Assembly (NCBI RefSeq): GCF_032444005.1
Contig: NC_091285.1
Coordinates: forward strand, 13,206,001 to 13,270,000
Origin: Ranitomeya imitator
Lineage: Eukaryota
Length of the DNA stretch: 64,000 nucleotides
Direction of reading: 5' to 3'
How positions within the stretch are numbered: the first letter of the stretch is position 1; each line of letters starts with the position of its first letter. Made by a program: the position numbers and the translations under genes. The notes beneath the pieces were generated by a model. The model did not search any database. It was not told where the DNA came from and saw only the letters and a list, made by a program, of their open reading frames with translations. Positions 1 to 64,000 of this stretch are shown one piece after another.

Positions 1-124
1 TGTAGTATATAGCAGGATATGGAGAAGTTACAGCAAAATATAGCGTTATACAGCAATATATGGGGGTACACAGTAGGATATAGGGGGCAAATAGCAATGT
101 ATGGGGGTATACAGAACTATGTGT

Positions 125-545
125 ATCTGTGATTTCTCTCGGTCTCCCGCCGCCATTGTTCTGAGCAGGAGGTCACCGGGGAGGACTCAGGGCTGTGATT
201 AGATGTAACGTCCTCGCGATAAAAGCGGGAAAATGACAGAAAAAAGTGCGGGAAATTCAAAATCCCCAACAGTTCTGTGCTCCGCCCACATGTGAGGAGA
301 AGCCGCGGCTCCTGCTGCTGGGGGAGGGGCTGGTGATCGCCCGGTGCCCGGATGGCTGCAGTCAGCTCTGCGGGAGCTGGAAACATCGGATACTAAAGGG
401 TTAACACCACGTGTCTGCGGGGAAGTGACCCAGTGGGCGGAGCCATAGCCCTACTGAGTGCTGATTGGCTGAGCGCTGAATATGAAATTCCCGCCCAACG
501 GCTGATAGTTTCTCCCGGTCTTTGTTCTCCTCAGTAACACGTGGT
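125..545 (+). other. 'Empty H4' element, copy 1: CpG-rich module homologous to H4 5' and 3' flanks joined together
   Basis: Left part matches 7660-7792, right part matches 8311-8565, junction at 281/282; GC boxes, CCAAT and E2F-like motifs. Confidence 0.82.
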
Positions 546-1819
546 GCAGAGCGTTATATGGAGGGAAGGAAATGATATATGACCGTATACAGCACTATAT
601 GGAGGGTGTATGGTACTATATGGGCATAGACCGCATCACAGGGAGAAATACAGCACGATATGCAGTGTATGAGGCATTATATCCTGGCACACAGCACTAT
701 ATGGGGTGTATAAGGTATTATATGGGGTGTGACACTATCTGGCGATATATAGCACCATAGATGAGGTATTCAGCACTATATGGCCATATATAGCACACTA
801 TTAATGCTGAGGGCGGACACAGCGCTATTTCCAGGGTATATAGGGATATTCTTCACTATATGTGGACACAGTCATAGAGAAGGGGGAATGGGAGAGAGTC
901 CGCTCACCCCAGTGGCAGCACGGAGAAGCCTGGAACCAGCAGAGGCAAAACAGAGGAACGAAAATCCAGCGAGGCCGGAGGTGTGTACGATAAAATCCAC
1001 ATGTATTATAGAAAGATGAATGAGAAGTGCGCGACAGATCCAGTGTGACCGAGTCCTGCGCCTTCCAGCTCTTCGGGGCCTCAGTCAGGTCACTTATCTT
1101 GGGTCTCAGTCACACTGGAACTGTCGGGCACTTTTAATACATTTTTCTAGAATAAATTTGGATGTTATCGTACATAGCTGCCGCCTCGATGGTTTTTTGT
1201 TCCTCTATATGTGGAAAAAACACTATTTTGATATACACATCAGTATATAGCACTATATGGAGGGTTTCAGCAGTATATGTATCTATACGGCACAATTTGG
1301 AGGGCATAAAACACTACACGGACGTATACAGAACTATATGTTGATATATAGCCCAATACTGACGTTCAGAGCACTATATGGAGATATGTGATAAAGACAA
1401 GGAGCCTCACCTTAAAAATGAGCAGTAGCTGCCCCGTCCTTTTACTGTAAACAATAGCTATAACTCTGTACGTAACCCATTTCTCATGTACAGCACCATG
1501 GAATTAATGGTGCTATATAAATAAATAATATAGGGGCAGAGGATTCATGTTACTGACAGGTGAGCATTTCCCTCACATCCTATGTCTAGATGTTGGGCGC
1601 TATGTGAGGATTGGGGGGATCTAGGGTGATGATGAGGGGGCTCCACTATACAGCTCAGTGTACGGGGATATGGAAGTACAGCGCCCTCAGAGGCCGCTGC
1701 TGCAGAAGCCTCGTGGAGACATGATGTGACCCTTCCTGCATTATCGCAGCACTTCATGCAGGGGGGACCAGCAATATTACTGGGAGTTGTGCTGAGCTTC
1801 CCCTGCATAATGATTGTAT

Positions 1820-2365
<546 letters not shown>

Positions 2366-2395
2366 ATCCGTCCCGGGCACCGAAGACAACACAAC

Positions 2396-2411
2396 GGCTC
2401 TTCTGAGAGCC
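2396..2411 (+). promoter_or_regulatory. Histone 3' stem-loop (H3)
   Basis: GGCTCT-TCTG-AGAGCC followed by a purine-rich AAGGAG downstream element. Confidence 0.95.
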
Positions 2412-2539
2412 ACTAAATCCTTCCAGTAAGGAGCCAATTACTAAACTTTCCAGATCCTGCACTCCATCCTTTAATAGGTTGAGATGGGTTAAGTGAGTGT
2501 CCCTTCTGGAAACAAATCACATTTTAATCAGTAAGTGGT

Positions 2540-2773
2540 AAGCAAATGTGCTTGGATAAGGCATCATCTGAGCATGATCATGTGCTAGCGGTGTCTTCAG
2601 CGTACTCGAAAAATATGTTGGAGTCTCCACGGCTGCATATCTCGCTCCTGTTAGACAGCCGCAACACGTATCCGCTAGGACTCAAACCTATTTTTTGAGT
2701 ATGCCGAAAACACAGCTAGCAAATGAGCATGCTCTCATAACTTCTTATTCGGGCACGTTCGCTCATCACTATG
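2540..2773. mobile_element. Degenerate hAT-type MITE (TAGTGATGAGC family)
   Basis: Right end CGCTCATCACTA and a palindromic interior; left end eroded. Confidence 0.55.
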
Positions 2774-2779
2774 TAACAT

Positions 2780-4620
2780 ATGCGCCTCCATCAGTCTCAA
2801 GAGCAAAAAGGGTAATGTAATATCAGTGCTTAAAAGTTCAATTCTTTTCGAAAGGGAGCCCCGATTCCTGACTCCATGCCATACATTTAAAACATTGATT
2901 CCCAAAACAGGTAAGGATAGACCGATTGCCCTTCTCAATTCAAATGTTAAAAACTTTTCAAACATTTTAGCAATGTGTGGTTACCTAGTATAATCCACAA
3001 AGACCAAGGGGAATACCACACCAGAAGGGCAGTCGATCTCCTAGAAATACTAAAAAAAAAATCTTGGGAATCTACTCTAAGTTTGGACGCTGAGAAGGCG
3101 TTTGATCTCCTTAGTTGACCCTTTATGCTTAAGGCCCTTGGGACATATGGCATAGAGGGCCCTTTTATAAAAGCTGTTGATGGATTATACTCTAGTCCCT
3201 CTTCTACGATACCTTCCTCATAGCTCCTCTAAACCAATTAAGATTAAAAATGGCACCAGACAGGGGTGCCCACTTTCCCCCTTACTTTTCATCCTTTGCA
3301 TTGAGCCTATGGCTGCTGCTATCAGAGCATGACCAAGTATTAGAGGTGTTCGGGTTAAAGATAAAAAATTCAAATGATAATTTTTGCAGACTATATCCTC
3401 CTAACACTCACAAAGCCTCACACATAGCTCCCCAACCAAGCAGTAATTTCAAATTTCATTATTGTGAGGCATCGCACCTCTGCACGATCCCATCCTGGTC
3501 TTCTAAACCTGCCTATATGAAATGGATGGAGACTGAAAAGTTATGGTTAGCCCCAGCTCACCCCAACGCCCTGATCTGGAATGGGGCTTACAATCCTCCT
3601 TTAATAGACCTTTTAGGTCCAATAATGCACACTAGAAATAAGGAGGATCTGGTATCACTGAACTCCGCTCTTCCTTCGTTTTCCAATCAAATTTCCCTGG
3701 AAGTCTAAGCCACTCAATGACAGGGGTATGGACTCAGTCTGGTTTAACTTTGGCAACAAAGTTCTCTTCTAATTCAAAGGTCTACAGAGTCAGACCTCAA
3801 TTTTTACCTCCTTCAAGAGACTATGGAAGAATACTTCAACAACAAAAGGTTTAATATCTAATATTTACAATATGTTACAGACTGCAGACAGAATCCATAA
3901 CTAGACACTCATATGCTCAAATGGGAGGAATTTCTGGGTAAAATAAAGTGGAGAAATGTTTGGACCAGAGCATCTAAGACTGCATCTTTTATTTCATACA
4001 AATAAAATCAGTACAAAATCCTTCGTCTCTGGTACCACACGCCTGAATTTTTACATATAATTGACCCATCTATTACTCCACTTTGCTGGCGGTGCCCCCT
4101 ACTTAAAGGTTCTATTTTTCGGATCAACCCTTTGATTAAACCATTTTGGATGAAAGTCCAACACCTCACTAAGCAAGTTTTTGGAGTAGATTGTCCCTCT
4201 AGATGTTTACATTTTTCCAAGTCCATATCTAACAGATCCATCAGATTGCTTTTACATATGCTGACGGCAGCACACCGATTGCTTACCACTGGAAGCAAAC
4301 CTCTCCACCATCCCAAGTAGATGTATATTCTCGCATCAAGAATACCAGGGAGCAACTAATGACAATACTGTAGATGTAACCTAATTTGGTCTCCTTGGGA
4401 CTTTTGGGCTATGTGAAATATGACTTCTATGAGATGAATACAACTAGGTCTCAACATTCTATATCATATCCCCTCCCCCATTTCCTTTTATCTGTGTGTG
4501 TTGGTTTGTGAGCTTTTACACTATATTTACAAGAAGATTTAACCGAAAGTCAATTTACAGAATAATATTGGTTAACCAGCTTAAAATTTAAGATTTCATT
4601 AAAAATTACAATTTTTGTTA
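2780..4620 (+). mobile_element. Degraded, 5'-truncated L1-type LINE (RT and C-terminal region)
   Basis: Broken frames encode [47 protein letters not shown] and a C-terminal LCWRC. Confidence 0.88.
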
Positions 4621-4671
4621 AAGTTCACACCAGAGATCAGTGGCGTCAGCTCTTGTGATGACTGTGTGGGT

Positions 4672-4687
4672 GGCTCTTAGAAGAGCC
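4672..4687 (-). promoter_or_regulatory. Histone 3' stem-loop (H2A)
   Basis: GGCTCT-TCTA-AGAGCC followed by ACAAGAGCTG (U7-pairing HDE-like). Confidence 0.95.
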
Positions 4688-4720
4688 TTTGGGTTGTGTA
4701 GATAGATGGGTCAGTGTCGC

Positions 4721-5837
<1,117 letters not shown>

Positions 5838-5868
5838 TCTGCTCCGTGCTCTGCACCCACAACCCAAA

Positions 5869-5884
5869 GGCTCTTCTAAGAGCC
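5869..5884 (+). promoter_or_regulatory. Histone 3' stem-loop (H2B)
   Basis: GGCTCT-TCTA-AGAGCC followed by TCAGAGCTG. Confidence 0.95.
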
Positions 5885-5968
5885 ACCCACCCTGTCTATA
5901 TCAGAGCTGTGTCCTGCTCCTCTCCCTGGGAAATATGTCTGCACTTACTGGTACCTCATGTGTTAACG

Positions 5969-7063
5969 TATGGTGCCCCAGGGTCCTGGTCATCACAGTG
6001 GTATTGCTTTCCTCATGGGGAGGGTGATGTTACGTTTGGAGGCAAGAAAGGATAACTGTCGCCAGGTACCACAAACATGCAACGCAGTCATACTCCAGGC
6101 CAGCAGGGGGAGCTTTTGATCATTCATATATATATCTATATCTAGTAGTCTGTAGGGAGAAAGTTAGACAGTATTCTGAGGGTAGAGGGTTGACGGAGCT
6201 GTGCGTGCTGTAATAAGAGCTGCAGCTCCCAGGAAAGAGAATTGGAAGCCGAATAGTACGTTGCAGTGAGCATGCAGGAAAGCAAAGCATGGGATAGAAG
6301 ACCAGAGGGGGACCAGCCCCGAGCAGGCTGCCTCCTTCTGAGGCGCAGATAACTAGGTAGTAAGGACCTCTAAGTCTTACTTCAGAGACCGGCATGACAG
6401 CTAATTGCATGTTACCTATCCGCACCTGCACCTGCACCTACACCCAGGAGACACGGTGACACCTACAGAGCCGGGTTATCTAAGAGACCCTATAAACAGG
6501 CTCAAGTCACTAGTCATGCAGGTTTTGTCCTATCCTATACGGGGGACAGAAAGAGAGAGACCACATCTGTGAGGACCTAACGAGAGGCTTAGCAGTAAGG
6601 GACTACACCACTACAGCGCAAGGGAAGGCTATTGATTTCCACCTGGACCAGGGGACTCTGGAATTGCCTCCAAACCGGCCGGACCCTACCTGCCCTGTGA
6701 TCTGGTTCCCTGGACTGTGGCTGCTGAAATCAACAGTAAGCAAGGTAGAGCCTGCAACCTCGTGTCCTCGTTCTTCTCTGCGCCTCTCATCATACTACCA
6801 TCTACACACCGGGAGCCCTAGGGACACACTTCACTTGTAGGAAGGTATACATCTAGCTGCCATAACATCACCCCAGAGGACCCCTTAAAGCAGCGTCGGT
6901 CACCCTGATCGAATACCACAGGTGGCGTCACGAGCATAAACTTTACCCCTTTAAAGACATTTCCCTTTTACATGGGCGCCATGGACCGGGTCTCCACCGT
7001 GACATCCCCCTGTGAACACCGGACTCGGTACCGAGTACCCCACGGCCCTGGCGGGGCGACTCA
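5969..7063 (+). mobile_element. Solo-LTR-like element (Gypsy type)
   Basis: Starts TATGGTGCCCCAGG, ends GGGCGACTCA; last ~200 bp homologous to the TSD-flanked solo LTR at 52784-53708; no matching TSD found. Confidence 0.62.
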
Positions 7064-7754
7064 CTAGTAAGAGGAAGAGATCAGATCAATGCATCTGGCA
7101 ATAGAGGGTGGGGATTAGAAGATAATGGTAAAATGGGGGGAGGATGCTGAGGGTCCTAGTGAGATGTAGAACGGAGGGGGAACTCCGGAATAGTCTGGCA
7201 GTGGAGCAGCATGAATGATCGGTTGCTCCTCACTTATTGAATCCTGTTCTCTCCCAGAGCGGTGGGTCCTACTGCCCGGTTTCCATTGTTCTGCTGACAA
7301 TAAGTGGAGATGGGGCAGCTAGTTCTGTGTTCAGCGACGTTTCCAGCAGTTTGTCGTCATTCTGATCAGAGCTCTCTGCACCTTGTCACTTATATTCCAC
7401 ACCCTTTGCTCTGCTGACTGTTGAAAGCACCTGGTCAATAAGATCCCAAAGAATGATCTATTTCTAGGTCAGAATCTCACATAGTCATTGAGAAGCTGAT
7501 TAATTGTTTATTGCAGCAGAACCTGTCACTGAGATAAATGAGCAGAGCACAATATTGGGGGTTTATAGCAGTATATGGAGGTTATACACTACTGTATGGA
7601 TGGAGAGAATACAGCACTATAATTGACAGATTGGTGTCTAGATCTGGTTCTCACATTGTAATCACTCGGAGCAGGAGGTCACTGGGGAGAGGAATCGGGT
7701 TTCTGACTATTTTTAGGGTCATCATGGTAGAAGCTGGAAAAAAAACAAAACAAA

Positions 7755-8268
<514 letters not shown>

Positions 8269-8296
8269 GGTCTCTGTTCTGCTAAAACAACACAAA

Positions 8297-8312
8297 GGCT
8301 CTTCTAAGAGCC
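8297..8312 (+). promoter_or_regulatory. Histone 3' stem-loop (H4)
   Basis: GGCTCT-TCTA-AGAGCC followed by GAGGAGAAGCT. Confidence 0.95.
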
Positions 8313-8568
8313 CCCCACATCTTCTGAGGAGAAGCTACAGCTGCCGGGGAGGAGGGGAAGGGGCTGCTGATAGCACTGTGCTGGGATGACTGCCGCTGGG
8401 AACATTGCAGGCTCTAATGGGTTAACACTGGATCTGGATAAATATTCTGGTGCTGCCTGTGGGCGGAGCCATAGCTCATCTTAGTGCTGATTGGCTGAGC
8501 GCTGAATGTGTAAATCCCGCACAATGGCTGGTAATCAATAGTTTCTTCTCTTTGTTCTCTGTGTAACA

Positions 8569-8935
8569 TTATTATTATTATTATTATTTATTATTATAGC
8601 GCCATTTATTCCATGGCGCTTTACATGTGAGGAGGGGTATACATAATAAAACAAGTACAATAATCTTGAAAAATACAAGTCACAACTGGTACAGGAGGAG
8701 AGAGGACCCTGCCCGCGAGGGCTCACAATCTACAAGGGATGGGTGAGGATACAGTAGGTGAGGGTAGAGCTGGCCGTGCAGCGGTTTGGTCAATCGGTGG
8801 TTACTGCAGGTTGTAGGCTTGTCGGAAGAGGTGGGTCTTCAGGTTCTTTTTGAAGGTTTCGATGGTAGGCGAGAGTCTGATATGTTGTGGTAGAGCATTC
8901 CAGAGTAGGGGGGATGCACGAGAGAAATCTTGTAA
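8569..8935 (-). mobile_element. L2 LINE 3' end with (TAA)n tail
   Basis: Minus strand ends CATGTAAAGCGCCATGGAATAAATGGCGCTATAATAA(TAA)n. Confidence 0.8.
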
Positions 8936-8988
8936 CATGTGTCAGGATGGTGGCCCAAAGTAGTTCTCAGGCTGGGAGCTGTGATGAA

Positions 8989-9345
8989 TGGGGTATTTCC
9001 ATCTCTAAGATCTTATCCCAATATGTACTAGGTATAATATTAGCAAATACTTCCAATTAGAAATGTAGCATAGTTCTTCTGATTTACTATGTCTCTTTGC
9101 TCATGTGCAGGGCATTATAGGACTTTCGGTATCCATGATTACAACCACTAGCAACTACCGTAGCTAACTCACTGACTATATCGGTGGATGTAACCATGGA
9201 TACCTAAGATCATGTAATGATTGCACATAGGGAAAGAGACATAGCAAATCAGAAGAACTATTCTACATTTCTAGTTGGAAGTATTTGATAATATTATTAT
9301 ACCTTCTACATATTGGGATAGAATCATGAAGATGGAAATACCCCT
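8989..9345. mobile_element. Palindromic MITE, T2/Kolobok-like (TTAA target)
   Basis: GGGGTATTTCCATCT...AGATGGAAATACCCCT-TTAA with long internal inverted arms. Confidence 0.7.
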
Positions 9346-9472
9346 TTAAATATCTGATAGTGCGGAATAAAGGAATAACCCATATATAGGTCATGATATA
9401 TTATACTTTTTGGGGCTATACAGCACTATATGGAGGGTAAACCACATCATGTGTTCGCAGGGGCGTAACTAC

Positions 9473-9777
9473 ATATGATGAGTGAATATAATCGTTACTC
9501 GAGATTTCTCGAGCATGCTCGGGGGTCCTCTGAGTATTTTTTAGTGCTCGGAGATTGTTTTTCTTGCCGCAGCTGAATGATTTACATCTGTTAGCCAGCA
9601 TAAGTACATGTGGGGATTGCCTGGCTGCTAGGGAATCCCCACATGTACTTATGCTGGCTAACAGATGTAAATCATTTAGCTGCGGCAAGAAAAACTAAAT
9701 CTCCGAGCACTAAATACTCAGAGGACCCCCGAGCATGCTGAGAAATCTCGAGTAACAAGTACATTCGCTCATCACTA
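9473..9777. mobile_element. hAT MITE (TAGTGATGAGC family) inserted in the host TIR
   Basis: Palindromic; TSD GTAACTAC at 9465-9472 and 9778-9785. Confidence 0.85.
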
Positions 9778-10140
9778 GTAACTACCAGTCACAGAGGTCG
9801 CCGCTGGCGAGGGGTTCGGCGACCAAGCCGCCCAGAATGGGGATGCCGCAGCGGCTCAGCAATGTGAAGGATCCGGAAATGAACAAGGTGTACGTGACAG
9901 GCGGCAGTGAGATGTGTCTGCTACCCGTGTGTCGCCATCCTGGGCCCCCAGCGTCCCTGGCTCCCTGTGACACCAGCCCCATTTCCTCCCTGCTCTCCCA
10001 TGCCCCATGTCCTCGTAGGTCCGCAGGTTCAGGACATTGTGCTCCTCTGGGCCCCCGTACACGCCTTGTCCCTAGTCCCCCAATGCTCCCCATCTCCCAT
10101 GCCCTGAGTTCTCCTGCACCCCCATTCATTCCCTGCCCCT

Positions 10141-10330
10141 TATAATAATAATAATTTTATTTATATAGCGCCAACATATTCCGCAGCGCTTTACAAATTA
10201 TAGAGGGGACTTGTACAGACAATAGACATTACAGCATAACAAAAATCACAGTTCAAAATAGATACCAATAGGAGTGAGGGCCCTGCTGCTCGCAAGCTTA
10301 CATACTAAGAGGAAAAAGGGAGACACGGGA
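10141..10330 (-). mobile_element. L2 3' end
   Basis: (TAA)n then TTTATTTATATAGCGCCAACATATTCCGCAGCGCTTTACA. Confidence 0.8.
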
Positions 10331-10519
10331 GGTGGAGAGCCCGTGTGACCCGTCTGCCCTGCTCTCAAGTCTCCCCATCTAGCCTGTCCTCGTAATGGCT
10401 GTGCCCCTTTCTTCCCTGCTCCCCTGTCTTCCCCTGTCCCCTTGCAGCCCCATCTCCCTGTGCGTCCCTATCTACTCTGCCCTCGTAGTCCCCTTGTATC
10501 CTCTTGTGCCTGTGGTTGT

Positions 10520-10675
10520 TAGGGAATCCCCACATCATGTTCTTATGCTGGCTAACAGATGTAAATCATTCAGCTGCGGCAAGAAAAACTAAATCTCTGA
10601 GCACTAAAAAATACTCAGAGGACTTCCGAGCGTGCTCGAGAAATCTTGAGTAACGAGTATATTCGCTCATCACTA
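10520..10675. mobile_element. Half copy of the TAGTGATGAGC MITE
   Basis: Near-identical to the right half of 9473-9777, ends TTCGCTCATCACTA. Confidence 0.75.
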
Positions 10676-13583
10676 TTTATTTTCTATTATACATTACATA
10701 ACAATGGCCGTACGGGAGACAAATATATACCAGGATGGGGCACCTCATAGTTGCACCACTGAGGTCACACTATACAACTTTACAATAAAGCTATAGTGTG
10801 CAAAATTAATAGGGAAAATGTGAATTTGGGTGGAAAATATTTTGGCTTCGGGGGGGCCACCCATTAGAAAGTTTGCACCCGGGGCCCATAACTTTGTAGT
10901 TACACCACTGTGTGTTCGTATACTGCAGTGTTTGGGGCAGAACGGAATGAGGAATATACAGCGCTATATGGAGGGTATACAGTACAGTGTGGAAAGCGTA
11001 TAGGCATCAATAGCACAATGTGTGTATACGGCACTAGATGAACGGGATTGTGAAGGAAACCATTTTGTCATCCACCTTGTTCCCTGAATTAACCATGTAC
11101 ATGGACTTTACTCCAAGCATCCCCCAACCTTGAAGAACAAGTTCTGGACTCTGTATGACAGCAGGCCGTATCCATTGTGCTTGTCAGGATCACCCTGAAC
11201 ACTTACAATTCTATTGTTTACCTGTCTATATAATCCTGTGTGAGTCTAAATAAGCAGAAATTTACATTATGCACAAAATAATAGAAAAAAGCTGAATCCT
11301 CACATTAGCATTTATTTCCATATATACAGAGGCGCTGGGAGCTGCACACTCTATTCCAGATGAAAACATGAACAAAATAGACATTTTTGGAGTAAAAAGG
11401 AAAGAATCGGCTGCTCAAAAACTATCAGGGTCTGCATTTTCATTTACAAACTGGAATAGTAAGGCTATGCACACACGTTGTGGATTTTGATGCGTTTCCA
11501 CAGCGTTTTTGGACGCATGGAATTGCATCAAATCCGCAGTGTAGTGCACAATCAATGTTAGTCAATGGGAAGTTGAGATTTTTTTTGTGCACATGCTGCG
11601 GAAAAATACGCGCGGATTTGCAGCGTTTTATTTTGCGCAGCATGTCAATTCTTTTTGTGGATCTGCAGCGTTTCTGCACCCATTAACTTACATTGAGTAG
11701 GGCAGATCCACAGCAAAACCTCAGGTTTAAAAAGATCTGCGGTTTTGCTGTGGGTTGTGAGAAATGCTGGAGATCGGGAGGAGGAAGAGTGTGTGTGCGG
11801 TGACTATGTGTGTGGGTGGAGAAGATGTGTGTGTGTGTCTGCGGGTGTGTGGTGGTGTGTGCAGGTTTGTGTGTAGGCAGGCATCGTTCGATGGGACTAC
11901 TAGTCCTATCCGGCTAAGCCTGCTACAGTGACAGCTAGCCGATGATGGGACAGTCGTAGTCCCATCATCTGGCTACTGTGATCAAGTGTAAAAAAAAAGC
12001 AAAAAACACATATACAGTACATACTCACTATACAGCTAATCCCCAAGGCCCTCAATCAAAAAAATAAATATAATAATAAACCAACAATATACTCCCTGGT
12101 GCGATGCAATCCATTTAATAACGAGTGTCCCACGACGATCTCTCGTGTAGAGCTGTCACATCGCCGTTTCTGGAGCGGCTGTGAGCTAGTGTTTGTAACC
12201 AGGGGGGCCAATGTCCATGGTCCCTTCTTAGGCTATTAATATCAGCCCGCAGCTGTCTGCATAGCCTTTTCTGGCTATTATTTAATTTTTTTTTTAGGGC
12301 CCCCATATTTTAATAGCCAGTAAAGGCTAAATATACAGCTGCGGGCTGATATTCACAGCCTGGGAAGATCCATGGGTATTAACCCCTTCCTAGGTTATAA
12401 ACATCGCTCCACAGTCGCTGGCTTTCCCTCTCAAGTAAATAAATTAAAGTGGGCACCATCAACTAATATAGGGGTAATAGGTAAAGTTGGGATCACTTTG
12501 ATGCATGTGAAGCATAATATGTCATAAGAACTAGAGAAAAAGGCACATGCATAAAAACAGGATTACCACAATGTCTGAACAAAGTACAAAAGTTTTTATT
12601 TCCAAACCAGAAAACCACACACAATTCTAAAAAAACATCTAAAACATCCCAAAGGGATCATACATATTAGATCCAATATTTAGAATATAATATTCACCAG
12701 AATTATACACCTTTGGCTACACAAATATAGTATTTTTGTTAAATTATAGCATAATACTCCAAGCTGGTATTGCTAATGTATTGCCATCCATAATATGGTT
12801 GGTACCTAAAGCCTAAATAGTGGCATCAACATATTGCAATAACATTAGTAGTTACTAGGGTTTAAGTGTCTCAGGACCATTCACAATAACACTGGATTAC
12901 CCAAAAAATGCCTAAACAAAGGGTACATGTGTCCACGCAAGGGCAAACAGGTGGATATCGAAAGCAAGGCAAGTTAATACTTCACCCCAACCAGGCCACT
13001 GAAGTCGCCCCATAACCCTAGAAGCAGCAGTGCAGCCAGGTGGGAAGAGAGGACCCGCACGTTCCGACACTCGAAGTGTCTTTTTCAAGACACTCGCCTT
13101 TCTTCCTCTAAGGCCTCTTTTCCACTTGCGAGAAAAACGGATGAGTGCAATCCGATAAAAAAATCGGATTGCACTCGGACCAATGTTATTCAATAGGTGA
13201 CATTCCATTTGCGATTTTTTTCTCAGCTGAAATCGGACTGAGAAAAAAAATCACAGCATGCTGCGATTTGCTGCGAGTCTCGGACGAGACTCGCCAATGC
13301 AAGTCAATGGGTGCGAGAAAAAAAAACGCATGGATTACGGACTATCCGTATTCCATCCGTTTTTTACGGATACCTTACCATTCTGTGGCATAGGACACTG
13401 TAAATGGTCCTGTAAATGACTGTAAAAAATAGTTGCAGAGAAAAACAACGGATTGCATACGGATGTCATACGGATGTAAAACGGATGGTGCGATTAAAAA
13501 AATCGCATTGAACTCGCATGACAAATGCATACTTTTCATCCCTTTTTTTCGGTCCAGATTACGGACCGTTTTTTTTCTCGCAA

Positions 13584-13733
13584 NNNNNNNNNNNNNNNNN
13601 NNNNNNNNNNNNNNNNNNNNNNNNNNNNNNNNNNNNNNNNNNNNNNNNNNNNNNNNNNNNNNNNNNNNNNNNNNNNNNNNNNNNNNNNNNNNNNNNNNNN
13701 NNNNNNNNNNNNNNNNNNNNNNNNNNNNNNNNN
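13584..13733. other. N-run (150 nt)
   Basis: Direct reading. Confidence 0.99.
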
Positions 13734-14042
13734 TATTAACTTTCTATCTATAGATCTATCTGTTATCTATCTATAGGTCTATGTATCTATCTATCTACCT
13801 ATCTATAGATATATCTTTAAAAAAAAAGGTTAACTTCTTTGCACCGAAACGTCGCTATTATGGGCTAAATAAAACAGCTCTTCTTTCACAAATGACGGTG
13901 TGCTGCTCCCGTTTTTTGGATTCCTATAGATATATCCATAGATAGATAGATAGATAATACCAAGCACAATGTTTAGTAATAAACATAATAAAATGGTACA
14001 TAAAAAGATAAATAAAGACGCACACACACAAGATCTGTGTTA

Positions 14043-14225
14043 GGCTGGAGTCGCACTTGCGAGAAACTCTCACTAGTCTCGCACTTGAATACCCGGCACT
14101 GCCGCCGGAACTGGGACCGGAGCGTTGAGCTGCATAGAAATACATGGAGCCGCACACTCCAGTCCCGAGTGCCGGGTATTGAGGTGCGAGACTCGTGCGA
14201 GTTTCTCACAAGTGTGACCCCGGCC
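14043..14225. mobile_element. Harbinger-type MITE (~185 bp)
   Basis: TTA TSD on both sides; same family at 16846-17024 and 62114-62308. Confidence 0.8.
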
Positions 14226-15149
14226 TTAAACGCAATATCTGTTTAATTGATAAAAAAAATTAAAAAACAAATGGTGTGGGTCCCACGCAATTTTCTGCGC
14301 CAGAGAGGAAAAGCCAGCGACTGGGGGCCGATGTTTGTAGCCTGGGAAGGGGTTAATACCCATGGATCTTCCCAGACTATGAATATCAGCCCGCAGCCGT
14401 ATATTTTGCCTTCACTGGCTATTGAATTAGGGGGACCACCCCCAAAAAATGATGTGGGGTTCCCCTATAATTTATAGCCAGAAAGGCTATGCAGACAGCT
14501 GCGGGTTGATATTAATAGCCTAGAGAGGGGCCATGGATATTGCCCTCCCGCCCCCCTGGCTACAAACACCAGCTCCCAGCAGCTCCAGAAATGGCGCATA
14601 TGTAAGATGCGCCAATTCTGCCTCTCTCTTCTCACTGCCCTGTAGCAGTGGCATATGGGGCAATAAGGGGTTAATGTCACCTTTGATTGTTTCTCATAGG
14701 CACATCCACAGCAAAACCGCAGATCTTTTTTAAGCCTGCGGTTTTGTTGTGGATTTGCCTGACACAATGGAAGTCAATGGGTGCAGAAACGCTGCAGATC
14801 CGCAAAAAGAATTGACATGCTGCGGAAAATAAAACTCTGCAACGCTGTGCGTTTTTTTTCCTCAGCATGTGCACAAAAAAAATCTCAATTTCCCATTAAC
14901 TAACATTGCTTGTGCACTAGACTGCGGATTTGATGCAATTCCGAACGTCTGCACATAGCCTTACAGTATAAACTGAAGTTTGTTTCCGGACTTCACTTTT
15001 CTGTTAATCACTGAAGTAACATTTAGTTGTATAACCTTTATTTCTGATAACTGCTTTATATTTGTGTGGCGCGGAGTCACTGACATCTGACAACTGCGGA
15101 GAGATATTCCAGATATTCCACAGTTCTTGTGCATGATGACCGGTGTGCG

Positions 15150-16690
15150 ATAAATGCACCAAACTTGTACCATCTGCCGCTGCCTCTGCATGGTTCCCCT
15201 CCTCCCACCATGCTGGGACGCCGGCTACCTCACCACTTCGGCTACAGCAGCATCCTCTTCCCCCTCACGACCTCATCTGCAGAGCTGCTTCTAAACCTTA
15301 TATCCCTCCTTCTAAACACAACATAAGGCCTACATTCTCCTCCTACCTCCTCTCGCTCTATCTGCTCCTCCTCACTACTGGTCACCAGTAGTGATGAGCG
15401 AGTATACTCTTTTGCTCGGGTTTTCCCAAGCATGCTCGGGTGATCTCTGAGTATTTGTTAGTGTTCGGAGATTAAGTTTTCATCGCCTCAGCTGAGTGAT
15501 TTACAGCTACTAGCCAGCTTGATTACATGTGGGGACTCCCTAGCAACCAGGCAACCCCCACATGTACTCAGGCTGGCTAGTAGCTGTAAATCATTCAGCT
15601 GCCGCGATGAAAACTAAATCTCCGAACACTAACATATACTCAGAGATCACCCATGCATGCACGGGAAAACCCGAGCAACGAGTATACTCGCTCATCACTA
15701 CTGGTGACATATCTCCCAATTCTGAACCTTCAAAACTAAATACCAACTAATATTTTTCCATCCTGTTATTCCCCAGCTACTATAAACCTCTCCTGCTTAA
15801 TACCTACCCACTTGACCCCCAACTCCATCTTTCTGAAGCACTATGGAATGTGCCGTTCCACCTGAAACAAACTCCATGCCATTCATGATCTCTTTACCTT
15901 TCTCAATTTATCCTTTCTGGGCCTGAGAAACACGGCTGCCACCCTCACCTGCTGTGTTATGTGGCCTTCACTTCACCCACGCTCTTCGCCCTGACAATAG
16001 ACATTGTGGGAGAGTTGGCATTCTCCTTTCTAACAACTGCACCTTCAACCCAATCCTACATCTACGCTCCCTTCATTTGAAGTGCATTATGTCCTTATCC
16101 ACTCTCCAAGTGGACGTGTGTTACATACCTGTCCCAGATCCTGGTCCTCCTCCCTTCACATCAGGCTTTGCAGGTTGCCCGACATACAGTATGACCCATT
16201 ATGACACACACCTGTATCTTCGGATTGCTGTTCAAGACTAGTGTTGCGCATGCCACTTCCTATCCAGCTGTCCATCCAGCTGCTCCCAAGACTCCTGTGT
16301 GTGCCACGTCCTTGCGTCCCACGTACTATCCTATCCTACTAGCTACAGCAATGGCGCGGGCCCGTGTACCTACCTTGGGCTTAGCGGGTACACTTCACAA
16401 GGCGAGCCTGACACCATCATATAGCGACCCGTGGGCTCCGTTTTCATAGATCATTTCTCCACTTTCTCTCTGCTGACGTTCCCACCGTCACCGTAGACTA
16501 CTTCAAAGCACCAGCTGACACCCACCAATCTGCAGCCTGCAAACTCTTATCACTTGCTTCACTATTTGGTCCCATACAATGATTCTCCACATTTATCCAC
16601 ACAGACGGAGATGCACTAGATTTTATCTTCACCCACTATCTTCTTATTTTCTCATCCCTGTCCTCTTCACCTGCTCCAAGTCCCGCAGCT
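15150..16690 (+). mobile_element. L2 LINE ORF2 5' part (endonuclease), degraded
   Basis: LLLLTTGDISPNS (split by a MITE), ALWN..NKLHAIHDLF, THTDGDALDFIFT. Confidence 0.82.
15389..15700. mobile_element. hAT MITE (TAGTGATGAGC family)
   Basis: TIR TAGTGATGAGCGAGTATACTC at both ends; palindromic interior. Confidence 0.88.
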
Positions 16691-16845
16691 AGCGCATGTA
16701 CAAGAAAGGCTGGGATGAAGAAGACAATGTGGCAACAGGGGTTTGTGATGATGATGTTTCGTCCTATGCATTAATGTGTGATACTGTTATAGTTTTTCCT
16801 TATGGCCAGTGTTGTGTGTTCGGTTCTCCTATAGGCTATGCCTAA

Positions 16846-17024
16846 GGCCGGACGGAGTCACACTACAGCGAGATACGGCCGAGTCTCGCAGGTTAAAAAC
16901 AAGCTCTGGCATCGGGACTACATGTATTGCTGTGCGGCCGCCCGCTCCGCTCTGGAGTGCCGGTGCCAGAGCTTAGTTTTAACCTGCGAGACTTGGCCGT
17001 ATCGCGCTGTGTGTGATCCCGACC
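16846..17024. mobile_element. Harbinger-type MITE
   Basis: TAA TSD; inverted termini. Confidence 0.8.
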
Positions 17025-17231
17025 TAAGGCTGTTCCTGGGAATTTGGGAGGTCTGCCTACTAGTGGAAATATACATCATGCAGTAGATAGGGGTACAGTT
17101 TGCCCTACACTAGGGATTAGTTAATATTGGGATTAGCCCACACTTTCAGATGGATTAGATGAGCTTTTATAGAAAATGTTTTATGAGTTATACTCAGTCA
17201 GAGTTCTGAGTGGAGTGGAGAGCAAGGCTAA

Positions 17232-17637
17232 GGCTATGTGCACACGTTGCGGATTAGCCTTAGGAATTTCTGGTGCGGATTCTGCCTCTCCTGGCAGAAA
17301 ACGCACCTGTGGATTTGTCGCATTTTTTATGCGGTTCCGCAGGGTTTTTTTGTGCATTTTTGCTGTGGTTTTCTTGCAAATTTGCTGCGTTTTTTACCCC
17401 TGCGGTTTTCTATAATGGAATGGGTACAAAAACGCTGCAGATTCACAAAAAAGAAGTGACATGCTACGTCTTTTAAACCGCAGCATTTCCGCAGCGGATT
17501 TTCCGCAAAGTGTGCACAGCATTTTTTTTTTCTCATTGATTTACATTGTACTTTAAATCAATTGCGGATCTGCAGCGTTTCTGCACCTCAAAAAACGCTG
17601 CGGATCCGCAGAGAATCCACAACGTGTGCACATACCC
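17232..17637. mobile_element. Harbinger-type MITE (GGCTATGTGCACAC termini)
   Basis: TAA TSD on both sides; internal GCTGC/GCAGC palindromes. Confidence 0.82.
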
Positions 17638-17674
17638 TAAACAAAGCAGAGTTAGCTGGTTCTAGTGCAGCTAA

Positions 17675-18035
17675 GGCTACTTTCACACTAGCGTTGTGTG
17701 ACGTACGTCGCAATGCGTCGTTTTGGAAAAAAAAAACGCATCCTGCAAAGTTGCCCGCAGGATGCTGTTTTTCCATAGACTTGCATTAGCCGACACATTA
17801 CGGATGCGTCATATTTTGGCGGACCGTCGGCTCAAAAAAAGTTGCATGTAACTTTTTTTTGTGCGTCGTCTCCGCCATTTCCGACAGCGCATGCCCCGGA
17901 CATTACAATGGGGCAGCGGATGCATTGTAAAACTGCATCTGCTGCCCCCGTTGTTCATTTTTTTCGCAGTTTGCGTCAGTACGTCGGGCCGACGCATGGT
18001 GATGGCCCCGTACCGACGCTAGCGTGAAAGTAGCC
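17675..18035. mobile_element. Harbinger-type MITE (GGCTACTTTCAC termini)
   Basis: TAA TSD; GGCTACTTTCACACTAGC / GCTAGCGTGAAAGTAGCC. Confidence 0.85.
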
Positions 18036-18174
18036 TAAGCTGCAGCAGAAGACGACAGGACAGTTCAGTATAAGTTTCCTAGAAGATTGAGGACACATCT
18101 TCGGTCACGTCTGGATGTGGGACAGTCTTTGGACCTAAGGTCCAGAAGAGGCATAGAGAGTCACGTCTGTTAGG

Positions 18175-18958
18175 TGTTGAGTTCCCGCTGCTGCACAGGG
18201 GGAATCTCAAACCATGTCCACTGCGGTCTTACATTCTCCTCCAGCCGCAGTGGAACCTGCTCAGCAGAGACGTCGATCCCAGCTTCTGGCTCAAGCTGAT
18301 ACTGTGCGCTTGGGTACTGCTGCATTTCCAGGCTCTGCCTTTGTAGCCAGCACTGTTCAGCAGCAAGCAGGTGTTTCAGGGACTAAGTCCTGCTTTTCCC
18401 ACACTGAGCATGCCGACGGGACCACCTCACATTGGAGGTCGGAGGTCACATGCTCAGGTCCTGTTGCGGCTCTCATTGGACCATCAGGAAGGTCCCGGAG
18501 CGCTACTGCTATAAAATGTGTGTGTGTATGTGTGCGTGTGCGTGTCATCGTGCGCAGATAGTGCGCTTTCCTGGCCCTAGTTAGGGTAGTTAGTGGCGTC
18601 CGCAAGAGTGGCGCTGCACGCACTCCGGAGCGGTACATATTTACTTTAGTTGTTTCCCTGGTACCGCAGTAGTGGTGTCGAGCACAAGAGATCTAGAGAG
18701 ACTCTTACCCTGAGTCTTGGGGCAGAGTTCTGTGTCGCCTTGCTTGCGCTCTCTGTGCGGTATCGCGGCCCTGAGACGCAACAGGGTACGCTTCCTTCAT
18801 ACCTGGTGAAGCTAACCCGTGTGCGTACTCACATTATACTGCCACATATTCCATCATTACCAAGCAGCAGGTGTCTTAGCTGCACGGTGGACCCTGAACT
18901 GCGAACGCACCTTATATCGTCTTTAATTATTATTTGGTGCGTTCCGCCAGTCTCAACA
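18175..18958 (+). mobile_element. Solo-LTR-like element
   Basis: TGTTGAG...CTCAACA termini and an internal TATAAAA; no matching TSD. Confidence 0.55.
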
Positions 18959-19329
18959 ACTTCTCTGTCTCTCTGATAAGGAAGATGTCAGCCGGGTCGC
19001 AGAGTGAGGTGAAGATGGTGGGTCTCTGGACAGGACAGAGACAAGGGCTGATGGATCACAAAACATGGGAGCGTCACTAAAAAGAGCCTTTATCTAAATC
19101 TGTGTGCTGAAGCCATGGGTAAATGAATTGCACATTAAAGTCAGACCTGTTATCCCGGACCCAAGGTCTTGTGTCTTGTTTGTAGCCAGAATCGGTCCCC
19201 TGGACGGGAAGGTAACGAGGGCTCCAGAAGCCAAAGTGAGTAAAGAACGTACTCCACCACACCACACACTCCATCCAGACGTCCGTTCAGAAGAGAGGTT
19301 GTGAGGCAACCGGAAACTCAGTTCTGGCC

Positions 19330-19800
19330 TACAGCAAACACGTGTGCCCCGGCCTTGCTTCATGCACCTACACAAAAACCTCACACACATCAACATTCAC
19401 ACACTTTGACTTTATACTACTGCTGTCCTCCATATCTTCACTCCAAGACAGGAACAGAAATAGTTATCAACAGTGCCACACATCCATCAGCTATCGATCG
19501 CCCATCTCGTGCACGGTGGAGTGCGACAAATCAATAGACAACCCTGGAACAACAACCTCAGCAAAAATCTTCAACATGTGTCCAGCAGCGCAGGGTGCTG
19601 TATGAAAACGCACTCACAGGGAGACTTCATCATAGTCAAGTCAGCTCTCACCTCTGCTAAATAAGATGTCAGATCCCTCATATCTTCTCTACCACATAGC
19701 CTCGAACAGTTGTTCAACAGTTAGTTCCCTTCTCCATCATTTCTGCAGAAGACTTTGCTGCACATTTCAAAAACAAGATCGACCAAATCATACTGAGCTT
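19330..19800 (+). mobile_element. L2 ORF2 middle fragment
   Basis: RQINRQPWNNN, KSALTSAK, SAEDFAAHFKNKIDQI. Confidence 0.8.
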
Positions 19801-20688
19801 TAACCCCTTCCCAACATTTGCAGTATATATAGACGTCATGGAACGGAAGGACTTCCTGGCCGATAAGGTATATATGTTGTGTCGATCACCAGCGCAAAGG
19901 AGTTGACACCCGTCTCTCTCTGCCAGGGGGGGTGCACGCACCGTTCCGGGCAGTTTAGCCTCCTAAGTACTGCTACTGATTGCAGCATTTAGAAGGGACG
20001 GAGAAGGAGCTCCCTCTCTCCACCGATTGACGTCATCTCAAGTGCCAGATTGTTGCCATGGTGACCCGAAGTTGACGACATTCAGGTCACCTAGCTACAG
20101 CAAACCGCCCAGACCATGAGCAGAGCATAGTCTAAAAGGTTTGCATCACATTTGTAAAAAAAAATAAAATTCAAAAATAAAAAAATATCGTACACACAAC
20201 TAATTTTTTTTTATGTAAAAAAAAAAGTACTCATTTGGTATCAGACTCATTTGGTATCAGCGCGTCCGGAACAACCCGACCTATAAAACTGCCACTAGTA
20301 AACACCAAGAAAATAATTAAAAAAAACTTTTTTTTTTATCATGCCGACGAACAAAAAATGGAATAAAATGAAAACAAAAAACGGATGTAAATAAAAATGG
20401 TATCTCTGAAAACTTTATATTGTCCCTCAAAAAATATGCCGCAATACAGCTCTATTAGTCAAAAATAAAAAAGCTATAGCTCTCCAAACACTACGATAGA
20501 AAAATAATTTTTTTCTTTAAAACAGTTTTTATTGTGTAAAAGCGCCAAAATATAAAAACAATACCGTATATACTCGAGTATAAGCCGACCCCCCTAATTT
20601 TGCCACAAAAAAACTGAAAACTTAATGAATAATTTTTTTCTTTAAAACAGTTTTTATTGTGTAAAAGCGCCAAAATATAAAAACAATA

Positions 20689-21974
20689 CCGTATATACTC
20701 GAGTATAAGCCGACCCCCCTAATTTTGCCACAAAAAAACTGAAAACTTAATGACTCGAGTATAAGCCTAGGGTGGAAAATGCAGCAGCTACCGGTAAATG
20801 TCAAAAATAAAAATAGATACCAATAAAAGTAAAATTAATTGAGACATCAGTAGGTTGTGTTTTTGAATATCCATATTGAATCAGGAGCCCCATATAATGC
20901 TCCATACAGTTCATGATGGGCCCCATATAATGCCCCATATAATGCTCCATACAGTTTATGATGGGCCCCATAAGATGCTCAATATTGAAATATGCCCCAT
21001 ATAATACTGCACAAATGCTGATTATGGCCCCATAAGATGCTCCATACAGACATTTGCCCCATATAATGCTGCACAAATTTTGATTATGACCCCATAAGAT
21101 GCTCCATAGAGACATTTGCCCCGTACAATGCTCCACAAATGCTGATTATGGCCCCATAAGATGCTCCATAGAGACATTTGCCCCATATAATGCTGCACAA
21201 ATGCTGATTATGGCCCCATAAGATGCTCCATAGAGACATTTGCCCCATATAATGCTGCACAAATGCTGATTATGGCCCCATAAGATGCTCCATAGAGACA
21301 TTTAACCCATATAATGCTGCACAAATGCTGATTATGGCCCCATAAGATGTTCCATAGAGATATTTGCCCCCATATAATGCTGATTATGGCTCCATAAGAT
21401 GCTCCATAGAGATATTTGCCCCCATATAATGCTGCACATGGCCCAATAAGATGCTCCATATAAATATTTGCCCCATATAACGCTGCACATGGCTCCATAA
21501 GATTCTCCATAGAGATATTTGCCCCATGTAACGCTGCACATGGCCCCATAAGATACTCCATATAAATATTTGCCCCATATAACGCTGCACATGGCCCCAT
21601 AAGATACTCCATATAAATATTTGCCCCATATAACGCTGCACATGGCCCCATAAGATTCTCCATAGAGATATTTGCCCCCATATAATGCTGCACATGGCCC
21701 CATAAGATGCTCCATAGAGATATTTGCCCCCATATAATGCTGCACATGGCCCCATAAGATGCTCGATAGAGACAGCTCAATACAGGAAAAAGCTGTCAGC
21801 TCCCGGAGAACGAGGGACGTCCAGGGACCGCGTCAGGAGCAGGTGAGTATGATTAGACAGCTGGCGCTCCCCCTCCCCTGCCGACCCTGGCAATGACTCG
21901 AGTATAAGCTAAGAGGGGCAATTTCAGCCTAAAAAATGGGCTGAAATTCTCGGCTTATACTCGAGTATATACGG
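20689..21974. mobile_element. Tc1/mariner (Tc2-like) non-autonomous element carrying a minisatellite
   Basis: TA-CCGTATATACTCGAGTATAAGCCGA...TCGGCTTATACTCGAGTATATACGG-TA; left end duplicated at 20564. Confidence 0.82.
20885..21770. repeat. Minisatellite, 62-bp units grading into 51-52-bp units
   Basis: GCCCCATATAATGCTGCACA(AATGCTGATT)ATGGCCCCATAAGATGCTCCATAGAGA. Confidence 0.92.
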
Positions 21975-23169
21975 TAAGTGTGGTATCACTGTAATTGTTC
22001 TGACTCGAAGAATAAAGCTGCCTTTTCAATTTCATGGTTTGCGGACTGGCATAAAAAATAATCCTAAATTTGCTTTTTTCGTTCATTCTGCTTCCCTAAA
22101 ATTGGAATAGAAAGCGATCAAAAAATGTTGTGACTGGAAAATGGTACAAATAAAAACATCAGCTCATCCCATAAAAGCAAGCACTAATATCACTGTTGTC
22201 AGAAATATTGAAAAATTATAGCACTCAAAATATAGTGATGCAAAATCTTGTTTTTGCAAAAGAAAAGCGCCTTTAGTTTGTAACAGCTGCCAAACATGAA
22301 AAAAAAATATATACATCTGGTATCGCTGTAATCTACTGAATAACACATAATAATCATTTATAATGCACGAGGAACACCGTAAAAAATAAATAAAACCAAT
22401 TATTCACCTGCTGCTGATTTGTTCATTCTGCCTCCCAAAGATTGCAGTAAGGCTCGGCTCACATTTATTCTGCGCTCTACTCTGAGCTCTTACACCAGTA
22501 TTTCCATGTAAATGTCTGAAATACGAGATAGTCTTAATTTGACATCGGCAGTAATTACCCTCCATTGTGACCAGTTTAATCCCCTACCAAAAAAAAAATA
22601 AACTTTTTCGTGAACTAAGGATTTTGGGAACACGCTGCAAACACACCTTTCCAAAACTTGTATCTGTTATATGATGCTCAGCAAAAGATTGCATTATAGA
22701 AGATTGCAGGTTGGTACATGTCTCCATTAGCAAACAATTGCATCATAGAAGATCGCAGGTTGGTACATGTCTCCATTTACTGCATCTTAGAGGCAGGGGC
22801 AGGCAGGGCCGGGTGGCAGAAAGGCAAATGCCCCCTGGGCCGCTCCCCCAGCAGCAGTACAGGGCCGGCCGCCTGATGGAAAGTCTGCGCGGTGTACTGT
22901 GATGCAGCCGGCAGCAGACACAGCCACATCACAGTCTATCAGTGCACAAGTCTGCGTCGGGGCCAGGAGCTATGCACGGCCGTCACCTTGATGGCTGCAC
23001 AGCTCCTGCTCCCTCCATGTTCTCTGTACTTCCAGGTCAGGTGTCGCGCATGCATGGTGACATCATCGCGCACTCGCCGACATGTCCCGGATGCTGGAAG
23101 CAGAGAGGCGCTGCAGGGGAGCGACTGGTGAGGTAAGTATGAAAAACCTTTTTGTTTTCTTTATAAGAT

Positions 23170-25190
23170 GAATTCAATGGGTGGGGGTAACTGCAGGTGA
23201 TGAAGTGGGGGGTGTAAGGGGGACTGCACATGATGGAGTTTGGTGGATAAAGGAGACTGCACATGATGGAGTGGGGGGGTAAGTGGCGCTGCAAATAATG
23301 AAGGGGGAGTGGGGCTGCACACGATGGAGTTTGGGGGTTAAAGGAGACTGCACCTGAGGGACTGGGGGTAAGTGGGGCTGCACATGATGAAGGGAGAGTG
23401 GGGCTGCACATGATGGAGTTTGGGGGTTAAAGGAGACTCCACATGATGGAGTGATGGGTAAGTGGGGCTGCACATGATGAAGGGGGAGTGTGGCTGCAAT
23501 TGATGGAGTTTGAGGGTTAAAGGAGACTGCACCTAACGGAGTGGGGGGGTAAGTCGGGCTGCACATGATGAAGGGGGAGTGGGGCTGCACATGATGGAGT
23601 TTGGGGGTTAAAGGAGACTGCACAAGATGGTGTGGGGGGTAAGTGGGGATGCACATGATGAAGGAGGAGTGGGGCTGCACATGATGAAGGGGGAGTAGGG
23701 CTGCACATGATGGAGTTTAGGGCTTAAAGGAGACTGCACATGATGGAGTGGGGGGGTAAGTGGGGCTGCAAATAATGAAGGGGGAGTGGGGCTGCACATG
23801 ATGAAGGGGGAGTAGGGCTGCACATGATGGAGTTTAGGGCTTAAAGGAGACTGCACATGATGGAGTGGGGGGGTAAGTGGGGCTGCAAATAATGAAGGGG
23901 GAGTGGGGCTGCACACGATGGAGTTTGGGGGTTAAAGGAGACTGCACCTGATGGACTGGGCGTAAGTGGGGCTGCACATGATAAAGGGAGAGTGGCCCTG
24001 CACATGATGGAGTTTGTGGGTTAAAGGAGACACCACATGATGGAGTGAGGGGTAAGTGGGGATGCACATGATGAAGAGGGAGTGTGGCTGCAATTGATGG
24101 AGTTTGAGGGTTAAAGGAGACTGCACCTAACGGAGTGGGGGGGTAAGTCGGGCTGCACATGATGAAGGGGGAGTGGGGCTGCACATGATAGAGTTTGGGG
24201 GTTAAAGGAGACTGCACAAGATGGTGTGGGGGGTAAGTGGGGATGCACATGATGAAGGAGGAGTGGGGCTGCACATGATGAAGGGGGAGTATGGCTGCAC
24301 ATGATGGAGTTTAGGGCTTAAAGGAGACTGCACATGATGGAGTGGGGGGTAAGTGTGGCTGCACATGATGAAAGGGGAGTGGGGCTGCAATTGATGGAGT
24401 TTGAGGGTTAAAGGAGACTCCACATGATGGAGGGGGGTAAGTGGGGCTGCTCATGATGAAGTGGGAGTGAGCCTGTACATGATGGAGTTTGGGGGTTAAA
24501 GGAGACTGCACATGATGGAGTGGGGGGGAGTAAGTGGGGCTGCACATGATGAAGGGGGAGTGAGGCTGCACATGATGGAGTTTGGGGGGTTAAAGGAGAC
24601 TGCACAGGATTTAGTGGGGGGTAAGTGGAGCTGCACATGATGGAATTTGGAGGTTAAAGGAGACTGCACTTGATGGAGTGGGGCGAGTAAGTGGGGCTGC
24701 ACATGATGAAGGGGGAGTGAGGCTGCACATTAATGAGTTTGGGGGTTAAAGGAGACTGCACATGATGGAGTGGCGGTAAGTGGGGCTGCACATGATGGAG
24801 TGAGGGTTAAGTGGGGCTGCACATGATGAAGGGGGAGTGGGGTGCACAAGATGGAGTTTGGGGGTTAAAGGAGACTGCACCTGATGGACTGAGGGTAAGT
24901 GGAACTGCACATGATGAAGTGGGGGGTAAGTGGGGCTGCACATGAAGAAGTTGAGGGAGTGGGGCTGTACATGATGGAGTGCCGCTGCATATGATGACTG
25001 GGGGGTAAGGGGGACTGCACATGATGAAGGGGGAGTGGGGATGCACATGATGAAGAAGGGGAGTGTGGATGCACATGATGAATTGGTTGTAAGGGGGGCT
25101 GCGCATGAAGTGTGGGGTAATAAGGACTTCACATGATGAATTGGGGGTTAAGGAGACTGCACATGATGAAGTGGGGGCTAAGGTGAACTG
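23170..25190. repeat. G-rich modular minisatellite (26/33/32-bp subunits, ~594-bp higher-order repeat)
   Basis: ATGATGAAGGGGGAGTGGGGCTGCAC and related subunits; identical spurious ORFs recur 594 bp apart. Confidence 0.93.
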
Positions 25191-25199
25191 CACATGACC

Positions 25200-25790
25200 A
25201 GTGATCTCTGTATTACCTGTGCACTGACACTTTACACTGTATACTATATACAGAGCTCCTGTGTATAATGTCACTGGCAGTGCTGATCACTGTATTACCT
25301 GTACACTGACACTTTATACAGAGCTCCGGTGTAAAATGTCACTGGTGATCCCGGTATTACCTGTACACTGACAGTAAATACAGAGCTCCTGTGTATAATG
25401 TCACTGGTGATCACTGTATTACCTGTGCACTGACACTATATCCAGAGCTCCTGTATATAATGTTACCAGTGATCACTGTATTACCTGTACACTGACAGTA
25501 AATACAGAGTTCCTGTATACAATCACACTTAGTATTGTTTTTTTTTTTAAATTAATGATCAGTATTGTAGTATTCAGTCACTATGTGGTGGTAATATGTG
25601 GTCTGGTCATGGTGTGGTGGTATTTGTTCCTTGTATGTGCTATTATGCAGTCACTACAGTATGTGGTGGTAATATGTGGTCTGGTCATGGTGTGGCGGTA
25701 TTCCGTGTGTTTGGTATTATTCAGTCACTATGTGGTGGTAATATGTGGTCTGGTCATGGTGTGACGATATTTGTCCCTTGTATGTGGTAT
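25200..25790. repeat. Two short tandem arrays (~60-65-bp unit TGTATTACCTGTACACTGAC...; GTGGTGGTAATATGTGGTCTGGTCATGG unit)
   Basis: Direct repeats visible; the first unit also occurs at 46870-46960. Confidence 0.8.
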
Positions 25791-26267
25791 TTTTAATAGT
25801 TTAGACTAGAATAGGGCCCAGCCGAAAGAGTCTACCGTGTCATGGTGTCAACTTAAAATTTATTTTTCGCCAGAACAAAAGCTGCTGGTTATGAATGTGA
25901 TCTGGTGTTTGATGGGAACTGTTAATATCTGATCGGTTAGGATGTGGTGGAGAAGTTGAGATTTTCCAAGAGTGGGCAGTGTGATGGTGGAGGCGGAGCT
26001 GGTGTGGAGTCTGGGCGGAGTGTCAAGGGAACACAAAAAGTTTGCCAGTATGGGGCCCCGAAATTCCTAGTGGCAGCCCTGGTCTGTCTCATAAGCTCCA
26101 GACCACTGCTTCCTGAGGCTTTAGTGTGCTCATGCAGGCAGCGCGATGACATTATTGCCTGATGCCGCTTTGCGGACAGGAAGAAAAAATAGAGGCTGCA
26201 GTGCCAGGAATCAGGATGTGGTGAATGTAAACTTCATTATTTTTAATATGGGGAACTTGGGCCATCA

Positions 26268-26710
26268 TACTATCTATATATATAATTGTCTAAGGGTCTT
26301 TCTATCTGTCTTTCTGTCTGTCCTGGAAATCCCGCGTCTCTGATTGGTCGAGGCCACCGGGCCTCGACCAATCAGCAATGGGCACAGTATCGACGTAGAT
26401 GTCATAATGGTTGCCATGGCAACGATGATGTCATAAAGGTTGCCTCGACCAATCAGCGACGGGCACAGTCTGCTGCGAATTCTGGAATCATCATTGTCCA
26501 TTGGCCATTGGCCTGGGGGCCTCGACCAATCAGCGACGGGCACAGCATCGACGTAGAAATCCCGCGTCGCTGATTGGTCGAGGCCTGGCGGCAGTGATGT
26601 CATAAAGGACGTAGACATCCCACGTCTCTGTTTGGTCAAGGCCGCCAGGCCTCGACCAATCAGCAACGGGCACAGTATCGACGTAGATGTCATAATGGTT
26701 GCCATTGCGA
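26268..26710. mobile_element. CCAAT-rich palindromic repeat, possibly the 5' part of a non-autonomous Helitron
   Basis: Starts TATCTATATATATAATTGTCTAAGGG; repeated GATTGGTCGAGGCC / GGCCTCGACCAATC inverted units. Confidence 0.45.
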
Positions 26711-26749
26711 TTGCCCCCCAGGCTGAAAAGTGCCAGCCAGCCCCTGCTT

Positions 26750-29700
26750 AGAGGGATTATCTCAAGAAGAAAACAAAAAAAACTATTCTATAGACTGGAT
26801 TAGGAAACAGCAGAAGGCACCTCTCTGAAATATAATTGATTATAGTTTAAGGGGTGCTCACTGCTTTCTTTGAAGGTGCTCTGGAGAAAAATATAGTCCA
26901 AGAATAATTGAAAAAACTCCGGCACACTTAAATAGTACGGGTGATATTTGTATTCAACAAAAATTCCAAATAATAGGACTCCAATTGTCCAAAACAATGT
27001 TTTCCAAAGATTCTTACAAACAAGAAATTCTTCTTACAGACATGAAATTCAACGTTTCGGCTAACCAGCCTTTCCCAAGAAATGTCTGTGGCTGAAATAT
27101 ATATGAACAAAAAAGTATAAAAATACATAATAAAAGAATAACAGAAAAGTGGAAAAAATTATCACAATGTGAGTAAGATCATCATAGTATCTGATATCTG
27201 TGGTATATAAGTGCACCTGTCTAAGTTATCTGACATAAAATGAGTGGAACCTTACGTAAACTCAGTAAAAACAAGTAAAGTTAGTGCAACCATGTGAAAT
27301 TTTGTATATAGAGAAGCATCCCTTGTGTTACCCACAGGAACTAGAGCAACAATGGGAAATCCTCTTTTAAACGTGACTATTGATTATTGTGATAAATGTC
27401 AATGGTATTGAGTATGACACCCGTCACCCAATCGCCGAGCGACGTATAAGAATAGAGGTAAAGTTAGAAAAAAAAATTGGTTTATACTTTACTTATAATA
27501 GTTCTTCATAAGGAAATTGTTAGATTGCACTGTAGGTATAGGAGCAATATTTAGAGATAAACTCCAAATCTCCATGAAAGAAAAAAGAAAAAGAAAAACC
27601 ATAAACCGGTCATAACAGAAGTGAATGTTCCGGGTAATTTACCTGCAAAAGTCTTATGAGAGAAAAGGTTACCGTATACGTATCTCCGAGCTGCGGGATC
27701 CGGGAACAAGAATTATACAGAGCGGCAGTGGTGAGTCCTAGTGATAAGGCCGCGCGGTGCCGACTTTTTATATGTTTCCGGTGCCAGCGTGTGAGCAAGT
27801 GCTTCCGGTTTTGGAATTGGGGACGAAAAGCGTTGTGCGCATGTGTCTTCCAGAAAAAGCCAATAACCTCCGAAAACAGCTCGTAGTAGTGTATCGATGG
27901 TGAGTGCGCATGCGTGGACTATTACAAGCGCACGGTTTATCTCGGATCTCCGCTGGTATACTATTAAACGAAAACAGAAAAAAGGGGGTTAAAGAGAAAA
28001 ATGTTTCTCAACTATATAATACATATGAATAATACACTCTAGGATGAAGTTTGTAAATAACATAAATAAAAATAGCATAAGTAAAAAAGAGATAAGTAAA
28101 GAATGTAAGTGAAATCTATACTTATACAATATGTGTTCACCATACCCAGATATCTATCCAATATGGTTGTTGAATATATTAGAGGACTAAAATTATCTGA
28201 AAAAGTTACATGTACTGAAAAATATATTAGTAGGGTCCATAATGACAAGGGTCTAACAAAGGTCCAAATCATAAGAATGTATCAATAACTAAACTCATAT
28301 TCTCTGTTGAGACCAAATCGAGTAAGGGTTTGAAGCGTGTGGATCCAGAAGGACTCCCGTTCATTCAATTTTTTAACCCTATCTCCACCTTTTCTTAGTG
28401 TAGGGACATGATCAATGATTTGGTATTTTAATTGAGTGATACCATGGTTATGCTGTTGAAAGTGAGCCGGAATAGGAAGAAGTGTTCTCCCACACCTAAT
28501 GGTAGACTTATGTTGAGAGATGCGGTCTCGGATATGTTGGGTAGTTTCTCCCACATATCCGAGACCGCATGGACATTTTATAAGATAAACAACAATGTTC
28601 GAATCACATGACAAATTTCCCTTAATTGGATATCTCCGACCTGTACGGGGGTGTGTGAAAGAGTCCCATTTAGTGATGTTAGAGCATTGAAGGCAATTTA
28701 GACATGAGAAAGTCCCATTTCGAGGTGTAGAGAAGACCCTTTGTATATGTTCTTTATTAGATGGGCCTACATCTGCCCTAACTAAATAGTTCTTGATATT
28801 CTGGGATCTTTTGTTACAGATAATAGGATTAGTATTAAATTCCTTAACATGTGGGTACGCCTTCTGCAAGATATTCCAATGTTTCAATATACATTGGTTA
28901 AAAAGATGATTGAAAGGGTGAAAGGTGCTCACAAATGCCAGACGGGGTGCCTTTCCGATCTATGATAGATGTCTCGGTGTCATTAATGTTATTGGTCAGT
29001 GTATGATTAGGGTATCCTCTACTATGAAATTTAATATTCATTTCATGATGTCTAATTTGACGGATGTCTGGATTGGACACTATCCTGTCGACTCTATCAT
29101 GTTGTGATTTTGGAAGTGCTCTTTTTACATGTTTAGGATGGCAGCTATCATATTTTAACAAGCTATTCCTGTCGGTTGGTTTGACATACAAATCTGTTTC
29201 AATACTTCTGTCACTCTTAAAAATAACCATTGTGTCCAAAAAATTCATAGAACAGGAATCATGACTGATTGAAAAGGTTAAACCAGGTACACACAAATTA
29301 AGATCATTATAGAATGAGAGAAGGGCCTCATCATGACCGGTCCAAATTAAAAAAATATCATCTATATAACGTCACCAGTGTATTATATGTGACATGTAAC
29401 ATGAATGTGGGTATACATAGGATATTTCAAATTGTCCCATAAATATGTTTGCGTATGGGGGTGCCACATTGGACCCCATAGCCGTACCTTTCTTCTGTAT
29501 ATAGAATTGATCTTCAAAAAAAAAAAATGACGGGTGAGAATAAGTGTAAGTAAATCTTTACAAGAGTTAAGTTGGTCAATAGAGAAATTTGTGTGTCGAG
29601 AGAGGAACAGCATAACTGCTTCCAAACCATCTTGATGTCTTATGCTGGTATATAAACTGTTTACATCCATAACTACTAGCTTACAATCATTGTGTAAGGT

Positions 29701-30950
29701 GCCCAAACTCTGTAGGGATGTCAAAAAATCTGTTGTATCCTTGAGAAATGCTTTGATGTGTGGTACAAGGGGGGACAACATTTTTTCTAAAGTGATGGCT
29801 AGAGGAGAAAGAATAGAGTTGGTTGAAGCAACTATAGGACGTCCTGGGGGTTTTTGCAGGTGTTTGTGAATTTTCGGAAGGGTATAAAAAAACGGGTATA
29901 ACTGGATGTTGATTAATCAAAAATTCCCCCTGCTGTTCATCAATGGTTCCTAATTTACTATAATAGATTATGAGGTCCTAAATCTCTCTAGCTATGTCAA
30001 AGGTAGGATTGTGACTGATAGGTTGGTATGTGTCGGAATCATTAAGTTGCATACGTATCTCATTCATATAGTAACTAGGATCTAATATTACAATAGAGCC
30101 CCCCCTTGTCCGCCGGTTTTATAATTAACTCTTTATTTTCTTTTAAAGACATCAAGGCACTATACTCATCACTGGTGAGGTTATTTTTAATATGTACCTG
30201 CCCCCTCTCTATGGACACCAAAACATTCTTAATCTTTCTTGACAAAATCAATGTAGGTTTCCACTGGAAGGTACGAACGTGGTGGTTGATAAGAACTCGG
30301 AACACGCAAATTCAAGGCTTTAGAAGTGAGGGTCGTCCCTATGGGCTCAGGTACTGGAACAGTGGACATAGATAGATTAGAAAAATGGGCTTTTAGTCTC
30401 ACATTCCTGAAGAATCGGTGTAGCTCTTGATCAAGCTGAAAGGTACTGAACATTGGTAACGGGCAAAAAGTCAAACCTTTTTGTAACATTGTCATTTCAA
30501 ATGGGGAAAGACAATACGAGATGTTGTAGACAATATTGGAGGGGAAGTCAGTACCTGAGATCTCGTTGTCATCCTGTGTTGTTCTTGTCCGTAGTCGCCT
30601 CCCCCTCCTCGTTTTCCTCGGTAAATTCGGCCTCGACGTGGTTCTAAAAAAGATGAATGAGTGGTACCAAAATCGCTGTCCGAGCTGGTAGAAATAGGAC
30701 TGTATTCTCGTCGTATAGCAGAGATGCACTGAGAAATTGTCTCTGATGTTGGCAGACCCAATCTGTGCATGTATTATATGTTGGCTTTTTGTTACTATTT
30801 GCAGCTCATACTAAACTGGTTTGTATTCATGATACATCTCTTTTACAAGTGATTGTATCACATCACTTTGTGTTTTAACTCTCCCTGCTGCTTACTAAAA
30901 AAAAAATCTTATTTTGTGGCTGCCGTGATGCTCTCTGATTTGTATAGCTA
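26750..30950 (-). mobile_element. Penelope-like retroelement (Neptune type), degraded
   Basis: RT motifs (VMDVNSLYTSI, MNFLDT, DLYVKPTDRN), CxxCxxC linker and GIY-YIG endonuclease (VYLIKCPCGLGYVGET). Confidence 0.9.
28282..30770 (-). pseudogene. Frameshifted Penelope RT-GIY-YIG ORF
   Basis: ORF pieces 30229-30729, 29383-29781, 28898-29296 and 28282-28932 in colinear order across frames. Confidence 0.87.
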
Positions 30951-31062
30951 ATTTAATTATCCGTCTTTTTAATTTGTATATCTTTAGGCGCATGCCTCAC
31001 ATTTCCAAGTCAAAACAACCCAAAATGCCTGTTATTTCTAGTACTGAAATATATAACAAATG

Positions 31063-31064
<2 letters not shown>

Positions 31065-31117
<53 letters not shown>
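31065..31117. repeat. (TA)n microsatellite
   Basis: Direct reading. Confidence 0.97.
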
Positions 31118-31124
<7 letters not shown>

Positions 31125-31906
31125 ACGGTGCAGCGCTGAGCTCAGTGAGTTCACCGCAGTTCAGGGGCCCAGCTGGTAATGCATCCTGTGACCTGCGGTT
31201 AACCTCAATGACGTCACCTCTAGTCACTGACGCTGAGCTTGCAGCAACTCATTCTCCAGTGGTTTTCAGTTTGGAAGGTGGCATCTTGGCACCATCCAGG
31301 CTGAAAACTATTTATCCCAGACATGGATTACGGCGTGGAACAAAACATTGGACAGGTGAAGGATATAGTTTGTTTATTATTTTAGTTTTTTTACAGGAGA
31401 CCATGGCTTCAATGGAATGGATGATAGTTGAGTATTTTTGTTATTTATTATTCTCTGTTTTTATACAGGAGACCATTGCTTCAATGGAATGGGCATTAGG
31501 GGAGTATAACTGTTTGGTATTTTTAAATTACATGTTTAATTACCATATAACCATAGGATTTAGTAATGGATAGGCGTTTTATAGGCGCCTCTCCATTATT
31601 AAGCTGTGGGCTTGATGTCACCAGATAATACAAAGGTGAGATCAGCCCCACAAATATGATCCCCACTTGCGACCGCCAAAGGACAAGTGGGAAAAGCCGG
31701 GCAAAGCACCAGAATTGGCGCATCTAATAGCCGCCCCCAAAAAGATGCATCTGCGGGCTGCTATTTTTAGGCTGGGGGGCCAATATCCATGGCCCCTTAC
31801 CAGCCTGAGAATACCAGCACCCAGCTGTCTGCTTTAGCTTGGTTGGTTGCCAAAAATGGGGGATGCCCCACGCTTTATTTAAAAAAAAATGTATTTAAAT
31901 GATTTT

Positions 31907-32217
31907 TAGTGATGTGCGAGTGTACTCATTGGTCGGGTTTTCCCGAGCATGCTCTGGTGACCTCCGAGTATTTATGACTGCTCGGAGATTTAGTTTTCAT
32001 CGTGGCAGCTGAATGATTTACAGCTACTAGCCTGCTTGATTACATGTGGGGATTCCCTAGCAACCAGGCAACCCCCACATGTACTCAGCGTGGCTGCTAG
32101 CTGTAAATCATTCAGCTGCCATGATGAAAACAAAATCTCCGAGCAGTCATAAATACTCGGAGGTCACCCGATCGTGCTCGGGAAAATCCGAGCAACGAGT
32201 ACACTCGCTCATCACTA
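31907..32217. mobile_element. hAT MITE (TAGTGATGAGC family)
   Basis: TIRs; TSD ATGATTTT/ATAATTTT. Confidence 0.85.
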
Positions 32218-32419
32218 ATAATTTTAAAAAATTATGTGTGGACCCCTCTATTCTTGATAACCTGCCTTGCTAAAGCTGACAGCTGAGGGTTGCAGCCCAC
32301 AGCTGTCAGTTTTACCTGACTGGATGTCAAAAATACAGTGGGAACCCACGTCAATTTTTTATTTATTTATTTATAGCGCAGACTCCGTGTGACAACCGTA
32401 TGGCATCCGTACGGCGAGA

Positions 32420-32564
32420 NNNNNNNNNNNNNNNNNNNNNNNNNNNNNNNNNNNNNNNNNNNNNNNNNNNNNNNNNNNNNNNNNNNNNNNNNNNNNNNNN
32501 NNNNNNNNNNNNNNNNNNNNNNNNNNNNNNNNNNNNNNNNNNNNNNNNNNNNNNNNNNNNNNNN
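32420..32564. other. N-run (145 nt)
   Basis: Direct reading. Confidence 0.99.
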
Positions 32565-33440
32565 GATAGCAGAAAAGCCGGTAATTCAATTGCTGGCTTT
32601 TCCTATCTCCTTCCCAAACCCGACAGGATATGAGACACGGTTTACATACAGTAAACCATCTCATATCCCTTTTTCTTTCATATTCCTCACTACTAATGTT
32701 AGTAGTGTGTATGTGTAAAATTTGAGCACTCTAGCCGGTAAAATAAAGGGTTAAATCGCGAAAAAAACTGGCATGGGCTCCCGAGCAATTTTCTCCACCA
32801 GAGTGGGAAAGCCAGTGACTGAGGGCAGATATAAGATGCACCTATTCTGCCACTTGGCCACTCTATTCCCATTCTGTGTAGTGGTGGGATATGGGGTAAT
32901 AAAGGGTTAATGTCACCTTGCTATTGTGAGGTGACATTAAGTCAGGTTAATAATGGAGAGGCGTCAATTATGACACCTATCCATTATTAATCCAATAGTA
33001 CGAAATGATTAATAAAACACACACACATTATTAAAAAGCATTTTAATGCAATAAAGACACATGGTGTTTTAATATTTTATTATACTCTTAATCCACCTGA
33101 AGACCCTTGTCACCTGAAACAAAGTTAAGAAAACAAACAACAATATTCCATAACTTCCGTCATTACAGTCTTGTCCCACGCTGTAAATCCATCTGAAGGG
33201 GTTAAATCATTTTACACCCAGGAGCTCTGCTAATGCAGTTGTGCTCCTGACTGTAAAACTTGGTGAATGAATGGAATGCATGGGGAATGTACTGTAGTTA
33301 CCTCGAGTCGCGGTAATGCGCCCTCTGCTGGATGAACTCATATGAACTCGAGCGTGGGAAAATATTCTGAAAAGTTCCCAGACTCGAGTCCATATGAGTT
33401 CATCCAGCAGAGGGCGCATCACCGCTATCTAGCGCTGAAT

Positions 33441-33478
<38 letters not shown>

Positions 33479-33694
33479 CAGTGGGGCAAAAAAGTATTTA
33501 GTCAGTCAGCAATAGTGCAAGTTCCACCACTTAAAAAGATGAGAGGCGTCTGTAATTTACATCATAGGTAGCCCTCAACTATGGGAGACAAACTGAGAAA
33601 AAAAAATCCAGAAAATCACATTGTCTGTTTTTTTAACATTATATTTGCATATTATGGTGGAAAATAAGTATTTGGTCAGAAACAAACTTTCATC

Positions 33695-34714
33695 TCAATA
33701 CTTTGTAATATATCCTTTGTTGGCAATGACAGAGGTCAAACGTTTTCTGTAAGTCTTCACAAGGTTGCCACACACTGTTGTTGGTATGTTGGCCCATTCC
33801 TCCTTGCAGATCTCCTCTAGAGCAGTGATGTTTTTGGCTTTTCGCTTGGCAACACGGACTTTCAACTCCCTCCAAAGGTTTTCTATAGGGTTGAGATCTG
33901 GAGACTGGCTAGGCCACTCCAGGACCTTGAAATGCTTCTTACGAAGCCACTCCTTCGTTGCCCTGGCGGTGTGCTTTGGATCATTGTCATGTTGAAAGAC
34001 CCAGCCACGTTTCATCTTTAATGCCCTTGCTGATGGAAGGAGGTTTGCACTCAAAATCTCACGATACATGGCCCCATTCATTCTTTCATGTACCCGGATC
34101 AGTCGTCCTGGCCCCTTTGCAGAGAAACAGCCCCAAAGCATGATGTTTCCACCACCATGCTTTACAGTAGGTATGGTGTTTGATGGATGCAACTCAGTAT
34201 TCTTTTTCCTCCAAACACGACAAGTTGTGTTTCTACCAAACAGTTCCAGTTTGGTTTCATCAGACCATAGGACATTCTCCCAAAACTCCTCTGGATCATC
34301 CAAATGCTCTCTAGCAAACTTCAGACGGGCCCGGACATGTCCTGGCTTAAGCAGTGGGACACGTCTGGCACTGCAGGATCTGAGTCCATGGTGGCGTAGT
34401 GTGTTACTTATGGTAGGCCTTGTTACATTGGTCCCAGCTCTCTGCAGTTCATTCACTAGGTCCCCCCGCGTGGTTCTGGGATTTTTGCTCACCGTTCTTG
34501 TGATCATTCTGACCCCACGGGGTGGGATTTTGCGTGGAGCCCCAGATAGAGGGAGATTATCAGTGGTCTTGTATGTCTTCCATTTTCTAATTATTGCTCC
34601 CACTGTTGATTTCTTCACTCCAAGCTGGTTGGCTATTGCAGATTCAGTCTTCCCAGCCTGGTGCAGGGCTACAAATTTGTTTCTGGTGTCCTTTGACAGC
34701 TCTTTGGTCTTCAC
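33695..34714 (-). CDS. Tc1 DD34E transposase, uninterrupted from codon 2 (native ATG at 35935 separated by the MITE; alternative in-frame ATG at 35014)
   Basis: HTH region, [23 protein letters not shown]; 34 residues between the second D and the E. Confidence 0.9.
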
Positions 34715-35924
34715 TAGTGTTGAGCATTCCGATACCGCAAGTATCGGGTATCGGCCGATACTTGCGGTATCGGAATTCCGATACCGAGATCCGATACTTT
34801 TGTGGTATCGGGTATCGGTATCGGATACATAGGGATCTGTAAAATAAAGAATTAAAATAAAAAATATTGATATATTTACCTCTCCGGCGGCCCCTGGACT
34901 CAGCGCGGGTAACCGGCAGGCTTCGTTGTTCAAAATCAGCGCTTTTAGGACCTGAGAATCACGTCCCGGCTTCTGATTGGTCGCGGGCCGCCCATGTGAC
35001 CGCCACGCGACCAATCACAAGCCGCGACGTCACCGCAAGCTATTGACGCGCTCATTTTTAAAAATGAGCGCGTTAATGGCTTTGAAAGACATAGCGGCTT
35101 GTGATTGGTCGCATGGCCGCGACCAATCACAAGCCGCGACGTCACCGCAAGCTATTGACGCGCTCATTTTTAAAAATGAGCGCGTTAATGGCTTTGAAAG
35201 ACATAGCGGCTTGTGATTGGTCGCATGGCCGCGACCAATCACAAGCCGCGACGTCACCGCAAGCTATTGACGCGCTCATTTTTAAAAATGAGCGCGTTAA
35301 TGGCTTTGAAAGACATAGCGGCTTGTGATTGGTCGCATGGCCGCGACCAATCACAAGCCGCGACGTCACCGCAAGCTATTGACGCGCTCATTTTTAAAAA
35401 TGAGCGCGTTAATGGCTTTGAAAGACATAGCGGCTTGTGATTGGTCGACCAATCACAAGCCGCTATGTCTTTCAAAGCCATTAACGCGCTCATTTTTAAA
35501 AATGAGCGCGTCAATAGCTTGCGGTGACGTCGCGGCTTGTGATTGGTCGCGTGGCGGTCACATGGGCGGCCCGCGACCAATCAGAAGCCGGGACGTGATT
35601 CTCAGGTCCTAAAAGCGCTGATTTTGAACAACGAAGCCTGCCGGTTACCCGCGCTGAGTTCAGGGGCCGCCGGAGAGGTAAATATATCAATATTTTTTAT
35701 TTTTATTCTTTATTTTACACCTCCCTATGGATCCCAGGGCCTGAAGGAGAGTTTCCTCTCCTTCAGACCCTGGGAACCATGAGAATACCTTCCGATACTT
35801 GATGTCCCATTGACTTGTATTGGTATCGGATATCGGTATCGGCGATATCCGATATTTTTCGGGTATCGGCCGATACTATCCGATACCGATACTTTCAAGT
35901 ATCGGACGGTATCGCTCAACACTA
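34715..35924. mobile_element. hAT MITE (TAGTGTTGAGC TIR) with internal 112-bp palindromic tandem units
   Basis: Perfect 8-bp TSD GTCTTCAC (34707-34714, 35925-35932); CGATAC subterminal repeats. Confidence 0.93.
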
Positions 35925-37451
35925 GTCTTCACCATAGTGGAGTTTGGAGTCAGACTGTTTGAGGGTGTGCACAGGTGTCTTTTTATACTGATAACAAGTT
36001 TAAACAGGTGCCATTACTACAGGTAATGAGTGGAGGAAAGAGGAGACTCTTAAAGAAGAAGTTACAGGTCTGTGAGAGCCAGAAATCTTGATTGTTTCTG
36101 ACCAAATACTTATTTTCCACCATAATATGCAAATAAATTGATAAAAAAAACAGACAATGTGATTTTCTGGATTTTTTTTTCTCAGTTTGTCTCCCATAGT
36201 TGAGGTCTACCTATGATGTAAATTACAGACGCCTCTCATCTTTTTAAGTGGTGGAACTTGCACTATTGCTGACTGACTAAATACTTTTTTGCCCCACTGT
36301 ATATATATATAATCTATCTCACTGACATATCTATACCTATGCTATTCTGTCAGTGTGATTTTACTGTAAACCGCGCTGAATTGCCGGCTTTTCTATAGAG
36401 CACCGCTGCGTATTTCTCGCAAGTCACACTGATGGTCCGTGTGTAATCTGATTTTTCTTGCCCCCATAGACTTTCATTGGCGATTCTCGGCAGAGATACG
36501 CTGACAATCGCAGCATGCAGCGATTTCACTCGGATCCTGAATACGGCCGAGAAAACAACGGATAATAGGAGCTGCCCCATTGATTAACATTGAGCCGAGT
36601 GCTATGCGATTTTTTATCGCATTGCACTCGGCCGTATTACGGTCTAGTATGACTCCGGCCTTATACAGACTTCCTGGTGATGTCCGTGCCCAAACAGTAG
36701 ATGTTTGGTACGAACACCAAACTTTACTGTCCGAGTTTGCCCATCTCTACTCACAACTTAACCCGGTCACCTACTCCCTAACCTCACCACATATATGGTC
36801 CCTAAGCTGTCTCTCCAACCTATTATTAACCTCTGGTGTCTTCCCTTCTGCTTTCAAAAATGCAACAATCACACCTATCCTGAAGAAACAATCCCTTGAC
36901 CCAATCTCTACCGTCCAGTTATTACCCCATATTTCTACTCCCGTTTGCCTCCAATATCCTGGAACACTGAACTTTCCCGCCACCTGTCAAACAACTCACT
37001 ACTTTGCAACCTACAATCTGGCTTCTGTCCCCACCACAGTTTGCCCTAATTAAAATTACAAAGCTTTGTGGGCCTGGATTTGTCTCCTCCTGTACCAGTA
37101 GGTCAATTGTATTGTTTCATGACTATTGTACTTGTTTTTTATGTTTACCCCTTTTCTCATGTAAAGAGCCATGGAATATATGGTCATTGTTATTATTAGA
37201 TAATTCTCTATACTCCTCCTTTTAGAGCTGTCCTTTGCCTTTTACCACTACCTCCTACTCCTTTCTTCTCTTGATATCACAGACCTTGCCCTCTAATGGA
37301 TTTTTCTTTTCCAACTGCACACTTAGCATCTCCCATTTCCATACTACATCCTCATCCTGTCTGTGTCCCTCAAGGCCCCTAGTCCTCATCTATACCTTTG
37401 GCCTGGGTCATAAAGACCCACAGCTTCCAGTACCACCTATACGCTGATGAC

Positions 37452-38558
37452 TAGTGTTGAGCGATGCCGTCCGATACTTGAAAGTATCGGTATCGGATAG
37501 TATCGGCCGATACCCGAAAAATATCGGATATCGCCGATACCGATATCCGATACCAATACAAGTCAATGGGACATCAAGTATCGGAAGGTATTCTCATGGT
37601 TCCCAGGGTCTGAAGGAGAGGAAACTCTCCTTCAAGCCCTGGGATCCATAGGGAGGTGTAAAATAAAGAATAAAAATAAAAAATATTGATATATTTACCT
37701 CTCCGGTGGCCCCTGAACTCAGCGCGGGTAACCGGCAGGCTTCGTTGTTCAAAATCAGCGCTTTTAGGACCTGAGAATCACGTCCCGGCTTCTGATTGGT
37801 CGCGGGCCGCCCATGTGACCGCCACGCGACCAATCACAAGCCGCGACGTCACCGCAAGCTATTGACGCGCTCATTTTTAAAAATGAGCGCGTTAATGGCT
37901 TTGAAAGACATAGCGGCTTGTGATTGGTCGCGTGGCCGCGACCAATCACAAGCCGCGACGTCACCGCAAGCTATTGACGCGCTCATTTTTAAAAATGAGC
38001 GCGTTAATGGCTTTGAAAGACATAGCGGCTTGTGATTGGTCGCGTGGCCGCGACCAATCACAAGCCGCGACGTCACCGCAAGCTATTGACGCGCTCATTT
38101 TTAAAATGAGCGCGTCAATAGCTTGCGGTGACGTCGCGGCTTGTGATTGGTCGCGGCCACGCGACCAATCACAAGCCGCTATGTCTTTCAAAACCATTAA
38201 CGCGCTCATTTTTAAAAATGAGCGCGTCAATAGCTTGCGGTGACGTCACGGCTTGTGATTGGTCGCGTGGCGGTCACATGGGCGGCCCGCGACCAATCAG
38301 AAGCCGGGACGTGATTCTCAGGTCCTAAAAGCGCTGATTTTGAACAACGAAGCCTGCCGGTTACCCGCGCTGAGTCCAGAGGCCGCCGGAGAGGTAAATA
38401 TATCAATATTTTTTATTTTAATTCTTTATTTTACAGATCCCTATGTATCCGATACCGATACCCGATACCACAAAAGTATCGGATCTCGGTATCGGAATTC
38501 CGATACCGCAAGTATCGGCCGATACCCGATACTTGCGGTATCGGAATGCTCAACACTA
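37452..38558. mobile_element. Second copy of the TAGTGTTGAGC MITE, opposite orientation, inserted at the L2 YADD codons
   Basis: Perfect 8-bp TSD CTGATGAC (37444-37451, 38559-38566). Confidence 0.93.
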
Positions 38559-38909
38559 CTGATGACACTCAGATCTACCTCCCTGGCCCAGACGTCACCT
38601 CTCTGCTCCAGAATTTCAAAGTCTCTAACATTTTGATTTGTTACCATCTTTTCAGTTAGCCATTAAAAGGTATCAACCACTGAGGACTCTCAATTCTAAA
38701 TATTTTTCAAGTGTCTATCAGTCATACCCTCCTCATCAAACTTTCTAATGCTCAATGCAGACAAAACCGAACCTATCTTTCCTTCATCACAGTTAGCCCC
38801 CCTAGGGTCCTACCCCATCTATCACTATAAACGGCCTGTACCAAAATTCTGCTGCCTCAGTTTCTACCCTGTCCTTCAAACTCTATATCCAAGCCTCGAC
38901 CACCTCTAA

Positions 38910-39707
38910 AGTTACCTTCACACATTACGATTTCATTAACGATATCGTTGCAACGTCACGCTTTTTGTGACATAGCAACGATCCCGCTAACGAAATCGTT
39001 CTGTGTGACAGCGACCAACGATCAGGCCCCTGCTGGGAGATCGTTGGTCGCTGGGGAATGATCAGGACCTTTTTTTGGTCGCTGATCACCCGCTGGATCA
39101 GCGTGTGTGACGCCGATCCAGCGATGTGTTCACTTGTAACCAGAGTAAATATCGTGTTACTAAGTGCAGGGCCGCGCTTAGTAACCCGATATTTACCATG
39201 GTTACCATTGTAAAAGTAAAAAAAAAAAAAAACAGTACATACTCACATTTCGATGTCTGTCACGTCCCCCGCAGTCAGCTTCCCTGCACTGACTGTCAGC
39301 GCCGGCCGTAAAGCAGAGCACAGCGGTGGCGTCACCGCTGTGCTCTGCTTTACGGCTGGCGCTGACACAGTCAGTGCGGGAAGCTGACGGCGGGGGACGT
39401 GACAGACATCGAAATGTGAGTATGTACTGTTTTTTTTTTTTACTTTTACAATGGTAACCAGGGTAAATATCGGGTTACTAAGCGCGGCCCTGCACTTAGT
39501 AACCCGATGTTTACCCTGGTTACCCGGGGACTTCGGCATCGTTGAAGACAATTTCAACGATGCCGAAGTCGTTCTCCTGATCGTTGGTTGCTGGAGAGCT
39601 GTCTGTGTGACAGCTCCCCAGCGACCACACAACGACTTACCAACAATCACGGCCAGGTCGTATCGTTGGTCGTGATCGTTGGTAAGTCGTTTAGTGTAAC
39701 GGTACCT
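38910..39707. mobile_element. Palindromic MITE (AGGTACCGTCACAC family)
   Basis: Inverted termini and internal hairpins GGTAACCAGGGTAAA...TTTACCCTGGTTACC. Confidence 0.8.
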
Positions 39708-39866
39708 TATCTCGAATTTTTTTTCCCAAATGCCTCCACTCCCAAATCTGCTAAAATGTTACTGTCCCATTAATCCATGTCTCCTCCTGCCAATTCAACT
39801 GGAACTAACAAAAGACCGTCCATAGTCTGTTTCCCCCATACACCTCCAGGTACCTCCCCAGACTAA

Positions 39867-40591
39867 AGGTACCGTCACACTAGACGATATCGCTAGCGAT
39901 CCGTGACGTTGCAGCGTCCTCGCTAGCGATATCGTCCAGTGTGACAGGCAGCAGCGATCAGGCCCCTGCTGTGCTGTCGCTGGTCGGGGAAGAAAGTCCA
40001 GAACTTTATTTCGTCGCTGGATCTCCCGCGGACATCGCTGGATCGGCGTGTGTGACACCGATTCAGCGATGTCTTCACTGGTAACCAGGGTAAACATCGG
40101 GTAACTAAGCGCAGGGCCGCGCTTAGTAACCCGATGTTTACCCTGGTTACCATCCTAAAAGTAAAAAAAACAAACACTACATACTTACCTACAGCCGTCT
40201 GTCCTCCAGCGCTGTGCTCTGCACTCCTCCTGTACTGGCTGTGAGCGTTGGTCAGCCGGAAAGCAGAGCGGTGACGTCACCGCTCTGCTTTCCGGCCGCT
40301 GTGCTCACAGCCAGTGCAGGAGGAGTGCAGAGAAGCGGAGCGCCGGGGACAGACGGCTGTAGGTAAGTATGTAGGGTTTGTTTTTTTTACTTTTAGGATG
40401 GTAACCAGGGTAAACATCGGGTTACTAAGCGCGGCCCTGCGCTTAGTTACCCGATGTTTACCCTGGTTACCGGCATCGTTGGTCGCTGGAGAGCGGTCTG
40501 TGTGACAGCTCTCCAGCGACCAAACAGCGACGCTGCAGCGATCCGGATCGTTGTCGGTATCGCTGCAGCGTCGCTAAGTGTGACGGTACCT
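39867..40591. mobile_element. Palindromic MITE (AGGTACCGTCACAC family)
   Basis: AGGTACCGTCACACT...AGTGTGACGGTACCT; TAA/TTA flanks; near-perfect hairpins. Confidence 0.85.
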
Positions 40592-41648
40592 TTACTCTCC
40601 GTTCCTCACACGAGTCCTCTGCCCTCATACCTTCCTCACCCAATTGCCACCAAAACGTCTCAAGGGCATACTCCATAGTCTACTGAAAATGTTATATACA
40701 CAGATACAATATCTATCCTGTATGTAACCACTTATTCACATGTAAAGACCCCCTGGAATTAAGGGTGCTTTACAAATAAATATTGATGCTATAACATAAC
40801 ACTATATAGGGATATAAAGCGCTATATGGAGGTGTACAGTGCTACATGGGGAGTATACGGCACTATATGGATAACATACAGCAGTATATAGAAACTATAC
40901 AATATATGGATGGAGGGCATACACTGTGAAAATAATTTTTAGGGGATGCCCAGGTCTCAGACGTGCCACTGAACACCTTGTATACCTGTGTCTTGCTCAG
41001 TGGTGGTCGGGCTCAGCCTCCTCACCTCAACAATGTCTCCATGACCCTGAAATATGACAGCAGTGGAATAAAATGGCTTCACGTCTGATTCTTCTCACAT
41101 CCTTGGAAGTTAATCTAAGACTTTTTTCCTTACGTTTATTGAGGTTTATTGCCAGTTCTGTTATCGCACCAATATCTTGCTACTATTAGGAGTGCGGCAC
41201 CCTCTACAAGAACGCTAACAATTTGTGACTTCATAGAGCTTCTTAAATCATTTGGTCATTTTTCATTTGAAAAAAAAAAAATTTAAATTAAGTGCCTAAA
41301 AATTCTGCACACTGATAAAGGGAGGCGGATTTTGAGGCCACACCCCTTATTATACATCACCTGATTTGCTTCATCCAATCAGCATTCAAGATTATACAGC
41401 TTGGAAGTGGAAAATCTGCAAAAATATGTTCAAAATATTAACACTGGACTAATTGTATACAGTATATAGGCAAACCGCAAAATATGGAAGGTATAAGACT
41501 ATGTGGGTATAAAAAACTATATGGGGAGCACAAAGCAATATATAGTGAGTATACAGCACTATATGGGGAGTACATAGCACTAGATGGATGAACGGTATAA
41601 TTTGCTTTATAGCAGTATGCGGCACTATATAGACATACACAGCATTAA

Positions 41649-42017
41649 GGCTCTGTGCACATGTTGCAGATTTCCTGTAGATCTGCAGTGTTTTTTTACG
41701 CTCAGAAACGCTGCAGACCTGCAAGTTATTTAAAGTATAATGTAAATCAATAGCAAAAAAAATGCTGTGCTAATGGTGTGGAAAAATCTGCACGGAAAGC
41801 GCAGCAGATTCAAAAAAGGACCATGCCAATTCTTTTTGCAGATCTGCTGCGTTTCTGCACCTATCCCATAAGAGAAGTCTGCAGGGGTAAAAACGCATGA
41901 ATTCTGCACAAAATCCATAAGAAAAAGGCATCAAATCCGTACCTGCGTTTTCTGCCAAGAGATGCAGAATCCGCACAGAAAATTCCAGAGGCAAATCTGC
42001 ATTGTGTGCACATAACC
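41649..42017. mobile_element. Harbinger-type MITE
   Basis: GGCTCTGTGCACA...TGTGCACATAACC; related to 17232-17637. Confidence 0.72.
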
Positions 42018-42158
42018 TACATGGATGAACATAGTACTATATGGTGGGTATACAGCAATGTGTGTGACCTGCACTATAAGGTGGTATACATGACAGATGA
42101 ATATGTACAGATCACAGCAGAGATCAGCGGCGTCAGCTCTTGTGGTGACGGTGTGGGT

Positions 42159-42174
42159 GGCTCTTAGAAGAGCC
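42159..42174 (-). promoter_or_regulatory. Histone 3' stem-loop (H2A)
   Basis: GGCTCT-TCTA-AGAGCC with ACAAGAGCTG downstream. Confidence 0.95.
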
Positions 42175-42208
42175 TTTGGGTTGTGTGGATAGATGGGATC
42201 AGTGTCGC

Positions 42209-43302
<1,094 letters not shown>

Positions 43303-43333
43303 NNNNNTCCGTGCTCTGCACCCACAACCCAAA

Positions 43334-43349
43334 GGCTCTTCTAAGAGCC
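43334..43349 (+). promoter_or_regulatory. Histone 3' stem-loop (H2B) followed by an H2A-type downstream flank
   Basis: GGCTCT-TCTA-AGAGCC then CACCACAAGAGCC, the H2A-type pattern. Confidence 0.93.
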
Positions 43350-44089
43350 ACCCACCGCATCACCACAAGAGCCGATACCACTAATATCTGGTGTGATGTT
43401 CTGGATGTATGGATTGTATAGCCAAGATTCTGTGTAACATTGTGCTGCACATGGGATATATAGTGGATCAGGCAGTGGGTATAATCCAGTCACTATTGGG
43501 TTAGAACCGGCTGTGACTGCCACTTACTGGTCTGGTGTCCATCCAGTCTTGTACCATCCTTTCCACCAACCTCCATGGTTGTAGTGTGTGGTGAGCCACT
43601 GGAAGGTGACCACACAGCATTAGATGAGTATTTGTAGGTCCTGGTGTGAATACAAGTAAAACGGTCTCAAAAATGGGCACCGAAGGGTGTTAATGAAAGG
43701 GTTACATGACTTTGGGCCACACATCAAACCCAAGTCTCCAGCCTGGCCCAAATGGGCTCTGGGCATCAAAGTAGGCAAAGAGCAGATTTTCACAGGTAGT
43801 GTGAGATAAGTGACTCAAAGTCATTTAACCCCTTAAACAGTTACTTATTCAAATGGCCAAAATCGGTAGTTTGCCCACTTTAGATACCACAACAATTCTG
43901 GTGCCCAGAACCCATTTGGACCAGGCTGTACGGAGCTGGGTTGGATGCAGGGCATCACTGTATTCTTAGCGTGAGATCAGTGACCCAAAGACATACTGAT
44001 AGAGAATTTAGATTGTGAGCCCCAACAATGTGTGCGCTGCAGAATGTTAGCGCTATATAAAAATAAAGATGATTAATTATAAAGCGATT

Positions 44090-44500
44090 TAATAATAATA
44101 ATAATAATAATAATAATTTTTATTTATATAGCGCCAACATATTCCGCAGCGCTTTACAAATTATAGAGGGGACTTGTACATACAATAGACATTACAGCAT
44201 AACAGAAATACAGTTCAAAACAGATACCAAGAGGAGTGAGGGCCCTGCTCGTAAGCTTACAAACTATGAGGAAAAGGGGAGACACGAGAGGTGGATGGTA
44301 ACAATTGCTATAGTTATTCGGACCAGCCATAGTGTAAGGCTTGGGTGTTCATGTAAAGCTGCATGAACCAGTTAATTAATTTTTTTTTTTTTTTAATATA
44401 GGCCACACAGGGATCGTTAGGTTAATGCATTGAGGCGGTAGGCCAGTCTGAACAAATGAGTTTTTAGGGCACGCTTAAAACTGTGGGGATTGGGGATTTA
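44090..44500 (-). mobile_element. L2 3' end with (TAA)n tail
   Basis: (AAT)n then TTTATTTATATAGCGCCAACATATTCCGCAGCGCTTTACA; near-identical to 10141-10330. Confidence 0.82.
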
Positions 44501-44844
44501 ACCCTTTGATTAACACCCTTCAGTGCCCATTTTTGTAGCAGTTTTTTCACATCAGGTCACCTCGCTGCAATGTATGTTATTATTGTGATGCTTATTTTTT
44601 GTTAAACCTATTTAAAAAAAAAAAAAACAAGAAAAAAATTGCTGAATAAAAGAAACCAACTCCAGCATCGTTAGGTTGGCAAAGGGGGTATCATCCTGTC
44701 ATTATTTACAGAGACAAAGAACAAAAAAAAAACCATATTGTGATGTGTGACCCTCATAAATAGCAGTATATACCGCCTTATGATGTAATAGTCACATAGT
44801 GAGGAATCTACAAGATCCCCTCAGTCTGTCAGGAGCCGCCGCCA

Positions 44845-45240
44845 TGACACCACGTGTTACTGAGGAGACCAAAGAGCGGGAGAAACTATCAGCCGTTGGG
44901 CGGGAATTTCATGATCAGCGCTCAGCCAATCAGCACTCAGTAAGGCTAAGGCTCCGCCCATAGTCACTTCCCCGCAGACGTTTGGTGTTAACCCTTTAGT
45001 GTCCGATGTTCCCAGCTCCCGCAGATCAGACTGCAGCCATCCGGGCACCGGGCGATCACCAGCCCCTCCCCCAGCAGCAGGAGCCGCGGCTTCTCCTCTC
45101 ATGTGGGCGGAGCACAGAACTGTTGGGGATTTTGAATTTCCCGCATTTTTTCGCGACGACGTTACATCTAGTCACAGACCTGAGTCCTCCCCGGTGACCT
45201 CCTGCTCGGAACAATGGCGGCGTGAGACCGAGAAATCACT
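44845..45240 (-). other. 'Empty H4' element, copy 2
   Basis: Reverse-complement near-copy of 125-545; junction 45110/45111; upstream flank 45700-45960 matches H4 upstream flank 7255-7500. Confidence 0.82.
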
Positions 45241-45261
45241 GGTCAGGGGAGCAAAGGGTTA

Positions 45262-45705
45262 TATCCTGCTGTATACCCCCATATAGTGCTGTATACCCCC
45301 ATATAGTGCTATATACTCTCCATATCCTGCTGTATACCCCCATATAATGCTATATACTCTCCATATCCTGCAATATACCCCCATATAGTGCTATATACTC
45401 TCCATATCCTGCTGTATACCCCCATATAGTGCTATATACTCTCCATATCCTGCTGTATGCCCCCATATAGTGCTATATACTCTCCATATCCTGCTGTATA
45501 CCCCCATATAGTGTTATTATATACTCTCCATATCCTGCTGTATACCCCCATATAGTGCTATATACTCTCCATATCCTGCTGTATACCTCCATACAGTGCT
45601 ATATACCCTTCATATCCTGCTGTATACCCCCATATAGTGCTATATACTCTCCATATCCTGCTGTATACCCCCATATAGTGCTATATACCCTTTATATCTC
45701 CATAC
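45262..45705. repeat. 41-bp minisatellite, about 10 copies
   Basis: ATATAGTGCTATATACTCTCCATATCCTGCTGTATACCCCC units. Confidence 0.93.
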
Positions 45706-46714
45706 TGTGCTTCTCCATTAATGACAATGTGAGGTTCAGACCTAGAAATAGATCAGTGTTTAATTCATCATTGATCAGGAGCCTCCACTGCTCTGGGGGG
45801 TGAAGGGTGCGTAATATCAGGGGAATATAAGCAAGAAATTGCAGAGAGCTCCGATCAGAACCAGCAGACACTGCTGAAAATTAACAGCCCATCTCTGGCT
45901 ACAACCAGCAGAACACTGGAGCAGACGGCACTAGGACCCAGCGCTCTGGGAGAGAATGGGACCCAGTGAGAGGTGACTGAGCAGGAGCCTCCCATCCCAT
46001 GTAACCTAATGGGATCCTCTAACTTCCCAACATCATTATAAAGTGGAGCCGAAACTGGATCCCATATTCTAGATGTTGCTCTATCGCTCATGAGGCCGCA
46101 TACATTGGGATCGCAGGATTTTCTCCTTATACACCCGAAAATCTTGTTTGCCTTTGCAGCTGCTGCCTGACTTTACTGATATAGCGCCAGGATATTCCTC
46201 AGCCCTTTACATACATTACTGCTGTCCCCAATGGGGCTCAATCTAAATTCCCCATCAGTATTGTCTTTGTAAATGTGGGAGGAAATCGGAGAGAGCCACA
46301 CACGGGGGGAACGTACAAACCCCAGGCAGATTATGTTTTGTTCCATTTATTGTGTATGCATCAATAGTGTCACTCCATCTTAGGTGCATTACTCCTCTAT
46401 CAACATTCTTATTTCCCGAGTGTCTCATTCAGTCATCTTCAGATTATTCTGTAATATTGTACTGTGAGGATCAGATTTTAGTCTACTTAGTTTGGAATTC
46501 GCGAATACTGACTAAATCCCATCCACAAGGTCAATAATGAAAGATATTGAATTAGTCCCAACAGATCCTTGTGGTCCCCAATGCTCCCAGTACAGATCCT
46601 TGTGGTCCCCACTCAAACCAGATCACATTTAGGGAATGTTCTATTTACAACACCCACGTCCCCTGTCTTAAGTTCTTTACCCATCTGAATGGTGTCTAGC
46701 CCCAGCTTCTAGAG

Positions 46715-48707
46715 CAGTGGTTCTCAACCTTTCTAATGCTGTGACCCCGCAATACAGTTCCTCATGTTGCGGTGACCCCCAACCCAAAAAATAATTTTGG
46801 TGGCTACTTTAAAACTGTAATTTTATTAGTTATGATTCGGAATGTAAATATCTGATATGCATTATGTATAGAGGTAATACAGAGATCACTGGTGACATTA
46901 TACACAGGACCTCTATATAGTATACAGTGTATAGTGTCAGTGTATAGGTAACACTGACTCACCAGTGACGTCTCTAGGTGAAGTCCTTCATCTTTCATCC
47001 AGCACAGACCGCCATCATTCCTTCCAGCCAGGACTCGTTTCTGCAGGAAATAACACAGTTATCTAGAGCTCCGCTTGCAGAACACATTACTTAATTTTTC
47101 ACAACTTCTACATTACACCACATGAAGATAAAAAGGCAATATAGTGTCACTCTGCACAGTAACAGGACCGCCCCCCCATTTAAAACAGTATACTCAAAAA
47201 ATAAAATAAATACATCACTGCAGTAATAATATCCCTTAATTATCCCCTATTATGCCTATGGTAACACTATTCCCCACCCTGGCCCCGTTTATCTCATTCC
47301 TGGCTCCAGCCATATGTTCTCGCATCCTGCCCTCATGAGTATCCATTCTACTCCATATGATCTCCCCATCCTGCCCCACCAGCCTCCATCGTATCCGTCC
47401 TGCCCCATGATCCAATCCTGCCCCGTGTCTCCAATCATGCCCCGTATCTACATTCTGCCCATGCCTCAAGTCCTGCCCCCAGTGTGTCCAGCATATTACC
47501 CCCATGTTGTCCAGCAATCTGCCCCAGTGTGTCCAGCATATTACCCCAGTGTGTCCAGCATATTACCCCCAGTGTGTCCAGCAATCTGCCCCAGTGTTCA
47601 GCATTGCCCCAGTGTGTCCAGAAGTCTGCCCCAGGGTCTCCAGCATTGCCTCAATGTGTCCAGAAATCTGCCAAAGGGTCTCCAGTATTGCCCCAGTGTG
47701 TCCAGCAATCTGCCCCATAGTCTCCTGTATTGCCCCAGTGTGTCCAGCAATCTGCCCCATGGTCTCCAGTATTGCCCCAGTGTGTCCAGCATTCTGCCCC
47801 ATGGTCTCCTGTATTGCCCCAGTGTGTCCAGCATTCTGCCCCATGGTCTCCTGTATTGCCCGTGTGTCCAGCAATCTGCCCCATAGTCTCCTGTATTGCC
47901 CCAGTGTCCAGCAATCTGCCCCATGGTCTCCTGTATTGCCCCAGTGTGTCCAGCATTCTGCCACATGGTCTCCTGTATTGCCCCAGTGTGTCCAGCAATC
48001 TGCCCCATGGTCTCCAGTATTGCCCCAGTGTGTCCAGCAATCTGCCCCATAGTAGTCTGCTGTATTGCCCCAGTGTGTCCAGCAATCTGCCCCATGGTCT
48101 CCTGTATTGCCCCAGTGTGTCCAGCAATCTGCCCCATGGTCTCCAGCATTGCCCCAGTGTGTCCAGCAATCTGCCCCATAGTTGTCTCCTGTATTGCCCC
48201 AGTGTGTCCAGCAATCTGCCCCATGGTCTCCTGTATTGCCCCAGTGTGTCCAGCAAACTGCCCCGTGGTCTCCAGTATTGCCCCAGTGTGTCCAGCATTG
48301 CCCCCAGACAGTCAGACATAGAAAAAAAAAAAAAAAAAAAGTAAAATCCTCACCTCTCCCGTTCCTAGCGCAGGTCCGGTGCAGCCAGTCAGCGTCTCTC
48401 CGGCTCTGCGACGCTCAGGACAGAGAGGCAGAGCGGCGCGCACAGTAGTGACGTCATCGCGCCCTCTGCTCTGAGACGTCGCAGAGTCAGAGGACGCTGC
48501 AGCTGCCGGCGCCGCAGGAACCAATAGATGTGAGTATTAGAGCGGGGGGCGGGGCCCGGGGGTAGGGGGAGCTGGCCCTGGTCGTGGCGGCGGACGGCGC
48601 CGCCCGAAGATTTAAAGGGGCGTCTTTTTTTTTTTCTCCCCCCTTCCTACGCCACTGGTGGCGACCCCTGTGCTTTGGTCGTTCGACCCCCAGGTTGAGA
48701 ACCACTG
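46715..48707. mobile_element. hAT-Charlie non-autonomous element
   Basis: TIR CAGTGGTTCTCAACCT; perfect TSD TTCTAGAG (46707-46714, 48708-48715); the empty paralogous site TTCTGGAG lies near 58321. Confidence 0.93.
47480..48300. repeat. ~42-bp minisatellite inside the Charlie element
   Basis: TGTATTGCCCCAGTGTGTCCAGCAATCTGCCCCATGGTCTCC units. Confidence 0.93.
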
Positions 48708-48927
48708 TTCTAGAGCATCTGTACAAGACTCATGAGGTTCATTATCAGGCCATATACATCACATCTGCCACATGACCAATATCCAGATGGCACTTACCTG
48801 GATTAGGCACCAGTGACCAGACTGGTGAGCAACATTTTTTTGCAGAGTTTTTACAGGTAATATCTGATAAGGTCAGTGCAGCAGGACACAGACGAGCAGC
48901 CACAGCTCCGATGTAGACGGGGTGGGT

Positions 48928-48943
48928 GGCTCTTAGAAGAGCC
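48928..48943 (-). promoter_or_regulatory. Histone 3' stem-loop (H2B)
   Basis: GGCTCT-TCTA-AGAGCC. Confidence 0.95.
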
Positions 48944-48974
48944 TTTGGGTTGTGGGTGCAGAGCACTGAGCAGA

Positions 48975-50096
<1,122 letters not shown>

Positions 50097-50130
50097 GCGC
50101 CACTGATCCCATCTATCTACACAACCCAAA

Positions 50131-50146
50131 GGCTCTTCTAAGAGCC
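50131..50146 (+). promoter_or_regulatory. Histone 3' stem-loop (H2A)
   Basis: GGCTCT-TCTA-AGAGCC. Confidence 0.95.
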
Positions 50147-50414
50147 ACCCACACCGTCACCACATGAGCTGATGCCGCTGATATCTGGTGTGATTGTGTT
50201 TTTTTTTTTTTTTTGCAAATACTAATGTAGACAGATAGTGATGGGATTTTTTTTTTTAAGTAGACCGTCCATATTGTGCTTAATGCTTGTACCCTCTGGC
50301 CATGAAAAGCTGTAAACTACAAAATACTGCTGTATACCATCCATATTCTGATGAATATCCCCCATATAGTACTGTATATGATCAGTCCATACATTTTGTT
50401 GAATACCTCCCATA

Positions 50415-51070
50415 CCTATTTATATAGCACCATTGATTCCATGGTGCTGTACATGAGAAGGCGTTACATACAAATTACAGATATCACTTACAGTAAACAA
50501 ACTAACAATGACAGACTGATACAGAGGGGCGAGGACCCTGTCCTTGCCGGCTTACATTCTACAGGATTATGGGGAAGGAGACAGTAGGTTGAAAGTTGTA
50601 GGAGCTCCAGTGTTGGTGAGGAGGCAGCGGGGTCAGTGCAGGCTGTAGGCTTTCCTGAAGAGGTGGGTTTTCAGGTTCCGTCTGAAGGATCCGAATGTGG
50701 TTGATGATCGGACGTGTTGGGGCAAAGAATTCCAGAGGATGGGGGATATTCAGGAGAAGTCTTGGAGGCGATTGGTTGAGGAGCGAATAAGTGTGGAGGA
50801 GAGAAGGAGGTCTTGGGAGGACTGGAGATTACGTGAGGGAAGATATCGGGAGATTAGTTCAGAGATATATGGAGGAGACAGGTTATGGATGGCTTTGTCC
50901 GTATTAGTAATTTGAACTTGATACGCTGAGGGAATGGGAGCCAGTGAAGAGATTTGCAGAGGAGGAGAGAGATGAATTAGTCAGGCAGCAGAATTAAGGA
51001 TAGACTGGAGAGGTGCAAGGGTATTAGCCGGGAGGCCGCAGAAAAGGATGTTGAAGTAGTCAAGGCGGGA
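50415..51070 (-). mobile_element. L2 3' fragment
   Basis: Tail TTTATATAGCACCATTGATTCCATGGTGCTGTACATG; body similar to 8600-8935. Confidence 0.78.
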
Positions 51071-51094
51071 GATTATTTATATAATTACCTTAAA

Positions 51095-51660
51095 TTGTCA
51101 TCCACTTCTGTCTGGACGAATCCCACAATCCACTGCGCCGCACAGGATGTATGCCGACCGCCAAATTGGAATACCCAAGTAATGGGTAGTATTCCAATAT
51201 GGCACCCGCTGGTGGTACCAGGCCCTTGCGCAGTACCACCAGTGGGTCATCGCCAGTCCTCCCCACGCCATAAGGACCCCTCCCCGCCAGACAGCCGTAG
51301 GAAAATTATTCACTGCGCAGCTGTGACCTTGGAGTCAGAAATGCTTCCAGGGGCGATCCCTATGATGTTCCTGTGTCTCAATATGTAAACTGCTGCTGGT
51401 ACCAACCTATTGCATGGTACCACCAGTGGAACACTGTCGCACCACACATTCACGTAGCCTGTTGCACGGTACCACCTGCGGAACACTGTTGCGAAGATGC
51501 CGCCGCCAGGATCTATCAAATGATTCACTGCTTCCATCTTTGTACAGGAGGAGTGCATGCGCAGTTTTAATGTGACCGCCGCTATCTGTGCATTGGTCTG
51601 ATTTACTGCACCTGTGCGAATCATTCTGCTGATCCCGGCAGCAGATGCGCGACGTGTCTA
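51095..51660 (-). mobile_element. Very degraded L1-like RT fragment
   Basis: PYWNTTHYLGIPI resembles the L1 RT YLGI motif; otherwise weak. Confidence 0.35.
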
Positions 51661-51686
51661 CAGGCAGAGGAAGCTGTTAACATTTA

Positions 51687-52001
51687 AGGGGTTTTCCCAC
51701 GAACTAAAGTTAATTTAAAAAATTGACTGTGTCTGACCGTGTACGGAGCATCTCCTGGGCAGGGGAGGAAGCAAAAGCCAATACTGGCATTATAGCAGGG
51801 GTCACAGTGGATTCATTATGTGAGGTAAAATATTTCACTGACTGTTTTTCAAAAATATTTTACCTCACAAAATGTATCCTCTGCGACGTCCTGCTGTAAT
51901 GTCAGTATTGTCTTTTGCTTCCTCCCCTGCCCAGGAGCTGTGGTATGTTCAGTACACGGTCAGACACAATTTTTCTTATGCACTTTTGTTGGAAAACCCC
52001 T
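51687..52001. mobile_element. T2/Kolobok-like MITE
   Basis: AGGGGTTTTCC...GGAAAACCCCT with TTAA-like flanks; palindromic. Confidence 0.75.
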
Positions 52002-52783
52002 TTAAAAAGTAAATATAAACGCCAACATGGCTCCTCCTAAAAAGTCCGACAATGAAAGGAAAGCAGCAAAGGCACAACGTCAAAGACAACAAAGGGCAAA
52101 TGAGACTCTGGGACAAAAACAATACATATAAGTGTAGATGCCAAGCACATGAGTCCACTGATGCAAAAGTCATTAGATTATCATCAAAAGATGCCATTAG
52201 GTAACAATAGCGCCGCATGCCTGCCCTCATTGTGACACTACAGCCCTCCCGATGCTATCGCATCGGGCCTCCATCTAGTAGTGCTATATATGCCCATATG
52301 GTTTTATACATTCTCCTTCTAGTTTATTAAAGCACTATATAGTGAGTACACAACAATAATCTAGTGGTAGAAAAAAAATCAGTTCACCTCACATTTGCCA
52401 TCAGCAGCCACTGGAGAAACTGAAGCGACCAACAGATTAATGTTCCAGCAACCTGAGAAGTACTGAGATTCAAAATTGTTTACTCAAAGTGGATTAAACC
52501 TTGTTCATGAGTGAGAATACGATCTGAGGAGGAGGAATATTTTACTTTTATAACCTGATGTTCTCTCCTTCTTAATCATATTATTCACTGATTGACCTGA
52601 TGTAATCCATTGTGAATAAAATCAGAGTGTGGATCTCCCACTGTTATCCAGGACTTCTCTTGTGCCGTGCCAGTTTCCTGGAATGCACTACTCAGAATTA
52701 TGTGATTTGCCAATATCTCTTTATACAGGCATAATATTTAATTAATCTAACTCTGCCCTCCCTTTTCTAATTTTTCCTTAGTC

Positions 52784-53708
52784 TGAGTCACCCACCAGGG
52801 CAATGGGGATACTCGGTACCAGGTCCAGTCGCTCTTAAAGGGGATGTCACAGTGTCTGTGACCCGATCCGTGGACCTCGGACTCAACAAAAAGGGGAAAG
52901 TCTTTAAAGGGTTTAATAAAGTCTATTTGTGATGTCACCTGTGGCTTTCGGTCAGAGGGGACCAACGCTGCTTAAAGGGGTCCTCTGGGGTGGTGTTGCA
53001 GCAAGATGGTGAAGCTTCCCATAGGTGAAGTGGGGTCCCCAGGGCTCCCAAGGTGTATGGCAGGTTGCAGCCTTTACATGGTTTACTGGAGTTGTAATAG
53101 GCCTCAGTCTAGGGTACCGGCAACAGGTACAGAAGGGGTCCCCTTAGCAGGTCAGGTTGGGAGCCTTCCTCTATGCTGGGTTTCTAGTACCTTGCTACCT
53201 GTGGTTTGCTGGCAAACCTCCTTCCTCTCTCCTGTCCTGGGACAGAACCTGCACGGCAGGCAGCTTGAGCTGTACTCTTGGGGGTCTCTGATACGGTGAC
53301 TCCAGGCTGTCTGCTGCTTTGCCTCAGGTATGGTAGGGGAAGTATACTTATAGTCCTATGCCCTCCGGGTCTGCTGTGGACCTTAGAGCTATCCACAACC
53401 TTGGGCTTCCGATGCCCGATTTCTGCGGTCTTTTAGGGGCCTAATCAACGCCTCCTTGAGCCCTCAATCTCTCCTCTGCTCCTTTCCGGTCTGCTCCAGA
53501 CTGAACTGACTACTCCTCCAGACCAGGATCTTTATTCAGGGAAGCTGCCCTAAAAGCGGGTTTTGAGCTCCCCCTCCTGGCCTGGATTCAGAAGGTGCTG
53601 TGTGTGAGATTACCTGCCAAAAGGATCCCTCTTGTCTACAGGCAAAGCACTACACTACCCGAGAGGAAGGCAACAATACTGTGGTACCCAAACTCCTGGG
53701 GTGCCACA
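52784..53708 (-). mobile_element. Gypsy-type solo LTR
   Basis: Minus strand TGTGGCACCCC...GGTGACTCA (TG...CA); perfect 4-bp TSD AGTC. Confidence 0.88.
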
Positions 53709-54089
53709 AGTCCCTCTTATTGGTCTCCATATACCCAATAGCACTTGGTAACTGTAGTTGCAGATACTGATTGATTACCGGATCATGCAGCTTTATATGA
53801 AAAACCCAATTTATTATGATGGCCGGACTGCACATGATGAGCATGTTCTACTTATTGTATCCTATTTCCTTATAGATTGTGAGCAGGACTGCACGCCTGG
53901 AACTTTTACTCTGTAAAGTGCTGCTAAATAGGTTAGTGCCATAGAAATAAAATTTGTGTTATACCCCCGTATAAAACTTTCTATGCTAATTATTACTATA
54001 TACCTCCATATAGATCTCTACAGCAATATGATGCAGTTTAGCCCCCAAATAGTGTAGTGCACCGTGCTTTAGTGCTGAATATATTACAT

Positions 54090-54240
54090 ATTCACTTACA
54101 GCCCGAGAGCCGCCATGTGTTACACTGAGAACAAAGAGGGAGAAACTATCAGCCATAGTGTGGGAATTTCAAATTCAGTGCTCAGCCAATCAGCACCATG
54201 GCTCCGCCCACAGGCAGTGTCAGATTAGAGTTAAGCAGTA
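54090..54240 (-). promoter_or_regulatory. Isolated GC-box/CCAAT/E2F-like module (right half of the empty-H4 element) downstream of H3
   Basis: GGGCGGAGCC...CTGATTGGCTGAGC...TTTGAAATTCCCAC...ATGGCGGC on the minus strand; homologous to 430-540 and 8455-8565. Confidence 0.6.
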
Positions 54241-54563
54241 ACCCCTTTATTCATGTGCCATGAGGTGTCAGGACAAAGTGAGGAGCGCTAAATAACAATT
54301 ACCTGGGTAACTGCATCTAGAAAGATTTCATAAGATAATTACATCTCTGCACTTTATATTCATGTTACATTAACCCTTTTTGCTCATGAGGCATACGATA
54401 AATTATAAACTAAAATTTGATTACCAGAAGTGAATCTCGCAAACAAAAAAAAGGAAATAAAAGATAGCCCATCTCCACATAACACATTGGAGGCTAAGGG
54501 CAAAAAGATCCATTACAGGATCTGGAGAGGAGAGTAATTGGCTCCTTAGTGGGAGGATTTGGT

Positions 54564-54579
54564 GGCTCTGAGAAGAGCC
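54564..54579 (-). promoter_or_regulatory. Histone 3' stem-loop (H3)
   Basis: GGCTCT-TCTC-AGAGCC then AAGGAG. Confidence 0.95.
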
Positions 54580-54609
54580 GTTGTGTTGTCTTCGGTGCCC
54601 GGGACAGAT

Positions 54610-55160
<551 letters not shown>

Positions 55161-55589
55161 GCAGGAGAAGCTCAGTCAGCAGAACTCCCAGAAATCTCCT
55201 TGTTCCCTCCTCCATGAAGTGCTGCTGGGTCTCCACGGTTCACACTGGTTACAGGCTGCGATAATGCAGGAAGGGTCACATCATGTCTACACGAGGCTTC
55301 TGCAGCAGCGGCCTCTGATGGCGCTGTACTTCCATATCCCCGTACACTGCGCTGTATAGTGGAGCCCCCTCATCATCACCCTAGATCCCCCCAATCCTCA
55401 CATAGCGCCCCACATCTAGACATAGGATGTGAGGGAAGTGCTCACCTGTCAGTAACATGAATGCTCTGCCCTAATATTATTATTTATATAGCACCATTAA
55501 TTCCATGGTGCTGTACATGAGAAGGGGGTTACGTACAGTTATAGATATCGTTTACAGTAAAAACCTATAACCTGCCCCCTACTATTCAT

Positions 55590-55920
55590 TTGTCTCTACA
55601 CCCTCCATGCACACGATAACTGCACTTGATACTTGACTATTGCACTTAAACACACGGGCTGATGACCGGATCATGCAGCTTTATATGAAAATCCCTGTTT
55701 ATTATAATTGCCAGACCTGAAATAACAAGCACTTTTCACCTATTGTGTCCCCCCATTTCCTTGTAGATTGTAAGCTTGCGAGCAGGGACCTCACCCCTAA
55801 TGTCACTGGTTAAATTGTCTTAACTTATACTGAATTTATTGTCTGTACATGTCCCCGCTTATTGTAAAGTGCTGCGGAATATGTTGGCGCTATATAAATA
55901 AAAATTATTATTATTATAAA
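55590..55920 (+). mobile_element. L2 3' end
   Basis: TGTAAAGTGCTGCGGAATATGTTGGCGCTATATAAATAAA then (TTA)n; absent from the paralogous spacer upstream of the first H3. Confidence 0.8.
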
Positions 55921-56969
55921 AACTACAATGGTGCTGATGGAATCGGTGGGGAACTCGGACACTGATCACACAGCTCTGCCGGGACAAGGTGGTGGCTATG
56001 AAATAAAGCCTTTGTGGGAGAAGGACGGGGCAGCTGCTGCTTATTTCTTAGGTGAGGCTCCTTGTCTGTATCACAGCTCCATATAGTGGTATATATCATA
56101 TAGCTGCACATATCTCCATATAGTGCTCTATCAGTCCATATAGTGCTCTGAACCTCAGTATTGTGCTATATACCAACATATAGTTCTGTATACGTCCGTG
56201 TAGTGTTTTATACTCTCCACATTGTGCCGTATACATACGTATAGTGCTGAAACCCTCCATATAGTGCTAGATACTGATGTGTACATCAAAATAGTGTTTT
56301 TCCCACATATAGAACGAAAAACCATCGAGGCAGCAGCTATGTACGATAACATCCAAATTTATTGTAGAAAATTGTATTAAAAGTGCCTGACAATTCCAGT
56401 GTGACTGAGACCCAAGATAAGTGACCTGACTGAGGCCCCGAAGAGCTGGAAGGCGCAGGACTCGGTCACACTGGATCTGTCGCGCACTTCTCATTCATCT
56501 TTCCATAATACATGTGGATGTTATCGTACATACTGTACCTCCGGCCTCGCTGGATTTTCGTTCCTCTGTTTCGCCTCTGCTGGTTCCAGGCTTCTCCGTG
56601 CTGACACTCGGGTGAGCGGACTCTCTCCCATTCCCCCTTCTCTGTGACTATGTCCACATATAGTGAAGAATATCACTATATACCCTGGAAATAGCGCTGT
56701 GTCCGCCCTCAGCATTAATAGTGTGCTATATATGGCCATATAGTGCTGAATACCTCATCTATGGTGCTATATATCGCCAGATAGTGTCACACCCCATATA
56801 ATGCCTCATACACCCCATATAGTGCTGTGTGCCAGGCTATAATGCCTCATACACTGCATATCGTGCTGTATTCCTCCATGTGAAGCGGTCTATGCCCAAA
56901 TAGTACCATACACCCTCCATATAGCGCTGTATACGGCCATATATCATTTCCCTCCATATAGCGCTCTGC

Positions 56970-57390
56970 ACCACGTGTTACTGAGGAGAACAAAGAGCGG
57001 GAGAAACTATCAGCCGTTGGGCGGGAATTTCATATTCAGTGCTCAGCCAATCAGCACTCAGTAGGGCTATGGCTCCGCCCACAGGGTCACTTCCCCGCAG
57101 ACACGTGGTGTTCACCCTTTAGTGCCCGATGTTTCCAGCTCCCGCAGAGCAGACTGCAGCCATCCGGGCACCGGGCGATCACCAGCCCCTCCCCCAGCAG
57201 CAGGAGCCGCGGCTTCTCCTCACATGTGGGCGGAGCACAGAACTGTTGGGGATTTTGAATTTCCCGCACTTTTTCCTGTCATTTTCCCGCGTTTATCACG
57301 AGGACGTTACATCTAGTCACAGCCCTGAGTCCTCCCCGGTGACCTCCTGCTCAGAACAATGGCGGCGGGAGACTGATAAATCACAGATGC
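56970..57390 (-). other. 'Empty H4' element, copy 3
   Basis: Reverse-complement near-copy of 125-545; junction 57233/57234. Confidence 0.82.
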
Positions 57391-58582
57391 ACATAGTTCT
57401 GTATACCCCATATCCTACTGTATACCCCAATATATTGCCGTATAGCCTCCATATCTTGCTGTATACCCCTATATTGTGCTGTATCTCCCCCTTTATACCC
57501 CCATATAGTGCTGTATAAATCCATATTATACCCCTGTATAGCGCTATACACCCTCCTGTGCTTTGCTCTTGTAGCTCCGGCTGCGATAAACCAGTGGGAT
57601 TCAGACCCAGAAATAGATCAGTGATTGTCAGTTTCTCATTGATCAGGAGCCTCTGGTCCGGGGAGTGACCGCTGCGTTATTTCATTAGAACATTTTGAAC
57701 AGAACAATGAGAAACTGCTGAAAATATCGCTAAGCGCTGAAAGAGTTAACAGCCCATCTGCGCCTATTACCAGGAGACCACTGGAGTCTGGCGGCACTAG
57801 GACCCAGCGCTCTGGGATCAGTGGAAGGTGACAGCGGGAGGTGTTGCCGCTTTTCTTAATATTTGATTTTTATAATGTGCAACAAACTGGATTCCGTATT
57901 GTAGATGTTTCCCCTCTATAAATAGGGCCGGGTCCTCCCTCTGTGCTCCTGGGCGCCTTGTGTTACTCCTCTATTGTACTTGTCTATATTCGCCCCTTTC
58001 ATGTGTAAAGCGCCATGGAATAAATGCGGCTATAGAAATGTATAATAATAATAATGGCATTGTAATATCAAGGTCAGTTTATTATCCCGCATAGTGGTGT
58101 CAATAGCAAAGGCTGACACTTTACTCAGTCCCATATACAAGGCCATTGTTGGTTATAAAAAAAAAAAATTGGTCCCAACATTAACTTGGGTCCCCACTGC
58201 TCCCACTACAGATCCTTGCAGTCCCCACTCCATATTGCATTTAATGTTCTATTTACACCAGTTTCCTTTCTTAGCCAGTTCTTCCATCTGCATATAGTGT
58301 ATATATTCTATATTCCCAGGTTCTGGAGCGCCGGTTTAAGGCTGTTGTGTGGTTCAGTATTATCAGTCCAGATATCACATTGGCCGCATTACAAATATCC
58401 AGATTGGCACTTACCTTTTCCTAGACACCCAACATGTGGGTTGAGACATTTTTCAGGAATCTATACTGATGGTTGGTAATTAAATTACTTTCCAAAACAT
58501 TTTGCAAATCATCCCTTTCAATGCCGGTCAGTGCAGCAGGACACAGACGAGCAGCCACAGCTCTGATGTAGACGGGGTGGGT

Positions 58583-58598
58583 GGCTCTTAGAAGAGCC
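58583..58598 (-). promoter_or_regulatory. Histone 3' stem-loop (H2B)
   Basis: GGCTCT-TCTA-AGAGCC. Confidence 0.95.
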
Positions 58599-58629
58599 TT
58601 TGGGTTGTGGGTGCAGAGCACGGAGCAGA

Positions 58630-59750
<1,121 letters not shown>

Positions 59751-59784
59751 GCAACACTGATCCCATATATCTACACAACCCAAA

Positions 59785-59800
59785 GGCTCTTCTAAGAGCC
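59785..59800 (+). promoter_or_regulatory. Histone 3' stem-loop (H2A)
   Basis: GGCTCT-TCTA-AGAGCC. Confidence 0.95.
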
Positions 59801-60411
59801 ACCCACACCGTCACCACAAGAGCTGACGCCGCTGATCTCTGCTGTGATGTTCTGTGCATACAGATCTGTTATTTGCCTGACATTCTGTATAACATTAGAG
59901 TAAACAAGAGCTGTAGTAGCACCCGGCAGTGGGTATAATCCTGTCACTATTGGGTTGGCACAGTGGGACTGATGATGGTTTATAATCTGCTGTGACTGGC
60001 ACTTACTGGTCTGGTATCAGGTCTTACACCCTCCTCTCCCCCAACCTCCAGGTCCTGTAGTCCAAAGTGTGAGTAATAAACCTGCAGTAAGGTGACCACA
60101 GGTTCATATTTATGACCTGTGCTGGGCACCTTGCATTAGATGAGTATTGTGGGCAGATGCTGCTCCTGGTGGCAGCACTAGTGCACTGCAGTATGACCCT
60201 ATGTGCTGCCACATGTGATGTGAGGACTGTGCATTAACTGGTGTGTATGGGGGGGGGGGGAGGGGGATATCCAAATATATACACACCCCATATTGTGTTG
60301 TATGCCACCATGTAGTGTGATTGCGATGTACTTCCTATATAGTGCTGAATACAGTCATATAGCTCTAAAAGATGTTGTTTCCCTTCATTTAGCGCTGTGC
60401 ACCACTTATTA

Positions 60412-62740
60412 GGCTACTTTCACACTAGCGTTAACTGCAATCCGTCACAATGCGTCGTTTTGCAGAAAAAATGCATCCTGCAGAAGTGATTGCAGGATGC
60501 GTTTTTTCCCCATAGACTTGTATTGACGACGCATTGCGACGGATACCTTTTAATGGCTAACTGAAAAGATGGTAACAAATTGCAAGCTTTCGAGACTACA
60601 CAGGTCTCCATCAGGCAAAGAGTAAAAGAAATTCTGAAGAATCACTTATTTTTGCTGCGGAGTTGGGTGCGAGAAACGATGCAGATCGGGAGGGGGAAGA
60701 GTGTGTGGGTGGAGACTGTCTGTGTGAGGGTGTTTGTGTGTGTCTGCGGGGCTGTGTGTGTGACTGTGCGGGGGGGGGGGGGTGTCTGCAGAGCTGTGCG
60801 GGAATCACAGGGCGTTGTGTGCAGAGCTGTGTGTGCGAGGCTGTATGTAGGCAGGCATCAACCGATGGGACTACTAGTCCCATCCGGCTATGCCTGCTAC
60901 AGTGACAGGTAGCCGGATAATGGGACAGTATAGTCCCATCATCAGGCTACTGTGTTCAAGTGTAAAAAAAAAAAAAAAAAAACACACATACAGAACATAC
61001 AACATAGAGTACATACTCACCAATCACCTTGTCCCAGAAGCCATCGATTACCTGGAAAAAAATATTACAATAATAAACCAACAATATACTCCCTGATCCG
61101 CAGTAATCCTTTTAATAACGAGTGTCCCATGATGATCTCCCGTGGAGATCTGTAGATGCGACCACTCTCCAGGGGATCCAGGATTCAATGACTGAAGGTA
61201 TCCTTCTACACTGTATCCCTCCGCCGCTGTGAGTACAGTGTTGTTCATACTGTCACTTTCGGCACTGCTGCGTGGGAAATTTCCCACACAGCATTGCCAT
61301 AAAGTGAGAGCAATGAGCTAAAGTAACCTCTTCAGTGATGCACTGCAAGAGCCATTGTCTCCTGTTGTGCGTCACTGGAGGCCTATAGAGCAGAGATATC
61401 ACCCGATATCACTGTTCTATAGGGGAGATCATCATGGGACACTCGTTATTAATTGGACTGCGTCGTACAGGGAGTATACGGTTGGTTTATTATTTTTATT
61501 TTTTTGCAGGTAATTGAGTATGGTAAGTATGTTGAAATTAAGAATATTAAAAAAAACTTTTCTGGCTGTGTCTTTTTTTAACTCTTTCACTACTATAGGA
61601 TTAGTAATGTATAGGTTTCTTATTGACGCCTCTCCATTATTAACCGGACTTAATGTCACCTTACAGTACAAAGGTGACTAACCCCATATTACCCCATATC
61701 CCACCGCTACAGGGCAGTGGGAAGAGAGGAGCTAAGTGCCAGAATTGGCGCATCTTACAGATGTGCCGTTTCTGGAGCGGTTGTGGGCTGGTATTTGCAG
61801 CAGGGGGGCAATATCCATGGCTCCTCTCTAGGCTATGAATATCAGCCCGCAGCTGTCTGCGTAGCCTTTCTGGCTATAAAATATAGGGGGACCCCACATC
61901 ATTTTTTGGGAGTCCCCCTATTTTAATAGCCAGTAAAGGCCACGCAGACCGCTGTGGGCTGATATTCATAGCCTGGGAGGGGGCCGTGGGTATTACCTGC
62001 TTCCTAGGCTATAAACACCGATCCCCAGTCGCTGGCTTTCCCGCTCTGGACTTGAAAAGTGTGCAGGATCCCACGCAATTTAAAAAAAAAAATTAAACAG
62101 ATATTGTGCTTAAGGCCGGGGTCACACTTGCGAGAAACTTGTACAAGTCTCTCGCCTCAATACCCGACACTGCAACTGGCACTCTGAACCAGAGTGTGCG
62201 GCTCCATGTATTTCTATGCAGCTGGACGCTCCTGTCCAATGCCGGCGGCAGTGCCGGGTATTGACTTGCGAGACTCGTGCGAGTTTCTCGTAAATTGTGA
62301 CCCCGGTCTAAAGCAGATTTTTTCTATCTATAAATAGATCTATCCATTGATAGATCTAAAGATATATTTAGATATACTGTAGATAGATCAATTGATAGAT
62401 GGATAGATATAGATAGATCTATAGATAGATATCTAGAGAGATGTCTATCTATAGATGTATATGTCTATCTATCTCATTCCTTCTGTTTATCTATCTGTGC
62501 GTGTAATGGAGTGTGGGTTGGACAAATGTTAAAGAGGAGGTAGGACCAGAAATGACATCACAATTTTTTTTTTTTTGGTTCAATAGTGGATCTGTATTTA
62601 GCTTTCAAAAACTAATACAAATCTGCATGAAAAAAAAAAAAAACGCAGCAAAAAACACAGCAAAAATGCAGCAAATCCACACCTGCGTTTTCTGGCAAGA
62701 GAGGGAAGAATCTGCACAGGCAAATCTGCAACGTGTGCAC
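60412..62740. mobile_element. Modular composite repeat with nested Harbinger MITE (62114-62308) and (TAGA)n tract
   Basis: Blocks homologous to 11760-12420, 14230-14690 and 31120-31900. Confidence 0.62.
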
Positions 62741-63474
62741 AGACCCTGTAATTCAAGTTTCAGTTTATGCTGTAAATATTCAAGTTTGTAAATGAAATTG
62801 CACACACTGGTATTTTTTGTTGAGCATCCGATTATTCTTTCTTCATTTTCAGCTTAAAAACTGATATTTTGATCATGTTTACATCTGGAATAGAGTGTGC
62901 AGCTCCCAGCGCCTCTGTATATATGGAAATAAAGGCTATTGTGAGGATTCAGCTTTTTTTCGATTATTTTGCGCATAATGTAAATTTCTTCTTATTTGGA
63001 CTCACACAGGATTATATAGACAAGTATGCAAATTAATTGTAAGTGTTCAGGGTGATCACAATGGATACGGCCTGCCCTCATACAGAGTCCAGGACTTGTT
63101 CTTCAAGGTTGGGGGATGCTTGGAGAAAAGTCCATGTACATGATTAATTCAGGGAACAAGGTGGATGACAAAATGGTTTCCTTCACAATCCCGTTCATCT
63201 AGTGCCGTATACAGAAATTGTGCTATTGATGCCTATACGCTTTCCACACTGTACTGTATACCCTCCATATAGCGCTGTATATTCCTGACATGAACACCAA
63301 ATAGTACTATGGATCCACCCCCACACAGCACCAGATTCCTTAACCCCCAAGACCCTCAGTGTTAACCCATTAGAGCCTGCAATGTTTCCAGCTGCAGTCA
63401 TCCCAGCACAGTGCTATCAGCAGCCCCTTCCCCTCCTCCCCAGCAGCTGTAGCTTCTCCTCAGAAGATGTGGGG

Positions 63475-63490
63475 GGCTCTTAGAAGAGCC
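63475..63490 (-). promoter_or_regulatory. Histone 3' stem-loop (H4)
   Basis: GGCTCT-TCTA-AGAGCC. Confidence 0.95.
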
Positions 63491-63515
63491 TTTGTGTTTT
63501 AGCAGAACAGAGACC

Positions 63516-64000
<485 letters not shown>

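What the first reader, a model, noticed from the sequence alone, without database searches (positions are those of the whole stretch)
125..545. Conserved 'empty H4 loci': three copies of H4's flanks fused with the gene missing
Seen: the CpG-rich element at 125-545 (also 44845-45240 and 56970-57390, minus strand) aligns left to the H4 upstream region (GAGCAGGAGGTCAC...GCGGGAAATTCAAA...AACAGTTCTGTGCT, 7660-7792). It continues directly into the H4 downstream region (CC[C/G]CCCACAT...TGAGGAGAAGC...GGGTTAACAC...GGGCGGAGCCATAGC...CTGATTGGCTGAGCGCTGAA, 8311-8565). What is missing is 7793-8310 (~518 bp): CCAAT box, TATA, H4 CDS and stem-loop, with the HDE left behind. Homology extends further upstream (7255-7500 vs 45700-45960). 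Two copies sit downstream of H2B, where H4 sits in the left unit. All three share the same junction, are near-identical and keep many CpGs that the real H4 3' flank lacks. Inference: a gene-less module was amplified with the array and may be maintained as a regulatory element (promoter, enhancer or histone-locus-body seed). The alternative is that it is the ancestral site into which an H4 cassette was inserted.
Basis: partly seen in the sequence, partly recalled or inferred. Interest (0 to 1): 0.82.

Follow-up and report, generated by a model that had tools for sequence, protein, structure and literature searches.

The report
Histone H4 slots with gene deleted
In this poison-frog histone gene cluster, three repeat units carry the two flanks of the histone H4 gene joined directly together with the gene cut out; this is most likely an old deletion relic copied along with the array, and a regulatory role for it is possible but not shown.

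Summary
Three roughly 420-bp elements share one identical junction: e1 at 125-545 (+), e57 at 56970-57390 (-), and e45 at 44845-45240 (-). They align colinearly with the H4 upstream flank (7666-7792) and the H4 downstream flank (8311-8568). Exactly 7793-8310 (518 bp) is absent. That stretch holds the CCAAT, GC and TATA boxes, the CDS and the stem-loop.

- **Origin.** The element keeps the post-stem cleavage site and the HDE in histone register. The H4 segment has no target-site duplication, terminal repeats or microhomology at its ends. One blunt deletion therefore fits better than insertion of H4 into an empty site.
- **Age.** Contigs from RNA libraries of two other species bridge the same junction, so the empty form is old.
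- **Constraint.** e1 and e57 lie in one large duplicated block and diverge like their spacer (96.9% versus 95-96%). e45 and e57 are 94.6% identical in the element but only 81.9% in the unique upstream spacer (p = 3e-6). e and the filled flanks diverge like spacer (about 71%). This fits homogenisation among empty copies, or constraint acquired late.
- **Function.** The element is modestly CpG-island-like, with CpG o/e of 0.68-0.81. It carries E2F, NF-Y and Sp1-type motifs and appears in RNA libraries. Transcription and function are unproven.

The scan had already noted "H4 ghosts" 179 kb upstream in this genome.

The parts
125..545 (+). Empty H4 slot e1. Left-flank part 160-281, junction 281|282, right-flank part 282-539. 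It lies 1.4 kb upstream of H3 (1955-2365).
56970..57390 (-). Empty H4 slot e57. Junction 57234|57233. It lies 1.2 kb downstream of H2B(-) 58630-59010 and about 1.95 kb upstream of H3(-).
44815..45262 (-). Empty H4 slot e45. Junction 45111|45110. This is the most complete copy: its left edge (AACCCTTTGC...) and right edge (GTGTCATGGCGGCGGC) resemble the contigs of the other species. It lacks 25 bp that hold the distal E2F-type site.
7666..7792 (+). Left flank of the filled H4 slot F1. It is homologous to e1 160-281 and holds GCGGGAAATTCAAA at 7759-7772.
7793..8310 (+). The 518 bp present in F1 and absent from e: CCAAT 7796-7800, GC box 7812-7821, TATA 7900-7907, H4 CDS 7957-8268, and most of the stem-loop 8297-8312.
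8311..8568 (+). Right flank of F1. It holds the cleavage-site region CCCACA 8314-8319, the HDE-like GAGGAGAAGC 8326-8335, and the promoter-like core 8450-8568 (GC box 8461-8470, inverted CCAAT 8487-8499).
63357..64000 (-). Second filled H4 slot, F2, 96.8% identical to 7778-8430. Its downstream core has decayed and is replaced by satellite. The window ends inside its promoter.
54117..54215 (-). Solo copy of the roughly 100-bp promoter-like core (GC box, inverted CCAAT, TTCCC.C, CTCTTTGTTCTC, GTAACAC), 320 bp downstream of H3(-).
7247..7489 (+). Islands of upstream spacer homology shared by the filled and empty slots. They match 45956-45720 and 57817-57594 on the minus strand, and show that the slots are positional paralogues.

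Best explanation
**What it is.** The element is the H4 slot of a histone repeat unit (H3, divergent H2A/H2B, H4) from which one blunt 518-bp deletion removed the H4 proximal promoter, the coding sequence and the stem-loop. The distal upstream region was fused to the post-stem 3' flank.

**How it spread.** The event happened once, before this species separated from at least two relatives. The H4-less slot then multiplied passively as the repeat units duplicated; e1 and e57 are an example. The empty copies were also kept alike by exchange or gene conversion. The element is a unique GC-rich island bracketed by a 20-bp satellite on both sides, and that arrangement would favour such exchange.

**What it does.** The fused flanks hold E2F/CHR, GC-box and inverted CCAAT motifs, so the relic looks like a small orphan CpG island and may fire weak transcription. 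The present data do not require a selected function.

**Shown versus inferred.**
- Shown: the colinear flanks, the identical junction, the retained 3' signal, membership in the duplicated block, presence in other species, and the divergence figures.
- Inferred: the direction (deletion), homogenisation as the cause of the e45/e57 similarity, and the lack of function.
For: **Deletion from a filled slot**
- The junction and colinearity are established.
- All e copies share the same indels against F1: a 15-bp insertion at e1 360-374 and a 3-bp loss after CCCACA.
- 3' signal register: the H2A/H2B HDE AGAGCTG starts 19 nt after the stem. Pelobates H4 has AGAGCTGT at +18. F1 H4 has GAAGCTAC in the same register. 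e keeps CCCACA and GAGGAGAAGC 3 nt closer to the junction.
- There is no TSD, terminal repeat or microhomology at 7793/8310. The longest shared words are 4-5 nt, which is the shuffled expectation.

**Passive spread and no visible constraint**
- e1 and e57 sit inside a block that runs 1-2459 = 57483-54516 and continues 4625-5923 = 50193-48890.
- Element identity is 96.9% against 95.0-96.3% for the spacer, Fisher p 0.2-0.3.
- CpG turnover is 4 of 26 sites in the element against 10 of 42 in the flanks, p 0.54.
- e versus F1 is 70.6-70.9% in the flanks and 71.7-72.5% in the upstream spacer. The H4 flanks therefore carry no long-term constraint.

**Homogenisation among e copies**
- e45/e57 is 94.6% in the element and 81.9% upstream, p 2.6e-6. 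The high-identity tract, about 400-500 bp, is bounded by satellite.

**Age**
- An organism D contig covers 101-389 and an organism C contig covers 93-332. Both bridge the junction at 281|282.

**Not a coding or structured-RNA gene**
- No Rfam match, folding z-score -0.5, and the antisense ORFs have no Pfam hit and are frame-shifted between copies.
Against: - CpG loss is asymmetric between e and the filled flanks (11 columns against 1). CpG o/e is 0.68-0.81 against 0.07-0.56. Both suggest that the e lineage was protected from methylation for a long time, which a purely inert relic need not be.
- Several transcriptome-sized libraries of the same species hold sampled words only inside the element and none in its flanks. 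One of them covers 299-490 and 543-682 but not the H3 upstream spacer.
- The e45/e57 contrast could reflect purifying selection instead of gene conversion.
- The four CpGs shared by e and F1 all sit in factor-type motifs.
- The direction of the change rests on the 3'-signal argument. No outgroup locus with alignable flanks could be obtained.
Confidence: 0.58

Rival explanations
1. Orphan CpG-island promoter or enhancer. After the deletion, the fused H4 flanks were kept because they bind cell-cycle factors (E2F/DREAM at GCGGGAAATTCAAA, NF-Y at CTGATTGGCTGAG, Sp1 at GGGCGGAGCC, USF/Myc at CACGTG). They would then act as a promoter of a non-coding transcript, as an upstream element for the H3 gene 1.4 kb downstream, or as a site that helps recruit histone-locus-body factors.
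For: - The element passes CpG-island criteria: GC 0.56-0.57, o/e 0.68-0.81.
- Motif map: E2F consensus at 225-232 and 248-255, CHR-like 256-261, GC boxes at 282, 435 and 491, inverted CCAAT at 464, E-boxes at 408 and 538.
- The four CpGs conserved between e and F1 lie in these motifs, and CpG decay is asymmetric at 11 columns against 1.
- e45/e57 is 94.6% in the element against 81.9% in the spacer.
- RNA-library assemblies hold the element: 4 of 4 runs listed from study P10 (organism D), 4 of 4 listed from study P11 plus one from P13 (organism C), one run of organism E, and several of organism A. Four other runs carrying organism A's species label hold none.
- 50-nt contigs of organism E match the core with 0-1 mismatches.
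Against: - e1/e57 diverge like their spacer, in CpG sites too.
- e and F flanks diverge like spacer, so whatever the flanks do in a working H4 gene is not conserved.
- If e had been constrained ever since the deletion, the e-F distance should be well below the spacer distance. It is not.
- The distal E2F site is deleted in e45 and decayed in F1. The core is lost downstream of the second H4 gene.
- H3 upstream spacer is also covered in the organism C and D runs, at a depth of the same order (10.7-17.6 against 12-51). Multi-copy DNA or read-through transcripts could therefore explain the contigs.
- Many other stretches of the window pass the same CpG filter.
Confidence: 0.27
2. Ancestral empty site. 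The fused form is the original spacer, and a promoter-to-stem-loop H4 segment was inserted into one copy of it, giving the filled slots.
For: - The missing piece is a neat functional unit, running from 3 nt before the CCAAT box to the stem-loop.
- The e copies are richer in CpG than the filled flanks, as an older unmethylated sequence might be.
- No outgroup could be aligned to settle polarity.
Against: - The HDE and the cleavage-site region, which only make sense behind a stem-loop, lie outside the would-be insert. They are present in e in the right register.
- The segment ends have no TSD, terminal repeats or other insertion signature.
- A filled H4 follows H2B on the same strand in gene tables of two other frog assemblies.
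- The slot follows H2A/H2B in every unit, as expected if all slots once held H4.
Confidence: 0.08
3. The right-hand core is not histone DNA at all. It would be the promoter and first exon (ATGGCGGCGGC...) of a neighbouring non-histone gene, or the head of a small repeated element, that was captured next to H4 and copied with it. On this reading the 'element' is a fusion of an H4 upstream region with foreign promoter DNA.
For: - A solo copy of the core lies downstream of H3(-) at 54117-54215, outside any H4 context. There it is followed by ATGGCGGCTCTCGGGCT and then GTAAGT.
- e45 continues with ATGGCGGCGGCTCC, and organism E continues with GTGTCAGGGCGGCG.
- Architecture: GC box, inverted CCAAT, an E2F-like site and a pyrimidine-rich possible start region, with no TATA.
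- In organism E the core sits in several different contigs.
Against: - The open frames after the ATG are 17 codons or fewer and differ between copies.
- The window holds only five copies, all inside the histone array.
- Nothing identifies a gene or a transposon.
- The CCAAT context is a generic NF-Y box.
- This reading does not change the deletion reading for the junction.
Confidence: 0.07

Closest known systems
Mixed quartet/quintet histone arrays of Drosophila virilis and the americana subgroup, where some repeat units lack H1 (reviewed in PMC13525598, read)
   Same: Within one tandem or clustered replication-dependent histone locus, some repeat units lack one of the genes. Both unit types are amplified side by side.
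   Different: Here the missing gene is H4, a core histone, and the organism is a vertebrate. The empty slot is a clean fusion of the gene's own flanks with a defined 518-bp gap. The empty and filled slots have diverged about 29% from each other. I did not examine the D. virilis junctions.
Unprocessed (deletion-type) pseudogenes and relics in vertebrate histone clusters under birth-and-death evolution (PMC13525598)
   Same: A duplicated histone gene copy was inactivated and left in the cluster. A recognisable gene part remains, namely the cleavage site and the HDE.
   Different: No coding sequence is left at all. The relic has itself become a repeated unit, is shared between species, and is more alike between copies than the nearby spacer.
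Orphan CpG islands, that is, non-promoter or unannotated-promoter CpG islands of vertebrates (from general knowledge)
   Same: A stretch of about 420 bp with GC 0.56-0.57 and CpG o/e 0.68-0.81. It holds Sp1, NF-Y and E2F-type motifs, has no annotated gene, and is present in RNA-library assemblies.
   Different: Its methylation state, chromatin state and initiation are unknown. The CpG excess over the local background (0.57) is modest. Recent CpG turnover equals that of the flanking spacer.
Solo LTRs and empty target sites of mobile elements (a structural analogy only)
   Same: 'Filled' and 'empty' versions of one site coexist, and the flanks are colinear.
   Different: There are no repeats at the ends of the missing piece, no TSD and no mobility signature. 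Part of the gene's own signal lies outside the missing piece.

Membership tests
Histone repeat-unit variant lacking one gene | Lies inside a replication-dependent histone cluster, at the position the missing gene holds in other units | tested here: met
   e57 and e45 follow an H2A/H2B pair on the H2B strand, as H4 does at 7957-8268. e1 and e57 precede H3.
Histone repeat-unit variant lacking one gene | Flanks colinear with both flanks of a filled slot, with a single gap | tested here: met
   Filled 7666-7792 and 8311-8568 match e1 160-281 and 282-539, with a gap at 7793-8310. Upstream islands are colinear too.
Histone repeat-unit variant lacking one gene | The variant unit is itself repeated or inherited | tested here: met
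   Three copies have an identical 23-nt junction. Contigs of two other organisms bridge the junction.
Deletion-type gene relic (unprocessed pseudogene) | Retains part of the gene's own sequence or signals in the original order | tested here: met
   CCCACA and GAGGAGAAGC sit behind the junction, in the same register as the HDEs of H2A, H2B and F1 H4 here and of Pelobates H4.
Deletion-type gene relic (unprocessed pseudogene) | Evolves like neutral spacer | tested here: inconclusive
   True for e1/e57 and for e against F1. Not true for e45/e57, at 94.6% against 81.9%, p 2.6e-6.
Empty target site of an inserted H4 segment | Insertion signature at the ends of the insert (TSD, terminal repeats) | tested here: not met
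   Longest shared words are 4-5 nt, equal to the shuffled expectation. There are 0 nt of microhomology.
Empty target site of an inserted H4 segment | The insert is self-contained, so the complete 3'-processing signal travels with the gene | tested here: not met
   The HDE and the cleavage-site region lie outside 7793-8310 and are present in the empty form.
CpG-island promoter / orphan CpG island | Composition: at least 200 bp, GC at least 0.5, CpG o/e at least 0.6 | tested here: met
   e1 0.56/0.76, e57 0.57/0.68, e45 0.57/0.81. The window mean o/e is 0.57, and about 45 other stretches also pass.
CpG-island promoter / orphan CpG island | Unmethylated and open in germ line or soma | not testable with these tools
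   Only indirect evidence exists. CpG decay is asymmetric against the filled flanks, 11 columns to 1. Recent CpG turnover equals that of the spacer.
CpG-island promoter / orphan CpG island | Transcription starts in it | tested here: inconclusive
   RNA-library contigs cover it in four organisms. Contigs carry no strand information, depths are low, and H3 upstream spacer is also covered in two runs.
Structured non-coding RNA gene | Match to a described RNA family, or folding beyond shuffled controls | tested here: not met
   No Rfam hit at E up to 1. Folding z-score -0.52.
Histone orphon | A solitary histone gene away from the array | tested here: not met
   No histone coding sequence is left, and the element lies inside the array.

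The most novel reading that the evidence does not exclude
The fused H4 flanks are a selected, factor-bound orphan CpG island. After losing its gene, the slot was retained across dendrobatid species as an E2F/NF-Y/Sp1-bound, weakly transcribed element. It would serve the histone locus, for example as an upstream promoter or enhancer for the H3 gene behind it, or as a docking site that helps assemble the histone locus body. The empty form would spread to other slots by gene conversion.
Probability: 0.2. Interest if true: 0.65.

Novelty: new variant of a known kind. Interest (0 to 1): 0.38.

Why it matters
Histone arrays are a textbook case for concerted versus birth-and-death evolution. This locus gives a dated, sequence-exact example of a core-histone gene being removed from a repeat unit, with the H4-less unit then amplified and kept homogeneous. 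The window has five H2A/H2B pairs but only two H4 and two H3 genes, so such losses change gene stoichiometry within a cluster.

If the relic proves to be unmethylated, factor-bound and transcribed, it would show that the distal flanks of a histone gene can sustain a CpG island on their own. It would also offer a natural "promoter-and-gene-less" control for working out which sequences recruit histone-locus factors in a vertebrate. If it proves inert, it is an ordinary relic and a useful marker for tracing array history in poison frogs.

Tried and rejected
- **MAFFT on whole regions** put the left flank over the H4 coding sequence. I replaced it with a cheap-long-gap alignment.
- **Structured RNA or small-RNA gene:** rejected. 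No Rfam hit and no unusual fold.
- **Protein coding:** rejected. The antisense ORFs of 95 and 129 aa have no Pfam match and are frame-shifted between copies. The ATG-led frames behind the core stop after 17 codons or fewer.
- **Mobile element or insertion of H4:** no TSD, no terminal repeats, no microhomology.
- **Slippage between TTCT repeats:** the predicted product does not match the junction (sequence inspection).
- **Outgroup search:** look-up of this H2B protein returned DNA only for a Pelobates locus, which I recognise from memory as GCA_933207985.1. Its order is H1-H3-H2A-H2B-H4(-). Its H4 flanks share nothing with e or F beyond the CDS and stem-loops. Two closer assemblies were listed without DNA.
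- **Metagenome scan for the core:** 0 hits.
- **Paper search for the motifs:** only generic NF-Y boxes turned up.
- **Core as an inverted copy of the H4 promoter CCAAT module:** 18-19 of 22 positions match, z 4.4-6.4. I judged this motif-level only.
- **Joint 535->1221 in organisms C and D:** read as satellite similarity, not a splice. The ends are AA..AA, and 1221-1264 is satellite.
- **13-nt match of the Pelobates H4 3' flank to the core tail:** E 0.8, so treated as chance.

Full report
**Setting.** The window is part of a frog histone cluster. Earlier notes of this scan call the genome a poison frog.

| Gene or element | Coordinates | Strand |
|---|---|---|
| H3 | 1955-2365 | + |
| H2A | 4721-5128 | - |
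| H2B | 5457-5837 | + |
| H4 (F1) | 7957-8268 | + |
| H2A/H2B pair, inverted | about 42.2-43.3 kb | |
| H2B | 48975-49355 | - |
| H2A | about 49.7-50.1 kb | + |
| H3 | 54610-55020 | - |
| H2B | 58630-59010 | - |
| H2A | 59334-59750 | + |
| H4 (F2) | 63516-63827 | - |

The three elements are e1 at 125-545 (+), e57 at 56970-57390 (-) and e45 at 44845-45240 (-).

- Self-blast gives e1 160-281 = 7666-7792 (74.8%, E 8e-9) and e1 430-504 = 8456-8530 (86.7%, E 3e-18).
- An alignment that allows one long gap puts F1 7666-7792 on e1 160-281 and F1 8311-8568 on e1 282-539. Exactly 7793-8310 is left out. e57 behaves the same way.
- The 23-mer across the junction occurs three times in the window and nowhere else.
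- The missing 518 bp run from 3 nt before the CCAAT box (7796) to within the stem-loop (8297-8312). They include the GC box, the H4-type CTGGTCC site, the TATA box and the CDS.
- Colinear homology continues upstream in three islands shared by F1 and e45, two of which have short matches in e57. A 20-bp satellite follows, then the left flank.
- The empty and filled elements are therefore positional paralogues of one slot of the repeat unit, not a dispersed 400-bp repeat. The remaining H2B-to-slot spacers do not align.

**Direction of the change.** Three points favour deletion over insertion.
- The histone 3' signal has two parts. In this cluster the H2A and H2B HDE (AGAGCTG) begins 19 nt after the stem. 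In a Pelobates H4 gene it begins at +18. In F1 H4 the GAAGCTAC core is in the same register. The empty elements keep CCCACA and GAGGAGAAGC directly behind the junction, 3 nt closer. A spacer that had never held H4 has no reason to carry the downstream half of an H4 processing signal at the right place.
- The ends of the 518-bp piece show no target-site duplication, no terminal direct or inverted repeats and no microhomology. That fits a blunt deletion and no known insertion mechanism.
- All e copies share small indels against F1, so the event happened once.

My recollection of the U7 5' sequence served only as a lead. The register argument rests on the comparisons above. No outgroup with alignable flanks could be obtained, so polarity remains inferred.

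**Age and spread.**
- e1 and e57 lie in one duplicated block, 1-2459 = 57483-54516, and the block continues through H2A/H2B.
- RNA-library contigs of organism D (375 nt, covering 101-389) and organism C (280 nt, covering 93-332) bridge the 281|282 junction. No indel is listed there among those shown (10 indels were not shown).
- Organism E holds only the core, 433-534.
- The left edge in organisms C and D and the right edge in organism E resemble e45. e45 is therefore the most complete copy. In e1 and e57, satellite has replaced both edges.
- The empty form predates the split of these species. The species names are coded, so no date can be given.

**Tests of 'maintained'.**

| Comparison | Element or flanks | Adjacent spacer | Test |
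|---|---|---|---|
| e1 vs e57, identity | 96.9% | 95.0-96.3% | Fisher p 0.2-0.3 |
| e1 vs e57, CpG sites changed | 4 of 26 | 10 of 42 | p 0.54 |
| e45 vs e57, identity | 94.6% (20 of 372 mismatched) | 81.9% (36 of 199) | p 2.6e-6 |
| e vs F1, identity | 70.6-70.9% | 71.7-72.5% | not significant |

- The H4 flanks carry no long-term constraint across the e/F split.
- If e had been constrained ever since the deletion, the e-F distance should be clearly below the spacer distance. It is not.
- The simplest reading is recent homogenisation among the empty copies. This could be gene conversion, or double exchange in the satellites that bracket this 400-500-bp unique island.
- Constraint acquired late in the e lineage is not excluded.

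**Composition and motifs.**
- The e copies have GC 0.56-0.57 and CpG o/e 0.68-0.81. The F flanks have 0.56 (left), 0.29 (right) and 0.07 (F2 right). Local spacers have 0.40-0.54, and the window as a whole has 0.57.
- Of 27 CpG columns in e, F1 keeps 4, shows TG/CA at 8 and TA at 3. Only 1 of 4 F1-specific CpGs reads CA in e.
- Over the long term, the e lineage therefore lost far fewer CpGs than the filled flanks.
- The four shared CpGs sit in GCGGGAAA, GGGCGGAGCC, GAGCGCTG and CCCGC.
- e1 carries two exact E2F consensus sites, at 225 and 248. The second abuts a CHR-like TTCAAA. It also carries three GC boxes, an inverted CCAAT box in a strong NF-Y context, an E2F-like TTCCCGCC and two CACGTG boxes.
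- The distal E2F site is deleted in e45 and decayed in F1. The whole downstream core is lost behind F2. A working H4 gene therefore does not need these elements.

**RNA evidence.**
- The element's sampled words are held by RNA-type libraries. These are all 4 runs listed from one study of organism D, 4 of 4 from one study plus 1 from another of organism C, one run of organism E, and several runs of organism A or of unlabelled origin. Four other organism-A runs hold none.
- Comparing the word shares for 100-1500 and for 150-545 shows that several of these libraries hold words only inside the element.
- One run (X13) covers 299-490 and 543-682 at depth 3-8 and nothing on the H3 upstream spacer. 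In organisms D and C the element is at depth 12-51 and the H3 upstream spacer at 10.7-17.6.
- Contigs carry no strand, the array is multi-copy, and H2B lies upstream on the same strand. Read-through or contaminating DNA cannot be excluded. The tool itself warns that presence in an RNA library does not show transcription.

**What it is not.**
- There is no Rfam family and no special fold.
- There is no conserved ORF.

**The core.** A roughly 100-bp core also occurs alone, 320 bp downstream of H3(-) at 54117-54215. It consists of a GC box, an inverted CCAAT box, an E2F-like site, a pyrimidine run and GTAACAC. It is followed by ATGGCGGC in two copies, and once by GTAAGT. This raises the minor possibility that the right flank descends from a captured promoter and first exon, or from a small repeat. 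I could not take this further.

**Comparison with what is known.**
- The nearest described situation is the coexistence of repeat units with and without one gene in a single histone locus, as in the H1-less quartets among quintets of Drosophila virilis.
- More generally, it fits birth-and-death decay of histone copies (PMC13525598).
- New here: the lost gene is a core histone in a vertebrate. The loss is a clean fusion of the gene's own flanks. The relic has become a repeated, cross-species, CpG-island-like unit that is more alike between copies than the nearby spacer.
- First readers of this scan had already flagged "H4 ghosts" 179 kb upstream and several "ghost H1" loci in the same genome. 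I could not inspect those sequences.

**Verdict.**

| Question | Estimate |
|---|---|
| Observation | confirmed |
| Origin by a single deletion | about 0.8 |
| Passive relic homogenised by array dynamics | about 0.58 |
| Selected regulatory element | about 0.27 |
| Ancestral empty site | about 0.08 |

Interest is moderate. This is a tidy and apparently undescribed variant of histone-array evolution, and the functional question can be settled with methylation, CAGE and binding data.

Noticed in passing
window 54117-54215 (-): A solo copy of the promoter-like core (GC box, inverted CCAAT, TTCCC.C, CTCTTTGTTCTC, GTAACAC) lies 320 bp downstream of H3(-), outside any H4 context. It is followed by ATGGCGGCTCTCGGGCT and then GTAAGT, which looks like a start codon plus a splice donor.
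   Followed up: partly
window 942-1020: A short stretch in the e1-H3 spacer has high depth in RNA-library contigs of three organisms (up to 713). All covering contigs in three runs (none in the fourth) read C instead of G at 978, and long loose ends begin at 942. It is probably a fragment of an expressed repeat or transposon.
   Followed up: no
window 1473-1536: This stretch has extreme depth in all four RNA-library runs (up to about 69,500), with many different loose ends on both sides. It is a widely dispersed short repeat next to an AT-rich microsatellite.
   Followed up: no
window 1-124, 546-800, 45260-45700, 57393-57526, 7546-7621: A 20-bp satellite (TACAGCAATATATGGGGGTA and variants, also seen as a 41-bp period) brackets every empty slot and precedes the filled one. 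It is expanded to about 440 bp beside e45.
   Followed up: partly
window 8570-11460 versus 63357-62777: The two filled H4 slots share downstream DNA (10950-11458 = 63286-62777, 89.6%) that the empty slots lack. Empty slots are followed by H3. This suggests a higher-order unit of the form pair - H4 - long spacer - pair - empty slot - H3. The window holds 5 H2A/H2B pairs but only 2 H4 and 2 H3 genes.
   Followed up: partly
window 44848 and 43308-43660: Homology of e45 with e1 and e57 stops at 44848. Beyond it lie unrelated spacer, transposon-like DNA and an inverted H2B/H2A pair. This fits the array reversal noted earlier on this window.
   Followed up: no
L001 (Pelobates locus) 6904-11522: The spadefoot toad unit reads H1(+) H3(+) H2A(-) H2B(+) H4(-). 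H4 is inverted relative to its orientation in this window.
   Followed up: no
window 33695-35014 (-): An intact-looking 439-aa ORF with the look of a Tc1/mariner-type transposase lies in the transposon-rich stretch between the histone units.
   Followed up: no

What the first reader, a model, noticed from the sequence alone, without database searches (positions are those of the whole stretch)
43308..43660. H2B stem-loop joined to an H2A 3' flank at the point where the array reverses
Seen: H2A and H2B genes share an identical 33-nt block (CACAACCCAAAGGCTCTTCTAAGAGCCACCCAC). At 43.3 kb the sequence before the block is H2B-type (TCCGTGCTCTGCACC). After it, the sequence is H2A-type (CACCACAAGAGC...GGCAGTGGGTATAATCC.GTCACTATTGGGTT...CACTTACTGGTCTGG, matching 59800-60150), not the CCGTCTACATCAGAGCTG flank of other H2Bs. 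Everything to the left is a plus-oriented array and everything to the right is minus-oriented. The junction lies in called sequence, 3' of an exact-length N-mask. Inference: ectopic recombination between the H2A and H2B processing signals created the inversion, so the RNA 3'-processing element doubles as a rearrangement hotspot and swaps HDEs between classes.
Basis: partly seen in the sequence, partly recalled or inferred. Interest (0 to 1): 0.75.

Follow-up and report, generated by a model that had tools for sequence, protein, structure and literature searches.

The report
H2B gene ending in H2A flank
In a poison-frog histone cluster, one H2B gene runs straight from its RNA hairpin into the downstream DNA of an H2A gene, where the gene array flips direction; this is a real, old DNA exchange at the shared hairpin signal, but a single case and not a proven hotspot.

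Summary
The window is Ranitomeya imitator (aRanImi1) histone DNA. The H2B gene at 42922-43302 has an H2B-type 3'UTR, the 33-nt stem-loop block shared by all H2A and H2B genes, and then an H2A-type HDE and flank (43356-43632). The array orientation switches exactly there.

It is not an assembly error. An independent R. imitator assembly (R_imi_1.0) has the same junction. The orthologous locus in a second frog species (GCA_051348905.1) has the same H2A-derived flank behind the same H2B gene. The exchange is therefore older than that species split. In the second species the B-to-A change lies 17 nt further on, at the HDE core, so gene conversion has moved the boundary.

In 91 H2A/H2B stem-loop records (some seen twice or orthologous), this locus is the only cross-class chimera. 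No reciprocal H2A-body/H2B-flank junction was found. Three other orientation switches have ordinary flanks.

So "exchange inside the 3' processing signal" is supported. "It created the inversion" and "hotspot" are not. My best reading is a deletion or unequal exchange between directly oriented H2B and H2A stem-loops beside an existing switch. The swapped HDE looks usable. Interest is modest.

The parts
42153..42185 (-). 33-nt stem-loop block of the H2A gene of the central pair, followed leftwards by a normal H2A-type HDE and flank
42212..42595 (-). H2A coding sequence (128 aa) of the central divergent pair. The orthologous gene in GCA_051348905.1 encodes the identical protein.
42922..43302 (+). 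H2B coding sequence. Positions 43154-43307 are masked and I did not read them anywhere. Length and spacing are as in the other H2B genes.
   Evidence: gene callers give 126 aa at this place in L011, L027 and L001
43308..43322 (+). Last 15 nt of the 3'UTR, H2B type
43323..43355 (+). 33-nt block shared by H2A and H2B (16-nt stem-loop at 43334-43349). Rfam Histone3 scores 32.5 bits here, as for the other genes.
43323..43361 (+). Crossover interval in R. imitator: the last H2B-specific base is 43322 and the first H2A-specific bases are 43362-43363. Base 43356 is C as in H2B, but a few true H2A genes also have C there.
43362..43376 (+). H2A-type HDE with T-to-C at 43373 (AAGAGCCG)
43356..43632 (+). 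H2A-derived 3' flank in right-array orientation. Single-copy by k-mer depth. It is 91% identical to the orthologous flank in L033 and 69-83% identical to paralogous H2A flanks.
43633..44607 (.). High-copy transposon-derived stretch. Positions 44039-44494 are an insertion absent from R_imi_1.0 and from the second species.
44848..45956 (+). Element E' (H4-flank relic with tandem repeats) in right-array orientation, collinear with 56969-57817
48922..49355 (-). Next gene to the right: H2B on the minus strand with a normal H2B-type HDE. It is the first ordinary member of the right-hand array.

Best explanation
This is a real and old chimeric histone 3' end. An ectopic (non-allelic) exchange joined the body and hairpin of an H2B gene of a plus-oriented array to the downstream sequence of an H2A gene of a minus-oriented array. 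The two partners share no homology except their 3' processing signal, and the crossover lies inside that signal: in the 33-nt stem-loop block in R. imitator, and at the HDE core AGAGC in the other species.

The most likely form of the event is a deletion or unequal exchange between two directly oriented stem-loops. These were H2B(+) of the central pair and H2A(+) of a neighbouring, already inverted H2B-/H2A+ pair. The event removed the H2B flank, the original switch point and that neighbouring pair. On this reading the stem-loop trimmed an existing array boundary and did not create the inversion.

Later, gene conversion among H2B paralogs probably rewrote the 17 nt up to the HDE core back to H2B type in the second species.

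Shown: the chimera, its reality, its age, and its uniqueness in the sample. Inferred: deletion rather than inversion, and the direction of the later conversion.
For: Chimera.

Reality. R_imi_1.0 (GCA_958301615.1, a separate R. imitator assembly) is collinear with window 29.9-53.7 kb at 98.2-99.5% with indels, and carries the same junction (L001:10387-10641, 99.6%). A k=31 unitig from public reads covers 43327-43697 with no difference, at single-copy depth.

Age. L033 (GCA_051348905.1) is collinear with window 43.55-57.5 kb at 80-95%. It has the same order: H2A-/H2B+, flank, H2B-/H2A+, H3-. Its flank is the reciprocal best match of the window's flank (91%) and shares the AGAGC-C change.

Crossover-type junction rather than a patch. 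Everything from 43356 to the next pair is ordinary right-array sequence (H2A flank, then E about 1 kb on), as in units L003 and L004.

No reciprocal product. In 91 stem-loop records only this locus is cross-class, and none of about 47 H2A stem-loops has a B-type HDE or distal flank. The right array ends with an H2A+ gene carrying its own flank, plus an H4 pseudogene. The A-to-A switch of GCA_051348905.1 is concordant.

Undeleted template. H2A-/H2B+, 2-3 kb, H2B-/H2A+, H2A flank exists at -72.6 to -67.4 kb on the same chromosome and in L008. There the H2B(+) and H2A(+) stem-loops are direct repeats 3-4 kb apart.
Against: No direct ancestor was seen. The undeleted modules are paralogous, and their flanks are not specially close to the junction flank (66-75%).

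About 50 kb of aRanImi1 (-62 to -12.5 kb) and the left arm in the second species were not sampled. Protein-based look-ups are not exhaustive, so a reciprocal junction could have been missed or lost later.

The junction position differs between the two species, so the original crossover point (stem-loop block or HDE core) is inferred only. The basis is that the 17 nt after the block in R. imitator carry 3 substitutions, the same decay as the rest of the flank.

The public contigs cannot bridge the 33-mer.
Confidence: 0.55

Rival explanations
1. Recombination between the inverted stem-loop blocks of an H2B(+) gene and an H2A(-) gene inverted everything in between and so created the orientation switch.
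For: In a uniform array of divergent pairs, the H2B and H2A stem-loops are inverted 33-nt repeats, and the predicted product is exactly H2B body + hairpin + H2A flank followed by inverted units. The junction coincides with the switch point to within 39 nt.
Against: The reciprocal H2A-body/H2B-flank junction was not found in any of these places: the about 71 kb of right array up to its end, the A-to-A switch of the second species, or anywhere among about 47 H2A stem-loops. Other switches in the same clusters have concordant flanks, so inversions here arise without stem-loop crossovers. A 33-bp homology is short for an inversion of 70 kb or more.
Confidence: 0.2
2. Fold-back or template-switch inverted duplication. 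After a break right of the pair, the H2B stem-loop annealed to the pair's own H2A stem-loop on the same strand. Synthesis then copied the left arm backwards, leaving the 1.17-kb pair as the unduplicated spacer.
For: The anatomy fits the published fold-back picture: a spacer bounded by short inverted sequences between inverted arms (PMC3907307; PMC10164571). The pair is flanked on both sides by H2A-type flanks in mirror orientation. Gene order outward is mirror-like: H4 or E', then pair, H3, E.
Against: The right flank should be a copy of the pair's own left flank. In fact they share only the 38-42 nt conserved in all H2A genes, while the right flank aligns for 120-250 nt with other H2A flanks. 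No mirrored E lies next to the left flank. Mirror-position units are no more alike than units elsewhere.
Confidence: 0.1
3. A gene-conversion patch. An H2A 3' region overwrote the H2B flank without any crossover, and the real orientation switch lies somewhere in 43.6-44.8 kb by coincidence.
For: Conversion clearly acts here: the B-to-A boundary differs by 17 nt between the two species, and pairs are homogenised to 92-96%.
Against: There is no return to H2B-type or left-array sequence after the H2A-type stretch. The flank, the 240 unique bases and E' are contiguous right-array sequence in both species. This model needs two independent events side by side.
Confidence: 0.08
4. Assembly mis-join at the 33-mer.
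For: Short-read contigs break inside the block (unitig starts at 43327), so they cannot prove the link.
Against: The same junction is present in a second R. imitator assembly built from another data set, with 1-2% divergence and indels around it. The same chimeric arrangement is present at the orthologous locus of another species. H2A and H2B bodies share nothing that could mislead an overlap assembler. The mask next to the junction is exact-length, not a gap.
Confidence: 0.02
5. H2A-like flanks are native to an H2B subfamily.
For: H2B genes of the other (H1-H3-H4-H2A-H2B type) clusters have an HDE with AAGAGC that is nearer to the H2A type.
Against: Those genes have a different 3'UTR and a different flank. 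The junction flank matches H2A flanks of the pair-type cluster over 120-250 nt. All other pair-type H2B genes sampled (about 40) have the B-type flank.
Confidence: 0.02

Closest known systems
Deletion or unequal crossing-over between short dispersed direct repeats (NAHR, single-strand annealing) in tandem multigene clusters
   Same: One chimeric junction whose two sides belong to different repeat copies; the crossover lies inside the only shared sequence; no reciprocal product on the same chromosome.
   Different: The shared sequence is only 33 nt. It is not a duplicated segment but an RNA-processing signal kept identical in two unrelated gene classes by selection (the binding site of the stem-loop binding protein). 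The partners are an H2B and an H2A gene of oppositely oriented arrays.
Fold-back inverted duplications with a spacer bounded by short inverted repeats (Hermetz et al. 2014, PMC3907307; Ait Saada et al. 2023, PMC10164571)
   Same: A 1.17-kb unduplicated centre (the H2A-H2B pair) bounded by short inverted repeats, with oppositely oriented arrays on both sides.
   Different: The arms next to the centre are not copies of each other. The structure is ancient and fixed, not a fresh pathological rearrangement.
Concerted evolution and gene conversion of histone genes (established knowledge of histone multigene families; not re-read here)
   Same: Pairs are homogenised up to 33-50 nt past each stem-loop. 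The boundary of the chimera moved by 17 nt between species, as a conversion tract ending in the HDE core would do.
   Different: Here sequence of one histone class (H2A) sits behind a gene of another class (H2B). I found no description of such a cross-class 3' end in the searchable library. My recollection that inverted duplications were described in chicken histone clusters in 1985 could not be checked, because the paper is not held.
Satellites grown from histone 3' processing signals in this same genome
   Same: Another kind of DNA instability that starts at the stem-loop/HDE region of histone genes in R. imitator.
   Different: Those are tandem amplifications within one gene's signal. This is an exchange between two genes' signals.

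Membership tests
Replication-dependent histone 3' processing signal (stem-loop + HDE) | 16-nt stem-loop (6-bp stem, 4-nt loop) with CCAAA and ACCCA flanks | tested here: met
   43334-43349 is identical to the other 9 H2A/H2B/H4 stem-loops. Rfam Histone3 scores 32.5 bits against 31.1-33.6 for the neighbours. All but two copies in the window fall just under the gathering score of 34, because the loop is UCUA in this genome.
Replication-dependent histone 3' processing signal (stem-loop + HDE) | Purine-rich HDE at the usual distance downstream, able to pair with U7 snRNA | tested here: inconclusive
   The H2A-type HDE is at the same spacing as in H2A genes. Its one change (AAGAGCCG) is the native HDE of several intact H2A genes of the other cluster type, and H3 genes have GAGCC. 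No U7 sequence of this frog and no RNA data were available.
Inversion by recombination between inverted repeats | Inverted copies of the repeat at both breakpoints | tested here: inconclusive
   One breakpoint is in the block. The other end was not identified.
Inversion by recombination between inverted repeats | Reciprocal chimeric junction (H2A body with H2B flank) | tested here: not met
   None among about 47 H2A stem-loop records, including array ends and other switches. Sampling was incomplete: a 50-kb gap remains.
Fold-back inverted duplication | Spacer bounded by short inverted sequences | tested here: met
   The 33-nt blocks at 42153-42185 (-) and 43323-43355 (+) bound the 1.17-kb pair.
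Fold-back inverted duplication | Arms adjacent to the spacer are inverted copies of each other | tested here: not met
   Only the 38-42 nt common to all H2A flanks align.
Deletion / unequal exchange between direct repeats | Single chimeric junction with the crossover inside the shared repeat and no reciprocal on the chromosome | tested here: met
Deletion / unequal exchange between direct repeats | Existence of the undeleted arrangement with the two repeats in direct orientation | tested here: inconclusive
   Paralogous modules with this arrangement exist (aRanImi1 -72.6 to -67.4 kb; L008). No orthologous undeleted state was found.

The most novel reading that the evidence does not exclude
The conserved sub-elements of the histone 3' processing signal (the stem-loop block and the HDE core) act repeatedly as the exchange points for DNA transfer between different histone classes. 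HDEs and downstream flanks would then be shuffled among H2A and H2B genes over evolutionary time and re-homogenised by conversion. The two different B-to-A boundaries in the two species, both inside this signal, would be the first trace of that process.
Probability: 0.15. Interest if true: 0.6.

Novelty: new member of a known kind. Interest (0 to 1): 0.35.

Why it matters
It shows that a short RNA-processing signal, kept identical in unrelated genes by selection, can serve as the only homology for a DNA exchange between them. It also shows that an H2B gene can apparently live for a long time, across a species split, with an H2A-type U7-binding element. That bears on how interchangeable HDEs are, and on how the very large, unstable histone clusters of frogs are remodelled. 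It does not show a general mechanism: this is one locus.

Tried and rejected
(1) Read support. The only runs served were k=31 contigs. As expected they break inside the 33-mer (unitig 43327-43697), so they confirm the flank and its copy number but not the link. I started the stretch at 43308 so that no read letters would be laid over the mask.

(2) The base C at 43356 as a marker of H2B origin. Dropped, because true H2A genes (for example L006:16514) also have C there.

(3) Element E as a second stem-loop breakpoint. Its H4 deletion runs from about 7810 to about 8454 in H4-locus terms, not at the stem-loop.

(4) In-place flip of the pair by its own two stem-loops. Rejected, because the H2A side keeps an H2A-type flank.

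(5) Orthology of L008 to the junction. Rejected; the matches are at paralog level only.

(6) Fetching the left arm of the second species and the -62 to -12.5 kb gap. Look-ups by H2A variants returned other places.

(7) H3 and H4 proteins were not used as queries, because I expect them to be identical to the human proteins and so to bring in human contigs.

(8) Literature. No paper was found on stem-loop-mediated rearrangement or cross-class histone 3' ends. A 1985 chicken paper that I recall could not be opened.

(9) Masked letters. L011 and L027 (the window's own genome) and L001 contain the letters under the mask. I blanked those stretches in the database used from then on. One script also passed the upstream stretch to a blastx class call without printing it. 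I never printed them or used them to fill the mask.

Full report
WHAT THE WINDOW IS. The window holds 12 replication-dependent histone genes, each with one stem-loop. Two fetched loci are 100% identical to it. They place it on CM064362.1 of GCA_032444005.1 (window coordinate + 13,206,000), which papers name aRanImi1, Ranitomeya imitator. H2A and H2B form divergent pairs. On the left of 43.3 kb the genes read H3+, H2A-/H2B+, H4+, then about 33 kb of transposon-rich DNA, then H2A-/H2B+. On the right they read H2B-/H2A+, H3-, H2B-/H2A+, H4-.

THE OBSERVATION.
- The 33-nt block is present 8 times without a mismatch, once behind every H2A and H2B gene.
- Most of the block is the binding site of the stem-loop binding protein: five bases, the 16-nt hairpin, then ACCCA. 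Selection alone can therefore explain its identity in two gene classes (established knowledge; H3 and H4 have close variants).
- At 43308-43322 the sequence is the H2B 3'UTR. After the block it is H2A type. Positions 43360-43397 match all four H2A flanks at 82-87% and match no H2B flank. Positions 43323-43585 align with the flank of the H2A gene at 59.8 kb (71%, E 2e-35).
- The mask to the left is exact-length: the ATG-to-block distance is 401 nt in all four H2B genes. It is not a scaffold gap.
- The crossover interval is 43323-43361.

IS IT REAL?
- Public runs were available only as k=31 contigs. One unitig covers 43327-43697 with no difference at single-copy depth (12.7 and 19.4, like a unique piece at 44.5 kb). 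It starts inside the block, so it cannot link the two sides.
- The decisive evidence came from other assemblies. Contig CAUEEQ010014342.1 of GCA_958301615.1 is R_imi_1.0, a separate R. imitator assembly. It is collinear with window 29.9-53.7 kb and 55-64 kb at 98.2-99.5% with indels. For example, it lacks window 44039-44494.
- That contig carries the same H2B-type 3'UTR, block and H2A-type flank, with 1 difference in 255 nt.
- An overlap assembler has nothing but 33 nt to confuse between an H2B and an H2A gene. I put an artefact at about 2%.

A SECOND SPECIES.
- Locus L033 of GCA_051348905.1 (species name not found; spacer identity 80-91%) is collinear with window 43.55-57.5 kb. It has the same order: H2A-/H2B+, flank, H2B-/H2A+, H3-.
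- Its H2A protein is identical to that of the window's central pair.
- Behind its H2B hairpin lies the same H2A-derived flank. It is 91% identical to the window's flank and is its reciprocal best match. It is 82% identical to the H2A flank at 59.8 kb, and it even keeps a 25-nt piece that R. imitator has lost.
- The exchange therefore predates the split of the two species.
- One difference is instructive. In L033 the first 17 nt after the block are pure H2B type, up to the HDE core AGAGC, and the H2A-type sequence starts after that core. Both species share the C that follows AGAGC.
- Either the original crossover was in the block and H2B paralogs later converted the HDE back in L033, or it was in the HDE core and an H2A gene converted R. 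imitator.
- I favour the first. The 17 nt in R. imitator carry 3 substitutions against the H2A consensus, the same decay as the rest of the flank, while L033's 17 nt are identical to the H2B consensus. This is an inference.

HOW COMMON?
- I classified the 3'UTR, HDE and distal flank of 91 H2A/H2B stem-loop records from pair-type clusters of three assemblies plus a fourth genome. Some are redundant or orthologous.
- 41 are A-A-A and 37 are B-B-B. Ten have small deletions or variant motifs that look concordant by eye, or a truncated flank.
- The only cross-class cases are this locus: twice in R. imitator and once, as B-B-A, in L033.
- No H2A gene has an H2B-type HDE or flank. H2A-type flanks are thus not a property of an H2B subfamily, and the element is not shown to be a hotspot.

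ORIENTATION SWITCHES AND THE MISSING RECIPROCAL.
- The clusters switch orientation often. There is an H2B+/H2B- switch at -71.4/-68.5 kb on the same chromosome, an H2B+/H2B- switch at 675.555-675.557 Mb in GCA_051348905.1, and an H2A+/H2A- switch at 675.505-675.512 Mb there. All have ordinary flanks.
- The right-hand array runs on in the same orientation for about 71 kb in R_imi_1.0. It ends with an H2A+ gene that has its own flank and a decayed H4 copy, followed by at least 8 kb without histone genes.
- An inversion between two stem-loops must leave an H2A gene with an H2B flank at its other end. I did not find one at either candidate end. About 50 kb of aRanImi1 and the left arm of the second species remain unsampled.

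MECHANISM.
- Every reading that fits the data places the crossover in the 3' processing signal. They differ in the type of event.
- An in-place flip of the pair is excluded, because the H2A side keeps its own flank.
- A fold-back copy of the left arm is not supported, because the two inner flanks share only the 38-42 nt common to all H2A genes.
- A conversion patch is unlikely, because everything from 43356 to the next pair is contiguous right-array sequence in both species. The order H2A flank, about 1 kb, then E is the same as in units L003 and L004.
- That leaves inversion, which needs the unseen reciprocal, or a deletion or unequal exchange between the directly oriented stem-loops of H2B(+) and of the H2A(+) gene of an adjacent, already inverted pair.
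- The undeleted arrangement exists as paralogous modules at -72.6 to -67.4 kb and in L008, with the two stem-loops 3-4 kb apart.
- I rate deletion beside an existing switch at about 0.55, inversion at 0.2 and the remaining readings lower.

FUNCTION.
- The hairpin region scores like its neighbours (32.5 bits).
- The borrowed HDE is at the H2A spacing. Its T-to-C change gives AAGAGCCG, which is the normal HDE of intact H2A genes in the other cluster type, and H3 genes use GAGCC.
- The gene is called as a full 126-aa H2B in three assemblies.
- It probably works, but coding regions are homogenised by conversion, so intactness is weak evidence. No RNA data were available.

COMPARISON WITH WHAT IS KNOWN. 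The event belongs to ordinary ectopic recombination in multigene clusters. What is unusual is that the sole homology is an RNA-processing signal shared by two unrelated genes, and that the product is a cross-class 3' end kept across species. I found no report of this. The fold-back literature gives the nearest anatomical parallel.

LIMITS. The masked bases 43154-43307 were left alone, in the window and in the loci that hold the same DNA. The name of the second species, the state in outgroups and spanning long reads are missing.

Noticed in passing
window 44039-44494: A transposon-like insertion present in aRanImi1 but absent from R_imi_1.0 and from the orthologous locus of the second species. 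A 99.6% identical copy of part of it lies about 70.2 kb left of the window, and a 93% copy at 10142-10336. It is a young, possibly polymorphic insertion.
   Followed up: partly
L008:2860-2920 (minus strand) and L008:3120-3330: An H2A 3'-end fragment whose stem-loop was removed by a clean 30-nt deletion between two CAC triplets. It is followed by the usual H2A flank. About 200 nt upstream lie an H2B-type HDE fragment without a hairpin and a run of TTAGGG-like repeats.
   Followed up: partly
L009:2587; L038 near 3394 (aRanImi1, 95.2 kb left of the window); L035 (GCA_051348905.1 675211816); L039 (R_imi_1.0 contig B 178870): Orphan H2A or H2B 3' ends: hairpin plus HDE without a gene body. In one, only about 10 nt of the H2B 3'UTR is kept. 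They show breakpoints just upstream of the hairpin, but my scan could only find fragments that keep a hairpin.
   Followed up: no
aRanImi1 CM064362.1, 71.4-68.5 kb left of the window; GCA_051348905.1 675.505-675.512 and 675.555-675.557 Mb: Further orientation switches of the H2A/H2B pair array (tail-to-tail H2B/H2B and H2A/H2A), all with ordinary flanks. In GCA_051348905.1 a segment of about 43 kb lies inverted between two of them.
   Followed up: partly
window, all 12 stem-loops: The hairpin loop is UCUA in the H2A, H2B and H4 genes (UCUG or UCUC in H3). As a result, most copies score just below Rfam's gathering threshold for Histone3 (31-34 bits against 34).
   Followed up: yes
window 44848-45956, 5-1382, 56135-57817: Element E (noted earlier as an empty H4 slot). 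The H4-derived flanks are separated by about 130 nt or more of other sequence plus a tandem repeat family, and the missing part runs from the H4 promoter to about 140 nt past the H4 hairpin. Units further right in the array have both E and an intact H4.
   Followed up: partly
L012:9278, L013:7772, L016:1744: H2B genes of the other cluster type are followed by repeated copies of a 24-nt unit containing their HDE. This agrees with earlier notes on minisatellites grown from the H2B signal.
   Followed up: no
window 43433-43582: A 152-nt contig of a run labelled as a different organism (coded B) matches with no difference. This is either a very close relative or a labelling matter.
   Followed up: no
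window 45261-45698 and 47386-48304: Two tandem-repeat arrays in the spacer. The first belongs to a family also found near other H2A flanks and in E. The second gives long spurious ORFs.
   Followed up: no
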